A stretch of 64,000 nt of DNA, taken from Candidatus Melainabacteria bacterium 17Bon1m (GTDB taxonomy: Bacteria > Cyanobacteriota > Vampirovibrionia > Obscuribacterales > Obscuribacteraceae). The number at the start of each line of letters is the position of its first letter. Within the stretch, counting starts at the first letter, position 1. Below the pieces are notes generated by a model. That model did no database searches. It saw only the letters and a list, made by a program, of their open reading frames with translations, and had not been told where the DNA came from. Made by a program: the position numbers and the translations under genes. This document shows, in pieces, positions 1-64,000 of the stretch. Location: contig JAVLKG010000010.1 in assembly GCA_032128875.1 (NCBI GenBank), positions 96,001 through 160,000 on the forward strand, given 5' to 3'.

Positions 1-774
1 CGGTAAATTCACTTCCGTGGAAATAGCCGATGATAATTCAATCTTGGCTTTCTCGGCGGTTTCTTTCAAGCGCTGGCGCGCCATCAAATCATTGGAAATA
101 TCAAGCCCGGTGCTGGTGCGAAACTCATCAACAAGCCAGTCCATAATCGCCTGGTCGAAGTCGTCTCCGCCCAGTCTGTTGTTGCCGCTAGTGGCTTTCA
201 CTTCGAAGACGCCATCGGTGATTTCAAGGATGGATACGTCGAAGGTTCCGCCGCCAAGATCGAAAACCAGAATGGTGGCATGCTCAGACAGCCGATTGAG
301 ACCATACGCAAGAGCCGACGCGGTCGGTTCATTGATAATGCGCATAACATCGAGACCGGCAATTTGACCAGCATCGCGCGTCGCCTGTCTTTGCAGATCG
401 TTGAAATAAGCAGGCACGGTGATAACTGCCCGACTAATGGTTTCGCCCAAATAAGCTTCAGCATCAGCCTTCAACTTCTGCAAAATCATTGCAGAAATTT
501 GCTCCGGGCTATTATCCACGCCATCTATGTTGACGCGATAATTGGTGCCCATCTCGCGCTTGATCGACTGCACTGTGCGCTGGTGATTGGTAACCGCCTG
601 ACGCTTACCGAGTTCTCCAACCAGGCGCTCGCCAGACTTCGTAAACGCCACCACCGATGGTGTGGTGCGCGCTCCTTCGGAATTCTGCACGATAGTCGGA
701 CTGCCACCTTCAAAAATGGCTACGCACGAGAAGGTGGTGCCGAGATCTATGCCGATTATCCGGTCGCTAGTCAT
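1..774 (-). CDS. dnaK: Molecular chaperone DnaK/Hsp70, N-terminal part (runs off the left edge)
   Basis: Manual translation from ATG at 774: [19 protein letters not shown]...TVPAYFND...[14 protein letters not shown]...[10 protein letters not shown]. Start overlaps the grpE stop (TGATG). Not in the ORF track because it is truncated. Confidence 0.97.
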
Positions 775-2003
775 CAGTCGTCTGTTACCTTCGCAGGCTG
801 GGCTTCAGGAAGCTCTTCTACGGGCACGTCAACGGCATCTTCTTCAGAGATTTCGTAGACCTGAACCGCATCATCAGCATCGCTGCTTTCCGCGGCCGAA
901 GCGGTCAATTCCATTTCGGGCAATTCATTTACCGGAGGAATGTTGATGTCGACGGTCTCAGTACCTGCGCCTCTTGAGCTATCGTCAGTCTTAACCAGAT
1001 TTTGCAAAGCTTGTCCGGTGGATTCGGCACTAGGGGCTGCTGGGGCGGCTTCGGCAGCCGGCGCGGCTTCAGCGGCAGGCGCTTCGGCGACGGTGGCTTC
1101 TGCCGGTGCTTCGGCTTCAGCAGGTGCTGCTTCCGCTTGCGGCGAGGCGGCGGCTTCTGCTGCAGCTACATCGCCAACCCAGTCAGGAGTGGCGGCCGGT
1201 GCAGGCGGAGCGGCTGCGGCGGCAGCTGCGGCTTTGGCAGCTTCTTCAGCGGCTTCTTCTTCGCTGAGTGCAGCAGTTACGTTGACCAGAGCAGGACGCA
1301 ATACGCGATCTTTGAACATAAAACCGCGACGAAGCTCATGGATAACGGTCGAATCAGGATATTGATTGGTTTTGATTTCTTGCACAGGCTCATGCAAGCG
1401 TGGGTCGAAAGGCTCGCCGATTACGGTCAGCGGCTTGACTCCAACTTGCTCCATGCAACGCGTGAATGAGTTGGCGCAGAGGCGGAATGCATCCAAAATC
1501 GCTTTGGATTCCATGTTGGGATTGAGTGTCTGCTGCGCGCGGTCTAAATCGTCAACCGCAGGCAATATAGCTTCGATTGCACGAAGTGCACCATTTGCGG
1601 AAAACTCTTCACGCTCTTTTTCCGTGCGGCGGCGATAATTTTCAAAGTCAGCAGCAAGCCGCTTCATGTGAGAATCGGTCTCAGCATTCTTTGTTTCGAG
1701 TTCGGCGACTTGTTGCTCTAAATCTCTAATGCGCTGAGTATCAGCCGCTGACGATTGACCTTGACCCGCGGGTCTGCCCATATCCATGCCGAAATCTTCA
1801 GGAGCCGCATCCTCACCGGCATACATCGCTCGGTAGAAAGCTTTCGCAGCGTTCATTCGCCCGCCGCCCTTCTCCTCTTCTTTTTTTGGCGCTTCCAATT
1901 CCGCTAAAGGCTCACTGGAGCCGTTGCCGGCTGCCGGCGCGGGTGCTTGCGACTCCTGTCCCTCTTCGGGTTTAGAAATTTTGTCGTCGTCTTCCGTTGA
2001 CAT
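774..2003 (-). CDS. grpE: Nucleotide exchange factor GrpE with a long acidic Ala/Pro/Glu-rich C-terminal extension
   Basis: [24 protein letters not shown] and [18 protein letters not shown] motifs; directly upstream of dnaK. Confidence 0.95.
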
Positions 2004-2294
2004 TCAACAGGTCTCCCAGACTGATCTTGACATGCGTCCGGATGGATCATCCGAAGCTAAAGTAATTTCTCAACATTCGACAACCCAGACTAAAATGCCT
2101 CGATTTGTCGACGGCGTCTGCCGTGAACACCGGCACGCACTCAGGAACGGAGCCCCGCTGGCGCCAGATGTAGAATCCCCCTCTGAAGACTCCTCATATA
2201 ATTCTAGGGTATTGAAGACCTAATCTTGCTAGATTTGCAATTTAACAATATATGTCGCCATAATTGGCGACTCACTTGAAATCTCACCAGTTAT

Positions 2295-3368
2295 ATGGAG
2301 CGGGCTGTGGCAACCTATCTCGAACCCCAAGCGCGTCTGGCTATCTATGCGGAAGGCGAGTTTGGAAAGAAACATGCAAAGACTGCCGAGGGAGTGATCC
2401 GATATGGGCGAAACCCAGTGGCGGCGGTCATTGATAGCGAAAAGTCTGGGGCAACTGTACGCGAGGCGGTTGGTCTGAACTGCGATGCGCCCATAGTGGC
2501 ATCTGTGGGCGATTCTCTCAAACACTCACCCTCAGCCCTCCTTTTAGGAACCGCCTGGACAGGCGGGGCGCTGCCGCCGCACTGGCGCAAGGACATCATC
2601 CATGCGCTGGAATCCGGTATGGATATCGTTAATGGTCTGCACGATTTTCTTGAGAACGACGCCGAAATCTCAGCCGTCGCCAAGCGGCACGGGCGGAGGC
2701 TTTTCGACGTTCGCAAACCGCCAATGCCACTGCCGGTGGGCGCGGGGCTGGCAAGGAACCTGAAGCAACACGTAGTACTGACCGTCGGCACCGACTGCTC
2801 GGTCGGCAAAATGACAGCTTCGCTGGAACTAGACGCTGAAGCGAGGCGCCGCGGCAAGCGCAGCAAATTCGTCGCAACCGGTCAGACCGGCATCATGATT
2901 TGTGGCGAAGGCATCGCTATCGACCGTGTCATCGGCGACTTTATGGCAGGCGCCACCGAAGAGATGGTGATGAACGCCGCCAAAGACCACGACTATATCT
3001 TTGTCGAAGGTCAAGGTTCGCTCTCGCACCCGGGTTTTTCCGGAGTGAGCCTGGCGCTGATACATGGCTCGGCTCCGAAGACTATGATTTTGGTCACAAA
3101 GGCGACCAAGACGAATATTTGCGAACTGCCACTACCTTTGCCATCGCTCACTACGACAATAAAAGCAAATGAGCATATGGCTTCACTGTTAAGACCAGCT
3201 AAAGTAGTCGGAATTGCCATGAACACATGGGGCATGAGCAAGGAAGATGCAGACCGCGCAATTCAACAAGCGCGGGAAGAAACCGGGCTGCCATGCCAAG
3301 ATCCGGTCCGTGACGGAGTTAAAGAACTTTTCGACGCCATCATTGCCAACGAGGAGAACAACAAGTGA
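2295..3368 (+). CDS. DUF1611 family protein (DgcN-like P-loop N-acetyltransferase)
   Basis: VGTDCSVGKMT, ATGQTG and VEGQGSLSHP motifs typical of DUF1611; overlaps the downstream epimerase. Confidence 0.9.
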   Translation: MERAVATYLEPQARLAIYAEGEFGKKHAKTAEGVIRYGRNPVAAVIDSEKSGATVREAVGLNCDAPIVASVGDSLKHSPSALLLGTAWTGGALPPHWRKDIIHALESGMDIVNGLHDFLENDAEISAVAKRHGRRLFDVRKPPMPLPVGAGLARNLKQHVVLTVGTDCSVGKMTASLELDAEARRRGKRSKFVATGQTGIMICGEGIAIDRVIGDFMAGATEEMVMNAAKDHDYIFVEGQGSLSHPGFSGVSLALIHGSAPKTMILVTKATKTNICELPLPLPSLTTTIKANEHMASLLRPAKVVGIAMNTWGMSKEDADRAIQQAREETGLPCQDPVRDGVKELFDAIIANEENNK

Positions 3369-4423
3369 GCACCACAACACGCGCAAAAAATGCGATTGCA
3401 TTGAATTTCGAAAAGTTGGAGATGACGACGACACACCCGTTTGGCATTTCGTACGGAACATCGGAAAAAACCCACAACGTTCTCGTCAAACTTGATTATC
3501 AAGGTCTGACCGGACTGGGCGAAGCCGCTCCAGCCGAATATCACAATGAAAGCCAAGCGACTGTCATGGCTGTTCTCGACACATTTGCAAAATCGGATAT
3601 TCTCGGCGACGATCCATTTGCAATTGCAGAAATATCTCGTCGAATGGACAAGGCAATCGCCGGTAATGCCTCTGCCAAAGCGGCAGTCGAAATGGCACTG
3701 CACGATCTCTGCGGAAAAGTTTTGAGTTGCCCGACTTACAAAATGCTCGGACTGTCTAACCTGCAGCCACCGATCACCGACTTCACCATCGGCATTGCCG
3801 ATCCCGATATGATCGAGAGAAAGACTCACGAAGCGGTACAACAAGGATACAAAGTTCTGAAGGTCAAACAAGGAACTTCCTTCGATCACGAGATCATCAA
3901 GCGCGTGCGCAAAGCGGCTCCGGATCTACCGCTGCGCGTTGATGCAAACGGTGGATGGACTCCTAAGCGAGCAATCGAGATGTCGAAATTCTTGCACGAA
4001 AATGGCGTTCAATTTATTGAACAACCGTTGCCGAAGTATGCACTTTACGATGATTGGAAAATGGTCAAAGAAGGCTCTCCCATCCCAATTTATGCAGATG
4101 AAAGTATTTGCCGCTCCAACGATGTAGCCCGACTCGCTGGTGCCATAGACGGTGTCGTCGTGAAATTGGCAAAAACCGGTGGACTGCTCGAAGCGCTGAA
4201 AGTAATTCACACCGCACGGGCTTTCTCCATGCAGATTATGTTCGGTTGCATGATTGAATCTTCGGTAGGCGTCACCGCGGCAGTTCACCTCGCATCGCTC
4301 GTGGATCATCTTGATCTCGACGGCGCGTTACTTTTGTCAGACGACCCTTACCTCGGTGCTGTCTATGACGATGGTTATTTAAAACTGTCTGACAGACCAG
4401 GTCTCGGTGTCATTCCGCGTTAG
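3365..4423 (+). CDS. Dipeptide epimerase (L-Ala-D/L-Glu epimerase / DgcA-like, enolase superfamily)
   Basis: KVK, RVDANGGW, IEQP, ADES, GCMIES and DLDG motifs. Confidence 0.92.
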   Translation: MSTTTRAKNAIALNFEKLEMTTTHPFGISYGTSEKTHNVLVKLDYQGLTGLGEAAPAEYHNESQATVMAVLDTFAKSDILGDDPFAIAEISRRMDKAIAGNASAKAAVEMALHDLCGKVLSCPTYKMLGLSNLQPPITDFTIGIADPDMIERKTHEAVQQGYKVLKVKQGTSFDHEIIKRVRKAAPDLPLRVDANGGWTPKRAIEMSKFLHENGVQFIEQPLPKYALYDDWKMVKEGSPIPIYADESICRSNDVARLAGAIDGVVVKLAKTGGLLEALKVIHTARAFSMQIMFGCMIESSVGVTAAVHLASLVDHLDLDGALLLSDDPYLGAVYDDGYLKLSDRPGLGVIPR

Positions 4424-4437
4424 GCAACCCAGAATCT

Positions 4438-4490
4438 GTAGGGGAGGCACATGTGCCTCCCAGCCTGGGAACCGCATGCGGTTCCCGTAC
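4438..4490. repeat. Inverted REP doublet (REPIN-like) between convergent genes
   Basis: GTAG-GGGAGGCAC-AT-GTGCCTCCC followed by GGGAACCGC-AT-GCGGTTCCC-GTAC; similar doublet at 23823. Confidence 0.8.
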
Positions 4491-4501
4491 GAATCTTCAA
4501 T

Positions 4502-5416
4502 TTAGCCCCAGTTTTTCAGGCGCTCTTTGATGCGTTCGATTGTGTGTTTCGAATAAAGACGAAACACCATAAACGGCGTCTTGCCTGCAACTTGAGCAAC
4601 CACCGATTGACTTGCCAAATCGCAAATAACAATTGTCGCGTACTTCATCATGTACTTAAGTTCGGTTTCGTCTGTCGTCAAAACAGATCTCACGGCAATC
4701 TGTTCGCCACGTTGCGCAGCCAAAAGTTTCGTCGCCATATTGAGCAGTGTCTGGCTTTGCGAAACTAACAGCACAAGACTTCCATCCTTCAGTTCTTGCA
4801 CATGGTCTAGCTCTTGACGCGCCGGTTCAATATCACAAACAATCAAACGAGTGCGATCCGCAATCAAGTTTTCGAACGCGAACACGTGGTAAAGACTGGT
4901 AATGACGAGGGAATCAGGCAGCCAATCTTTGTGGTCCTGCATTTCCTCTGTTGTCATTGCGACAATTTCATTGGAAAACTCAGGCTGCAACTCTGCAAGC
5001 TGGACAGCATGGAAATCCTTGTTTCGATCAACAACGATAATGCGCTTCACAGGCTTCTTCTCAAGCATGCTTTGCAAAAGTGGTTTCACTTGATCGCGGG
5101 AAAAACCGTTTTCACTGACCATTGCCAAAAAATCCTGACACAATTTGGTGAGATCGGTGTTTTTGACTTCGGCCTTGGCCTTTCCGGCAACTCGCACGCC
5201 TGAGCCCTGGCGAATATCCAGAAGCCCGACTCCGGCCAAATGATTGTACGCAGCGGTAATAGTGCTGTAGTGAATGCCGAGACGCTGAGCCAGAGCGCGA
5301 ATACTCGGCAGCTTTTCTTGACTCTTCAACGCTCCGGATGCGATTTGCAGAGCGATCTGCTCGATCAACTGATCGCGAATCGGAACTGCACTTTCTTTGT
5401 TGATTGAGACTTTCAC
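4502..5416 (-). CDS. GntR family regulator, PlmA-like architecture
   Basis: N-terminal GntR HTH (LPSIRALAQRLGIHYSTITAAYNHL...GSGVRV). C-terminal region resembles cyanobacterial PlmA (VITSLYH, LVSQSQTLL...QRGEQIAV). GTG start. Confidence 0.85.
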   Translation of the reverse strand: MKVSINKESAVPIRDQLIEQIALQIASGALKSQEKLPSIRALAQRLGIHYSTITAAYNHLAGVGLLDIRQGSGVRVAGKAKAEVKNTDLTKLCQDFLAMVSENGFSRDQVKPLLQSMLEKKPVKRIIVVDRNKDFHAVQLAELQPEFSNEIVAMTTEEMQDHKDWLPDSLVITSLYHVFAFENLIADRTRLIVCDIEPARQELDHVQELKDGSLVLLVSQSQTLLNMATKLLAAQRGEQIAVRSVLTTDETELKYMMKYATIVICDLASQSVVAQVAGKTPFMVFRLYSKHTIERIKERLKNWG

Positions 5417-5681
5417 TTCTTGACCTGAAAAGGCTGGCGCTCCGAACTATATCAATCAATCCGCTTCAAATCATTTCAGATCATTTCAGATCGCGTCAGA
5501 TCTTTCCAAACAAAAAATCGGCACTTTTGGAGTTAGAGAGCGTACTCCGGCAGCGCCGATTTTTCGATTTTGTCTTTGGCTCCTCAATCAACTCGAGACA
5601 GATCAAACAGATCCAAATTGACTGTGGAATTTTCACGAGAGCTACGACAATGCCAATGACTGCAAGGAGTTTGCCAAATTT

Positions 5682-5696
5682 TGCAAATCATTCTCA
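5682..5696. promoter_or_regulatory. Candidate Fur box
   Basis: TGCAAAT-C-ATTCTCA, 12/15 match to 7-1-7 TGATAATnATTATCA, in the AT-rich spacer upstream of a fur gene. Confidence 0.4.
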
Positions 5697-5986
5697 CTAC
5701 CGAGACCGCTAAAACGTTACTATTTGCGATTTGCTCTGTCAATTAACCATACCTCATTTTTATATCCTTTAGACAGGGACAAAAATGAAATTTTCGGACA
5801 GGGTTGCTTTTAACAAGCTTGTCAGAAGAAATCTTAAATGAGAAACTCGTTCAAGATTGTCATGCGCATTTTCGGCTAACGTAACGACCCATAAATCCCA
5901 GCCCTTCTGCAATTTGACACCGTAGAGCACGAAGGAATATCATCTTTATCTGAACTGACAATTTTCTCAATAGCGTTTTCAATACG

Positions 5987-6736
5987 ATGACAAACAAGCC
6001 TGGCGACAATCTCGAAAATCCATCGCCAAATAAAGCACAACTTGATCCCTCCGACGAACATATAGAGGATCGCGAAGGCAAAGAGGACCGAGACGGTCTT
6101 TCCAAGTCTGCGAAAAAAGCAGGGCGCCACGGTCAGTCACAGGAATCGATATCCACCATTGTCAAGTCATTCCCGAAAGGCACCCACGTAACTGCGGCGG
6201 AGGTGTACGAACGTGCAATTGAGATGGGCTATGAACTCAGCCTCTCGACTGTTTATCGCAATCTGCATCGATTAAAGGCAGACGGCAACGTCAACACTGT
6301 TTCCGGTGACCGCGGTATGCGCTATGAGCCAGCCGAAGAAGGTCCGGACCACGACCACTTGATCTGCCTGGGCTGCGGATTGACGATTGAGTTTATCGAC
6401 GATTTGATACGCGGCTTTGGTAAATCTGTTGCTCAACGCAAGGGCTTCGACCATAGGTCCAGTCGTTTCGACATTCTTGGATATTGCGGAGATTGTCGTG
6501 CCAAAGACGAGACCTATCGCTTAAAACAAGTCGTTGACTTGATTTCAAACTCAGAAACTCTAATCGATGACTCACTCACTTCGCTGCGGCAATCTGTGGA
6601 TCTGATCGATTCGCGCAAGTCATCGAAAGCACAACAGCAGTTAGAAAATACTGTCGTACGCTTGAGCGAGGCGGTAAAACTCTGCCAGCAAGCGCTTGCA
6701 GTGCTGCCCAAATCAGCCGAAGAAAACTCACAATAA
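5987..6736 (+). CDS. Fur family transcriptional regulator with N- and C-terminal extensions
   Basis: LSLSTVYRNL helix, HDHLICLGCG and GYCGDC zinc motifs. Confidence 0.92.
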   Translation: MTNKPGDNLENPSPNKAQLDPSDEHIEDREGKEDRDGLSKSAKKAGRHGQSQESISTIVKSFPKGTHVTAAEVYERAIEMGYELSLSTVYRNLHRLKADGNVNTVSGDRGMRYEPAEEGPDHDHLICLGCGLTIEFIDDLIRGFGKSVAQRKGFDHRSSRFDILGYCGDCRAKDETYRLKQVVDLISNSETLIDDSLTSLRQSVDLIDSRKSSKAQQQLENTVVRLSEAVKLCQQALAVLPKSAEENSQ

Positions 6737-6738
6737 TC

Positions 6739-6950
6739 GTCGGGACGATGCCATGCGTCGCCCGGTTCGCGAAGCGGCGCATGGCATGCGCCTTTTCGCG
6801 CGGGCGGCGTGAACGCCGCCCCTACAAACACAGGCGGACGAGCGAAGGTCGCCGAGAAGGCGTCCAAAGCGAGTAGAAAAGGCGAGCGGAGGTCCGCGCG
6901 CAGCAAGGACCGGAGCGCATAAAACAGAGCCGCGCGCAACGCGCCCCCAC
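6739..6950. repeat. Cluster of REP-like palindromes between convergent genes
   Basis: GTCGGGACGATGCCATGCGTCGCCC; GGCGCATGGCATGCGCC; GGGCGGCGTGAACGCCGCCCCTAC; CGCGCGCAACGCGCCCCCAC. Confidence 0.75.
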
Positions 6951-6969
6951 GAGTTTCAAAGCTAAACTC

Positions 6970-8037
6970 TTACCGGGAGCCGATTGAAGCGAGGTGCTGC
7001 TTGTACAGACGAGCTTTGGAATCGCCTAGATCTTTCTCGCTTTCAACGATCAGCTGTTCCATATACTCGAGAGATGTCTTTCTCAGACGATTGATTTCGC
7101 GACGCTTTTCGAGCATCTTCGGAAGAAGTTTTACAGCATCAAAAGTACCCTTGAGCCAGGGCACGAGCTGACCTCCGCGGACAGTTACTACGGCAAGATA
7201 GTAGAACTGCCAGAAGCAAATGTGCGGCAAGAATTTCCACAATAGCGGCGTGGGAATGTTTTTGACAATAGTATTCCAGTTGTTGCGCGCCGATAAACGA
7301 ACGACCAGTGGACTATAGCCACTGCCTGTGGTGCCGCAACCGAGGTGATAAACAATCGAGGTCGGCACATAAATGCACTTGTAGCCAGCAGCTTGCGCGC
7401 GCAAGCCGAGATCTACGTCTTCGAGATAGGCGAAGTAGTCTTCATCGAAATAGCCGATGTCGGCGAAGAGTTCGCGGCGATAGAGCGCCGCTCCTCCGCA
7501 AGCACCAAGCAAGTAGCGTTTGCGATCGAAGCGCCCGGTATCTCGCTCTTTGTGTCCTATACGTCCAGGCAGTCCGCCGCGTCGATATCCATCGCCAGCC
7601 CCGTCCAACAACGCGTGATCGTCGTAAGCAAGCATTTTGCAGCCGGCACTGCCGGCTTCCGGATGTTCTTTCATCGCTTTCACGAGTTCTAACATCCAGT
7701 TGGGATCAACGACAGTGTCGTTGTTCAGAAGCGCCACCATCTCGCCGGTCGATGCTTTGATGCCTGCATTGACTGCGGGGCTGAAGCCTGTATTGACCGG
7801 AAATGTTACAAGTTTTACGTAAGGGTAATTTTCATGCAGATACTCGACAGACCCATCCTTGGAGCCATTGTCGACAATCACTACCTCAATCGGCTCGTAT
7901 GTCTGCTCCTTGAGAGAATCCAGACATCCGGCGAGGAACTTCTTGCCGTTCCAGTTGGGTATTACGACGCTTATGAGTGGGTTTGCCATTTTGCCAGCCA
8001 AGGGTTTTGGTTCGCGATGAAACAACATATTGTACAT
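6970..8037 (-). CDS. Glycosyltransferase family 2 (WbbL-like)
   Basis: ISVVIPNWNG, VDNGSKDGS, LLNNDT, FDEDYFAYLEDVDLGLR. True start may be the ATG at 7989. Confidence 0.92.
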   Translation of the reverse strand: MYNMLFHREPKPLAGKMANPLISVVIPNWNGKKFLAGCLDSLKEQTYEPIEVVIVDNGSKDGSVEYLHENYPYVKLVTFPVNTGFSPAVNAGIKASTGEMVALLNNDTVVDPNWMLELVKAMKEHPEAGSAGCKMLAYDDHALLDGAGDGYRRGGLPGRIGHKERDTGRFDRKRYLLGACGGAALYRRELFADIGYFDEDYFAYLEDVDLGLRAQAAGYKCIYVPTSIVYHLGCGTTGSGYSPLVVRLSARNNWNTIVKNIPTPLLWKFLPHICFWQFYYLAVVTVRGGQLVPWLKGTFDAVKLLPKMLEKRREINRLRKTSLEYMEQLIVESEKDLGDSKARLYKQHLASIGSR

Positions 8038-8169
8038 AATCCCTTGAAAGCCACCTCAGACTTACTGGATTAGATATAATTGCGCCTTCGAAGAAAGCTC
8101 TTATCCGGGCTCTGAAAAGAGCCTTAGACTTGAGTAAGTAGCGGTTTTGCAGTTTGGCGGTGAGTCTCT

Positions 8170-9525
8170 GTGAGTGCCTGCAAAAGCATAATTTTTGTCA
8201 CGCTGGAGCCGATCGCCAGACAAATGGCGGGCCCGGCGATTCGAGCCTTTGAACTGGGGCTGACTCTGAGCGATGAAGTAGATGTGACGGTTTTCACGCC
8301 GCACAAAATACCGGATGACGTTGTCCGAGAGCTAAAAGAGAGGCGAAATCTTCCAAAAAACTTTCAGCTCAAGAGCGGTTTGAGCAAATCTGCTCTCTAC
8401 AATCTCGCTGCTCAGCATGATGCTATTTTCATTCAAGCCAACGTGCTGAAGCCGTATCCGGGTCTAGCGGCGTTGGGCAAATATCTGACCGTAGACCTGT
8501 ACGACCCATATCTGTTTTCGATTCTGGTTCAATATCAAAACTCTGATGTGGCTGCCAATGCCAGCTATAGGCTGATGCACAAAGTTTTGGAACAGCACAT
8601 GGTGGCATGCGATTTTTCCGTTTGCGCATCCGAGCGTCAGCGAGATTACTGGATAGGTCGCTACTGCGCGCTCGGAAGAGTCAATCCGGACATGTATTCC
8701 TTTGACCCATCAATGCGCAAACTCATCGATGTAATTCCGTTCGGATTGCAGGAGGGTGAGCCGGTCAGACGAGGCAAAGGAGCCAAGGGAAACATTCCGG
8801 GCATCGGCGAAGACGACAAACTTTTGCTTTGGGGCGGTGGCATCTGGGATTGGTTCGATCCACTCACAGTTATACGCGCGGCCGCACGAGCATCAGAAAC
8901 CATTCCGAATTTGCGATTGTTTTTCATGGGCATGAAATCGCCCAACCCTCAAGTTCCGCTCATGCCCATGGCGCTAAAGGCGAAAGAGCTGGCGAAGGAA
9001 TTGAATGTTCTCGATCGCATCGTCTTTTTCCATGAAGAGTGGACGCCTTATGAAGACCGTGTCAATTACTTGCTCGACGCCGACATCGGTGTCTCGGCGC
9101 ACTTCGATCTTCCGGAGACGCGTTTTTCTTTCCGCACCCGCTTGCTCGACTATTTCTGGGCGAGATTACCGGTGCTCACTACAGGTGGTGATCAGCTCGC
9201 GGAATTAATCGAAGCGAACAAAGCCGGTCGTGCACTGGATTACGGTGATGTAGATGGTTGGGTACGCGCAATCAGCGAGTTATTGGCCGACCCAAAAAGG
9301 GAAGAACAATGTCGCCAGGGAGCCCGAAATCTAGCGGAAAATTATGTCTGGTCGAAAGCAGCAATGCCATTGCGCCAATTCTTGAAAAACCCGCATCACC
9401 TGCCGGAGTACAAGAAGGTGACCATGCCTTCATTCGTCGAGCGTGCGCAGGCTGTGTACGCAAGAGGCGGCAAAGACCTGGTGGTCAAACGGTCAAAACA
9501 GATTATTGAGGATTGGATGAAATAA
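8170..9525 (+). CDS. GT-B fold glycosyltransferase (family 4-like)
   Basis: MAGPAIR, VDLYDP, LWGGGIWDWFDP and ETRFSFRTRLLDYFWARLPV motifs. Confidence 0.8.
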   Translation: MSACKSIIFVTLEPIARQMAGPAIRAFELGLTLSDEVDVTVFTPHKIPDDVVRELKERRNLPKNFQLKSGLSKSALYNLAAQHDAIFIQANVLKPYPGLAALGKYLTVDLYDPYLFSILVQYQNSDVAANASYRLMHKVLEQHMVACDFSVCASERQRDYWIGRYCALGRVNPDMYSFDPSMRKLIDVIPFGLQEGEPVRRGKGAKGNIPGIGEDDKLLLWGGGIWDWFDPLTVIRAAARASETIPNLRLFFMGMKSPNPQVPLMPMALKAKELAKELNVLDRIVFFHEEWTPYEDRVNYLLDADIGVSAHFDLPETRFSFRTRLLDYFWARLPVLTTGGDQLAELIEANKAGRALDYGDVDGWVRAISELLADPKREEQCRQGARNLAENYVWSKAAMPLRQFLKNPHHLPEYKKVTMPSFVERAQAVYARGGKDLVVKRSKQIIEDWMK

Positions 9526-9528
9526 GCT

Positions 9529-10482
9529 ATGGTTCTGATTCCTCTCGAAAATCGCTTGAGTCGATTGCAAGGTATCCGCGAAGCCCCAGAAACGGCGCCG
9601 CCCCACTTGCGCGAACAACCATGGCTGGAGCTAGAACAGAAAGCCGCGCTCGGCATCTATGAAGATGTAGAGAAAGTGCTGAAAAAACTGGCAAAGGCAA
9701 AGCTGGGCAAAGAGCCGGCGCCAAAACTAGTGCATGAAACTCGCGTGGTATTGAGGCGTTGGGAATCTATCTGGGGAGTTCTGGAGCGCGACGGCTGGAG
9801 CGACAAGAAATTCTGGAAGAAAACCGGCAGCAAGCTGAGGAAGCTGCACAAAATGCTGGGCAACGCGCGCGATTGGGACGTCAACCTTGAATTCGCGGAA
9901 GAGTACGAACTGCCTGAATCCGTGCGCAAAGTGTTTAAGAAAGAACGCGCCAAAGCCGGAAAGAAAGTAGCGAAGAGCCTGGAAAAGATTGAAGTAAAGA
10001 AGATGGCGAAAAGCCTTCTTAAGTTTTTGCTGAAGCGCCCGCAAGAAATAGCTGTTCGCCATGCCGGTTCGTCAAAGCTTTTTCAATCGGCATACAGCCA
10101 CTTAGAGCCGCTACTTGCCGAGCAAGAAGATACGGCACGCGCCCTTGAGGCACACGCTCATACACCTTCAGAACTGCACGAACTGCGGCTGGTCGTTAAA
10201 GCCTGGCGTTATTTGCTTGCAGACTTTTTCGGTCTGACCAATCTAGAGCTTGTAAAAGCGCAGCAGTTGTTGGGAAAACTGAATGATCTAGAACGATTGA
10301 GCCAGCTTGTCGGTGCAATCGCCGCTCAGGATGCGGGCGCAACCCGGGCGATGATAAAACTGCAGGAGCAAAAGCTAAAGCTGCTGTCCGATTTCGATAC
10401 TTTGCGTGTAAATTTGCCTTTTGGGCTGAGACCGAGTGTCACCAGCGTAACCAACCTCAGTGTCGATGCGGTTGACGATTAA
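9529..10482 (+). CDS. CHAD domain-containing (polyphosphate-binding) protein
   Basis: VHETRVVLRR, LGNARDWDV, LHELRLVVKAWRY, QQLLGKLND. Confidence 0.88.
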   Translation: MVLIPLENRLSRLQGIREAPETAPPHLREQPWLELEQKAALGIYEDVEKVLKKLAKAKLGKEPAPKLVHETRVVLRRWESIWGVLERDGWSDKKFWKKTGSKLRKLHKMLGNARDWDVNLEFAEEYELPESVRKVFKKERAKAGKKVAKSLEKIEVKKMAKSLLKFLLKRPQEIAVRHAGSSKLFQSAYSHLEPLLAEQEDTARALEAHAHTPSELHELRLVVKAWRYLLADFFGLTNLELVKAQQLLGKLNDLERLSQLVGAIAAQDAGATRAMIKLQEQKLKLLSDFDTLRVNLPFGLRPSVTSVTNLSVDAVDD

Positions 10483-10674
10483 ATTGCGCCCCTCCTTTGC
10501 AACCAAGTTTTGAACAGTGGGTTAGAAACCCGCGTTAGATAATGCGCTTCGCGTTTGATAGCTACGCATTCTTCCGAGGGAGGGGGGATGCCAATTGATA
10601 AGTTATCGTGAATCATCTGTATATAAGCCGTTTGCGGTCCTACAATTTAAGGACGAGTCCGGGGTATAGAGCCG

Positions 10675-11688
10675 ATGCCAATCAGAAAGAAAGTCACAAT
10701 CCTTGGGTCTGGAGCTGCCGGTTTAACCGCAGCTATTTACGCAGCCAGAGCCAACCTTGAGCCGCTGGTCATCCAGGGGCTGCAAACCGGCGGTCAATTG
10801 ACCATTACCACGGATGTTGAAAATTTCCCGGGTTTCCCTAATGGCATTCAGGGTCCTGAGCTCATGGAGCAAATGATTGCTCAAGCCGAGCGATTCGGAA
10901 CCCAATACATCTACGACAATGCCGAATCAATCGACCTCTCGAAGCGTCCATTCACCATCAAGACGTCGAGCGAGGAAATTCTCACCGACGTTCTAATCAT
11001 CTGCACCGGCGCTTCAGCGAAATTGTTGGGCTTGGAAGCAGAACACAAACTTATGGGTCACGGAGTATCTGCCTGTGCCACGTGCGACGGCTTTTTCTTC
11101 AAAGAGAAGAAAGTATTCGTAGTCGGCGGTGGCGACACAGCGCTTGAAGAAGCGATGTTCTTGACCAGATTCGCCACATCAGTGACAGTCATCCACCGTC
11201 GCGAAGCCTTCAGAGCATCAGCGATCATGATTGAGCGCTGCAAGCGCAACGCCAAGGTTGACTATCTGCTCAACTCCGTTTTGGAAGACATCAACGACGT
11301 TTCTAAAGGCGAAGTCACAAGCGTCAAAGTGCGCAATATCAAAACCAATGAAGTGCAAGAGCTGCCGGCCGACGGTGTTTTCATCGCAATCGGACACCAG
11401 CCCAACACTGATTTGTTCAAAGGACATTTGCCGCTCGACGAAAATGGCTACATTAAGTCCAACGGCGTCTTCACCGATATCAAGGGCGTTTTCGCCGCCG
11501 GTGACGTAATGGATTCAGTCTACAGACAAGCAGTTACCGCTGCAGGAACCGGCTGCCAAGCCGCCCTCGAAGCGCAATGGCTCCTTGAAAAAGAAGAGGC
11601 TGAAGGCGAGATGGGAAAGCCTGAAGAGGCGAAAGCCGGAGCCGGAGCTGTTCGCGAACCTGCTAAAGCCGATAGCCTGAGATCGTAA
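10675..11688 (+). CDS. trxB: Thioredoxin-disulfide reductase
   Basis: GSGAAG, GGQL, GVSACATCDGFFF, GGGDTA, HRR, FAAGDV. Confidence 0.97.
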   Translation: MPIRKKVTILGSGAAGLTAAIYAARANLEPLVIQGLQTGGQLTITTDVENFPGFPNGIQGPELMEQMIAQAERFGTQYIYDNAESIDLSKRPFTIKTSSEEILTDVLIICTGASAKLLGLEAEHKLMGHGVSACATCDGFFFKEKKVFVVGGGDTALEEAMFLTRFATSVTVIHRREAFRASAIMIERCKRNAKVDYLLNSVLEDINDVSKGEVTSVKVRNIKTNEVQELPADGVFIAIGHQPNTDLFKGHLPLDENGYIKSNGVFTDIKGVFAAGDVMDSVYRQAVTAAGTGCQAALEAQWLLEKEEAEGEMGKPEEAKAGAGAVREPAKADSLRS

Positions 11689-12437
11689 TGGTTGAAATAC
11701 AGTACAGTGCAGCGCGTCTGAAAGCCGGGCGCGTCGGATGTTCAGTGCCAAAAGAAAAAATGGCGCAGATGGCGCGTGAGATCGCGGCGAAGCATCCGTG
11801 CGCAAGTCATCCGCTTTTCGAATATCTCGATCGCACAAAGTTGAACCACGAGCAAATCCGTGGATTTCTAGCTAATTACGATGCACACGCATCATTATTG
11901 CGCCGCCTTTTATTGAAGGCCGCCACTATCATGCCGGAAGAAGCGGTCGGCTACATCTTGGAAAACGTGCGCAACGAATACGGCAATGGCAATCCAGACC
12001 ATCGCCATCAACTGCAACTGTTTGATTTGTCCATCCGCGCCGGAGTGAGCGTTGAAGAATTGGAAAAAACACCAATTCAGCCCAGCGTGCAGAAATATAT
12101 GGAACTGGTTCCACAGTACTATTTTCCGCAAATAAGTGAATCGGATACAGGATCGATTGCTGCGGCGATTTCCGCAGGCGCGATAACTGCGACCGAAATT
12201 CTGGCCATCGAAGAATTTCGCCACATGCAGAATAGCTTTGTTCACCACGGGCTAGAACACCATATATGGTTCGACCACGTAACTGTGGAAGTCGAGCACT
12301 CTGACGAGTCAGTCGCACTGGCGGTGTTTTTCTCCGACACAGAAGACGGGGTTGAGTCGGTTTTGGTTGGGCTGAATTCTGTTCTCGATGCCAACATGCA
12401 TCTGTACGACGGTCTTTTAGCCGCCGCCGGTGGCTAA
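11688..12437 (+). CDS. Heme-oxygenase-like diiron (iron-containing redox enzyme; CADD/PqqC/TenA fold) protein
   Basis: ENVRNEYG...DHRH, ATE and WFDHVTVEVEH ligand pattern; TAATG overlap with trxB. Confidence 0.78.
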   Translation: MVEIQYSAARLKAGRVGCSVPKEKMAQMAREIAAKHPCASHPLFEYLDRTKLNHEQIRGFLANYDAHASLLRRLLLKAATIMPEEAVGYILENVRNEYGNGNPDHRHQLQLFDLSIRAGVSVEELEKTPIQPSVQKYMELVPQYYFPQISESDTGSIAAAISAGAITATEILAIEEFRHMQNSFVHHGLEHHIWFDHVTVEVEHSDESVALAVFFSDTEDGVESVLVGLNSVLDANMHLYDGLLAAAGG

Positions 12438-12497
12438 AGCTCGTGGACTCAGGCAATTTTCGAAGTAAGACCACAAATGCTCTAACTTGCGGACGGT

Positions 12498-13076
12498 CTA
12501 GTCGAGTTCGGTGTCGTGCTTGCCTGCCAAAGTCGGCTGAGGAAGCGGAGCCGCGGCTCGTAACTCTGCTTCGAGAAGTCTTTCTGCCGATGCCTTCACG
12601 CGCTCTAGTCTTTTTGCGATGCGCCCTTTGAGCACATGATTGATGATGTGTTCTGAGAAAGGCAAACCTGTATTGAGCACCGAATGCAGTTCTAACTTTG
12701 TGCGACCATTGGATAGATCAGTCAAAATCCAACTACCGCGAAGGTCTTTGAACTTGTCCGAACTAACCATTTTGTAGTCGATACGCTGATTGACCGTTTC
12801 GGTCTGTTCCATCAAACAGACGGCTTCGCCGATGACAGGCATGCCTTTGAACTTTTGCTCGAGCATGATTTTGTCACCCTGTTTTTCAACTACTTTGCTG
12901 TAGGTGAGGTCGGGATCTTCAGCTCTTTCTTTGTGCACGGCATCCCACACAATGCGGGCGGGAGCCTTGATTTCGATGTGTCCACGCGCGCCTTCTTTGT
13001 CAGCACTTTTTGCTGTTGCAGCCGGAGCAAAAGCAAGCAGTGCGATGAAAGCAATTGCAGTTGTGAAAAGTACCAT
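12498..13076 (-). CDS. Exported SRPBCC/START (polyketide cyclase-like) protein
   Basis: IEIKAPARIVWDAV and DKFKDLRGSWIL; signal peptide-like MVLFTTAIAFIALLAFAPAATA from ATG 13076. ORF is open to 13244, so the start is uncertain. Confidence 0.72.
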   Translation of the reverse strand: MVLFTTAIAFIALLAFAPAATAKSADKEGARGHIEIKAPARIVWDAVHKERAEDPDLTYSKVVEKQGDKIMLEQKFKGMPVIGEAVCLMEQTETVNQRIDYKMVSSDKFKDLRGSWILTDLSNGRTKLELHSVLNTGLPFSEHIINHVLKGRIAKRLERVKASAERLLEAELRAAAPLPQPTLAGKHDTELD

Positions 13077-13606
13077 GGGGTGCGGAACCTGGAGACGACA
13101 CTGGGAACGACTTAAGCTGGCTTGGAATCCGGTGAGTGCGAAGAACGAAAAACAGCCCAAACGCAAGACATAACCGATTGAAAGGAATCGGCTGGGCAGG
13201 AAGGATATAAACAGGCACACTCGATACCATGTACCTAATTTCATTCTAGCGGCTAAAGCGTTTTTGTGTGGGGTTTCGGGGGGATCTCCCCATATTTCAT
13301 TCGCTCAAAAGCTGATGCATACTACTTCTCACTCGAAAGGTTCGGGAAGGTCCCACGAAAGGTTTCCGGCAAACAGCTCAGGCAGAGCATTTTGCATCGT
13401 TAAAGCCTGGCAGAACTGAGCCTAACTATTTGAGTGAAGCGCTACCCTTAACTGAACGATTGACGATTGAAGCTCTGGCAATGAGTGATTCTCACGTCAC
13501 AAAGCTAACTATATTTCATTGATATAAGTTTTCATGGTGGTCCAGGTATAGCAAGCCAGGAATACAATTTCAGTACTCATGAAGGGTTCCAACCGGAGAG
13601 AGAACA

Positions 13607-13723
13607 ATGTCTGTATTGACCAGCCTGGTTGTGGTTGTCGTCGCCACCTACATAACGACCTGGTTCAATGACAAAGTTAGCCGCGCCGATTATCTGGCAG
13701 ACGATTCGATTGAGCCGTCCTGA
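13607..13723 (+). CDS. Putative 38-aa membrane peptide
   Basis: GGAGAG RBS, then MSVLTSLVVVVVATYITTWFNDKVSRADYLADDSIEPS*; below the ORF track cutoff. Confidence 0.5.
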   Translation: MSVLTSLVVVVVATYITTWFNDKVSRADYLADDSIEPS

Positions 13724-13750
13724 GCTCGCTGAATCGGCTGTTTCAAATTC

Positions 13751-14967
13751 GTGCAAACAACTAACGACACTAAACCAAGCGGTGCCAGTCCCATTGACCC
13801 GGCAGGCTTGCGCGTCTGCATGGTCTCAAGGTTGTTTTCACCGGCAGGTGGGCTAGAGCTTTATTGCCATAAAGTCGTAGAAGGGCTGCTTGAACGCGGC
13901 GCGCACGTGACTGTTGTTTGCGAACAGAATCAGTCAAAACTGACTCATCCGAATTTGAAATTTCACACGTTTACTGCGCCTGCAAAAAAACTCTCGAAGG
14001 CCGAGCGGCTAAAGCGGTATTTGGAACTCACTTCTAATGCAGTGAAAGAGGCTGGACCGTTCGATATCGTTCACTCACAGCACCATCCGGTCAATCCGGT
14101 CGATGTGGCTACGTTCCATAACCATACAGTTTTCCGTCTTTCGCAGGTAGGTAAAACTTGGGAGCGCTTGCTCAACAACGCAAAGGTGGCATTCACTGGT
14201 GCCTATCAAGCAAGAAACGAGGTGGACAGACATTTGTCGACCACAGCAAAATGCTTGAACTTCACTTCCAAAACTACCAGAGACGATTTCTACAAAACCT
14301 TTGCTCTGGGCTCAAAGCCAGCGGTTATCTCTTATCCTGGCGCAACGCTGGCAACGCATTCGGATGCGAAAGCAGAGACACATACGGATAGAAACGCAGA
14401 TGCTGACCAGACACGTAAAGACGGCGATGTTTTCACTGTGCTTTTCGTCGGCAAAGGGTTTCGCAAGAAGGGTCTCGACATACTTCTAGAGGCAATGAAA
14501 ACGCTCAAATCCCGAGGCAAGAGCTGTCGCTTATTGATTGCAGGTCTTTCGAAAAAACCTGCAGATGCGTTCCGCCTGTCTAGATTGGGGTTAGACAAAG
14601 AAGTCGAATATCTTGGCTTTCGTCACGACATGGAAAACGTCTATCGCCAGGCGGATGCGATTGTATTACCGTCTCGAATAGAACCCTTCGGAATGTCACC
14701 CATCCAAGGGATGCTGCGAGGACTTGTGCCAATCGTGAGCGCTGTGTCCGGTGTTTCGGAGATTTTGACCGACAACCATGATGCTCTCATCTTGAAAAAT
14801 CACCTTGATCCAGAGGAACTAGCCGGGCTGATTGCCCGCCTTATGAACGATCGTGAACTGACTACTCGCCTATCTTCAGCGGCAATGACAACCGCTAAGG
14901 AAATCACATGGGAAAAGGCAGTAGAATCCACGCTTGTAGCATATGGACAGGCAATAGGAGAGCGAAA

Positions 14968-14971
<4 letters not shown>
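13751..14971 (+). CDS. Glycosyltransferase family 4 (RfaG/WaaG-like)
   Basis: [26 protein letters not shown] motifs. Confidence 0.9.
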
Positions 14972-17286
<2,315 letters not shown>

Positions 17287-17411
17287 TCGGGGCGTTAGAT
17301 TCCAGCCCTCACACGCTTGACAATTCGACCGGTAGTCTAAAGAAAGTTTACGAGGGTAAAGCCGTAAAATCCCCGACTGACGGGGTTTAGAGGTTTTTAT
17401 CCCTCAGTCTA

Positions 17412-17437
17412 GGAACCTTTGTAACTCTTGCCGGTCT
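17412..17437 (+). promoter_or_regulatory. ECF-sigma-type promoter GGAAC-N17-GTCT
   Basis: GGAAC CTTTGTAACTCTTGCCG GTCT; one of five same-spacing copies. Confidence 0.7.
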
Positions 17438-17459
17438 GATGGTGGGTAAGTCTTTCTTG

Positions 17460-19664
17460 ATGGACCCGATGAAGAGTGACCCAATAACCTTTGAGAAGGA
17501 AGACGAGTACGTCGTCGACTCGCGACCGCTTTGTCAGGGAATGCCTTTCGTCCTCACGGACGCAGCGCATCCGCGACTGATTTTGAAGCACGGAAGTCAC
17601 TTCATGGTGCTCGATCAAGAAGCACGAATCCCCGCTTGCAACACGCTGGGCTTCGGCTACTACAATTACGACACACGCTATTTGAGCGAGTGGAATTTCA
17701 CTGTTGACGGTGCCGAATTATCGCTGTTGTCGGCGGACGTGAAGCGCGGCTATGCCGGGAGTTTTCTGTACACAAACCCGCAGACCAACAGCCTCTCGCA
17801 GCAGAACCTCATGGTTCAGCGTCAAATCGTTTTATCCGATGTAGTCTCCGAGCGAATTGTTATTGAGAATTACAGTGCAAACGAGATTACGGTCGAATTT
17901 TGCATGAAGTATCAATCCGATTTCGCAGACATGTTCGAGGTTCGCGGAGTCAACCGTCAAGAGCGCGGAAAGCGCATGTTGCCTCGTAAGGACAAGGAAG
18001 GCAAGCGCCTTTTCCTGGCATATCGTGGACTCGATGACCGTTTACTCGAGACAATGATCGAATTTCGCGGCAGCGCACCCGACACTATCGTCGACGGTGA
18101 GGCGCGCTACAACTTGACCTTGCCACCACGGACACCGTGGTATCTGCAGATCTTCATGTACACAAGAATAGACGGTGAAGAACAATTCGCCGAGCGTCCT
18201 GAAATGGATTTTGCAAACTTGTTGGACGATGCGGACAAACGGTTTTCGCTATGGAGATCAAATGGCGCACAAATCATGACCGAAGACGAGATTGTGAACT
18301 TCGCAGTCGAAAGAGGTTTGCGAGACATCTACATATTGCGTCAACCAACTCCCAGGGGCATCGGCATTGCCGCGGGAATTCCCTGGTACTCGGCGCCTTT
18401 CGGTAGGGACAGCGCAATCACCGGCTGGCAAATGTTGCCTTACCGACCAGACCTTGCGCGCGAATGCATCGAATTGCTCGGCGCGTATCAGGGCACCAAA
18501 GTTGATGAATTTCGCGCCGAACGTCCGGGCAAAATTATGCACGAACTGCGCTTGGGTGAAATGGCTAGATTAGGCTCGATTCCGCATACTCCATATTACG
18601 GTACCGTGGATGCAACAGCGCTATGGTGCATGTTGGTGGCTCGCTATTTCCGATGGACAGGAGACTTGGCTTTTGCCACGGAGATATGGCCGAAGCTGGA
18701 GTTGGCTCTCAGTTGGCTCGACAGTGCCAGCGAGAAAACCGGCTACATATCATATATTCGTGAGAGTGCAGAAGGACTGGAAAACCAGGGCTGGAAAGAC
18801 TCCGGTAATTCAATTGGACACGAAAACGCAGAACTCGCCAAGCCTCCAATTTCTCTATGCGAGGTGCAAGGCTACTTGTATGCAGCGCGCCTGGCTATTG
18901 CCGAAATTGCATCCATACTCAAGAAAGACGAACTGGCAGAACGTTTGCATGCACAAGCGGCAAAGTTGAAGCGCGATTTCAAACGTGATTTTTGGATGCC
19001 AGAACACGAGTTTCCCGCTCTTGCATTAGATGGTGAAGGGAAGCAAGTGAAAGTGTTTAGCTCAAATGCTGGTCATTGTATTTGGTCGGGAATCTTAGAT
19101 GGCGAAATGGCACAGCGTGTTGCAGACCGCATGCTGGCACCTGATATGGACTCCGGCTGGGGTCTGCGAACTCTGTCGACGCAGGCGTCATACTACAATC
19201 CGATGAGCTACCACAACGGCTCTGTTTGGCCGCACGACAACGCGATCATACTCGAAGGTTTTCGAAGAATCGGGCGCATTCGTGACGCGCACTACCTTCT
19301 CAGCGCGATGGCCGCAGTCGCACAGCACCAACGAGATTTCCGCTTGCCTGAATTAGTTTGCGGATTCGAACGCACCAATTGGGGCAGCCCAATCGACTAC
19401 CCTGTGTCTTGCTCGCCGCAAGCATGGGCAGCCGGCAGCATTTTCCAGATGCTAAGCTCTTGTGTCAATTTCGTGCCGGATGCGCATAGAAAAACTCTGC
19501 GGATCGAGGAGCCTTGCCTGCCGGAATGGTTGGAAAGGGTGACCTTCCACAATCTCAAAGTCGGCAATGCCGAACTTGATATCGCATTTAGTGCACTAAA
19601 TGGACACACAAGCTGTCAGATTCTGAGAAAAAACGGCGACTTGAAAGTAATCATTGAAAACTGA
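17460..19664 (+). CDS. Amylo-alpha-1,6-glucosidase / glycogen debranching enzyme family protein
   Basis: SDFADMFEVRG, AAGIPWYSAPFGRDS, PGKIMHELR, YYGTVDAT, NQGWKDS, YHNGSVWPHD, CSPQAWAA. ORF opens at 17439, but that ATG abuts the promoter -10. Confidence 0.92.
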   Translation: MDPMKSDPITFEKEDEYVVDSRPLCQGMPFVLTDAAHPRLILKHGSHFMVLDQEARIPACNTLGFGYYNYDTRYLSEWNFTVDGAELSLLSADVKRGYAGSFLYTNPQTNSLSQQNLMVQRQIVLSDVVSERIVIENYSANEITVEFCMKYQSDFADMFEVRGVNRQERGKRMLPRKDKEGKRLFLAYRGLDDRLLETMIEFRGSAPDTIVDGEARYNLTLPPRTPWYLQIFMYTRIDGEEQFAERPEMDFANLLDDADKRFSLWRSNGAQIMTEDEIVNFAVERGLRDIYILRQPTPRGIGIAAGIPWYSAPFGRDSAITGWQMLPYRPDLARECIELLGAYQGTKVDEFRAERPGKIMHELRLGEMARLGSIPHTPYYGTVDATALWCMLVARYFRWTGDLAFATEIWPKLELALSWLDSASEKTGYISYIRESAEGLENQGWKDSGNSIGHENAELAKPPISLCEVQGYLYAARLAIAEIASILKKDELAERLHAQAAKLKRDFKRDFWMPEHEFPALALDGEGKQVKVFSSNAGHCIWSGILDGEMAQRVADRMLAPDMDSGWGLRTLSTQASYYNPMSYHNGSVWPHDNAIILEGFRRIGRIRDAHYLLSAMAAVAQHQRDFRLPELVCGFERTNWGSPIDYPVSCSPQAWAAGSIFQMLSSCVNFVPDAHRKTLRIEEPCLPEWLERVTFHNLKVGNAELDIAFSALNGHTSCQILRKNGDLKVIIEN

Positions 19665-19755
19665 ATCACGATCGTGATTCTGACTATGAAACTCAAAATA
19701 TCAATTTCACAAAACTAGAAACGGAAGCCACTAGATAGAAGAGGTGCTTTAAATC

Positions 19756-20805
19756 ATGCGTATCGCTCAACTTGCTCCACTAGCTGAAAGCGTTCCACCG
19801 CGGGGATATGGCGGCTCGGAGTTGGTCGTAAATCTCCTCACTGAAGAATTGGTAAAACGTGGACATGACGTCACGCTTTTTGCAACTGCAGATTCGCAAA
19901 CAGAAGGACGATTAATCGAATGCGCACCGGAAGGTTTGCGCGCATCAAGTATCGCGCCGACAAGATGGCACGCATACAACATCAAAGCTTTGATCAAGCT
20001 GGAAGAGATGCAAGGTCAGTTCGACATTATCCACAACCACATGGGATACGCGGCGCTTCCGGCGCTCAGCAAATTCCGCTGCCCTGTGGTGACTACTAAT
20101 CACAACCCGCTCTACGACTACTGCAAAGACATCTATTTTGCTTACGGTCAGATGCAGTTCATCTCAATTAGTGATGCTTACAAACGACTGAATTATCCAG
20201 ACAAAGTCAACTACATCACTACTGTGTACAACGGAATCAATCTGGCAGATTTTGCAATTGACGAGAAGGTGGAGCGTAACCATCTGTTATTCCTGGGCCG
20301 TCTTTGCCAAGACAAAGGCACAAAAGAAGCCATCGAAATCGCCCGCCGTTTGGGCTTGCCGATAAAACTAGCAGGCAAAGTTGATCGCAACGATGAACCT
20401 TATTTCAACGAGTTCATCAAGCCGATGTTGAGCGAACCAAATGTGGAATTCGTGGGTGAGGTTTCAACCGAACAAAAAAATGCGCTCTACAATTCCGCTA
20501 TCGCAACACTGTGCCCGATCAATTTCGAAGAGCCCTTCGGATTAGTTTTCTCCGAATCGCTTGCCTGTGGAACTCCTGTAATGGCTTTCCGCCGTGGCGC
20601 CGCTCCTGAAGTGATTTCGGATGGAGAGACCGGCGTTGTTGGAGAATCCATCGACGAACTAGTGGCACGCTTCGGAGAAATCAGCAGCATTACACAACAA
20701 ACCTGTCGCGACAGGGTCGCCCGCCTTTTCAGCAAAGAGAAGATGACCGACTCGTACTTGAAAGCGTTCGAGCTGGCAATTTCGAACAGCATGGTTAGGA
20801 GATAA
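19756..20805 (+). CDS. Glycosyltransferase family 4
   Basis: MRIAQLAPLAESVPPRGYGGSE and EEPFGLVFSESLACGTPV. Confidence 0.93.
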   Translation: MRIAQLAPLAESVPPRGYGGSELVVNLLTEELVKRGHDVTLFATADSQTEGRLIECAPEGLRASSIAPTRWHAYNIKALIKLEEMQGQFDIIHNHMGYAALPALSKFRCPVVTTNHNPLYDYCKDIYFAYGQMQFISISDAYKRLNYPDKVNYITTVYNGINLADFAIDEKVERNHLLFLGRLCQDKGTKEAIEIARRLGLPIKLAGKVDRNDEPYFNEFIKPMLSEPNVEFVGEVSTEQKNALYNSAIATLCPINFEEPFGLVFSESLACGTPVMAFRRGAAPEVISDGETGVVGESIDELVARFGEISSITQQTCRDRVARLFSKEKMTDSYLKAFELAISNSMVRR

Positions 20806-20820
20806 CGACTAAACCTTATT

Positions 20821-20929
20821 ATAAGGTCGACGCCATGCGTCGACCGCACAGAAGGGCGGTGCATGGCATCGCCCCTATGTCTCTTTTAAGGACATCGCCT
20901 CTATGTCTTTTCTGGCAGGCGTCGTCTCT
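20821..20929. repeat. REP doublet plus two half copies between convergent genes
   Basis: GGTCGACGCCATGCGTCGACC; GGGCGGTGCATGGCATCGCCCCTAT; CATCGCCTCTAT; GCGTCGTCTCTAC. Confidence 0.78.
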
Positions 20930-20942
20930 ACAAAAACGCTGC

Positions 20943-22715
20943 TTATCTCGCTATCGCTTTGATGGCTGATTCGTAGTTTGCTGATGTCGACTCACCGATG
21001 ATGGTGCTCGAAACCTGACCGCTCGGAGAGACAAATACGACTGTCGGAATTGGTCCTACTTTGAATTGTTCTACCAGTGCGTCAGAGCCAGGGGCATCGA
21101 CGTCAATTCGTTGGAAGTCGACGCGGTCTCCATACGTAATGAATAGACGAGTCAGAGCGTCGTTCATTGTCTTGCACTGGTCTGCCCAATTTGCGTAGAA
21201 CGCATAAACACGTCCTTTGCTGAACGACGGCAGAGCAGCAGTCGGAGTATTACCCAACCAAGAATTGCCTAAGCCAAGCAAGTATGTGTTGAACGCTTTA
21301 GACTGATCTCCACCTCTATTCATGCGCATTGCGCGCCGGAACATACGACCGGCCAAGTCGGGCTGACCGCCCTTCATATAAGCTTGTCCCAGCAGTCCAA
21401 TGACATTTGCATCATCGGGTCGTTGGGCCCTCAGTGACTCTAACTGCGAAATTGCCGCCGCGGTGTTACCCGAATCAATAAGTTGAACTTGTTGCTCCAA
21501 CCCAGCTGTGTTGATCGGCATTCTCGGTCCGCCACCGTATCCGCCACCATACTGACCGCCACCGCCGGGATTCATCGCTGTTCCCATCGGACGACGTCCG
21601 TGCCGCCTGCCTACTTTCGCAGTAAGCCAGGAAGAGATGACGCGGAAGTTCTGGTCGCGAGGACCAGGGTCTTGCGTTTGCGCTTCTTCAAAGATCAAAT
21701 GTTCTCCCGGCACAGCAAAAAATGACTTGTCTTTTGCAGCAACGTCGTTAAACAATTCCCATGTGCCTTCTGGCTTGACGAGCTGGTCGCCGTTGCCCTG
21801 CACAAAGAGCACGGGCATATCGGTAACTTTCTTGGCTGCTTCGTGATTCATATTCATGAAGTCTTGGAATTGAATCAATTCTTGCGGAGACAAATTCAGC
21901 TTAGCAAGCGGATCTCCTTGCCACTGGGATTTGAGCTTGGCGTTTTGCGTTGCTTGATTGACAATATCTTGTCCAACGTTGGCGACATTGAATCCACTCA
22001 AGAGATTGAGGAAGACTTTCATGCTCGTCTTGCCTTGATTAAATCGCTCTCCAGCAGGAACCGATGAAATCAAGCCATCAATCAAATCCGGATACATCGA
22101 CGCTGCGCGCAAGGCGATTGCGCCCCCCATCGATTCTCCCAATACATATACTGGAATGCCAGGATTGGCTGCACGAATAGACTCACAAGTTTGTTTGATA
22201 TCTGCAAGGCAGTCGTCAAAGTTCACTTTGCCCTTACCGCCTGCCTTCATCCATGAGCCAAAACCACGCACGTCAATGGCATAGACCGCTATGCCCCTTT
22301 TTGATTGCTCGGTGCCGAAGAATTCATAGGAGTTGCTTTGCAATCCCAGACCGTGGATACAAAGGATGGCAGCTATCGGTTTTTCATCTGGATTGACCCA
22401 AGATCTGCATGGTGCAGCTTGCCTGGATGCAGAACTGGTCTGGTTATAGAGCAAGGAAGTCGGGTCGCTTGAATAGGGGCCACCTGCAGGCTGTGTAGGT
22501 GTCTGCCCTTGCTGGATTGTTTGATTAACGCCGTGCAAAACATTCTTTTGCGCGTTGTTGAGAATCATCTGCCCGGCTTGTTTCAGGAACGATGGAGCCG
22601 CCGGTGGAGAAGACTGCTGCTTGACTTGTGCCATCGATGGAGCCGGCAAAACGCCCACCAAAATCGATACTGCAGTAATTCCACACAATACGAACTTATT
22701 GGAAAGTCTGGTCAT
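20943..22715 (-). CDS. Exported alpha/beta hydrolase (lysophospholipase-like) fused to TPR and thioredoxin-like domains
   Basis: Signal peptide; HGLG, DVRGFG, GESMGG; TPR-like LLGQAYMKGG; C-terminal FYANWADQC...IPTVVFV. Confidence 0.82.
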   Translation of the reverse strand: MTRLSNKFVLCGITAVSILVGVLPAPSMAQVKQQSSPPAAPSFLKQAGQMILNNAQKNVLHGVNQTIQQGQTPTQPAGGPYSSDPTSLLYNQTSSASRQAAPCRSWVNPDEKPIAAILCIHGLGLQSNSYEFFGTEQSKRGIAVYAIDVRGFGSWMKAGGKGKVNFDDCLADIKQTCESIRAANPGIPVYVLGESMGGAIALRAASMYPDLIDGLISSVPAGERFNQGKTSMKVFLNLLSGFNVANVGQDIVNQATQNAKLKSQWQGDPLAKLNLSPQELIQFQDFMNMNHEAAKKVTDMPVLFVQGNGDQLVKPEGTWELFNDVAAKDKSFFAVPGEHLIFEEAQTQDPGPRDQNFRVISSWLTAKVGRRHGRRPMGTAMNPGGGGQYGGGYGGGPRMPINTAGLEQQVQLIDSGNTAAAISQLESLRAQRPDDANVIGLLGQAYMKGGQPDLAGRMFRRAMRMNRGGDQSKAFNTYLLGLGNSWLGNTPTAALPSFSKGRVYAFYANWADQCKTMNDALTRLFITYGDRVDFQRIDVDAPGSDALVEQFKVGPIPTVVFVSPSGQVSSTIIGESTSANYESAIKAIAR

Positions 22716-22875
22716 GTTCAGCTCTCAGAAAGGTACTCGGTATGAGGGCTAAGTTTACCAAAATTGCCCATTTCAAGCCCGTTCGGCATAGTGGAAATCA
22801 AGTTGTGGGCTCGGCTAAAATAGACTGCTCGCAGAGCCCGCCGCCTTTCGCATACCTCGGTATGAAGGAGAGAAA

Positions 22876-23826
22876 ATGCACACGCAGACAAAATCAGCCG
22901 ACCTCAAACTTTACCGGGAATATGATGCACCGCTTAGTGCAGTTTGGGATGCCTGGAGCAAGCCTGAGCAAATTGCAGAATGGTGGGGTCCGCGTGGATT
23001 TACGACGACAACTCACAGCAGAGATTTGAAAACTGGTGGTACCTGGAAGTACACCATGCATGGTCCTGACGAAGTCGACTACGAGAATTTCACGAAATAC
23101 CTAGAAGTGGAAAACCACAAAAAATTGGTGTACGACCATGGCGGTACAGAAACCTCCAATGCGCTCTTCCGAGTAACGGTCCTCTTTTCGCAAGAGAATG
23201 GCAAAACAAAAATGGATATGACGATGACCTTCCCAAATCCAGAAGCAGCCGAAACTTCTGCACGCTTTATTAAGAAAGCAGGTGGGGATGCCACCTGGGA
23301 TCGCCTGGCAGAATTCCTCGAACAGAAACTCAAGAGCAAAGAAAAATTTGTCATCAATCGTTCTTTCAACGCGCCGCTCGAAAAGATGTTTCAGCTCTGG
23401 TCTGACCCGGCAGAAGTGCAGAAGTGGGCTTGTCCAACCGGTTTTTCAATGACTTACAATTACGTCGATATAAAGGATGGCGGTAAGTCGTTTTACACCA
23501 TGTCTGATGGCAAGGACACAAAAATGCATGGTCGCTGCCAGTACCTCGAAGTTCGAAAGCCCGATCGCATTGTATATACGCAACAATTCTGCGATGAGAA
23601 TGAAAAGATTGTTCGTCATCCGATGGCACCGACCTGGCCGGAGAGCATGAAGACGACTGTTCAACTGACACCGGAAGGTGTTGATAGAACGCGCGTAACG
23701 CTAACGTGGGAGCAAGACGGAAATTGGACTGCTGAAGAGTTGGAAACATTCAAAAACGCTCGTGCAGGCATGACGCAGGGATGGACCGGCTCATTCGATA
23801 AACTCGAAGAGTACATCGGTTCGTAG
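22876..23826 (+). CDS. Tandem SRPBCC/AHSA1 domain protein
   Basis: Two repeats: REYDAPLSAVWDAWS...WWGPRGF and RSFNAPLEKMFQLWS...GWTGSFDKL. Confidence 0.9.
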   Translation: MHTQTKSADLKLYREYDAPLSAVWDAWSKPEQIAEWWGPRGFTTTTHSRDLKTGGTWKYTMHGPDEVDYENFTKYLEVENHKKLVYDHGGTETSNALFRVTVLFSQENGKTKMDMTMTFPNPEAAETSARFIKKAGGDATWDRLAEFLEQKLKSKEKFVINRSFNAPLEKMFQLWSDPAEVQKWACPTGFSMTYNYVDIKDGGKSFYTMSDGKDTKMHGRCQYLEVRKPDRIVYTQQFCDENEKIVRHPMAPTWPESMKTTVQLTPEGVDRTRVTLTWEQDGNWTAEELETFKNARAGMTQGWTGSFDKLEEYIGS

Positions 23827-23922
23827 AGGAGGCACATGTGCCTCTCTGTCAGGGAGCCGCATGCGGCTCCCCTACTTGACGCATGCGGCTCCTCTACAAG
23901 AAGGGCGCGTGCAACGCCCCCA
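23823..23922. repeat. REP cluster whose GTAG supplies the upstream gene's TAG stop
   Basis: GTAGAGGAGGCACATGTGCCTCTC; GGGAGCCGCATGCGGCTCCCCTAC; GCATGCGGCTCCTCTAC; GGGCGCGTGCAACGCCCCCAC. Confidence 0.8.
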
Positions 23923-23935
23923 CACCGCGAGCCTA

Positions 23936-26179
23936 TTACTTAAGTAACTTCTTGTGCAGATCGACTTTTGCGTCGAGAATGCCTTCCCACAGGTCGCCTA
24001 CTTGCTCGAGACGTTCTGGGACATTCCTAATGTTGAAGTCGGTCGGATAAATGTCTTCCAGTTCGTTCCACGAAATCGGAAGAGAAACATTAGCCATATC
24101 CGTGGCACGCACTGAATATGGTGGCGGCAATGTCTTATGCCGAGCATTCATATTGAAATCAAAGAACACCCTTCCAGTGCGCTTTTTGACAGCCCAATCG
24201 ATTGTTACTTCCTCCGGTCGCATCTTAGCTACGTGGGAAGCGATAGTACTGGCAAGCTGACGCACCGCATCGTTATCAACGTTTCTCACAATTGGAATGT
24301 AGATGTGCAAACCGGTCTTACCAGAGGTTTTGACAAACGAATTTAACTCAAGGTTATCCAGCATCTCTTTGAGCAAGAGCGCCAACTTTCTCGTCTTTGC
24401 AAACCCTTTTCGATGCAACTCCGGCTCGGCGTTTTCTTTTTCTTTTCCGCTGTAGAGATAGGGGTCGAGATCAAGAACCATAAAGTCGGGATAATTCAAA
24501 ATAGAACTTTCAATGTTTTCGACAGAACCTTTTACTTTCTTAGAAATCTTTGCCCCGTCAGGCTCCGCATCAATGCGGCTATGCACGGCGTGAAGTTCAA
24601 GTGATGCAACTTGCCCGCACCAGATCAAAGTCGATAGATTGTTGCAGAGCAAATATTCTTCGTCTGCGTTCGCATGCTCTGAAAAATACTCGATGGTTTC
24701 TACAAATGGTGGCAGCCCTTTTTCCCAATGCTTTTGGAAAAACTTTTGCCCGTCGGTACCGTTCGGATAACGAATCAAAGTGAAAGGACGTCCGTGCGCA
24801 AACCGTAAAAGCGGATCAGAAACCTGAATCAGGTAATTGATGTAGTCGCGCTTAGTTGCAGGCTTCGCACTTCTTGGCTTACCAGGAAAAAGTATTTTGT
24901 TCAAACTCGTAAGTTTGATAATGTTTGCTTCTACATCAAGATTGAGCTCATCCTTCTTGTTGTCTAGCTGCGCAAGCAAATCATCTCGCAGCGCGGTCGT
25001 TTTCGTTACACTCGATTTGTTTTTCTTTCGATTAATTGGCACAACTTCTGCAACTTTCTTCGTTGGCTTTTTCGCAGCTTCTCCCATAGATGATACCTCT
25101 GAAATTGGCACAACAACTTCCGGTCGTGCTTCGCTTGGCTTCTTATCTGTGCGCACTTGAAGGAAAACAGGCATGCGCAGTTTGTTATCCATTGTCCATT
25201 CGGCATACTTAATTTCGACAACCATCTCTGGTTTGAGCCATGAGGCGATTGCCTTAGCCATTGGGCGGACACTAAAGGGGCAGGTCGAAGTTTTCAAAGG
25301 CTGCATAACCTTGAAAAGTTTTTCGCGAGTCGAATCGTTAAAACCAGTACCTACCGAACCAGCATAGACAAGCTGGTCATCAGAGTTGATGACACCCAAG
25401 ACGAGGGCACCAAAGGAGTCTTCGCGCGAACCTTTACCTTCTGTGTAGCCACAGACGAGAAATTCTGAAGTCTTCGCCGCTTTGAGTTTCAACCAAGTAG
25501 GAACACGTTTTCCAGGCAAATAGAGACTGTCAACTTTTTTTGCGATCACGCCTTCCAAGCCGTTTTCCAGGCAAGCAAGAAAAGCCTTGTTTCCATCCGC
25601 ACCAAGGTCATCGACTCGCCTGACGTCATTCGACTCAACAAGATATCGTTTAAGCAACGCCTTTCGTTCTGTCAGAGGTTTGGCGATGGTCTTCTTTCCA
25701 TCCACCGATAAAATGTCGAAGACATAAAAACGTATTGGAATATGTTTTTTAGAGCGGTCAAGCTTACCGCGACCACGCAATCCAGACGCCTGCTGAAGAA
25801 GTTGAAACGATGTGCGTCCCTTCTCATCAAACGCTACGATTTCGCCATCCAAAACAAGGTCGTTCTTGCTTTTTTCCAACGATTCGACGAGCTCCGGATA
25901 ACGACTAGTAAGGTCCAATCCACGTCGTGACAAGATTTTCACATCGCCGCCGCTCACATATGCAATAGCCCTGATACCATCGAACTTTGGCTCGAAGACC
26001 CATCCTTCTTTGGAAAATGGTTCTTCCGCCATGGAGGCGAGCATGGGCGGAATGGGCTCGAGCTGACGCTTGCGAGCTACGCGTTTTTTATCAGGCGATT
26101 TTTGTCCAGACCGCTGGGGCGCTGGTGAGGCATTGACTTTCGCCTCGGCGCTGCGCGGTTTGGTTGGCTTTTTTGACAT
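23936..26179 (-). CDS. ligD: NHEJ DNA ligase D (ligase + primase-polymerase, no phosphoesterase domain)
   Basis: EPKFDGIRA, LDGEIV, EGVIAK, WLKLK; C-terminal RYPNG, FFQKH, DLDP, KTSGKTGLHI. Confidence 0.95.
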   Translation of the reverse strand: MSKKPTKPRSAEAKVNASPAPQRSGQKSPDKKRVARKRQLEPIPPMLASMAEEPFSKEGWVFEPKFDGIRAIAYVSGGDVKILSRRGLDLTSRYPELVESLEKSKNDLVLDGEIVAFDEKGRTSFQLLQQASGLRGRGKLDRSKKHIPIRFYVFDILSVDGKKTIAKPLTERKALLKRYLVESNDVRRVDDLGADGNKAFLACLENGLEGVIAKKVDSLYLPGKRVPTWLKLKAAKTSEFLVCGYTEGKGSREDSFGALVLGVINSDDQLVYAGSVGTGFNDSTREKLFKVMQPLKTSTCPFSVRPMAKAIASWLKPEMVVEIKYAEWTMDNKLRMPVFLQVRTDKKPSEARPEVVVPISEVSSMGEAAKKPTKKVAEVVPINRKKNKSSVTKTTALRDDLLAQLDNKKDELNLDVEANIIKLTSLNKILFPGKPRSAKPATKRDYINYLIQVSDPLLRFAHGRPFTLIRYPNGTDGQKFFQKHWEKGLPPFVETIEYFSEHANADEEYLLCNNLSTLIWCGQVASLELHAVHSRIDAEPDGAKISKKVKGSVENIESSILNYPDFMVLDLDPYLYSGKEKENAEPELHRKGFAKTRKLALLLKEMLDNLELNSFVKTSGKTGLHIYIPIVRNVDNDAVRQLASTIASHVAKMRPEEVTIDWAVKKRTGRVFFDFNMNARHKTLPPPYSVRATDMANVSLPISWNELEDIYPTDFNIRNVPERLEQVGDLWEGILDAKVDLHKKLLK

Positions 26180-26235
26180 ATCACTTGCCTTGAGTCTGGA
26201 ATCAAGCTAAATGCCCACTCAATTAGCTGTGGGTG

Positions 26236-26261
26236 AGACGCCCGTGTACCTTACTTGTTCC
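26236..26261 (-). promoter_or_regulatory. ECF-sigma-type promoter GGAAC-N17-GTCT for ligD
   Basis: Minus strand GGAAC AAGTAAGGTACACGGGC GTCT. Confidence 0.72.
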
Positions 26262-26286
26262 ATTAGAGTTTGTTTGCGAAAGTCTG

Positions 26287-26312
26287 GGAACTACGCCAAT
26301 TCCACCCCGTCC
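26287..26312 (+). promoter_or_regulatory. ECF-sigma-type promoter GGAAC-N17-GTCC for ku
   Basis: GGAAC TACGCCAATTCCACCCC GTCC. Confidence 0.72.
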
Positions 26313-26341
26313 AACCGACTGAGTTTCCAGGAGAAATTGTC

Positions 26342-27343
26342 ATGCCACGAGCAATGTGGAGCGGAGTTATCGGTTTTGGAATGGTCAGCATTCCTATAAA
26401 ACTGTACGCAGCAACCGAAAGCCGGAACGTAAGTTTTCACCAACTTCATAGTGTCTGCCAAACTCGCATCAAAGAAGTGCGTTGGTGCCCTACCTGCGAC
26501 CGAGAAGTGCCGTGGGAAGAGGTGCAAAAAGGTTTTGAATACTCCAAAGGCGATTACGTTATGCTCGAGGATGAAGACTTCAAAAAGCTTCCGATTCCAA
26601 GCAAGGATACGATTGACGTATCGTCATTTTGTACGGTCGAAGAAGTCGACCCTGTGTACTTTGAAAAACACTATTATCTAGAACCTGAGAAAAACGGCAA
26701 GAGACCATTTGATCTATTCGTGCGCGCTCTTATCGAGAAAAATATGCTGGGCATTGCCAGTATTACACTGAGAACCAAAGAAAGGCTCTGCGTGCTGCGC
26801 CCTGTCGGCTCGCACCTAATGATGTCCACGTTACTTTATCCAGACGAGCTGCGAATTGATCCGTCTGAGGATCTGCCAGAGCACAAAGTCACTAAGCAAG
26901 AATTGGCGATGGCAACCAACCTCATAGATTTGCTGACGGAGGATTTCGAACCGAAGAAATATGAGGACAGATATCGTGCCGCGTTGATGGAAGTCATTGA
27001 AGCGAAGCTTGAAGGTCAGCCAGTCAAACAAGAGAAGCATCGCGCTGCTCAAGGCGAAGTTGTAGACCTTTTGGAAGCTCTGAAAAACAGTGTCAGCAAC
27101 GTAAAATCTGGAGGAAAGAAAGCAGCGAGAGGCACAGATACAGAAGAATCGGCCGACGAAGAAGAAAACGTAGTGCCGCTGAAGCGCGGCGCGAAAAAAA
27201 GCGGCACAAGAAAGACTCCCGCGAAATCTGCGGCGCGTGCGCACAAGGCATCAGGCATCGGGCGCATAGCTAAGACAAAGACAGCCACCAAAAAGAGCTC
27301 AAAAACCAGCGCCAAATCTAAATCGAAGAAGCGTTCGGCTTAA
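26342..27343 (+). CDS. ku: NHEJ Ku protein with basic C-terminal tail
   Basis: MPRAMWSGVIGFGMVSIPIKLY, VQKGFEY, YFEKHYYLEP, VVDLLEALKNS; GGAGA RBS before ATG 26342. Confidence 0.96.
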   Translation: MPRAMWSGVIGFGMVSIPIKLYAATESRNVSFHQLHSVCQTRIKEVRWCPTCDREVPWEEVQKGFEYSKGDYVMLEDEDFKKLPIPSKDTIDVSSFCTVEEVDPVYFEKHYYLEPEKNGKRPFDLFVRALIEKNMLGIASITLRTKERLCVLRPVGSHLMMSTLLYPDELRIDPSEDLPEHKVTKQELAMATNLIDLLTEDFEPKKYEDRYRAALMEVIEAKLEGQPVKQEKHRAAQGEVVDLLEALKNSVSNVKSGGKKAARGTDTEESADEEENVVPLKRGAKKSGTRKTPAKSAARAHKASGIGRIAKTKTATKKSSKTSAKSKSKKRSA

Positions 27344-27363
27344 GGTTCCATTTATGGAAAATG

Positions 27364-27389
27364 GGAACTTTTTGCTAGAGAGTGTGTCT
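27364..27389 (+). promoter_or_regulatory. ECF-sigma-type promoter GGAAC-N17-GTCT for the small ORF
   Basis: GGAAC TTTTTGCTAGAGAGTGT GTCT. Confidence 0.7.
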
Positions 27390-27414
27390 TCAAGTAAACC
27401 AACGGAGTTGTGTT

Positions 27415-27546
27415 ATGCAACCTTTATTCCGAAAGATAGCATTAGCGGTCGCATCTGCCATGGTCCTTTCGCTCGCAACCGAAATAATCAAAGTGCTGGA
27501 GCGCAAGCTCGGCAATAAAGATGAGGGCGCGAAAGCCAGAGCATAG
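27415..27546 (+). CDS. Putative 43-aa small membrane-associated protein
   Basis: GGAG RBS; MQPLFRKIALAVASAMVLSLATEIIKVLERKLGNKDEGAKARA*; has its own candidate promoter and terminator. Confidence 0.62.
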   Translation: MQPLFRKIALAVASAMVLSLATEIIKVLERKLGNKDEGAKARA

Positions 27547-27588
27547 ATAGCGCTAAACGGCGGTCCGTGAACTTAACCGGACAACCAA

Positions 27589-27634
27589 GACCACAGAGGT
27601 CAGGGCATCACGCTCGACCTCTGCGGTCGTTTTT
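27589..27634 (+). terminator. Intrinsic terminator-like hairpin
   Basis: GACCACAGAGGTC...GACCTCTGCGGTC followed by GTTTTT. Confidence 0.55.
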
Positions 27635-27721
27635 ACAGGGTTAACAATCCAACGGCAGCCCAGTCTCTAACCGGGCGATACCGCGGTAGCGGCGAATTTT
27701 CCATTCGACTAAAAGTTTGAG

Positions 27722-27747
27722 GGAACTTACTCACGTAGAGAAAGTCC
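27722..27747 (+). promoter_or_regulatory. ECF-sigma-type promoter GGAAC-N17-GTCC for the cupin gene
   Basis: GGAAC TTACTCACGTAGAGAAA GTCC. Confidence 0.7.
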
Positions 27748-27851
27748 ATCCAAAAGCTGCCTACCGGTGTAAGCCGACTAAGAGTTGTAGCTCCGAAGGC
27801 CATTTCAATTGAGTGCGTTGTTTGAACAGTTTTTCAACAGAGGATCGACCA

Positions 27852-28250
27852 ATGGGTGATACTACAGTCAAAAAGATTGATTCCGCGTTTTCTCCAAAAG
27901 GAGATATGGGTCAAAAGTATCTTGCATCGGGGAAGCATGTGTCCATGCGCTTGTGGGAGAAAGAACCACCGACCAACGGTAATGGCAAAGCTGATACCAA
28001 GCGTGAATATGAAACTGTCGGATACGTAATCAGCGGTAAGGCGACTCTCCATTGCGAAGGGCAAACAATCAATTTGGAGCAAGGCAATTCATGGACGGTG
28101 CCCGCTAACGCCAGCCACCACTACGAAATTTTAGAAGAGTTTACTGCAGTAGAAGCTACCTCTCCGCCCGCCGAAGTGCATGGACGCGATAGCTGCTGCA
28201 ACGAGAAAGAGTTGGGCGAGATTACACTTAATTTCCAGGCAGGATCGTAA
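27852..28250 (+). CDS. Cupin domain protein
   Basis: YETVGYVISGKATL...GNSWTVPANASHHY; GAGG RBS before ATG 27852. Confidence 0.88.
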   Translation: MGDTTVKKIDSAFSPKGDMGQKYLASGKHVSMRLWEKEPPTNGNGKADTKREYETVGYVISGKATLHCEGQTINLEQGNSWTVPANASHHYEILEEFTAVEATSPPAEVHGRDSCCNEKELGEITLNFQAGS

Positions 28251-28260
28251 CCTAAACCTC

Positions 28261-30783
28261 CTAGGGTTTAGCGGGACCTTCTGGTTTTGCCGGAGCCGCA
28301 GCCGGATTTTCAGTCTGCCCTGGTACCGCCACCGGTGCTGCTGCAGGCGTCGCTGCCGGCGCAGCGGTTGATGTAGCAGATGGAGCTGGCGATGGCGTAA
28401 CCGATTGCGCTGGTGCCGGAGCAGCTGCTGGTGCTGGGGCAGCAGACGGAGCTGGCGCAGACTTTCGCATCTCCTGATCTAGATATTTTTTGATCTCATC
28501 GGGTGGAACGACCGGCATATTGGTTTCAATTTTAGGATCAAGCGACAAAGCCTTGGCTTTGAACGCTGCCGCTCGCGCTGCATTCTTTTCTGCTCTAGCG
28601 ATGAAATACTGCAAGTAATTCACTTGAGCTTCATCCCCACCTAACTTACTTGCAGTCTCGACGGCTTCTTTGGCTTCGTCAATTCTATTCAATTCAAGCG
28701 CCGCACGAGCGAACAATAGTTGTCCTTCGGCAGTGGGAAGCTCTTTCATACTTCTTTCCATCAGCTTATAAGCTTGCGGAATGAGACTGGGCAACCTGCT
28801 ACCCAGATAAGCCGTAACGATCGGCTCGACGTATTGTTTGTTGCGTTGGTCTTGTACAAAACCCTGCTGCAACTCATAAATGGAAGGTACATATTCTTTG
28901 TTGTTGAGCAAATGCATGCCCATCAAATAGTGAAGTTGTGCCGTATCACCGAGCACGGCTCTTGCCTCATCGACGAGTTGCTTCACGCGCCCGTAGTCGC
29001 CCTGGCGGACTAATGCGTCTGCCAACTGAGCCTGGCACTGCGCAACGATAATGGAGGAAGCTTTGTTTTCTTGCGCGAGTTTGAGAGCAGTTTCAAACTC
29101 CTTAAAAGCCTCGGTGTTCGCTCCTTCATACTGCTGAATTCTTCCCAGCAACAAGTGAGCAAGCGGCGATTGGGGATCAAGTTTTAGAGCCTCGTCTGCT
29201 TCCTTTTTCGCATCCGGGGTCTTCTTCTCGTTCAAAGCAATGAAGCCGAGCTTGGCGTGAGCGCGTGCACTCTGAGAGTTCGTTTTAAGGACTTCTTTCC
29301 ATAGTGCCGCTTCAGAAGACCAGGCGAGCGCGCGCCAATTCGACAATCCAGCCAACCCGACAAAGAGAATAGCGAGCGAAGCTGCGACTTGTTTGAAGGA
29401 AACGATTGCCATTTTGGAGATCAAATAACCAATGACAATCGAAAGTCCTATTAGAGAAATGTAATAGCGAGCATCAGACACAACCTCGCCTTGTGGGAGC
29501 ACAAAGTCAGGGAACGGACCGATTAACGTGAGGGTGAGACCCAAGACTAGGGGCGGAACAGATCGGAATTTATAAGCAAGGAAAGCGATACCGGCAAAGG
29601 CAGCTACACCCAACAAAGCAAGAGGATCAGTAAAACCTGTTGCCACTACCAGTGGTGGTTCAACAGAAAGACCGCCTGGCACTGCAAAACAACGCAAGAA
29701 GTATGTGACGAAGGCCTTGAACTGAGATGCCAAATATTGATCAAACGGCAACGTCGCAAGACCGATGCCGTTATTGAGGGTGGTCGGAATTCCTCTGGTA
29801 ATAACGTAGATTATCGCGGCTGAAACCATGCCAATAATTGTCAGATCGGACCAGCGCAATTTCACGAACTCGTCGAAGCTCATATCCGCAGGCTTTGCGA
29901 GGATAGCAAGACAGGACAGCGCTATAGGCAAAGTTATCGCGGCGGGGCCGGAGAGCACAGCCATGACAACGCACGCCAACATAGCTGTATAGAGAAGCAC
30001 CATATTCAGTGGCTTGCGCGCAACAAATCCTGCAAAGAACAACAACATTGCCAGAACGTAGTTCGCACCTACCAATGCCATTTCGCGCCCAGGAATATAA
30101 GAAATAATCTCGGATGCTAGAGGATGACAGGCAAGCATACCGGCGGAGGCAAAGGCGAAATGCTCAGGTTTCACAGCGATGCGGTTCTCGAATCTCCAAT
30201 ACCTGCCGAGTTGAAACACGAGAAAGAACAAATAAAGACAAGTGAGCGCATGTAAAGTCAGGTTGACCATGTGAAACCAAATCAGACTTGTTGATTTCAG
30301 ATCTAAGGCCAGACCTACATTTGTCCACAAATTCGAAAGAGGCGTAGACAGTCCACTGCCAACCAAACGAGACCAGAATTCGTCACTGTTGGCGCCCATT
30401 TTGAGCGGAGTCAATATCAACTGGTCATTGAGAACGAACTGACCGAACAAACCGGTGATATGCGAAAAAATTGCCAAGACGCAAACGATAGTAGCGGCAA
30501 TTGAAATTGTTTTCCAATCAATCGCATCTACATCAGCCAGGGCATCCGCGTCTGATGAGGACGAAGCAGTCGCTCTGGCCGATTTGCTCTTGGGCTTCGG
30601 AACGCTCGGAACCCGTGTCGGTCTTGCGTCCCACATACGAAACATGTTCTCGTTCTTGAGCTCGCGCTTGCCTTCACCGGCATCGGAAGAGGATTTACCA
30701 TCGGTAGAAGTGACAGCAGACTCAGCCTTCTCTGTTGTGTTCTCACCAGCCTGCTTCTGCTTCTTATTCTTCGCTTTGCTCAT
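28261..30783 (-). CDS. Multi-pass membrane protein with C-terminal TPRs (TMTC-like / GT-C fold)
   Basis: FHMVNLTLHAL, HPLASEIISYIPGR and DARYYIS; about 11 hydrophobic segments, then TPRs and an Ala/Pro/Ser/Thr tail. Confidence 0.75.
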   Translation of the reverse strand: MSKAKNKKQKQAGENTTEKAESAVTSTDGKSSSDAGEGKRELKNENMFRMWDARPTRVPSVPKPKSKSARATASSSSDADALADVDAIDWKTISIAATIVCVLAIFSHITGLFGQFVLNDQLILTPLKMGANSDEFWSRLVGSGLSTPLSNLWTNVGLALDLKSTSLIWFHMVNLTLHALTCLYLFFLVFQLGRYWRFENRIAVKPEHFAFASAGMLACHPLASEIISYIPGREMALVGANYVLAMLLFFAGFVARKPLNMVLLYTAMLACVVMAVLSGPAAITLPIALSCLAILAKPADMSFDEFVKLRWSDLTIIGMVSAAIIYVITRGIPTTLNNGIGLATLPFDQYLASQFKAFVTYFLRCFAVPGGLSVEPPLVVATGFTDPLALLGVAAFAGIAFLAYKFRSVPPLVLGLTLTLIGPFPDFVLPQGEVVSDARYYISLIGLSIVIGYLISKMAIVSFKQVAASLAILFVGLAGLSNWRALAWSSEAALWKEVLKTNSQSARAHAKLGFIALNEKKTPDAKKEADEALKLDPQSPLAHLLLGRIQQYEGANTEAFKEFETALKLAQENKASSIIVAQCQAQLADALVRQGDYGRVKQLVDEARAVLGDTAQLHYLMGMHLLNNKEYVPSIYELQQGFVQDQRNKQYVEPIVTAYLGSRLPSLIPQAYKLMERSMKELPTAEGQLLFARAALELNRIDEAKEAVETASKLGGDEAQVNYLQYFIARAEKNAARAAAFKAKALSLDPKIETNMPVVPPDEIKKYLDQEMRKSAPAPSAAPAPAAAPAPAQSVTPSPAPSATSTAAPAATPAAAPVAVPGQTENPAAAPAKPEGPAKP

Positions 30784-30859
30784 TGTTTTTATCGCTTTTT
30801 ACTTTTGATCTGTTTTACGGTAACCCGGTTTCCTAGCAAGTTTTTGTCGTTTTCTACTC

Positions 30860-32317
30860 TTAGCCAATCTCTTTCGCCATTCGTCCAAGCAAACGACTGA
30901 AAAGCCTTGGCGATGCAAATCCGGAATCAAAGAATTGTGCTTTGTCCTTCGGCAACTGACTGACCTGCACCACTTCTTTGTCTAGCAAGAAATATGCTTC
31001 ATAGAAATCGGCGATGCTAACCTCGTGCACCTTCTTGGTCATAGCTTGCGCTTTCACATAGAGGATTGCAGTAAGAAAATTCGCGACAATATTGTTGTAA
31101 CCAGCGACCACAGAAAGCCCGCTCATCGATGGTCCGCAGAAGCCTTTGCTGAACACTTTCATATAGAGATAACGGCGCAAAAACTGATTGATTTCCGGAG
31201 ACAAGTCACCGACTTTGTACTTACGCACATCAGGAATGCTGACCACGCCCGTATCAGGAAATTCAATTTTCGCCCCGAGTACAGAGCGGAAACCAGCCTT
31301 CAAAACCTTCGGCTCCATCAGCGGACTCTTGTTAGCTGCAGCCCAGTTGGCGGCGTACTGTTTGCGCAAAAGAGGCCATTCAAAACTGCGGAAACACTGG
31401 AGATTGAAAAGCATGTTCTCGAATGTTGTCGGCGGCTCTTGCTTATAGCGCTCGATGGTTTCAGGAGGGATTGCCAACCCCGACAGCTGACTCAAATCTT
31501 CGCCTTTATTCTTGATCTTGAGAGCTTCAAGAAGCAGTTCTCCAGCGGCAATGAGAGTGTCAAAAATATTCGGATGCTCTTGCGACTTGATGAGTTCAAT
31601 CAAGCGGCTATCGATATGCATGTACTCTTGCCAGGTCAAGGCGACGCCGGGCACTAAATTGACGTCGTATTTAACCGCCTTCAGATTTTCAGCGGTAATC
31701 TTGGATGCGACGTCGGAAACCTGCTGAGTACTGCGTCCTTGGGCACGTTCATGATCAACCGTCTGCTGCCAAATTTCAGCCAGCATTTTGCGCTGGTCCG
31801 TAAGCAGGTTACCCAAGTTGCGCACCGAAGCCATGCTGTTCGACACGACGCTCACGAAGATACCTGAAGGTGTAGGCACGAAAGTGTAAGGAAACAGCTT
31901 GCACATCTCTGGCTTCTGCGACTCACCAAGCGACGCGTGGATAAAGCAGAGATTGTCGAAGAGAAACGGACAGGTGCCATCTGGACGAGACTTAGTGAAA
32001 TATGGATACATCGAATAGCCGGCTTCGAATTCTTTGCGCCGGTCGATGAAGAGCTCTTGCCCTTTCAATTCTTCCTTGAGCTCGCCGAAATCAACATCTT
32101 TGACGCGAGCATAATCTTCATCAGTAAGACCTACTGCCCAACCAGAGCAGCAACGACCACAACCCTGACAGTTGTATCGAATGTCCTCAGGAATGATGAG
32201 AGGCAGTTCGTTCTCGCCGCCCTTATCGTCATTTTGAACTGTATTGCCGTATGTCATGCCGCTCTCAAAACTCCGACTTTCCTGACTGAACCCATTCGCT
32301 GAATGACGGCGGCTCAC
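30860..32317 (-). CDS. YkgJ/FliB-like cysteine-cluster (CxxCxxCC) protein
   Basis: CQGCGRCCSG, CPFL...CFIH...KPEMCKLFP. Start uncertain (ATG 32257 is an alternative). Confidence 0.82.
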   Translation of the reverse strand: MSRRHSANGFSQESRSFESGMTYGNTVQNDDKGGENELPLIIPEDIRYNCQGCGRCCSGWAVGLTDEDYARVKDVDFGELKEELKGQELFIDRRKEFEAGYSMYPYFTKSRPDGTCPFLFDNLCFIHASLGESQKPEMCKLFPYTFVPTPSGIFVSVVSNSMASVRNLGNLLTDQRKMLAEIWQQTVDHERAQGRSTQQVSDVASKITAENLKAVKYDVNLVPGVALTWQEYMHIDSRLIELIKSQEHPNIFDTLIAAGELLLEALKIKNKGEDLSQLSGLAIPPETIERYKQEPPTTFENMLFNLQCFRSFEWPLLRKQYAANWAAANKSPLMEPKVLKAGFRSVLGAKIEFPDTGVVSIPDVRKYKVGDLSPEINQFLRRYLYMKVFSKGFCGPSMSGLSVVAGYNNIVANFLTAILYVKAQAMTKKVHEVSIADFYEAYFLLDKEVVQVSQLPKDKAQFFDSGFASPRLFSRLLGRMAKEIG

Positions 32318-33326
32318 TGGTCGCCGATGCTTTCGAGGACCTGGACTCCTTACGCGTGAAGTAATCGGCCAGATGCCGATTGTAAGCCGCCATATCAGCT
32401 TCTTCTGAGTCTACTTCGTCCTTCTCTGAATTGGTGGAAACCGCCATTGCTTCGCCATTCGTTCTTTTTGAAAGAACGCTCTGACCGCTCTTTGTCTCTA
32501 CTTGATTGAGTTGCGCATCCGCGCGATTGCTTTGCGGCTCTGCTCGATTGAGGTGCGGCTCTGCTCGATTGTTCTGCAAATTACCAATCGGCGCAATTGC
32601 TTTTATACGTTGAGGGGCAACAGATCGGCTCTGCTCCTCACCCTTTGTCTTGGGCGATTTGCCTTCCGCAAGCATTGGTGTGGTGACAGATTTTTTTTGT
32701 GCAAAAAACAAAGCACAGATACTGCGAAGTTGCACAGCTTGAGCATGTTTTGAATAGCTAGGCAAAACCTTAATTAAGTCAGCCAGCGCAAACTGATAGT
32801 TTTTATTCGCTGCAAAAACTTGAGCGCGCCTGAAAAACGCATCGCTAAAAAGCTCTGCTTCTCGTCCACTCAAAGAACCAAATCTCGACACATTCAAACG
32901 ATCGGCAATCACAACCGCATCGTTTAGCTTATTTGCAGAAAGCGCATTTTCAAGATCTGCAGTTACTCCAAAGTAAAGCACGGAGCTAGATACAACCAGC
33001 ACCACCGCTAAACAAACACCAATAGAGACAAAGAGAAGTTTGCTGTTATCAGCAAGCACCGGAAGGAAAAACTCCGGCGACAGGCGCGACTGCTCTTCGA
33101 AGGCCGGTTGGACACCGCCACATTCCTGGCAAAACTTGTCGCCCAAAAATGTCTCGGACTCACAATGCGGACAATGCATTACGTGTTGGGCCGAACGAGC
33201 GACGGAAATCTCATCGCTGCAAATTGAGTCGCTGAGCATGATTGCTCGGATTTCCGAATCATCAACTTGGTTAGAAGTTGTACTCAGTCGTGGCAAATCG
33301 CCATCCCCACTTGACTTGCGCGACAC
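32265..33326 (-). CDS. Zinc-ribbon, single-TM, TPR-like protein
   Basis: CPHC...FCQECG, one hydrophobic segment, AFFRRAQVF...ALADL. Confidence 0.65.
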   Translation of the reverse strand: MSRKSSGDGDLPRLSTTSNQVDDSEIRAIMLSDSICSDEISVARSAQHVMHCPHCESETFLGDKFCQECGGVQPAFEEQSRLSPEFFLPVLADNSKLLFVSIGVCLAVVLVVSSSVLYFGVTADLENALSANKLNDAVVIADRLNVSRFGSLSGREAELFSDAFFRRAQVFAANKNYQFALADLIKVLPSYSKHAQAVQLRSICALFFAQKKSVTTPMLAEGKSPKTKGEEQSRSVAPQRIKAIAPIGNLQNNRAEPHLNRAEPQSNRADAQLNQVETKSGQSVLSKRTNGEAMAVSTNSEKDEVDSEEADMAAYNRHLADYFTRKESRSSKASATSEPPSFSEWVQSGKSEF

Positions 33327-33508
33327 CCTTTATTGGCGGTCAGTTCAAGTTTAGCACCATCCAATCATTCGATGGTTATGCCGCAAGACCACTATCGGTG
33401 AGGGTTTTCGCGATGCAAAGATACACGTTATATACAATTCCACCACACGGAAGGTATCCAGTAGATGGGTGATAATATTATGGTCGTCGGCTTCAGAGGC
33501 GGTTTAGC

Positions 33509-33898
33509 GTGAGTCAAGAGTTGATCAAAGCGGAGCGTGCGGCGCTCATACAGTCAGTCAAAGCGCTGTATATACCGCTTTCTCTATTCATCGCCTGTGT
33601 CATATCGGCAGGCGGCATGTACATGGTCTTCTATACAGAAGATAAGACCCCGGGTTACGCCTTTCTCGCCGTAGCTTTCACAATCATCATCAGCGCATTT
33701 ATCGCGCTCATTCGCTTTCAAAACAACTACCGCGCCAAAGGTGTGATCGGACGAGCGGAAGCATCCGGTCAGAACGAAGTACAGGCTGAAGCTCAGGACG
33801 AATTTCAGGACGCGGCGCAGGGTGAAACGTCGATTCCTCGCTCAGAAGAGCCAACAGGCTCGGCCGGGACAGAAAGAACCCCAACCGCTGCCCGATAA
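33509..33898 (+). CDS. Hypothetical two-TM membrane protein
   Basis: GAGG RBS, GTG start, two hydrophobic segments and an acidic tail. Confidence 0.65.
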   Translation: MSQELIKAERAALIQSVKALYIPLSLFIACVISAGGMYMVFYTEDKTPGYAFLAVAFTIIISAFIALIRFQNNYRAKGVIGRAEASGQNEVQAEAQDEFQDAAQGETSIPRSEEPTGSAGTERTPTAAR

Positions 33899-34251
33899 GC
33901 AGTTTTCGCCGCTGGGCCAAACTTCAAAAGCCAAGCCAGTCAAAGTTTTTACATTTGAAAACTTCTTGCCGGAAAGCGTTATTTTCAGCAACGACCTGAT
34001 CACGCAAAATCCCGCAAATCCAGTACCCCCAAGGGATTTGGGATTTCCAGGCTCAAAAATTATGTGATTCACTGTACATTTGTATAAGGAATCACTACTG
34101 TTGACTACCAAATTTTGGAATAGACTGAAATTGTCCCCTGAGATTTAGCGTGTCGATTCGCTAAAATGCGAATAAGGCCTCGGGCTTGCTGATTTCCAGT
34201 AATGGACAATTTACCAAAAGTAGTCGACACCTTATTGAGGTAGTAAAAAAA

Positions 34252-34383
34252 ATGGATCTCTCCTTATTTCAAAATCCTTGGGTTCTTGTTCCTGTTTTGA
34301 TCATGCCGGTAGTGATTATCGCGTTGGCAAAATCATGGAAGAACATCAAAGACAAATCAGCGAGCAAAGAAGCTCAAAGCTGA
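34252..34383 (+). CDS. Putative 43-aa single-TM protein
   Basis: GAGG RBS; MDLSLFQNPWVLVPVLIMPVVIIALAKSWKNIKDKSASKEAQS. Confidence 0.55.
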   Translation: MDLSLFQNPWVLVPVLIMPVVIIALAKSWKNIKDKSASKEAQS

Positions 34384-34611
34384 GTCTTCGACTGGAATAG
34401 TTTTTTCCACCCGGCGATTGATCTGCGTGGGCATCAGAGAATTCGTTTTCCTCTGAATGGACGGCAGTGTCGAAACACGTCCGCATTTAAATAAAACACT
34501 GATTGTAGGCTGGGGTACGAGCACCTCTCTTACGTATTTCTGCTCGGCACGGCAGCGGTGGGGCACCAGCAATGGTGCCCTTCCGTCATTGGATTTTTTC
34601 AGCACGAATGC

Positions 34612-34640
34612 AAAAAAGACGGTGCCGAGGCACCGCCCTT
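34612..34640 (-). terminator. Intrinsic terminator of the ribosomal superoperon
   Basis: Minus strand GGCGGTGCC-TC-GGCACCGTC-TTTTTT just after rpsI. Confidence 0.75.
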
Positions 34641-34672
34641 TGAAATTCTGCAGTCGCAATTGGGGATTCGAA

Positions 34673-35071
34673 TTAACGCTTCGAGAATTGGAAGCGTTTG
34701 CGAGCTTTTTTGCGTCCATATTTCTTACGCTCTTTGACGCGGGGGTCGCGGGTGAGCAGACCTTCGACACGCAGAGCGGGACGGTTTTGCGGAGCGGCTT
34801 CAGCCAAGGCTCTTGCGATACCGTGACGGATAGCGCCAACTTGTCCGACAATGCCGCCGCCTCTGACGGTGACGATCATGTCGAAACGACCGGCAGCATC
34901 AGCTGCGGCGATCGGCGATTCAAAATTCTTCTTCAGACCAGGACGGCCACCAACATAGTCGTCCAAAGTGCGACCGTTGATCGCGACCTGACCTGTACCG
35001 GGAATAAGACGGACTCTTGCCGAAGCTGACTTTCTTCTGCCTGTGCCGTAATACTGAATAACGCTTGTCAT
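34673..35071 (-). CDS. rpsI: 30S ribosomal protein S9
   Basis: GTGRRK...LTRDPRVKERKKYG...QFSKR. Confidence 0.98.
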   Translation of the reverse strand: MTSVIQYYGTGRRKSASARVRLIPGTGQVAINGRTLDDYVGGRPGLKKNFESPIAAADAAGRFDMIVTVRGGGIVGQVGAIRHGIARALAEAAPQNRPALRVEGLLTRDPRVKERKKYGRKKARKRFQFSKR

Positions 35072-35148
35072 CTGTTTTTATCCTAACCGCTTAGTCTTTG
35101 GTGCCAAATTTGGGTTTCTTGGTTGGTTGCAACCTGGTCTCTTTTAAG

Positions 35149-35577
35149 TTACCAGGTCAATGCTTCCGGTTGCTGTGCTGCATGCGGATGCTCAGTACCG
35201 GCGTAAACTTTCAGCTTGGTGAATTGTCTGGCGCCGAGTCTGGTGTGGGGGAGCATTCCCTTAACTGCACGCTCGACGATTGCCGTCGGGCGACGCTCTC
35301 TCAAGGACTTCAAGGTTTCTTGCTTGAATCCGTGAGGGAAGCCGGAATGCCTCGAATAAACTTTTTGGGTTTCTTTCTTGCCGGTGACTCTGATCTTCTC
35401 GGCATTGATGATGATGACGAAATCACCCGTGTCAACGTTGGGAGTGAACTGAGGCTTATTCTTGCCTCTCAAGATGTCGGCGACTCTGGTGGCGAGACGG
35501 CCCAAGGTTTTACCTTCGGCATCTACTACGAACCATTTATCCGTTATGTCGCCGTCTTTGGCGAGATATGTCTTCAC
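35149..35577 (-). CDS. rplM: 50S ribosomal protein L13
   Basis: [35 protein letters not shown] start at 35577 with GGAG RBS. Confidence 0.97.
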
Positions 35578-35620
35578 GAGCGGCTTCTCCAATTCTCTCT
35601 TCTGGGCTTCTCGATGCTGC

Positions 35621-36427
35621 CTACTTCGGCAGCCGGGGTTCCGAAAGGAACTCTTCAGTACTTTTTTCAAAGAGCCTGAGGCTCTCGGGGTATCTGACCA
35701 TTTGCAGGGTCAACCCTTGCGCCGGCGCGGTCGCACCGGACAGATTACGATCCCGTCCAGACAGAGCCTCGCTGAGGCTCTCTGGCGCCCGCTTGCCGAG
35801 CCCGATTTCCACTAGGGTCCCGACGATTATGCGCACCATATTGTACACGAAGTGATTGGCGCCAATCCAGAATTCAAGCTGCCCTTCACCTAATCTCAAC
35901 AATTGAACACGCTGAACCGAGCACAGGGGTGACGTCTCGTCTCCATTCGAAGCACGGAAGGAAGTAAAGTCATGTGTGCCCAAAAGGCACTGGGCGGCGC
36001 TTATCATCGCTTCTGCATCCAGAGGCGACCTGACAAGATAATGATTTGCCGCCAAAATAGGCGACCTTTGCTGGCGGTTAAGAATTCTGTAAACATAGAT
36101 ACGTTCTGTTGCACTGAAACGTGCATGAAAATCCGGCGGCACGATCTGCCCTTCGTAAGCGGATAAATCGCTCGGCAATATGCCGTTTAGTGCCCAGAGA
36201 AATTTGTAAAAGTCGCCATCAAATTCGTCGAGTTCAAAATGGACAACTTGTCCTTTTGCATGAACTCCAGTATCAGTGCGGCCCGAGAAGATCACCTTCA
36301 TGGGTCGACGGCACAAAACAGTAAGACCCTTCTCGAGCTCTTCCTGAACGGTGCGTACACCAATCTGGAATTGTGAGCCGTGGAAGAGTCTTCCTGAATA
36401 CTCGATTAAGAGCGCTATGCGAGGCAA
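35621..36427 (-). CDS. truA: tRNA pseudouridine(38-40) synthase
   Basis: [27 protein letters not shown]. Confidence 0.97.
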
Positions 36428-36436
36428 TTAGCTAGA

Positions 36437-36862
36437 TTAGACCAGCTGGATGATCGCCATCGGAGTTGCGTCTCCGCGACGGATGCCCGCTTTGAGGATG
36501 CGTGTATAACCGCCCGGACGCTTCGCGTAGCGAGGTGCGACTTCATCGAAGACGCGCTTCACGACTTCACCATCGTAGATGAAGGAAGCGACTTGACGAC
36601 GCAGGTGAACTGCATGCGCAAGCTCTTTTGCTGCTTGTGCATCGCCTTTCTGTGCCTTTTCAGACAACGCTTTGTGATCGGCGATGAATCCTTTTTTGCC
36701 TTTGGTGATCAAGCGTTCCACTTCCGGACGCACTGCTTTAGCTTTGGCGAGAGTTGTGATGATCTCGTCGTGGCGCAGAAGTTCGGTCGCCAGAGAACGC
36801 AATACAGCCTTTCTTTGATCGGCTGGGCGGCCTAAACGATTTCCAGGTTTGCGGTGACGCAT
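36437..36862 (-). CDS. rplQ: 50S ribosomal protein L17 (with internal insertion)
   Basis: MRHRK...ITTLAKAK...RPGGYTRI...RRGDA. Confidence 0.97.
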   Translation of the reverse strand: MRHRKPGNRLGRPADQRKAVLRSLATELLRHDEIITTLAKAKAVRPEVERLITKGKKGFIADHKALSEKAQKGDAQAAKELAHAVHLRRQVASFIYDGEVVKRVFDEVAPRYAKRPGGYTRILKAGIRRGDATPMAIIQLV

Positions 36863-36959
36863 AATTCCAAGTCCTTTTTATGTTTTTCCTGATTCTCTAT
36901 CCCAAATAGACTTGCTTAACTGAATGCTCAACAAGTTGTCTTCGGGTCCCGCTGACTAT

Positions 36960-37919
36960 CTATTTGTCTTTGGGAGTGTCGGCAAGAGTGAGTCCGAATT
37001 GACGCAGACGCTCGATGACTTCATCAGCAGACTTCTTACCGAAGTTCTTGATGTTCATCAGATCGTCGTAGGTCAGCTTCAGGAGCTCGCCGAGCGAGTT
37101 GATGTTAGCCCGCTTGAGGCAGTTGTAAGCGCGAACGGACAACTCGAGCTCTTCGATAGAGATGGAGCTGTGCTTTCCGTCTTGCTGAGTTGGTTGTGTC
37201 GCTGCCGGAACCATGGGCTTGCCCGAGAGTTCTGCAATCGGCACGAGGTGTTCGATGATTTGACGCGAAGCTTGTGAAATTGCTTCGGTTGCGTCGATAG
37301 AACCGTTGGACCAAATTTCCATGGTCAGCTTGTCGAAATCAGTCGACTCGCCTACGCGGGTTGGTTCAACCAAATAGCTTACTTTTCTTACCGGCATAAA
37401 TACTGCGTCGATCGGCAGTACGTCGATAGCTTGTTTGTAATGGCTGTGCGAATCGGCAGGTACATAACCGCGACCGCGCTCAACAGTGATTTCGGCACGG
37501 ATTCTGCCGCCTTCAGCCAATGTGCAGAGCTGCCAATCCGGATTGATGATCGTTGCATCAGCCGGGCAGATGATATCGCGGCCGGTGACTGCGCCGGTGC
37601 GCTCTACATCGAGGTGGAGGTATTGAGGATCGTTGCTGAAGGTCTTAACGACGAGACCTTTGAGGTTGAGCATTACATCGATTACATCTTCAACAACACC
37701 AGGAATAGTGGTGAATTCGTGGGTAATGCCTTCAATTCTTACAGCGCTAACTGCCGAGCCGTCCAGTGACGAAAGCAAAACGCGGCGAAGCGAGTTGCCG
37801 AGGGTAGTTCCGTATCCTCTTTCCAGAGGCTCGATTACGAATTTGCCGTAGATAGATCCATCAGCGCCCGTTTTGTTTTCGAGACACTTGATCTTCAGCG
37901 GTTCCATCAATTTTTCCAT
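36960..37919 (-). CDS. rpoA: RNA polymerase alpha subunit
   Basis: EPLERGYGTTLGNSLRRVLL and LSVRAYNCLKRA. Confidence 0.98.
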   Translation of the reverse strand: MEKLMEPLKIKCLENKTGADGSIYGKFVIEPLERGYGTTLGNSLRRVLLSSLDGSAVSAVRIEGITHEFTTIPGVVEDVIDVMLNLKGLVVKTFSNDPQYLHLDVERTGAVTGRDIICPADATIINPDWQLCTLAEGGRIRAEITVERGRGYVPADSHSHYKQAIDVLPIDAVFMPVRKVSYLVEPTRVGESTDFDKLTMEIWSNGSIDATEAISQASRQIIEHLVPIAELSGKPMVPAATQPTQQDGKHSSISIEELELSVRAYNCLKRANINSLGELLKLTYDDLMNIKNFGKKSADEVIERLRQFGLTLADTPKDK

Positions 37920-38036
37920 TATTTTCTTCCTTGAGCAGCGTTGACTCTTTCTTGGGCGTTTTGTCCCTCACACGCTGATGTTTACACGCTTTATAAACAC
38001 CGGGTATTGGGCACCCAAACTTTTGAATTCTGTCTA

Positions 38037-38429
38037 TTAGACGCGACGGCGCTTAGGTGGTCTGCAGCCATTGTGCGGAATAGGAGTTACGTCTTTGATC
38101 AAAGTGATTTCCAAACCGGATGCTTGCAGAGCGCGGATTGCGGTTTCACGACCGGCTCCCGGTCCTTTTACCAACACTTCGACTTGACGCATGCCCTGGT
38201 CCATGGAGCGCTTCGCAACCGATTCAGCAGCTTGCTGAGCGGCGAACGGAGTGCCTTTCTTGGCGCCTTTAAAACCGACGGTACCGGCGGATGCCCAGGC
38301 GATAACCTGGCCTTGCGGGTCGGTAGAGCAGATGATCGTGTTGTTGAAAGTGCTCTGGATGTGGACAACACCCTGCAACACATAGCGTCTCTCTTTTTTC
38401 TTTGTCCTTGCTTTGGGCGACTTTGCCAT
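38037..38429 (-). CDS. rpsK: 30S ribosomal protein S11
   Basis: [29 protein letters not shown]. Confidence 0.98.
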
Positions 38430-38518
38430 GGTTTCTCTCTCTTAGTTTCGATATCTAGTTAGTTCGAGTGGGGATGCGACAGGCTCTTATCGAATGGCGA
38501 CAAGGTCCTTGTCAGCGA

Positions 38519-38902
38519 TTACTTGGCTGCGACTTTCTTGCCGGCAACCGTTACGCGCTTGCGACCACGACGGGTACGAGCGTTGGTCTTGGTACGCTGA
38601 CCACGGGTCGGCAAACCTCTTCTGTGGCGCTGTCCGCGGTAGCAGTTGATTTCAATCAAACGCTTGACGTTGAGACCTTCCATACGTCTCAAATCGCCTT
38701 CTACCTGGAGACCGCCCTTCTCAATTTCTTCACGCAGGCGGCTGACTTCATCTTCGGTCAGGTCATTAACACGGCGATCTTCTGTGATGCCGACCTTTTG
38801 ACAGACCTTCTGCGCTGTCGTGTGACCGACACCATAGATGTAAGTAAGTGCGATGTGTGTTCTCTTGCCTTTCGGCAGATCTATACCGGCGATGCGGGCC
38901 AT
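38519..38902 (-). CDS. rpsM: 30S ribosomal protein S13
   Basis: MARIAG...[12 protein letters not shown]. Confidence 0.98.
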
Positions 38903-38939
38903 TTGTCCTCCAGAATCAAAATCTCGTCAGTACCTGGGC

Positions 38940-39053
38940 TTAACCCTGGCGTTGTTTGTGTTTGGGATTTTCGCAAATGACTGCCACTCGGCCTTTACGG
39001 CGAATGACCTTGCACTTGTCGCAGATTTTCTTGACAGAAGCTCTAACTTTCAT
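38940..39053 (-). CDS. rpmJ: 50S ribosomal protein L36 (zinc-binding type)
   Basis: Manual translation [37 protein letters not shown]. Confidence 0.97.
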
Positions 39054-39223
39054 GAGAGTCTCGCTTTACGTTCTTATAGTGATAACCGGACCAGAGTCCT
39101 AACTAGTCACTGTACGGGGCATTTGCTCACGCACAGATTCCAGTTTCCGAGCAGACGGCTGCAAAACCCAAAGCAGGTTGAGTCAAACCGCTGGAGCTAC
39201 GGATACAAACGTCAGATTATATA

Positions 39224-39445
39224 TCAATCTTTGATTCTGTACGTGATTCTTCCGCGCGTTAAGTCGTACGGGGTGAGCTCTACGCGCACTCGATCGCCTG
39301 GAAGTATCTTAATAAAATTTTTGCGAATCTTGCCCGAGATATGGGCCAAGACCTTGTGACCGTTATCCAATTCAACCCGAAACATGGCATTGGGAAGGGA
39401 TTCCCGGATTATGCCTTCGAATTCAATTACACCTTGCTTCGTCAT
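39224..39445 (-). CDS. infA: Translation initiation factor IF-1
   Basis: [15 protein letters not shown]...[10 protein letters not shown]. Confidence 0.98.
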
Positions 39446-40224
39446 CAAATTACCTCGCTGGGACGTTGAGTGAGCACAATTGGCTCGCCTTCTGTCACCA
39501 GGATCGAATGTTCAAAATGCGCAGATGGCTTGTAATCTTGCGTAACAACTGTCCAACCATCTTGCTTGAGCCGAACGCGGTCGCCGCCCTGATTGAACAT
39601 AGGTTCAATCGCTATAACCATACCAGGTTTCAAACGCACCTTGCTACCGGTACGATAGTTGAAGATGAGCGGGTCTTCATGATAGTTAGGACCGATGCCG
39701 TGGCCGCCATAATCGCGAACGATTCCGTAAAGATTCTCCTTCGCAATGTCTTCAATGGCTCCACCGATATCATCGAGAGTAGCTCCGGCACGACAAACTT
39801 TGATGCCTGCATAAAGCGACTTTTGCGTGTCGTCAAGAAGTTTTTGCAAACGAGGATTGATCTCGCCGACTGCCACTGTCAAAGCTGTATCGCCGATATA
39901 GTCCATCTTTTTGCCGTTCTCGACTCTAAATGTAGCGCCGAGATCGATACTGATGACATCACCGTCTTTCAATACGCGATTGCGATTCGGAATTCCGTGC
40001 ACAACCTCTTCATTGATCGACACACAAATTGTTGCGGGAAATTTGCGATAGCCCTTGAAAGTTGGAATGCATCCGGCATCGCGGATCATCTTTTCGGCAA
40101 ACTCATCGAGCTCACCTGTCGAGATGCCTACCTTCACTAGTTTTGACGTCGCCTCAAGAACTTCACCAGCCAGCTTGCCGGCTTTTTTGAAATTCTCGAT
40201 TTCTACATCTGTCGTCACGATCAT
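39445..40224 (-). CDS. map: Methionine aminopeptidase, type I
   Basis: [29 protein letters not shown]. Start placed at ATG 40224; the upstream ATG 40275 lies in a REP. Confidence 0.95.
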
Positions 40225-40259
40225 TGCGGCGGAACTCCGATATTTCCTAGCTTGCTTCT

Positions 40260-40318
40260 GCAGGGGCGACGTCATGCGTTGCCCATAATGTGAGGGCGAC
40301 GCATCGCATCGCCCCTAC
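40260..40318. repeat. Inverted REP doublet between adk and map
   Basis: GCAGGGGCGACGTCATGCGTTGCCC ... GGGCGACGCATCGCATCGCCCCTAC. Confidence 0.8.
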
Positions 40319-40322
40319 AAGT

Positions 40323-40979
40323 TTACGCAGTAACCTTCAGCGATTGCAAAATGTTGTTGAAAATCACGTCTTGATCGCCTTCACCCTGGATGGTGACCAG
40401 GATTTTCTTTTGCGTGTAATAGTCGATGAGCGGCTCAGTTTGCTCGCGATAAGTATTCAATCGCGCCTTCACCAGCTCTTCTTTATCGTCGGCACGCTGG
40501 CTCAAGTCAGAACCGCAAACGTCACATTTGCCTTCTGCTTTGGGCGGTGCAAATTTGACGTGATAGACGGCCGCACAGGCTTTATTGCTGCAGGTCCAGC
40601 GTCCGCAGATGCGCTCGGTGAGAAGGCTATCATCAACTTCAAGATTGATAACAGTACTGAGATTGCTATTCAAAGAAGTAAGCAATTCATCGAGGCTCTT
40701 TGCTTGTGCCAAATTGCGCGGGAAACCATCGAGGATGTATCCGCCTTTGCAATCGGGCGAGCTGAGCTTTTCGCCAAACATTTTTATCAATACTTCGTCC
40801 GGCACAAGAACGCCTTTATCCATGAACTCTTTGGCAGAAACGCCGGCAGGAGTACCGGCCTTCACGGCTTCTCTCAAAAGATCGCCGGAAGACAAATGGG
40901 GCAAACTGAGTTTTGCCGCAAGGCGCTTGCATTGGGTACCTTTACCCGCTCCAGGAGCGCCGAGAAAAAGAATACGCAT
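40323..40979 (-). CDS. adk: Adenylate kinase (zinc-lid type)
   Basis: GAPGAGKGT, LDGFPR, lid cysteines CSNKAC...CDVC. Confidence 0.98.
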   Translation of the reverse strand: MRILFLGAPGAGKGTQCKRLAAKLSLPHLSSGDLLREAVKAGTPAGVSAKEFMDKGVLVPDEVLIKMFGEKLSSPDCKGGYILDGFPRNLAQAKSLDELLTSLNSNLSTVINLEVDDSLLTERICGRWTCSNKACAAVYHVKFAPPKAEGKCDVCGSDLSQRADDKEELVKARLNTYREQTEPLIDYYTQKKILVTIQGEGDQDVIFNNILQSLKVTA

Positions 40980-40981
40980 GA

Positions 40982-42421
40982 CTAAATTTCCTTATTGCCT
41001 GATGGGAATAGTCCCTGCGCTTGATAGCGCGCAGAGAGGGCATGGGTTTTGATCTGCCTTTGCGTGTCGATTGCTACGCCGACAAGAATGATGAGGGATG
41101 TCGAGCCCAAACCTTGCAAAGTTTGTACGTAAGTCGCTTGCTCCACGTGAATCGGCAAAATAGCGATGATACCGACGGCGGAGGCCCCGATAAAAATGAG
41201 ACGGCTCAAAGTTTTCTCCAGAAATTCCGATGTCGGTCTGCCTGGGCGCACTCCGTGAATGGCGCGGCCACTGCGTCTCAAGTTTTCAGCAATATCTTTT
41301 ACTGGAATGACAATCGACGCATAGAAGAAAGCAAAGAAAAGGATGAGCGCGAAATAGAGAACCGAATGCTCCCAATGGTAGTAGGAAAAGCAGTTAGTGG
41401 CTTCTATAGAAATCCAGCTCCAGGCGTTTTGCACCCAGGCTTGTTTTGAAAAATCTACGAATCCAGGAATCGGTGTCAACAATTCATAGATAGCTTGGAA
41501 AGGGTTCTTTCCGCTCTGGGCGGCAAAGGACATAACTGTCGATGGGAACATCAAAAGCGATGAAGCGAAGATGATAGCCATCACACCTGAGGGATTGACG
41601 GGCAGATAAATCGAATCTTCCGGTGCGTTGAAGACCTGGCGGCCTACGTTTCGGCGCGCACCAAGCACTTGAACTTTTCGCACTCCCTGTTGCAAGCAGA
41701 CAATGAGCGCGATCAGTCCTAAGAAAACAGCACACAAAACAATTACGCCCCAAACCGGTGATTGTCCGGTCTGAACGGCTTCATACGTGTTTTTGATCAT
41801 GACGGGCAAACGCGAGGCGATACCCAAGAAGATCAAAAGCGAGGCACCATTTCCGACACCACGCTCGGTAATGATTTCGCCCATCCACATAACAAAGACT
41901 GCGCATGCAGAAAGAATGATGGTTGTAGAAACCATGAAAAGCGGGCCGGGTGTGATGACGACTGGTGGGTTTTGAATTTTGGTCAAAAGATTAGCCAGCA
42001 TCAATGATTGAAAAACGGCTAACCCAACGCAAGCAATGCGCGTGTATTGCTGCAATTGGCGGCGACCTTGTTCACCCGAATGCTTTTGCAGTTCTTCCAG
42101 TTTTGGAACAACCACCGACATCAATTGCATGATGATGGATGCTGTGATGTATGGTCCGATCCCCATTGAGAAGATAGACAATTTGTTCAAGGCGCCGCCG
42201 GTGAACAAGTCGATCATGCCGAGCAAGTTTTGCGCCAACTCAGGGTGCTTGGTGAAAGCAGACGGATCTACACCCGGGATAGGAATATGTACGCCGATAC
42301 GATAAATGGCGATGACTATGAGAGTGAAAAAGATTCGCTCTTTAAGGCCTGCTGCCGAGAGCATTTTGAGCAGATCTTCCGGACCGCCTATTTTGGTGCC
42401 GCGTCTGGATTGTGAATCCAT
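40982..42421 (-). CDS. secY: Preprotein translocase SecY
   Basis: GIGPYITASII, GVGNGASL, GVMAIIFASS, GVRPG, GSTSLIILVGV. Confidence 0.98.
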   Translation of the reverse strand: MDSQSRRGTKIGGPEDLLKMLSAAGLKERIFFTLIVIAIYRIGVHIPIPGVDPSAFTKHPELAQNLLGMIDLFTGGALNKLSIFSMGIGPYITASIIMQLMSVVVPKLEELQKHSGEQGRRQLQQYTRIACVGLAVFQSLMLANLLTKIQNPPVVITPGPLFMVSTTIILSACAVFVMWMGEIITERGVGNGASLLIFLGIASRLPVMIKNTYEAVQTGQSPVWGVIVLCAVFLGLIALIVCLQQGVRKVQVLGARRNVGRQVFNAPEDSIYLPVNPSGVMAIIFASSLLMFPSTVMSFAAQSGKNPFQAIYELLTPIPGFVDFSKQAWVQNAWSWISIEATNCFSYYHWEHSVLYFALILFFAFFYASIVIPVKDIAENLRRSGRAIHGVRPGRPTSEFLEKTLSRLIFIGASAVGIIAILPIHVEQATYVQTLQGLGSTSLIILVGVAIDTQRQIKTHALSARYQAQGLFPSGNKEI

Positions 42422-42595
42422 TTAGTTTCTGTCCTCTCTTTTAGTCGATCTATTTGCTGCGTCTTTTATGGCGCCGTTTTGGAATTGACTTCCTAAGCGG
42501 ATACTATCGCAACAATCCCAAAGAATAACCGGCCTTTAGCAAAATTTCCGCCCCGGCCGGTTCATCTCATTTCTTCATTCGTGCAGGCAATTGAC

Positions 42596-43291
42596 CTACT
42601 TCTTCTTTGGAGGCTGCTTGGCGCCTGGTTTTGCGCCGCCCTTTGCATCAGCCTTCGGTTGCTTGGCTGCACCTTGCGGTGCATCAGCTTTCTTTTCTTT
42701 CTTAGCTTTCTTAGGAGCTTCTTCTTCGCCTTCAGCTTTTGGTTCTGGCGGCTTCGGAGCTTGCTTCACTTTCGGCGGCTTCGGTGCTTTTTTGCCTGGC
42801 TTTCTTGGTTCGGGTTGAATCACTTCAATAGATCCGCCGGCTGCTTCAATTTTTGCTTGAGCACCTTTGGAGAAGTGATGCGCCTTCACTTTGAGCGACA
42901 CTTTCAATTCGCCGTTGCCGAGAATACGAACGCTGTCGGACACTTTACGCATGAGACCGAGTTCGACAAGAGTTTGCGGTGAAACTTCGGAGCCGGACTT
43001 TGCAGAGTTCAAAGCACCTACGTTTACTTCCACCCAAGTTCTGGTGATAACTTCGTCAAAATTGTGGATCTTAGGCAGTCTACGGAAAAGGGGAGTCTGA
43101 CCGCCTTCAAAGCCAAAGCGCTTGGCTTCGCCCGAACGCTGACCTTGTCCGTTGTGACCGCGGGTAGATGTTTTACCGTGACCCGATGCACGACCACGAC
43201 CGACGCGCTTGCGCAAACGACGCGATCCAGGAGTTGGCTGGATATCGCCCAAATCCTTGATTTCTTCTACAACTTCTTTAGCCTTAGCCAT
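42596..43291 (-). CDS. rplO: 50S ribosomal protein L15 with K/P/A-rich tail
   Basis: RVGRGRASGHGKT, FEGGQTPLFRRLPK. Confidence 0.97.
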   Translation of the reverse strand: MAKAKEVVEEIKDLGDIQPTPGSRRLRKRVGRGRASGHGKTSTRGHNGQGQRSGEAKRFGFEGGQTPLFRRLPKIHNFDEVITRTWVEVNVGALNSAKSGSEVSPQTLVELGLMRKVSDSVRILGNGELKVSLKVKAHHFSKGAQAKIEAAGGSIEVIQPEPRKPGKKAPKPPKVKQAPKPPEPKAEGEEEAPKKAKKEKKADAPQGAAKQPKADAKGGAKPGAKQPPKKK

Positions 43292-43350
43292 ATGTTCTCC
43301 TCAGCCTTGCGCCGCTGTTTTGGACAGGCGACTCGGCAGTGTTTATTGAG

Positions 43351-43626
43351 TTAGTCTTCTTTTTTAGTTGCTGCTTTTTTAGCAGGTGCTTTTGCAGCAG
43401 GCTTCGCTGCCGGCTTTTTCGCCTTTGCAGCTTTCGAAGTGGTTTCGCCGCCTTCGACGGTTTCAACCTTGATGAGGTGGCTGACCTTTGTCACCATGCC
43501 GCGAATCGTCGGGCTGTCGGCATGTACGACAGAAGAGCCGTATTTGCCAAGCCCGAGGGCTTGTACAACCTTTTTCTGGGTTTCTTTCTTGCCCACCATT
43601 CCGCGGGTGAGAGTGATCTTTAGCAT
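43351..43626 (-). CDS. rpmD: 50S ribosomal protein L30 with K/A-rich tail
   Basis: LKITLTRG...VQALGL...SPTIRGMVTKVSHLI. Confidence 0.95.
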   Translation of the reverse strand: MLKITLTRGMVGKKETQKKVVQALGLGKYGSSVVHADSPTIRGMVTKVSHLIKVETVEGGETTSKAAKAKKPAAKPAAKAPAKKAATKKED

Positions 43627-43674
43627 TTTTCCTTACCTGAATTGTTCAAATAACTTTGAATGATTGGACGAAAA

Positions 43675-44295
43675 CTAAGCGAGCATTTGCTTGATGGTGA
43701 TACCACGCAAGCGAGCAGCTTCTTCGAAGGTTCTCAGATTCTTCAAACCATCTACGGTGGCACGTGCGACGTTTAGTGGAGCACGCGATCCCAAAGACTT
43801 GGAGAGGATATCGCCGACGCCTGCCAATTCCAGGATGGCGCGAGCGGCACCACCGGCGATGACGCCTGTACCTTTAGCAGCCGGCTTGAGCATGATGCGG
43901 CTGGAGCCTTGACGTCCCATGATTTGGTGAGGAACGGTGGTTCCGACCAGGGGCACTTTTACGAGGCTCTTCTTCGCATCGACAACGCCCTTTTGAATGG
44001 CGCTGATTACTTCGGAAGCCTTGCCGACGCCAATGCCGACTTGACCTTTACCGTTGCCGACGGCAACGACTGCGCGGAAGCTCAATTTCTTACCGCCCTT
44101 AACTACTTTGGTTACGCGGCGGACTTGAATAATTTTCTCTTCCCATTCGGATTGCTCGCGACGATCTTCCGGAGGCTTGCGCGGGCCGCCTTCGCGACCA
44201 GGACCACCACCACGACGACCACGGCGCTGATTACCGCCACTTTCTTGGTTGGCGTCTTCTGGCGAAGCGTTGACGTTTTTGTCTTCTCTATCCAT
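43675..44295 (-). CDS. rpsE: 30S ribosomal protein S5
   Basis: [24 protein letters not shown]. Confidence 0.98.
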
Positions 44296-44341
44296 TTGAG
44301 AGTTCTTCCTCTTCCTTAATTAGATGGTGATTCGTAAGTGA

Positions 44342-44704
44342 TTAGAAGTCTAGACCTGCTTCACGGGCAGCATCAGCTACTGCAGCGACACGTCCGTGAT
44401 AGATGTATCCACCTCTGTCGAAAACGACAGCGTTGATGCCTTTAGCTTTCGCTTTGTCAGCCACCAATTTGCCGACCGAACGGGCCGACTCGGTGTCCCA
44501 GCTCTTCTTGCCTTTCATTTCCGGATCCAGTGTGGATGCAGATACGAGAGTTTTTTGAGAGGCGTCATCAACGATTTGAGCGTAGATGTGTTTGTTGGAT
44601 CTGTAGACGCACAGTCTGGGACGTTCGGTCGTGCCAGTAAGGCGACGGCGAATGCGCATGTGGCGCCTTGCCCTCAATTCTTTTCTATCTGGTTTCTGAA
44701 TCAT
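44342..44704 (-). CDS. rplR: 50S ribosomal protein L18
   Basis: [28 protein letters not shown]. Confidence 0.98.
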
Positions 44705-44783
44705 TGCCTTATCTCTCCGAATTTCTCATGCCGATTTCTTTGTCACCGGCGGTAGTGCTTCTATCGTTATCAGTTTAAAAACG

Positions 44784-45329
44784 TTATTTCTTCTTACCAG
44801 CTGCTTTACCGGCTTTACGTCTGATGACTTCGCCTTTGTAGCGGACGCCCTTGCCTTTGTAGACTTCGGGTGGTCTCGTCTCACGTATTGCAGATGCAAG
44901 ATCGCCGACTGCTTGCTTGTCGATACCGGTAACTGTGATGACGTTACCCTTGCCGACTGCAATTGCCAGTCCTTTGGGCGGCTCGATTTCAATTGGGTGC
45001 GAATAGCCCAGAGCCATAACCAGCTTGGTGCCTTCCATTTGAGCACGGTAGCCGACACCGGTCATTTCGAGAGTCTTCTCAAAGCCATCCGAAACGCCTT
45101 TGACCATGTTGGCGACAAGCGTCCGGCTCAGACCATGCAGAGAGCGGGAGAGTCTGTCGTCATTTTTCTTGGTGAGAACGAGTTTGTCCTCTTCCATTTT
45201 GATCTCAATCTCCGGGCGAATGGTGCGCGTGAGCTCACCTTTCGGTCCTTTGACTTTGACATCGTTGCCCTTCAGGTCTACGGTCACACCTTTGGGTACG
45301 GTGATTGGTGCTTTGCCAATACGAGACAT
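44784..45329 (-). CDS. rplF: 50S ribosomal protein L6
   Basis: MSRIGK...PEVYKGKG. Confidence 0.98.
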   Translation of the reverse strand: MSRIGKAPITVPKGVTVDLKGNDVKVKGPKGELTRTIRPEIEIKMEEDKLVLTKKNDDRLSRSLHGLSRTLVANMVKGVSDGFEKTLEMTGVGYRAQMEGTKLVMALGYSHPIEIEPPKGLAIAVGKGNVITVTGIDKQAVGDLASAIRETRPPEVYKGKGVRYKGEVIRRKAGKAAGKKK

Positions 45330-45369
45330 CTTTCTTCCCCTGAATTCTTATGCGTTATCCCTAGTTGAA

Positions 45370-45771
45370 TTACCAAACGTAGGCGACAACTTCTCCACCT
45401 GCATTGCTCTTGCGTGCTTGCCTGTCGGTCATGAGACCGGACGAGGTACTGACGATTGCCAGACCGAGTCCACCATAAACGCGCGGCAGTTTTTTAGCTG
45501 CGCGATACACTCTCAAACCAGGCTTCGAGACACGCGAGATGCCCTGTATAACCTGTTCTCCCTTAGGACCGTACTTAAGTACGATGCGCATTTTTTGCTC
45601 GGGAGAGCCGAGACCTTTGGTCTCGAATGAAGAGATGAACCCTTCATTGCGCAGAAGTTCGGCAAGCGCCACTTTCTGCTTGGAAGCAGGCATTTCTACC
45701 GCTTGTGAATGCACGCGCGAAGCATTTCTGATGCGCGTGAACATATCTGAAATCGGATCTGTAACCGGCAT
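45370..45771 (-). CDS. rpsH: 30S ribosomal protein S8
   Basis: DPISDMFTRIRNA, SKPGLRVY. Confidence 0.98.
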   Translation of the reverse strand: MPVTDPISDMFTRIRNASRVHSQAVEMPASKQKVALAELLRNEGFISSFETKGLGSPEQKMRIVLKYGPKGEQVIQGISRVSKPGLRVYRAAKKLPRVYGGLGLAIVSTSSGLMTDRQARKSNAGGEVVAYVW

Positions 45772-45781
45772 TTATACTCTC

Positions 45782-45988
45782 CTACCAGCTCGACTTAGTG
45801 AGACCAGGAATGACTCCTTCATGAGCCATCTTGCGAAGACAGCAACGGCACAAGCCGAAGTCGCGATAGTAGCCTCTGGGACGGCCGCAGATTTTGCAGC
45901 GGTTGTGGAGGCGCACCGAAGGATATTTGCCTTTGGCGGCAGCTACCCTGCGTTTGTGCTCTTTATCGATAAGTGAAGTCTTAGCCAC
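45782..45988 (-). CDS. rpsN: 30S ribosomal protein S14, zinc-binding type Z
   Basis: RCKICGRPR...CRCCLR...PGLTKSSW. Confidence 0.97.
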
Positions 45989-45990
45989 TA

Positions 45991-46536
45991 CTACCTCCTG
46001 AATGGCATTCCTAGTTCGGTAAGCAACGCCAGACCTTCCTGGTCGGTGCGTGCGGTCGTAACGATTGCTACGTCCATGCCACGGATGGCATCAATGTTTT
46101 CATAGTTGATTTCCGGGAAGATCAATTGCTCTTTGATGCCCAAAGAGTAATTTCCTCTGCCGTCAAACGACTTGTTGGACAGACCGCGGAAGTCGCGGAT
46201 ACGGGGCAGCGAAATGTGAATCAGCTTGGCGAGAAAGTCATGCATTCTCTTGCCGCGCAGAGTCACCGAAGTACCGACTGCCATGCCCTTTCTGACTTTG
46301 AAAGTCGCAATCGACTTGCGGGCTCGATTGATGATGGGCTTTTGACCGGTAACGGTAGCCAAATCCTTGACGCCGTTTTCGATCGCCTTGGAGTTGGATG
46401 CTGCTTCGCCAAGACCCATGTTCACAACGATTTTCTCCAGGCGTGGAACCTGCAGTTCGTTCTGATAGTTGAATTGCTTGGTGAGCTTAGGCACTACGTT
46501 TTTTTTGTAGTGTTCCTTTATGTCAATCACAGCCAT
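45991..46536 (-). CDS. rplE: 50S ribosomal protein L5
   Basis: [25 protein letters not shown]. Confidence 0.98.
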
Positions 46537-46643
46537 TGCTCGCTAACCTCTGATTTTGTCTCTATTTGTGGACGTTTCACTGCTTTATGCAGGGCGTCCA
46601 CCCCTTGTTTTTTTTGCGGCGATGCAAGCATCACCTGACACTC

Positions 46644-47105
46644 TTACTCAAGACCTTCGCGTTTTCTGAATTCAGCACGCACCGGTTTTTTCGATTGCGC
46701 TGAATACAGCATCACTTTGGAGGCGAAAATGGGGGCTTCTTTTCTGACCAGGGTCGACTTGCCGGCACCCATTTTTGGTTTGATTACGGTCGACAGCATA
46801 TTGACGCCTTCGACCAGAATTTTGCCTTGCTCAGGAAAAACGGCCATAACTTTGCCGGTCGTTCCTTTATAAGCATTGCGCTCGTCCAAACGCTTGGTGA
46901 CTTGAGAGTCGCGCTTGGGGTCTTTCTTCTTCGGTCCCGACATCAGCATGACCATGTCGCCGCGCTTCACGTGGATTTTCGGCGTCAGGTTGGTAGCCTT
47001 CGGTTTAACAAGAGCGCGAGACAAGACGGTGGTGCCGCCCATCTTCACTTTCTTGGAAACGGGACTGTTGGAATAACGTACTGAACTTCTCGATTGGCCT
47101 GCCAT
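46644..47105 (-). CDS. rplX: 50S ribosomal protein L24 (extended)
   Basis: HVKRGDMV...GKV...VEGVN...EAPIFASKVM; lies between rplN and rplE. Confidence 0.93.
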   Translation of the reverse strand: MAGQSRSSVRYSNSPVSKKVKMGGTTVLSRALVKPKATNLTPKIHVKRGDMVMLMSGPKKKDPKRDSQVTKRLDERNAYKGTTGKVMAVFPEQGKILVEGVNMLSTVIKPKMGAGKSTLVRKEAPIFASKVMLYSAQSKKPVRAEFRKREGLE

Positions 47106-47106
47106 C

Positions 47107-47475
47107 TCACATTACCTCGGGTGCCAGAGAGATTATCTTGGTGAATGCCTTGTCCCGAAGTTCGCGAGCAATCGGTCCGAAAACGCGCGTTCCTTTTGGG
47201 TTGCCATCTTTGTTGATGATGACGGCGGCATTGTCGTCAAAACGAATCGTGGAGCCATCTGCACGCTTAACGTGGTTGCGGACTCTGACCACAACAGCTC
47301 TTACTACTTCCGATTTTTTGACCGGCATATTGGGGAGAGCATCTTTGACGGTAGCGACGATAACGTCACCAACCGAAGCGTAACGGCGGTTGCCTCCGCC
47401 CAGAACGCGAATGCAGAGAAGCTCGCGGGCGCCGGTGTTGTCGGCGCAATTCAAACGTGTTTCTTGCTGAATCAT
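47107..47475 (-). CDS. rplN: 50S ribosomal protein L14
   Basis: ADNTGA, FDDNAAV, SLAPEV. Confidence 0.98.
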
Positions 47476-47480
47476 TTGAC

Positions 47481-47753
47481 TTAGACCTCACTTCCCTTAG
47501 GCAGTGCGGAAATTGCTTTTTCAGTGATTTCCACTACCAGCCAGCGCTTTTCTCTGGACAACGGGCGGCATTCTTGAATGCGCACCTTGTCGCCGATGCC
47601 GCACTTGTTCTCGGCATCATGTGCTTTGAACTTGTGGGTTCTGGCAATTTGCTTTTCGTATTTTGGATGCGGAAAACGATTTTCAACAGCGACGACAACG
47701 GTCTTGTCCATCTTGTTGGAAACGACTTTTCCTACCAGTTCCTTTCTCGGCAT
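47481..47753 (-). CDS. rpsQ: 30S ribosomal protein S17
   Basis: [23 protein letters not shown]. Confidence 0.98.
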
Positions 47754-47827
47754 TTTAATTGCGCTCCGTCCCTATCTAGACTTTCTATTTGCCGGCGCTT
47801 CGCGCCGATTCTCGCCAAACCAGCTGC

Positions 47828-48034
47828 CTAAGCAGTTTTTCCGGTTTCTTTTTCTGATTCGATTGTGAGCAAACGAGCAAGTTTTTTGCGCGCTGTTCTC
47901 AATTTTGCTGGGCTCTCCAGCTTTCTAATCGCCAACTGAAAGCGCAATTCGACAATCTCTTTGCGAGCTTCGACGATATGCGTTTTGATATCTTCGGCGG
48001 AAAGTTCTCTGATTTCTTTGGTTCTCATGGCCAA
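47828..48034 (-). CDS. rpmC: 50S ribosomal protein L29
   Basis: EIRELS...LRFQ...ARLLT; synteny. Confidence 0.95.
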   Translation of the reverse strand: MAMRTKEIRELSAEDIKTHIVEARKEIVELRFQLAIRKLESPAKLRTARKKLARLLTIESEKETGKTA

Positions 48035-48061
48035 TTCCTTTTTTAGTGCGGCTTCGCCGTA

Positions 48062-48472
48062 CTACGGATGTCTTGAAACTACACGGCACTTGATGGGCAA
48101 TTTTTGTGCTGCCAGCTCGAGTGCATGGTGAGCGTCTTTCTCGGCAACGCCGGACATCTCAAACATGATGCGACCTGGTTTGGTCACTGCTACCCAGAAT
48201 TCCGGTGCGCCTTTACCGGATCCCATACGGGTTTCGGCCGGCTTCTTCGATACTGATTTATCCGGGAAAATTCTGATCCACATTTGACCGCCCCGCTTAA
48301 CGGATCTGGTCATTGCTTTTCTGGCCGCTTCAATCTGTCTGGAGGTGATCCAGGCGGGTTCAAGAGCTTGCAGCCCGTATTCGCCGAATTGAACTTCGAC
48401 TCCGCGAGTTTCACAACCGGTCATCCGGCCTCTGTGATGCTTTCTATATTTTGTTCTTTTTGGCAACAGCAT
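48062..48472 (-). CDS. rplP: 50S ribosomal protein L16
   Basis: [15 protein letters not shown]. Confidence 0.98.
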
Positions 48473-48477
48473 GATGA

Positions 48478-49224
48478 CTAACCTGCCTTCCTTGGTCTAC
48501 GACCGCCTCTTTGACCTGGTCTTTCACCAGGTTGCTCTCCTTGCTTACGATCACTGGAGGTCTTGATGTTGGGCGGAGACCATGTGCCTCTTTCCAATTC
48601 ACCTCTGAAAATCCAAACCTTGATGCCGATGATACCCATAACGGTATGGGCTTCAGCCAAGCCGTAATCGATGTCGGCTCTCAGTGTCTGCAGCGGAATA
48701 CGTCCTTCTTTGGACCATTCCGTACGGGCGATTTCAGCACCACCCAAGCGGCCTGCCACCATGATTTTGACGCCGATAGCACCGGCGCGCATGCAACGCT
48801 GGATGGCTTGCTTCATCGCTCTTCTGAAAGCAACGCGCTTTTCCAATTGTTGTCCGATTGATTCGGCAACCAATTGCGATTCGAGATCGACGCGGTTCAC
48901 TTCCAAGATATTGATTTTGATATTGAGACCTTGACGGTTCAGGAGACCTTTCACCTTTTGGTGAAGAGTTTCGATGCCTTGACCGCCCTTGCCGACAACA
49001 ACGCCGGGACGTGCAGTGTAGATATCGAGCTCGATGTGATCTGCCTTTCTGGAAATCTCAACTTTGGAAACGCCGGCATTCGTCAGCTCTTTTTTCAAGT
49101 AAGCGCGAATGCGGTGATCTTCCTCGATCAAGAACGGCACATCTTTCTTGGTGACGAACCAATTGGCGCGCCAGCCTCTGTGTACGCCGAGGCGGAAACC
49201 GTTAGGATTGACTTTCTGACCCAA
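48478..49224 (-). CDS. rpsC: 30S ribosomal protein S3
   Basis: [28 protein letters not shown]. Confidence 0.98.
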
Positions 49225-49250
49225 TGTCCTAGCTCCTTTTGATCGAGTTT

Positions 49251-49598
49251 TTAAACATCCGAGAGAACGAGCGTGATATGGCTCGAACGCTTCAGGATTG
49301 GATACCAGCGGCCGCGGGCTCTGGGCTGAATACGCTTCAGAGTCGGACCTTGGTCGGCATAAACTTCTACGATTTTCAAATCACCGGCTTCGTCTTCCGA
49401 AATCGGATTTTTGGCGGCATGCACGCGGTTGTACATGGCCGACTTCAATACCTTCTCTACTTCGCGAGCAGCCGAGTACGGCATGAAGCGCAGCATAGTC
49501 ACGGCATCAGCAGCGGATTTGCCGCGGATTTCATCCACGACACGACGCACCTTCCTCGGTGACATTCTCAACCATTTTGTATGTGCTTTACTCTGCAT
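49251..49598 (-). CDS. rplV: 50S ribosomal protein L22
   Basis: SPRKVR, PRARGR, SHIT. Confidence 0.98.
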   Translation of the reverse strand: MQSKAHTKWLRMSPRKVRRVVDEIRGKSAADAVTMLRFMPYSAAREVEKVLKSAMYNRVHAAKNPISEDEAGDLKIVEVYADQGPTLKRIQPRARGRWYPILKRSSHITLVLSDV

Positions 49599-49624
49599 GG
49601 CTATTTCCTTAGTGCTTTCTTTGA

Positions 49625-49906
49625 TTAACCGCGCTTGGCAGTCTTGTCGCCGCCGGCGTGTCCTTTAAACATTCTGGTGGGTGCGAATTCACCCAGTCTG
49701 TGACCAATCATTTGTTCGGTTACATAAACCGGAACGTGCTTCTTGCCGTTGTAGATGGCGATTGTGTGGCCGATCATTTCGGGAATGATCATGGAAGCGC
49801 GCGACCAGCACTTGATCACTTTCTTCTCGCCTTTCTTGTTCATGTCCTCGATTTTCTTGGCGAGGCTGGCATGAACGAACGGTCCTTTTTTTAGCGAACG
49901 AGACAC
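49625..49906 (-). CDS. rpsS: 30S ribosomal protein S19
   Basis: [20 protein letters not shown]. Confidence 0.98.
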
Positions 49907-49920
49907 GGATCAAATACCTC

Positions 49921-50748
49921 CTACTTGGTACGACGCTTGACGATATAACGATCGGACGGCTTGTTGCCCCGGCGAGTCTTGTAACCCATTGCCGGTTTGC
50001 CCCAAGGTGTTTGCGGCTTGCCACCGATAGGTGATTTGCCTTCGCCGCCGCCGTGCGGGTGATCGACAGCGTTCATAGCGACACCGCGGTTGGCGGGCTT
50101 GATGCCCATCCAGCGGCTGCGACCGGCTTTACCGATGCGCACGTTCTTGAAGTCGGGGTTGCCCAATTGGCCGATTGTAGCCAGACAATTGAGGCGTACC
50201 ATTCGCATTTCGCCTGATGGCAGGCGCAATGTGCACATTTCGCCTTCTTTAGCGAGAACTTGGATTTGGGTTCCGGCAGAGCGTCCGAGCTGTCCGCCTT
50301 TACCAGCAGTCAACTCTACGTTGTGCACCATGGTACCCAGAGGGATATTGCGGAGCGGAAGAGCATTGCCGTTCTTGATGTCGGAATTTGGTCCGCTCAT
50401 CAATTTGTCGCCGACTTTGATATTCAGTGGTCCCAAGATGTAGCGCTTTTCACCGTCTGCATATTGAACGAGGCAGATACGAGTGTTGCGGTTGGGATCG
50501 TATTCAATGGTTTTGACTACACAAGGAATGTCGAACTTATCGCGCTTGAAGTCGATGATGCGATAAGCCTGTTTGTGACCGCCGCCTTTGTGGCGCGAGG
50601 TCAAACGTCCTTGGTTGTTGCGGCCGCCGGTCTTCTTGAGCGGAGCCAAAAGCGAGCGCTCCGGCTTCTTCTCTGTAATATCAGAGAAGTCGTGCACCGA
50701 CATATTGCGGCGACCTGCGGAGGTTGGGTTGACTTTACGGGGAGGCAT
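49921..50748 (-). CDS. rplB: 50S ribosomal protein L2
   Basis: [26 protein letters not shown]. Confidence 0.98.
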
Positions 50749-50821
50749 TACTCTTGTCCTTTTTGTTCTGTCGATCTATTCCGGTTCAGAATCATTTACT
50801 GAACGACTCTTCGAGTCATTC

Positions 50822-50871
50822 GGTCGACGCATGGCATCGACCCTATATTCGACGACTGGCGTCGAGCCTAC
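50822..50871 (-). repeat. Two REP copies in the rplW-rplB spacer
   Basis: GGTCGACGCATGGCATCGACCCTAT and TCGACGACTGGCGTCGAGCCTAC. Confidence 0.72.
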
Positions 50872-50879
50872 AGCACTTA

Positions 50880-51188
50880 CTATTCAGCAGCGCCGTAGAC
50901 TGGAAGCGGATCACCACCGATGGTGACGATCGCTTTTTTGGAGTCCTTAGGATGGGCTCCATGCCGCTTGCGGCTACGGAAACGTCCACGGATTGCAGAC
51001 GTGTTGACGGCGGTAACCGTCGAGTTGGTTTTATAGACTTCTTTGATCAATTCTTCGATCGCTTGAGCAATCTCGATCTTGTTAGCATCACGAGTCACTT
51101 CAAAAACATACTGGTTGAGCATGTTGTGCTGAGCAGCTTTCTCAGTGAGGATCGGGCGAAGAATGATTTGCGAGTGGCGAGTGTTCAT
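50880..51188 (-). CDS. rplW: 50S ribosomal protein L23
   Basis: PILTEKA, YVFEV...ANKIEI, KKAIVT. Confidence 0.96.
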   Translation of the reverse strand: MNTRHSQIILRPILTEKAAQHNMLNQYVFEVTRDANKIEIAQAIEELIKEVYKTNSTVTAVNTSAIRGRFRSRKRHGAHPKDSKKAIVTIGGDPLPVYGAAE

Positions 51189-51221
51189 TTCTTTTACTCT
51201 TCAGATTCAAATGGTTTCTAA

Positions 51222-52031
51222 CTAGGACTCAGACTTCTTGGTGGTTTTCTTGGCCTTTGGAGCTTCGTCCTTGGCTTCTTTCGCTTTGGCTTCCTTAGCC
51301 GGCTTTTCAGCTTTGGCTTTTTTCTCACCAGCACTCTTTTTGGTTTCCGACTTGGCTGCTTTCGGCTTAGCTGGTGTTTGAGCTTCGCCTTTAGCTCCCT
51401 TTTGGAAACGCTTGTTGATGGTGTCCAAGCCCTTCTCGGAGAGCAGAACTACTTCCGCTTCGATCAAGTCTTTGACGTTCAAGTTACCGACATGAACGAC
51501 CTTCACCCACTCCATGTTGCGAGCAGAGCGCTCGACCAGGAGAGAATGCTCGTTCGAATATTCCATGATGAGGAGAACTTTCTTGTCGACCAACTTCGTT
51601 GATTTCAAAACTTGGGCGAACTCTTTGGTCTTCCCTTCTTTGATCGAATCGAAATTGTCGACGACAACGAGGTTGCCACTTCTTGCAGAGAGTGCGGACT
51701 TGACGGCAAGAACGCGCATCTTCTTGTTCAATTTCTTGGAATAGTCGCGCGGCTTAGGACCGAATGCGACACCACCACCTTCCCACAACGGCGAACGGAT
51801 GGAGCCGGCGCGAGCGCGACCGGTACCTTTTTGACGCCACGGTTTTTTACCGCCGCCGGATACTTCAGAGCGAGTCTTTGTATTGGCGGAGCCGGCGCGC
51901 GCATTGGCGAGCTGGCGAACGAGCGCCGTGTGCATCAAGCCCTTGTTGGGCGTCAAACCAAAGACGTCTTTGTCCAACTCTATTTCGCGGACTTTATTGC
52001 CTTTGTGATCTATGACTTGAGCGGATGTCAT
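51222..52031 (-). CDS. rplD: 50S ribosomal protein L4 with K/A/E-rich tail
   Basis: TKTRSEVSGGGKKPWRQKGTGRARAGS. Confidence 0.98.
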   Translation of the reverse strand: MTSAQVIDHKGNKVREIELDKDVFGLTPNKGLMHTALVRQLANARAGSANTKTRSEVSGGGKKPWRQKGTGRARAGSIRSPLWEGGGVAFGPKPRDYSKKLNKKMRVLAVKSALSARSGNLVVVDNFDSIKEGKTKEFAQVLKSTKLVDKKVLLIMEYSNEHSLLVERSARNMEWVKVVHVGNLNVKDLIEAEVVLLSEKGLDTINKRFQKGAKGEAQTPAKPKAAKSETKKSAGEKKAKAEKPAKEAKAKEAKDEAPKAKKTTKKSES

Positions 52032-52077
52032 TTTTCGTTCTCTCTTATGTCGAATCTATGGATATCGTTGTTAGCTA

Positions 52078-52725
52078 CTAGTTCCACTTCGTTTGCGATG
52101 CGGTGATCTCGAGAAGACCGCCTTCGGCACCGGGAACAGCGCCTTTTACCAGCAAAATAGATTTGTCGGCGTCAACTTTCACAACAGTGAGTTTGCGAAC
52201 GGTGACGGTGATATTGCCCATTTGTCCAGGCATCGAAAGACCGCGGAAAACGCGACCCGGCGTGGTTCCTGCGCCGATGGAACCCATCGAGCGGTGGAAC
52301 TTGGAGCCGTGGCTCATTGGTCCGCGACCATGGTTGAATTTTTTGATGGTGCCCTGGAAACCTTTACCAATAGAGGTTCCACGCACGTCAATCTTCATGC
52401 CTTCCTTAAGGATGTCGGCAACCGGAAGCTTATCGCCTACGTTGTAGCCGGCAGCATCAGACACTCTGAATTCTTTGAGGGGCTTGAGGAAAGGCAAGTT
52501 GTTCTTTTTGAACGCGCCAGCAGCCGGCTTGTTGAGACGGTTTTCGTGTGTTTCGAAACCACCTACTTGCACTGCTGTGTAACCGTTCTTCTCCTTGGTG
52601 CGTGTGGCGGTGACCACATTGGCGCCCAATTTGACGACGGTAACTGGAACCGACAGACCCTTATCGTCGAAAACTTGGGTCATGCCGACTTTTCTGCCCA
52701 TTAAGCCTATTGTTTGTCCGGCCAT
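52078..52725 (-). CDS. rplC: 50S ribosomal protein L3
   Basis: KVGMTQ, GKGFQG, KGAVPG. Confidence 0.98.
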   Translation of the reverse strand: MAGQTIGLMGRKVGMTQVFDDKGLSVPVTVVKLGANVVTATRTKEKNGYTAVQVGGFETHENRLNKPAAGAFKKNNLPFLKPLKEFRVSDAAGYNVGDKLPVADILKEGMKIDVRGTSIGKGFQGTIKKFNHGRGPMSHGSKFHRSMGSIGAGTTPGRVFRGLSMPGQMGNITVTVRKLTVVKVDADKSILLVKGAVPGAEGGLLEITASQTKWN

Positions 52726-52744
52726 TACTTTCTTCCTTTAAGAC

Positions 52745-53095
52745 TTAAAGTTTGACTTCAATATCAACCCCTGCTGGCAGGTCGAGTCTCATCAGAGCAT
52801 CGGCTGTGGTTGGGGTGGGATCGTTAATATCAATGAGCCGCTTGTGAATGCGGATTTCAAAATGCTCGCGTGATTTTTTGTCGACGTGAGGGGAGCGCAA
52901 TACGCAATAAATGCGCTTTCTGGTCGGCAGGGGCACAGGGCCGATGATGGTGGCGCCGGTGCGTTTTGCTGTCTCGACAATCTGATCGGAAGACTTATCG
53001 AGCAGTCTGTGGTCGTAAGATTTCAGGCGAATGCGGATTCTCTGAACCTTGGAGGCTCCGGAAGCGTCTGTCTTTTGTTTTGTGGCACGTGCCAT
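52745..53095 (-). CDS. rpsJ: 30S ribosomal protein S10
   Basis: [30 protein letters not shown]. Confidence 0.98.
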
Positions 53096-53160
53096 TAGCT
53101 CAATTACCCCTTAGAGTTTGATCTCGTTCAAACAGCCTGTGTGAGGCTCTTACTCTCGCC

Positions 53161-53384
53161 GGACACCTGTTAAGGACCCCTTCCAGAGGTCCTTTCGGTC
53201 GGACCTATATAGAGGTCGATACCGAAGGCAGCCAAGCCAGACGACAGTCAGCCGTGACGGCTCTCTGTACTGGCGGTCAAAAGGCGCATCGCTACTTATT
53301 CAGTAGCAGCCTTTCCGACCGGCATTCCGACAAGCCCAACGTTTGTTAACGCCGTCTTATATTGGAATGCGCCACAGAGTGACC
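53161..53384 (-). ncRNA. Highly structured 5' leader of the S10 operon (candidate cis-regulatory RNA)
   Basis: Five back-to-back hairpins enclosed by a putative closing stem, by eye; candidate TTGTGA-N16-CATACT promoter at about 53424-53451. Confidence 0.5.
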
Positions 53385-54148
53385 GATCCAGCGGACGAAC
53401 CACACATTTTACTAATAGTAGCCAGTATGATTCTAAAAATTTATTTCACAATAAGCATTGGCCAGCAGATATAGAGCCGATATTGCGCGTTTCGCCCGCT
53501 TTAGCGATCATCATTAATTCATGCCGGAGCTCACCAGTTGCCTGTTTTGCGCTCTGCACAAAACAGCACAGAGCTTGACATCTACACAAAACCTTTAGTT
53601 TTCAGCAAGTACACAATATTAAACACAACGGTTGCGCACGATTTGACATCCTGCCAATTTTGAATTCTGTAATTCCGTACCTATATATGAGGTCAATCAC
53701 CCGAATGAGCGAGTGACCCGGATCGGGCCGAAAATGAAGTGTACGTGTGCGAAAAATCGGCTCATTTCATTCCGCACAAACCCCACAGGTTGGGCGTTTT
53801 GGGCTATGGCGACATTAGTTATACGTGTGGTTTACGTGTGCTTTTTGTAGGGAAAATGAAGCAAATCCCAAAACCCAAGGCTGACAAGTCTTTCCGGCGT
53901 CGCCATTTTTGAATCAGACTTCAAAGCCTCCGCCTGTGGACCCTTGACGGGATCTTGATACCGCCCTTATGTTGGTAATGTCACGAAGGCGATCGCCCAT
54001 TCAGGTGATATCAGTCAGTGACTTTTAAAAGAACTCTCGGGCAACCCCTCAAGCTCGAGCTCGTACCAAGTAAATCACTGAAAAGCTCAGCAGTACGGGT
54101 ATAAAGCTAAAAGCGCTTTTCTGGTTCGAAATTGGAGCTGATAGATAC

Positions 54149-54718
54149 ATGTATAGAAAGCAGTATAGAAAAAACAGAGGCACCTCAATCGCCGAATTGG
54201 GACCTGCATTGTTCTTGGTTCTTTTGATAATGGTTTTGCCAATGGCTTGTTTAGCAAGCTTAGGCATTCGTTATACACTTCTTTTCTACGCTGTGCGTCA
54301 GGCCGCGCGTGAAGCGGCTAAGAGCACTCAATTTCAGACAAATCAAAGTGCCCTTCAAAAATCCGCAATTAACAGAGCAAGAGAAGTGATGGCACTTTTT
54401 GCCAGTAGTGCGGGTGCCAATGGTCTCAAAGTTAATCCGACTGATGTGCATTGTTTTGTCGACATCATAAACATTGCATCCGGAACCGCCACGAGCCCCG
54501 GCATGGACCAAAGAGTTCCTGCTGGAACTCCAATTTCTACCACTCAAAACGTCTACAACGTGAGAGTGCAGGTTGATGGTACGGTTCGTCCACTGTTTGA
54601 GGCATCCGGGGACGGTGGAGGTTGGTTTGGAGTAGGGGTGCCTGGCCTCTCGCGGCCATTCCCCGTCCGCATGGTGTCAGCGGCCATGGCCGAGAGACCA
54701 GATGGGTTAGATAAATAG
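54149..54718 (+). CDS. TadE-like pseudopilin
   Basis: Basic leader RKNRG|TSIAE, hydrophobic helix, AVRQAAREAA. Confidence 0.75.
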   Translation: MYRKQYRKNRGTSIAELGPALFLVLLIMVLPMACLASLGIRYTLLFYAVRQAAREAAKSTQFQTNQSALQKSAINRAREVMALFASSAGANGLKVNPTDVHCFVDIINIASGTATSPGMDQRVPAGTPISTTQNVYNVRVQVDGTVRPLFEASGDGGGWFGVGVPGLSRPFPVRMVSAAMAERPDGLDK

Positions 54719-54772
54719 GTTTTTCAAAATCAGATTATTGAGACGCATACACCCGAAAGATAGGAAACGACC

Positions 54773-55276
54773 ATGCGGTTAATTAGACACATACCAAAAC
54801 ACCGTGATGAAAACGGAAGTTCATTTATTGAGGTGGGAATTGCCTCTGTAGCCATGGCGGTGATCGTATTTTTGGCTATGGACGCGTATGTATGGATGCA
54901 GGCTTTCATGCTTAACGACATCGCCTGCCGTGACGCCTGTAGAGCAGCTGCGCAATCGCAAGGAACGTCAAATACAGTTGCCTCGTATAAAACTGCAGCG
55001 CAGAATGCGGCTATCAGAGAGTTAACCCTACACTCCGTGACTCGTCCATACATTGGCAATCCTACATTTGTACCTAGTGGTTTCGTTTGGCAAGATTTCG
55101 GCGCTTCAAATGGTGGCAATATGCCACCATCACCACAAACACCGTTTGTGAGAGTGCAGTCATCAATGAACGTCAATCTGCCTGTTCCACTCAATGCTTT
55201 TGGTGGGTTGCAGGCTAAACCGCTCGTATTCCAGCGAAGCTACTCAATGCCCATTGTAAACATTCCTCCTCCCTAA
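54773..55276 (+). CDS. TadE/TadF-like pseudopilin
   Basis: RDENG|SSFIE, hydrophobic helix, NDIACRDACRAAA. Confidence 0.75.
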   Translation: MRLIRHIPKHRDENGSSFIEVGIASVAMAVIVFLAMDAYVWMQAFMLNDIACRDACRAAAQSQGTSNTVASYKTAAQNAAIRELTLHSVTRPYIGNPTFVPSGFVWQDFGASNGGNMPPSPQTPFVRVQSSMNVNLPVPLNAFGGLQAKPLVFQRSYSMPIVNIPPP

Positions 55277-55327
55277 ACAGAACAGAGCGGTCTCCAGGGA
55301 TTTCTCCCCAGTCACTAAAACAAACAA

Positions 55328-57127
55328 GTGGAAAAAGTCATGTTGAAAAATTTGCACTACCGAAGAAAATCCAAGGGTCAATCAATGATTGTATTGATTG
55401 TATTCTTGCTAGTCTTTTTCATTCTGCTGTTAGGCATGGCAGCGTTCGAGTTCGCTCGATATAGCCTGTGCTGCCAACAATTCCAACACTGTGTCGACAT
55501 CGCGGCACTTGGTGGTGCAGCAGGTCTGGCTTCGGCTCAGACCACCGACCAGGCGGTTGCGCAGGCATCGGCTTTGAACACTGCAAAGTGGATGATGGAA
55601 CAGAATTACATCCTCGATACATCATTGCTAAACAAAACCAACTGGACCACGGGTTCAACAATCCCAACGATGCCGCTCATCAAAAACACGGCAAACATGA
55701 ATTTCACTTGGGTTGACCCGGAAACAGGAAATCCGACTGCAGTAGCAGGCGATCAGAAAATTTTCCGTGTCTCCGGTGCTTATGCTTATCCCCCTCTTGT
55801 GGGCAGCTGGATTGGTCTCGGCAACAATGCTCTCGGCGCAGTAGTAGCCATCGGCAACGGTGGTGGCACTATGCTCGATGTGGTGTTGTGTTTTGACCTT
55901 TCAGGCTCGATCGATGATTCGACTAAGATCACCATGGTTGAGCGATACTCTCCCTCTGTGGGAAACACAATGTATCGCAAGGTCGCAGAAGGGACGCTTT
56001 ACACTGCCACAAACGAAACAAGTCCTACAGGCACAGGTTTCAACGCTCTCTATCCGTTCGCGATGAACGGCGCCAGTTATGGACAATTCAGCAGTCAAAG
56101 GCGTGGTCAGACACAGAACCAGAGAGCTCCGTACACTTCTCCTGCTGGTGGTCAGACGTTCACTGATGTAGTGGTCAACCTCGACGAGAACGACACATTT
56201 GCTGGTGGAACATTTGGAGGACTGTCCTTTCCAAGCTATCAAGTACTTGTCGAAGCGGCCAGAGGAAATCTGGAAAGCATAACAGTAGCAAACAATGCTA
56301 GCGTTCCGTATGCATCAATGGGAGTTACACCACAGACTGGCTATTACCGCACTTACTGGGAGCAAGCACAAATCCACAGACATCCTCTTTATGATGCACA
56401 AGCGTCATCAGCCAACTTCTTCCAGATCATCACAAATTCTACAAATGCACACTTGGGTTTAGTTGGTTTCTCTAGCGATGAGAATACTACATATAGTCAA
56501 CCGGCAATAGAATCCGGTGCTAATCACACTTTCCCAGTGCCCCCGGTTGCCGGTAACATTCCGACCTCTGCAAACGTCAGTTGTCCGATCCCATATGTCC
56601 AACTTGACCCAACACCGGGATCGGCCGGTAACAATCTAGCTGCCGTCAGCGCAAAACTCCCATTGCCTCCAACGTTACCTTCGACGGTCGTTCCACAACT
56701 GACTGCATACGGCTCGACTGACATTAACGGAGCCCTTAATCAGGCGATGAACATGCTAACGAGAAGTACGCCATCTTATTATAAAGACCCGACCTACTGG
56801 CCCACTAACAACAACCGTGCTCGGATCGGCGCACGCAGAGCGATCGTCTTGTTCACCGATGGACTGCCGACCACCAACACGGGTCCTCTTTACGGACAGG
56901 ACGGCTCAACTACGGCGCAAAAAGCAGGGCAATGTTCCATTCCAATTTACTGCATAGGACTCGCGCAGGTTTCTTCGCTGATTCCTGGGATGAATGCGAC
57001 TCTCGGAACAATTGCCACTAACTCCGGAGGAAAACTCTATGTTATTCCTCCAGGTGCAGGGCAAGCCGCAGCGCTCAACCGCGCATTTGCAGACATCGCC
57101 CGTTCGCTCGTTGCACTGGTTAGATAA
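55328..57127 (+). CDS. TadG-like pilin with von Willebrand factor A domain
   Basis: RRKSKG|QSM, QHCVDIAALGGA; MIDAS DLSGS, GST, LFTDG, IYCIGL. Confidence 0.82.
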   Translation: MEKVMLKNLHYRRKSKGQSMIVLIVFLLVFFILLLGMAAFEFARYSLCCQQFQHCVDIAALGGAAGLASAQTTDQAVAQASALNTAKWMMEQNYILDTSLLNKTNWTTGSTIPTMPLIKNTANMNFTWVDPETGNPTAVAGDQKIFRVSGAYAYPPLVGSWIGLGNNALGAVVAIGNGGGTMLDVVLCFDLSGSIDDSTKITMVERYSPSVGNTMYRKVAEGTLYTATNETSPTGTGFNALYPFAMNGASYGQFSSQRRGQTQNQRAPYTSPAGGQTFTDVVVNLDENDTFAGGTFGGLSFPSYQVLVEAARGNLESITVANNASVPYASMGVTPQTGYYRTYWEQAQIHRHPLYDAQASSANFFQIITNSTNAHLGLVGFSSDENTTYSQPAIESGANHTFPVPPVAGNIPTSANVSCPIPYVQLDPTPGSAGNNLAAVSAKLPLPPTLPSTVVPQLTAYGSTDINGALNQAMNMLTRSTPSYYKDPTYWPTNNNRARIGARRAIVLFTDGLPTTNTGPLYGQDGSTTAQKAGQCSIPIYCIGLAQVSSLIPGMNATLGTIATNSGGKLYVIPPGAGQAAALNRAFADIARSLVALVR

Positions 57128-57251
57128 TGCAAGGAATCCCAATAGTTACATTCAGCTAGGACAAAACTAAGCAGAAGGATGGTGCAATGCACCATCCTTT
57201 TGTTCAGAGGAAGGAAATGTGCAAATGGTCTTCGAAAATTCGCGAGCAATT

Positions 57252-57779
57252 ATGAGGCGAAGGTGGGCGATTGTACTTCTGACTATCCTTGCTATCCTTA
57301 CGACGCCTGCTCAATCGCTTGCGGTCAACAAAATCAGCGTAGTCATGCTTACTCAGGAAAGCATGCAAGAACACAACAGTGATGAACCCAGACGTCTGAT
57401 GTGTGACATTCTTCTTCAGGAATTCGCAAAAGGTGGTGTGATTCAAGTTGTGAATCAGGAGAACAGTCGCACACTCTCAAAGATTTACCATGCAAACTAC
57501 CATGTTGGTGCGAATCTAATCGCGTTCAGTTTCGCACCTAAAACCCCGATAAACGTTTCTATATCTGTCCAGCTGTTAGATAAGAAAACAGGCAATGTCT
57601 TTCTAACTTCTGACCGAGCAATGTTCATTGACGAGAACATCGTGGAAGCAGGACTCAAGTTGAACAAGTCAGAGTTCGACAACAGTGCATATGGAAAAGC
57701 GCTGACTGCTTTATCAAAGGCATCTGCCATTCAATTTCAAGAAAAGGTGCTGCACTTAAACCTACCGCCTCAAATTTAG
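57252..57779 (+). CDS. Exported hypothetical protein (possible CsgG/FlgO-like fold)
   Basis: Signal peptide MRRRWAIVLLTILAILTTPAQS; VSISVQLLDKKTG. The fold is a guess. Confidence 0.55.
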   Translation: MRRRWAIVLLTILAILTTPAQSLAVNKISVVMLTQESMQEHNSDEPRRLMCDILLQEFAKGGVIQVVNQENSRTLSKIYHANYHVGANLIAFSFAPKTPINVSISVQLLDKKTGNVFLTSDRAMFIDENIVEAGLKLNKSEFDNSAYGKALTALSKASAIQFQEKVLHLNLPPQI

Positions 57780-57845
57780 GTATGGCTTTTGATCAAAGTA
57801 ACACCCAGCAAAGGCAAGCCAAAGTTATAGACTTCAAAAATCAGA

Positions 57846-57967
57846 AAAAGGGCGACGCATAACATCGCCCTTTTGAAGTACGTCCGTTATGCCTAAAACA
57901 AAGAGGTGGAGCCAGAAGGCCCCACCTCAATTTTTTTTGTTCGGACGATGCGTGGCATCGCCTCTAC
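57846..57967. terminator. Bidirectional terminator hairpins flanked by REP-like copies
   Basis: AAAAGGGCGACG...CATCGCCCTTTT; GAGGTGG...CCACCTC-AATTTTTTTT; GGACGATGCGTGGCATCGCCTCTAC. Confidence 0.65.
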
Positions 57968-57972
57968 TTCAA

Positions 57973-59157
57973 TTACTCAGTAATCGAAGCAACAACTCCT
58001 GCGCCTACGGTTCTGCCGCCTTCGCGGATTGCGAAGCGCATACCTTGCTCGATAGCTACTGGCTGGATGAGTTCAACGTCCATTGCAACGTTGTCACCAG
58101 GCATAACCATTTCAACGCCTGCAGGCAGGGTGATGGAGCCGGTTACGTCAGTTGTACGGATGTAGAACTGCGGTCTGTAGCCAGGGAAGAATGGAGTGTG
58201 ACGTCCACCTTCTTCTTTCGAGAGGATGTATACCTCAGCTTTGAACTTGGTGTGCGGCTTGATAGAACCCGGCTTAGCGATAACTTGTCCGCGTTCGATC
58301 ATGGTCTTGTCGATACCACGAAGGAGTACGCCGACGTTGTCGCCTGCGATGCCTTCTTCCAAGGTCTTTTGGTACATTTCAATACCAGTGACGGTGGTCT
58401 TTTTGGTTTCGTGCAAGCCGACGATTTCTACTTCGTCGCCAACTTTGACTTTGCCGCGCTCGACACGGCCGGTAGCTACGGTTCCACGACCAGTGATCGA
58501 GAACACGTCTTCAACAGCCAGCAAGAACGGCTTGTCGACTTCGCGCTCAGGGGTCGGGATGTAGCTGTCTACTGCCTTCATCAAGTCAGCGATAACTGCT
58601 TCAGCAGCTGCATCGCCTTCGAGAGCCTTAACGGCAGAACCCTTGATGAAAGGAATATCGTCGCCAGGGAATTGATACTTGCTGAGCAATTCACGGGCTT
58701 CCATTTCAACCAATTCGACCAATTCCGGATCGTCGACGAGGTCGACTTTGTTCAGGAATACAACGATGTAAGGAACGCCTACCTGACGGGCGAGCAGGAT
58801 GTGCTCACGGGTTTGGGGCATCGGTCCGTCGTTGGCCGAGATAACCAGGATAGCTCCGTCCATTTGGGCGGCGCCGGTGATCATGTTCTTGATGTAGTCG
58901 GCGTGACCTGGGCAGTCTACGTGGCTGTAGTGGCGGTTGTCGGTTTCATACTCGACGTGCGCGGTATTGATGGTGATACCACGGGCTTTTTCTTCCGGAG
59001 CGGCATCGATTTCATCATATTTCTTGAATTTGGCTTTGCCTTGTTTAGACAATGCCAGTGTGATTGCGGCTGTCAGACTGGTTTTGCCGTGGTCGACGTG
59101 GCCGATGGTGCCGATGTTTACATTCGGCTTGTTTCTTTCAAACTTCTGGCGGGCCAT
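57973..59157 (-). CDS. tuf: Elongation factor Tu
   Basis: [28 protein letters not shown]. Confidence 0.99.
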
Positions 59158-59268
59158 CCTACAACTCTCCTTAACTGTTGGTTGACTGCTTACTTACTTG
59201 GTCCCTTCTACGCGCAGAACGCGTTTTCTTATTAGATTTGCGACGCTAGAAACGCGCTCTATAAAAAA

Positions 59269-59343
59269 TGGAGCCTATGGCCAGGATTGAACTGGCGACC
59301 TCCCCCTTACCAAGGGGGTGCACTACCACTGTGCTACATAGGC
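59269..59343 (-). tRNA. tRNA-Thr(GGT), CCA encoded
   Basis: GCCTATG...CCCCC-TT-GGT-AA-GGGGG...GTTCAATCC...CATAGGC-TCCA. Confidence 0.95.
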
Positions 59344-59558
59344 ACGGGGCATATTCTAGCGCCCCTGAGAGGCCGTCCTATATAGAACTACCGCTCTTTT
59401 ACGTGCAACTTAACCATTTGTCCGATTCTATTCGGACTACGGATTCCATCTAAACAAATCGCGGGCTAGGCAAAAGTTCAGAAAGAACCGTTAAACCACC
59501 ACCATTCGGTATGGTTGCACGTCGCTTGCTCTCGAAACCATTCCCAGAAAGGGAAATT

Positions 59559-59641
59559 TGGGCGGAACTGGATTCGAACCAGTGTAGGCTTTCGCCAACG
59601 AGTTTACAGCCCGTCTCCTTTAGCCACTCGGACATCCGCCC
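59559..59641 (-). tRNA. tRNA-Tyr(GTA)
   Basis: GGGCGGA...ACGGG-CT-GTA-AA-CTCGT, long variable arm, GGTTCGAATCC. Confidence 0.95.
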
Positions 59642-59645
59642 CAAA

Positions 59646-59717
59646 AGCCGGTGATGGGATTCGAACCCGCAACCTACGGTTTACAAAACCGTTGCTCTGC
59701 CATTGAGCTACACCGGC
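59646..59717 (-). tRNA. tRNA-Thr(TGT)
   Basis: GCCGGTG...ACGGT-TT-TGT-AA-ACCGT...GGTTCGAATCC...CACCGGC-T. Confidence 0.95.
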
Positions 59718-59738
59718 ACGGGATGCAAGCGAGGGAAG

Positions 59739-59768
59739 ATCTTACTAGCTAAGCTTTAATCGTGTCAA
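59739..59768 (-). promoter_or_regulatory. Sigma70-type promoter of the tRNA-tuf operon
   Basis: Minus strand TTGACA-N18-TAAGAT about 20 nt upstream of tRNA-Thr(TGT). Confidence 0.65.
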
Positions 59769-59928
59769 ATAACTCTGGTTCTTCCGTCAAATAGCGACAC
59801 AATACCGAAATTATTTTTTCGCTAATGTTTTTCTCTCTGAGCGGAACCAAGAGCTGATGATGGTTTTCGCATTCTCTTTTCAAGCCGAGTTTTCAAGTCA
59901 CAAGATCGAATCGATACATGGCTTCTTT

Positions 59929-59983
59929 AAAACGGTCGACGCATGGCGTTTTCAAAACGGTCGACGCATGGCGTCGACCCTAC
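59929..59983 (-). repeat. REP with partial tandem duplication; its GTAG supplies the rlmB stop
   Basis: AAAACGGTCGACGCATGGCGT occurs twice; the second copy continues CGACCCTAC. Confidence 0.8.
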
Positions 59984-60783
59984 AGGCTTTTGGTGCGCTT
60001 TTGCCTGACTACTTCAAATAAAACAATTCCGCATGCAACGGAAGCGTTGAGAGACTCAGTCTTGCCGGGCATCGGTATCTTGACATTGAAATCGCAATGT
60101 TCAGAAACCAGCCTGCTGAGCCCTTTTCCTTCAGCACCAACACAGATAGCAAGTGGTCTGACGAGATCAGCATCGAACAATTCTTCCCCACCGCGCACAT
60201 CCAGACCAACCACCCAAAACCCAGCTTTCTTCAAGTCTTCGACAGCATTAACGATGTTGTGCACGCGCACAATCGGAATGAAGGCAAGCGCACCGGCACT
60301 TACTTTCGACACAGTACCAGAAACTTGCGCCGACCTTCTTTGCGGCACTAGCACTGCTTTGGCGCCTGATGCCTCAGCAACCCGAACGATAGCGCCCAGG
60401 TTGTGCGGGTCTTCGATGCCATCAAGCAAAACGACGCAAGGGTTTTCACCCATCGCATCGCCCTTGAAGCGCTTGAGAAAGTCCTTCAGCTCTAGTTGCT
60501 TTACCGCGGAAAGCTGCCCGGCGACGCCCTGATGGCGCGCATCACGTCCCAGCATCATGTCTATTTTGCGTCGATCGCACACCGCAACGGGGATGCGCAG
60601 CCGTTTTGCTGCCGTCTCAATCTTGCTCAGTCGTGTGTCCGCATCCAAAGAATCAGCCAGAAAGACCTTCACAATCTCGGGTACATCGCCCGACGAGTCA
60701 GTTTCATCTAGCATGCGCTCTAGATAAACAAGCAGAGCATTGCGCCCGAATACAAATTCACCGTCCTGCCTGTCATTCATCAA
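59980..60783 (-). CDS. rlmB: 23S rRNA (Gm2251) 2'-O-methyltransferase
   Basis: HQGV, LDGIEDPHNLGAIVR, GAEGKG, ESLNASVA. Confidence 0.95.
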   Translation of the reverse strand: MMNDRQDGEFVFGRNALLVYLERMLDETDSSGDVPEIVKVFLADSLDADTRLSKIETAAKRLRIPVAVCDRRKIDMMLGRDARHQGVAGQLSAVKQLELKDFLKRFKGDAMGENPCVVLLDGIEDPHNLGAIVRVAEASGAKAVLVPQRRSAQVSGTVSKVSAGALAFIPIVRVHNIVNAVEDLKKAGFWVVGLDVRGGEELFDADLVRPLAICVGAEGKGLSRLVSEHCDFNVKIPMPGKTESLNASVACGIVLFEVVRQKRTKSL

Positions 60784-60950
60784 TGCTTTCCTGTCGATGC
60801 TTATGTGTTGAAAACTCGCAACTGGCAGCAGTATAGCCCCTCATGGGCAAAGCACCATGGACACAAGGCTGCCGCTCTGGTTATCTCATAGTGAAGGTTC
60901 AGGTGTCTTTTACAGGACTTCAGGATTCAGACCAAAGGCAAATCAAGTCA

Positions 60951-61172
60951 ATGCTGTTCGACGTCTTCTTTTTTGGATTTCCCATCATCTTTGCGCTTTG
61001 CCTGGGCGCACACGCCATACGCGAAGAAGATGCACGCTTCTGGAGACCAGCTTTCAGCTTTTTTGCCTACTGCGCTTTTTACCTGGCTGGTGGTCGAGAC
61101 GTAATTCTTTATATTCTGTGCGGATTTATAATCGGTGGCTCGTGGCTGTCGGTCGGTAATATGCCGCTTTAG
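60951..61172 (+). CDS. Small hypothetical membrane protein
   Basis: Three hydrophobic segments from MLFDVFFFG; ORF is open from 60843. Confidence 0.45.
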   Translation: MLFDVFFFGFPIIFALCLGAHAIREEDARFWRPAFSFFAYCAFYLAGGRDVILYILCGFIIGGSWLSVGNMPL

Positions 61173-61203
61173 ACAAGCCTCGAAGGGTTGAGCCAAATAG
61201 CGC

Positions 61204-61455
61204 TTATGTGGCGCGACGACCTTTGGTAGGAGGCGTGACGACGGCGTGCCGGTTCTGCTGAGCCTCGGCAAGAGTGCGCATCGGAATGTCATGCTTCTTC
61301 AGCCATCGAGAAATCGTGTTTGGGTCACACCACTTATTTTCCGTATCGCGGTAGATTCGAGCGATCTCAACGGTGCTAAGCTTTTCCTTAACATACTTCT
61401 GTATGAGCCAGTCTCTATCCTGATACAGCTGTTTGGTTCTCAGTGTCTTTCCCAC
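61204..61455 (-). CDS. Small helix-turn-helix protein
   Basis: YQDRDWLIQKY...LSTVEIA...NTISRWLKKHDIPMR; GAAGGGG RBS. Confidence 0.7.
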   Translation of the reverse strand: MGKTLRTKQLYQDRDWLIQKYVKEKLSTVEIARIYRDTENKWCDPNTISRWLKKHDIPMRTLAEAQQNRHAVVTPPTKGRRAT

Positions 61456-61587
61456 ATGCCACCCCTTCTAAGGTTTTGAGGTTTCTGAAACGAGCCCGCC
61501 TGGTTGTCAGCCGCCGAGGTTACTACATATTCTAATTGTGTGTGTTTCTCCTCTATCTGACAAGCCCTTTGGCTTCAAGTTCAGCAA

Positions 61588-63111
61588 GTGAAAATGCCCG
61601 ATAAAATCCCGCCCCAAAGCGAAAAAGCAGACAAAAGAACAGAAATTCCTCAGGTTGACAGACTGCTCAACCACGAGAAATTAAAGAGTCTGGCAGGCGA
61701 AATAAGCCAGCCTGTGCTGGCTCAGCTGGTCAGGCAAGAATTGAATAGTTTGCGTGAAACACTTTTCAATGGCAAATCAGCTCAGACTGATAAGAATCGA
61801 GAATCTGATAATAAGAAGATTTCATCAGAAAAAAATTTAGCTGAAACCACTACTGCAGACACAAGCAGAGACGCCACCAACATCGATTCGCTGGCCGATA
61901 ACGTTGTGAGAAAAGTCCATCAATTGCTATCACCCGGCATCAAAAAAGTGGTGAACGGCACAGGTGTAATTCTCAACACCAACCTTGGGCGAGCGCCTCT
62001 GCCAGTGGGCATCGGCAAAAGAATAGAAAGCATAGCCGGCGGCTACACAAACCTAGAGCTCGATCTCGAAAGTGGCAAGCGAGGGGAGCGCGGAACCAAG
62101 TTGGAGCAGCTCTGCCGCACGCTTCTAAACTGCGAAAGGGCAATCGTGGTCAACAACAACGCATCCTCAGTGATGCTGGCTGTTGCGGCTCTGTCAGCGG
62201 GAAAAGAAGTCATCGTCTCGCGCGGCGAATTGATTGAAATTGGTGGCAGCTTCCGCCTTCCCGATGTAATCCAGTCAGCAGGCGGAATTCTCAAAGAGGT
62301 GGGCACGACGAATCGCACCAGAGCAAGCGATTACAAAAAAGCAATTAGCGCTAACACAGGCATGATTCTCAAATGTCATCGCTCCAATTTTGCCATCACA
62401 GGATTCACGGAAGAGGCATCAGTAAAGGAACTCGTGGAGATAGGCAAGGAAACGAACATTCCAATTTTGGAAGATCTCGGATCAGGCGCGCTTGTTGCGC
62501 TGCAATCACTTGGACTCGAAGACGAGCCCACCGTGCCGGATCGCATAGCTGCTGGTCTCGATGCATGCCTTTTCTCAGGCGACAAAATTCTGGGCGGGCC
62601 GCAGGCAGGTATTGTTGCAGGAAAGAAAGAAACCATAGAGAAGATGCGGAAGCATCCTATTTATCGTGCGCTCAGGGCCGACAAACTGACAATCGCATTC
62701 GTCGAAGAGGTGCTTACCCTCTACCTTTCAGGCGATCCCTTCAAAAAAATACCCGCCCTTATTCTTGCGTCGGCGAGTGCGGAAAGCATCAAAAATCGAG
62801 TGGAGGCGTTTATAAAACGAGAAGCTTCAACCATTGCCAATCTGCAATTAAGTGTCGCGCCAAGCCAGGCGACCATGGGTGGCGGCACCGTACCGGGCAA
62901 ATCATTGTCTAGCTTCGCGCTCGTTGTTGAGCCGAAAGCAGGGAGGAAAGCGACTGCAAAGGGCATCTCGGATCGAATTCGCAGCAACGAACCGCCGATT
63001 ATCGGAATCATTCAAGAAGAAAAACTGATGATCGACTTCAGAGCGGTCTTTGAAGATGATGAAAAGTATGTGTTAAAAGCTCTCAAAACCGTAAGTGATT
63101 CGCTTTTGTGA
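61588..63111 (+). CDS. selA: L-seryl-tRNA(Sec) selenium transferase
   Basis: NGTGVILNTNLGRAPL, VNNNA, SRGELIEIGGSFRLPD, EVGTTNRT, EDLGSG, FSGDKILGGPQAG. Confidence 0.95.
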   Translation: MKMPDKIPPQSEKADKRTEIPQVDRLLNHEKLKSLAGEISQPVLAQLVRQELNSLRETLFNGKSAQTDKNRESDNKKISSEKNLAETTTADTSRDATNIDSLADNVVRKVHQLLSPGIKKVVNGTGVILNTNLGRAPLPVGIGKRIESIAGGYTNLELDLESGKRGERGTKLEQLCRTLLNCERAIVVNNNASSVMLAVAALSAGKEVIVSRGELIEIGGSFRLPDVIQSAGGILKEVGTTNRTRASDYKKAISANTGMILKCHRSNFAITGFTEEASVKELVEIGKETNIPILEDLGSGALVALQSLGLEDEPTVPDRIAAGLDACLFSGDKILGGPQAGIVAGKKETIEKMRKHPIYRALRADKLTIAFVEEVLTLYLSGDPFKKIPALILASASAESIKNRVEAFIKREASTIANLQLSVAPSQATMGGGTVPGKSLSSFALVVEPKAGRKATAKGISDRIRSNEPPIIGIIQEEKLMIDFRAVFEDDEKYVLKALKTVSDSLL

Positions 63112-63193
63112 TGCCTTTTCCAGCAATTTCCACAAATCAAGGGGATATAATTTCGACCGTCGCTTGGACTTTCTATAGAATCGCGAGGCAAAT

Positions 63194-63526
63194 ATGGCTG
63201 ACGGCAGCTCGTTCGAAACAAGCATTGCGCAATTGAGTAAGAAAATCGATGAACAAGCACGTTTTACAAGAAGCGTCGTGATCATCTGCACCCTCACCAT
63301 TCTCGGTGTCGTCTTCTACACGATGACCGAAATGTTCAGCAGCATGCCCGCAAACATAGTGCTGCACTTCATGGGCAACATGGAAAAGATCGTCTACGAA
63401 TGGAAAGCCATCGAAGTCTCGATTTCGCACAGAGCGAAAAATCCACCGCCCGCACCAGCGCCCACACCGCCGGCAACTCCTGGCGCTGACAAAAGCAAAG
63501 AACCAGAAAAAGGTAAGGCTAAATAG
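63194..63526 (+). CDS. Hypothetical single-TM protein with Pro-rich tail
   Basis: GAGG RBS, one hydrophobic segment, NPPPAPAPTPP. Confidence 0.65.
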   Translation: MADGSSFETSIAQLSKKIDEQARFTRSVVIICTLTILGVVFYTMTEMFSSMPANIVLHFMGNMEKIVYEWKAIEVSISHRAKNPPPAPAPTPPATPGADKSKEPEKGKAK

Positions 63527-63595
63527 GAAGCCAGTCCGATCAGAATTAGGCAGCCAGTCCGATCAGAATTTCGTGGGGGCGCGTTGCACGCGCCC
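63524..63595 (+). repeat. 23-nt tandem duplication followed by a GTGG-type REP/terminator
   Basis: TAGG(A/C)AGCCAGTCCGATCAGAAT twice; GTGGGGGCGCGTTGCACGCGCCC-TCTTTTTTT. Confidence 0.75.
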
Positions 63596-63671
63596 TCTTT
63601 TTTTGCTCTCTCTTTCACAATTCAGAAAGATGGCACGCTAAACAGCTACGGCAGGTTGATACAAAGTACCG

Positions 63672-64000
63672 TTAGGCGGAGCGAGATGGAAACCACTTAT
63701 CACGCAGTTTGAGCGTTGGATACTCGACCAGCTTGGACATACCGATGCCAACAACAAAGCTGGCAATGAAAAAGACAGCCAGCCTTCCCCATGCATTCAG
63801 GTGGAAAGGCCACCACTCGGAAGGCAGACTGCACAAGCCTGAAAAGGGCTTATGCCACAAGTAAATGGAATATGAGAATGTGCCGACAAGCGCGATTGTA
63901 GTAATGATTTTGTTTTCGGTTTTAAAATCAAAACACATCGCCACGGCCAATATCATGCCCCAGCCCATGTACAACGCTGTTAGCCCAGCCGTGTAGAGTA
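63672..64000 (-). CDS. Acyltransferase family 3 (OafA/YrhL-like), C-terminal part
   Basis: GTFSYSIYLWHKP and SKLVEYPTLKLR; runs off the right edge. Confidence 0.85.
   Translation of the reverse strand, partial: LYTAGLTALYMGWGMILAVAMCFDFKTENKIITTIALVGTFSYSIYLWHKPFSGLCSLPSEWWPFHLNAWGRLAVFFIASFVVGIGMSKLVEYPTLKLRDKWFPSRSA

Follow-up and report, generated by a model that had tools for sequence, protein, structure and literature searches.

Introduction

Five copies of a bipartite motif, GGAAC-N17-GTC(T/C), lie upstream of genes for DNA end joining, glycogen debranching and small proteins in an uncultured, non-photosynthetic relative of cyanobacteria. Do they represent the promoters of one stress regulon, and which sigma factor would read them? 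The stretch of DNA analyzed here, referred to as the window, comprises 64,000 nt of Candidatus Melainabacteria bacterium 17Bon1m (assembly GCA_032128875.1, contig JAVLKG010000010.1, forward-strand positions 96,001-160,000).

The Vampirovibrionia (Melainabacteria), notably the Obscuribacterales, are known almost only from metagenome bins. Our literature search found no paper on sigma factors or regulons of Vampirovibrionia or Obscuribacterales, and the regulon seems to be undescribed for this lineage. A promoter motif that is conserved in the genus and readable from sequence alone would provide a first regulatory map. It predicts that end-joining repair, trehalose/glycogen metabolism, Dps, hemerythrins, many uncharacterized small proteins and two further sigma factors are switched together, which points to a physiology of desiccation, starvation or dormancy, and it gives a context to dozens of genes without a family, including a conserved 43-aa protein. 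The type of motif is textbook knowledge; the value lies in annotation and in an experimental handle, not in a new mechanism.

Motif copies in the window

The coordinates and strands of the five sites in the original prediction were all confirmed by pattern search and by reading of the sequence (Table 1). GGAAC-N17-GTCY occurs six times in the window, while 0.70 matches were expected from dinucleotide-preserving shuffles (n = 100, mean 0.70, sd 0.80, maximum 3; none of the 100 reached six). Five of the six copies are intergenic and directed at the GDE/GT4 pair, ligD, ku, the 43-aa ORF and the cupin gene. The sixth, which had not been listed before, is probably a chance match: it lies antisense within a TPR gene, the following gene is likewise encoded on the minus strand, and no gene on the plus strand comes after the match, as fits the chance background.

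Table 1. Features of the window, in window coordinates; promoters are predicted from the motif.
Feature	Position	Strand	Remarks
Terminator-like hairpin	17367-17388		immediately upstream of GDE promoter
Putative ECF-type promoter of GDE/GT4 unit	17412..17437	+	GGAAC-N17-GTCT
GDE, glycogen-debranching-type glycoside hydrolase	17439..19664	+	Pfam GDE_N_bis + GDE_C/MGH1-like
GT4 glycosyltransferase	19756..20805	+	Pfam
LigD, ATP-dependent ligase + primase-polymerase (Prim-Pol) domains	23936..26179	-	Pfam
Putative ECF-type promoter of ligD	26236..26261	-	back-to-back with ku promoter
Putative ECF-type promoter of ku	26287..26312	+	GGAAC-N17-GTC(T/C) match
Ku	26342..27343	+	Pfam PF02735, E 4e-49
Putative ECF-type promoter of 43-aa ORF	27364..27389	+	GGAAC-N17-GTC(T/C) match
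43-aa hydrophobic small protein	27415..27546	+	no known family
Terminator-like hairpin + T-run, end of small-ORF unit	27615..27640	+	hairpin sequence also visible in relatives
Putative ECF-type promoter of cupin gene	27722..27747	+	GGAAC-N17-GTC(T/C) match
Small cupin protein	27852..28250	+	Pfam Cupin_2/Cupin_3
Sixth motif match	30599-30624	+	antisense within TPR gene 28261-30783 (-)

An Rfam scan of the window returned three tRNAs only and no RNA element at the motif sites, and a scan of the five intergenic regions found no sigma70-like promoter. No repeat within the window was found at the contig break points; these break points are short palindromes that occur genome-wide. The only runs found to contain the locus, four RNA-labelled runs from one sample, were compared over window positions 17000-28500 and rejected as transcript evidence: they gave contigs of 28-38 kb with even depth over genes and spacers and were DNA-like.

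Genome-wide enrichment and definition of the motif

The whole genome (7.55 Mb, 35 contigs, 93.2% complete) contains 159 copies of the strict GGAAC-N17-GTCY pattern, compared to 44-79 for spacers of N12-N16 and N18-N22. For GGAAC-N17-GTC we counted 292 copies, 185 of them intergenic and 117 in sense orientation within 300 nt of a gene start, while eight control spacers averaged 150, 26 and 10.4, respectively; gene calls came from a crude ORF model and all intergenic and distance figures are approximate. When spacers from N11 to N23 were compared, N17 alone was enriched, and N18 more weakly so (136 total, 70 intergenic, 50 sense within 300 nt of a gene start). Unbiased word tables gave the same two elements: GTC followed GGAAC-N17 in 185 cases versus 27.3 in controls, and GGAAC preceded N17-GTCY in 108 cases versus 10.5 in controls. 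Only 34 N17 sites were exclusively antisense, as opposed to the 117 sense sites, and the distance between motif and start codon peaked at 0-100 nt. The genome-wide enrichment upstream of genes and on their strand, on which the original prediction had been made to depend beforehand, was specific to spacer, strand and position.

A position weight matrix of the flanks showed no further conserved positions except a weak preference for T after GGAAC. A -35 element GGAAC, in many cases with T after it, and a -10 element GTC, in many cases with C before it, are separated by an optimum of 17 nt, and 18 nt are tolerated. Two details of the motif as first proposed had to be changed. The GTC of the proposed GTCY element stands, while its fourth base is free (T>A>C~G, without an A-run), and the 17-nt spacer is the main class but not the sole one, as N18 forms a real minor class (70 intergenic sites versus about 26). 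Judged from the control spacers, background accounts for about 26 intergenic sites in each class (185 N17 and 70 N18 sites), and some of the targets listed below are therefore false.

Conservation in related genomes

We footprinted orthologous sites of ku, ligD, GDE, the small ORF, cupin, Dps and PolX, with the window's own genome included in the counts. At every same-genus site examined both half-sites were kept and the spacers had diverged, and the expected conservation upstream of orthologues was thereby found. The ku motif was present at -52 to -63 in 10/10 same-genus loci (own plus nine) and also in 4/11 loci of other genera. The divergent ligD motif was kept in 10/10 same-genus loci (own plus nine) and in one locus of another genus (L011). 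For GDE, with orthologues of at least 88% identity taken in, the motif was located at -26 to -28 in all nine loci (own and eight same-genus genomes), and the small-ORF motif at -51 to -53 in 9/9 (own plus eight same-genus loci). Dps and PolX retained it in 8/8 and 6/6 same-genus loci, and cupin in 9/9 (own plus eight).

Across genomes, we used the N14 spacer as control; a reversed pattern was set aside because it differs in base make-up. In genus g1 N17 exceeded N14 (e.g., 292 versus 157 and 250 versus 104). The excess was reduced in the family's other genera, and other families of the class showed none. The proposed regulon is conserved in this genus of the Obscuribacteraceae and weaker in neighboring genera.

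These data also bear on the idea that the motif is no promoter at all but is bound by a dimeric transcription factor, or forms some structural element or repeat. We regard this as highly improbable. The two halves do not form a direct or an inverted repeat, the orientation bias speaks against it, and spacing and words fit the published ECF consensus (PMC1312014). The spacers of the 185 N17 sites are unrelated, the best pair sharing 14/17 positions, so that the motif is not a repeat. At cupin the form of the motif is constant and the ATG follows at a variable distance (motif at -56 to -135), as for a promoter with a variable leader. That the five sites are genuine ECF (group 4) promoters, in a regulon of about 130-160 promoters conserved in the genus, is in our judgment quite likely.

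Some gene models need comment. The ATG of GDE at 17439 directly adjoins the -10 element (GGTCTGATG) and lacks conservation among orthologues; the real start is therefore probably the ATG at 17460 or 17469. By pattern search GT4 has no motif of its own, and the gene is probably co-transcribed with GDE. Judged by its conservation, the 43-aa ORF is a real gene. The peptide has 68-95% identity in 8/8 same-genus loci reaching that far, it has no Pfam family and no paralogue in the genome, and its protein-atlas matches (≤0.86) include none with a family.

Candidate members of the regulon

We scanned 159 candidate target proteins for Pfam families. Repair is represented by Ku, LigD, a separate LigD phosphoesterase and PolX, storage and compatible-solute carbohydrates by GDE/GT4, OtsA and a nucleotidyl transferase, and protection by Dps, Usp, BON proteins, hemerythrins and MscL. 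Small membrane proteins (e.g., the 43-aa ORF), two group-2-like sigma factors and envelope functions, including AsmA/YhdP-like proteins, MlaE, HtpX, PBP1, M23 and a PDZ protein, complete the list. The motif precedes 4/6 hemerythrin genes and 2/2 BON genes of the genome. We read the 159 targets as a general-stress, dormancy and envelope programme; enrichment was counted for hemerythrins and BON alone, and since a Pfam family is lacking for about 50 of the 159 and many of the rest have envelope or housekeeping roles (MetK, CarA, trigger factor, PBP1), "general stress" is a reading rather than a measured enrichment. The target content fits the view that non-homologous end joining is joined to storage-carbohydrate genes in one stress or dormancy programme, and we infer a stress function and sigma dependence of the motif promoters.

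RNA polymerase with an ECF (group 4) sigma factor would read the five sites, with transcription presumably starting at the motif. On a putative inducing signal, release of the sigma would co-induce end-joining repair, storage and compatible-solute enzymes and protectants, together with small membrane proteins, the two group-2-like sigma factors and envelope functions. Such a general stress or dormancy programme would work like the EcfG response of Alphaproteobacteria or the sigmaE response of E. coli.

As a separate observation, 19 of 88 orphan sites precede an ORF of 20-59 aa with a Shine-Dalgarno-like word, by a loose criterion; several of these ORFs are membrane-peptide-like.

Comparison with known ECF systems

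The original prediction was that this lineage has a general-stress or dormancy regulon of its own with a GTCY -10 element. The motif is not lineage-specific: its type is already known, since it matches the sigmaE geometry (PMC1312014) and differs by one base from that of EcfG. For E. coli sigmaE the published consensus reads GGAACTT-N16-TCAAA, with a -10 element (T/C)GGTCAAAA, so that -35 word and geometry equal GGAAC-N17-GTC; spacers of 15-19 nt are reported (PMC1312014). T is preferred after GGAAC here too, the best alignments of the candidate sigmas are to RpoE-type structures and families, and many targets have envelope functions. In contrast to sigmaE, the motif lacks AAA after GTC, where T is preferred, and a -10 TCAAA is not seen. 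The best candidate reaches 144.2 bits, below the TIGR02939 equivalog cut-off for RpoE of 236.15. The partner is a zf-HC2 protein with three repeats and not RseA (RseA_N 21 bits, cut-off 24), and the regulon adds end-joining, trehalose/glycogen, Dps and Usp genes.

With EcfG the motif shares the -35 element and the spacing, and the -10 elements are one base apart (GGAAC-N16-CGTT versus GGAAC-N16-(C)GTC here). In EcfG systems paralogous sigmas likewise share one motif. The enriched -10 trimer here is GTC, however, and CGTT is absent from the top -10 words. The candidate sigma is RpoE/SigW-like by family scores and belongs to a different phylum. None of the 24 Sigma70_r4_2 matches of the genome has a PhyR-like architecture (sigma-like N-terminus and C-terminal receiver), the receiver-bearing ones being LuxR types with an N-terminal REC domain. 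In Sphingopyxis granuli, ku-ligD, a mechanosensitive channel and efflux components are reported to depend on EcfG (PMC7083833), and the candidate regulon here also has ku/ligD, Dps-type protectants, channels and small membrane proteins.

The order of a sigma gene followed by a zf-HC2 anti-sigma gene resembles SigW/RsiW of Bacillus subtilis and actinobacterial SigR/RsrA, and the candidate sigma matches SigW (5wuq, E 8.9e-25). The promoter words of SigW (TGAAAC...CGTA) and SigR (GGAAT...GTT) are unlike GGAAC-N17-GTC, and the anti-sigma here differs from RsiW and RsrA in its three HxxxCxxC repeats and single transmembrane segment.

Candidate sigma factors and the partner of one of them

As stated in the original prediction, the sigma factor is not encoded in the window. 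Elsewhere in the genome, five RpoE-like ECF paralogues share the helix GTVKSRI(A/S)RAR, with almost no differences between their -35 recognition helices. When aligned to E. coli sigmaE, the helix retains S172 and R176, by which the two G of GGAAC are read (PMC1540707). The acting sigma is most likely one or more of these five paralogues, in a weak assignment.

Upstream of one paralogue, C2:406949-407572, GGAAC-N18-GTCA occurs at a distance of 55 nt; this is the minor N18 form, and its GGAAC is followed by A. A putative autoregulatory copy of the motif was therefore found, but for only 1 of about 10 ECF genes: the search upstream of every sigma-like gene gave this single match, and the other ECF genes had none within 400 nt. 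A motif 1.9 kb upstream of a second ECF gene was rejected as its promoter due to an intervening gene on the opposite strand. The upstream motif of C2:406949-407572 was kept in 20/66 related loci; several of the other 46 show a sigma70-like TGnTAnnAT instead. Conservation of this sigma extends across the class, but an excess of the motif is seen in the family only.

The gene following C2:406949-407572 encodes the zf-HC2 anti-sigma, with sequence match to RsrA, and its three tandem repeats are conserved across the order (36/43 loci examined). The neighborhoods of the four orphan paralogues contain no recognizable anti-sigma domain, their downstream genes being without Pfam family or unrelated. 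Downstream of orphan C1:337854-338429 lie genes for a PAS histidine kinase and a response regulator, which are preceded by a putative N17 GGAACTTT promoter.

The many envelope genes indicate that the target list may be a union of several ECF regulons. The promoters would then be real, with at least two regulons split between paralogous sigmas, which we consider a serious possibility, short of probable. The autoregulated sigma with its zinc anti-sigma would read the N18/GGAAC(A/C) class, in which envelope and housekeeping genes abound, and at least one orphan the N17/GGAACT class, with all five window promoters and most stress genes. T follows GGAAC in 50/113 N17 targets versus 7/46 N18 targets, where A is commonest (21/46), and T is absent from this position of the autoregulated promoter in all 20 loci with a retained motif. 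MetK, PBP1, OEP, HlyD, M23, HtpX, DAGK, CarA and trigger factor are all on the N18 list, and the N17 promoter behind orphan C1:337854-338429 also fits a split. Family genomes with at least two paralogue matches tend to a higher N17/N14 ratio than those with one, a trend that is no valid test because the genomes are related and incomplete MAGs. However, BON, gly-zipper and DSP phosphatase genes occur in both spacer classes, with stress and envelope genes in each, the recognition helices are almost identical, and a 1-nt spacer wobble is normal for a single ECF, as the 15-19 nt range of sigmaE shows (PMC1312014).

If the five paralogues act as one family, a further arrangement can be envisaged. 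Only one of them has a recognizable partner, and with three anti-sigma domains one molecule could hold several sigmas. The family, with one promoter specificity, might then run a stress/dormancy programme of about 150 promoters, released jointly by thiol or redox stress. We consider this doubtful; if true, an anti-sigma that binds more than one sigma, perhaps different paralogues, would amount to a multi-sigma master switch of a kind that has not been described for any ECF system.

It is unlikely that the reader is an ECF sigma beyond the five paralogues or one missing from the assembly. Since most ECF groups use AAC and CGT-GTC-like elements, the motif alone cannot identify the sigma, and the assembly is incomplete and fragmented. 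In further ECFs, too, S and R occupy the key positions of the helix, e.g., in the SigW-like C3:829771 with helix VGTVRSRLHYGR. Against this stand the lack of a motif within 400 nt upstream of any other ECF gene and the different upstream candidate of C3:829771, TGAAC-N16-CGTA.

Motif Occurrence in the Window and in the Genome

The window contains six matches to GGAAC-N17-GTCY, compared with 0.70 ± 0.80 in dinucleotide-preserving shuffles, and none of 100 shuffles reached six. Five of the six are the sites named in the original prediction, upstream of the debranching enzyme (GDE)/GT4 pair, ligD, ku, a 43-aa ORF, and a cupin gene, and this observation was confirmed. The sixth match is antisense within a TPR gene, has no plus-strand gene behind it, and is compatible with background. 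The Pfam identities of GDE, GT4, LigD, Ku, and the cupin were borne out; the Pfam scan assigned the 43-aa ORF to no family, and its peptide was kept in all 8 relatives whose locus extends to the ORF. Relatives do not conserve the longest-ORF ATG of GDE (17439), which also overlaps the -10 element, so translation probably begins at 17460 or 17469. A simple sigma70 scan found no housekeeping-type promoter in the five intergenic regions. Terminator-like hairpins are present ahead of the GDE promoter and behind the small ORF.

For the whole genome (7.55 Mb, 35 contigs) we used crude ORF-based gene calls, which are approximate (5,556 genes, 84% of the genome). The strict motif occurred 159 times with N17 and 44–79 times with N12–N16 and N18–N22. 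With N17, 108 sites were intergenic and 68 faced a gene start no more than 250 nt away; the values were 40 and 27 for N18, and 5–18 and 3–9 for the nine other spacers. In unbiased word tables, GTC had 185 occurrences (controls, 27.3) and GGAAC had 108 (controls, 10.5). The -10 element is GTC followed by any fourth base and not the GTCY that had been proposed. The relaxed motif GGAAC-N17-GTC had 292 sites (185 intergenic), and for N18 there were 136 (70 intergenic, 50 sense-oriented within 300 nt), while eight control spacers gave a mean of 150 (26 intergenic). The predicted enrichment of upstream, sense-oriented sites at N17 was thus found genome-wide (117 within 300 nt versus 10.4 in controls). 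The intergenic excess over controls amounted to about 160 (N17) and 45 (N18) sites.

The flanks showed a preference for T after GGAAC and were otherwise uninformative. A repeat-family origin of the motif was rejected because the spacers are mutually unrelated, the closest pair sharing 14/17 identical positions. A neighbor within 1 kb was present for 68 of 255 sites, versus 26.5 ± 6.6 for random intergenic positions, so that the five sites within 10 kb in the window are typical for this genome.

Locations of motif sites, listed as predicted promoters, and of genes, with conservation of the motif. G000 is the window's own genome, C numbers are its contigs, and L numbers are fetched loci; same-genus counts include G000.
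Feature	Location	Motif kept
GDE/GT4 promoter	window 17412 (+)	9/9 loci, orthologues ≥88% identity
ligD promoter, divergent	window 26261 (-)	10/10 same-genus loci
ku promoter	window 26287 (+)	10/10 same-genus loci
43-aa ORF promoter	window 27364 (+)	9/9 same-genus loci
43-aa ORF	window 27415-27546	
Cupin promoter	window 27722 (+)	9/9 same-genus loci
Dps promoter		8/8 same-genus loci
PolX promoter		6/6 same-genus loci
Sixth match	window 30599 (+)	
Palindromic hairpins	window 20810-20890, 23815-23885	
Autoregulated ECF sigma	C2:406949-407572	20/66 related loci
Anti-sigma	L022:4073-4987 (G000:C2:407572-408486)	
Orphan ECF, PAS histidine kinase, response regulator	L187:7205-7936 and L093:1-2138 (G000:C1:337704-340653)	
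2,860-aa ORF	L231:3609-12188 (G000:C9:114108-122690)	
Group-2-like sigma70 genes	L143 (G000:C4:237610-238629); L157:11601-12662 (G000:C6)	
KaiB-domain gene	L109:9344-9655 (G000:C2)	
Gene-less motif sites	C8:150234-150258(-); C2:54079-54103(+); C1:151936-151961(-)	

Conservation Among Relatives

As expected from the original prediction, the motif was conserved upstream of orthologues: both half-sites were kept at each site examined in same-genus genomes, and the 17-nt spacers varied. The GDE comparison comprised 16 of 25 fetched loci (omitting one that lies at the end of a contig and eight that are paralogous or distant); the motif was present in 0/7 of the more distant or paralogous GDE-type loci examined. 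The form of the cupin motif was constant while its distance to the ATG varied between -56 and -135. Beyond the genus, 4 of 11 ku loci had the motif. In a descriptive comparison of 41 genomes, which are related and partly incomplete MAGs, the excess of N17 over the N14 control was clear in the window's genus (292 vs. 157 in G000, 250 vs. 104 in G011, 211 vs. 104 in G005); the family's remaining genera had a modest excess, and the class's other families had none.

Candidate Sigma Factors

Among 24 region-4.2 matches in the genome, about ten are true ECFs; two are group-3-like sigmas, and the remainder belong to response regulators of the LuxR type. A search for an autoregulatory copy of the motif yielded a single ECF gene, on contig C2, with GGAAC-N18-GTCA at -55, and a divergent N18 site at this locus faces metK; both sites are of the N18/GGAACA form. 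Several related loci without the upstream motif carry a sigma70-like TGnTAnnAT in its place. The protein scored best against the RpoE and SigW models, below their cut-offs, and aligns to E. coli sigmaE structures. Four further paralogues (45–49% identity) share with it the recognition helix GTVKSRI(A/S)RAR, whose S and R are the equivalents of sigmaE S172 and R176. These residues are reported to read the GG of GGAAC (PMC1540707). The four paralogues are encoded at C1:337854-338429, C3:923120-923710, C9:113130-113711, and C10:218804-219379.

Downstream, the autoregulated sigma gene is adjoined by an anti-sigma gene with three tandem HxxxCxxC motifs (HLSGCNDC, HLKECPDC, HLTDCQGC) ahead of a single transmembrane segment. 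This arrangement was seen in 36 of 43 related loci examined (Obscuribacterales records). To our knowledge, a zinc anti-sigma domain in triplicate is undescribed. Inspection of the neighborhoods of the four orphan paralogues revealed no recognizable anti-sigma gene.

Downstream of the orphan on contig C1 come a PAS histidine kinase and a 196-aa response regulator whose C-terminal tail is uncharacterized. A gap of 77 nt behind this sigma gene contains a separate predicted N17 promoter for the kinase gene, GGAACTTT-N17-GTC. Directly 3' of another orphan is a 2,860-aa ORF without Pfam family.

It is a live alternative that the sites form two classes, the autoregulated sigma reading N18 and the orphan paralogues N17. 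In line with this, the base after GGAAC is T in 50/113 N17 and 7/46 N18 sites. All five promoters of the window are N17.

Promoter Type

According to Rhodius et al., the E. coli sigmaE elements are GGAACTT(TT) and (T/C)GGTCAAAA, with 16 nt favored between GGAACTT and TCAAA (PMC1312014). This geometry is exactly GGAAC-N17-GTC, and the -10 element had thus been wrongly taken as the lineage's own. Since sigmaE geometry matches and the EcfG motif GGAAC-N16-CGTT differs in the last base alone, the motif is, by its sequence, of the standard ECF type. The system is of an ordinary kind, an ECF regulon, in a lineage without a described one; a literature search for an ECF sigma in Melainabacteria or a sigma factor in Obscuribacter found nothing relevant.

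Candidate Targets

Pfam scanning covered 159 genes located at -100 to +250 nt downstream from intergenic sites of the N17 or N18 form. Spacer controls predict that about 1/6 of the N17 and 1/3 of the N18 sites are background, and single targets are therefore provisional. DNA repair was represented by Ku, LigD, a separate LigD 3'-phosphoesterase, PolX, and a bifunctional nuclease, and carbohydrate metabolism by GDE, GT4, OtsA (GT20), and a nucleotidyl transferase. Putative protectants were Dps/ferritin, Usp, 2 BON (of 2 in the genome), 4 hemerythrins (of 6), Pyrid_ox_like, MscL, 2 gly-zipper, 2 DUF2188, and SRPBCC proteins. The signaling genes were PP2C, 3 DSP phosphatases, several histidine kinases and GGDEF proteins, KaiB, and two group-2-like sigma70 genes. 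Envelope genes were also numerous (AsmA/YhdP-like, MlaE, 4 HlyD, an OEP, PBP1, M23, amidase, 2 DPBB, HtpX, DAGK, TonB), and there were 3 patatins (lipases) and about 50 proteins without family.

The overall picture is a general-stress/dormancy program mixed with envelope maintenance. The proposed stress regulon joining NHEJ and glycogen debranching is supported with the refinements given above; the stress label comes from annotation. The list resembles the Sphingopyxis granuli EcfG regulon, to which ku-ligD, a mechanosensitive channel, and efflux parts belong (PMC7083833).

The two group-2-like sigma70 genes, with regions 1.2, 2, 3, and 4, suggest a sigma cascade. The KaiB-domain gene lies behind an N17 motif in a non-photosynthetic lineage. 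Some gene-less motif sites are followed by hydrophobic 27–48-aa ORFs with a Shine-Dalgarno-like word, and the regulon may hold several further small membrane proteins resembling the 43-aa one.

Public Runs and Palindromes

Runs X1–X4, labeled as transcriptomic RNA-Seq, behave like DNA libraries, since they gave contigs of 28–38 kb with flat depth over genes and spacers (window 17000-28500). Two convergent-gene spacers of the window harbor short hairpins that are GC-rich, palindromic, and centered on CATG or GCATGC. They have 49 and 127 genome copies (blastn-short hits), are branch points of assembly contigs from public runs, and look like REP-type elements.
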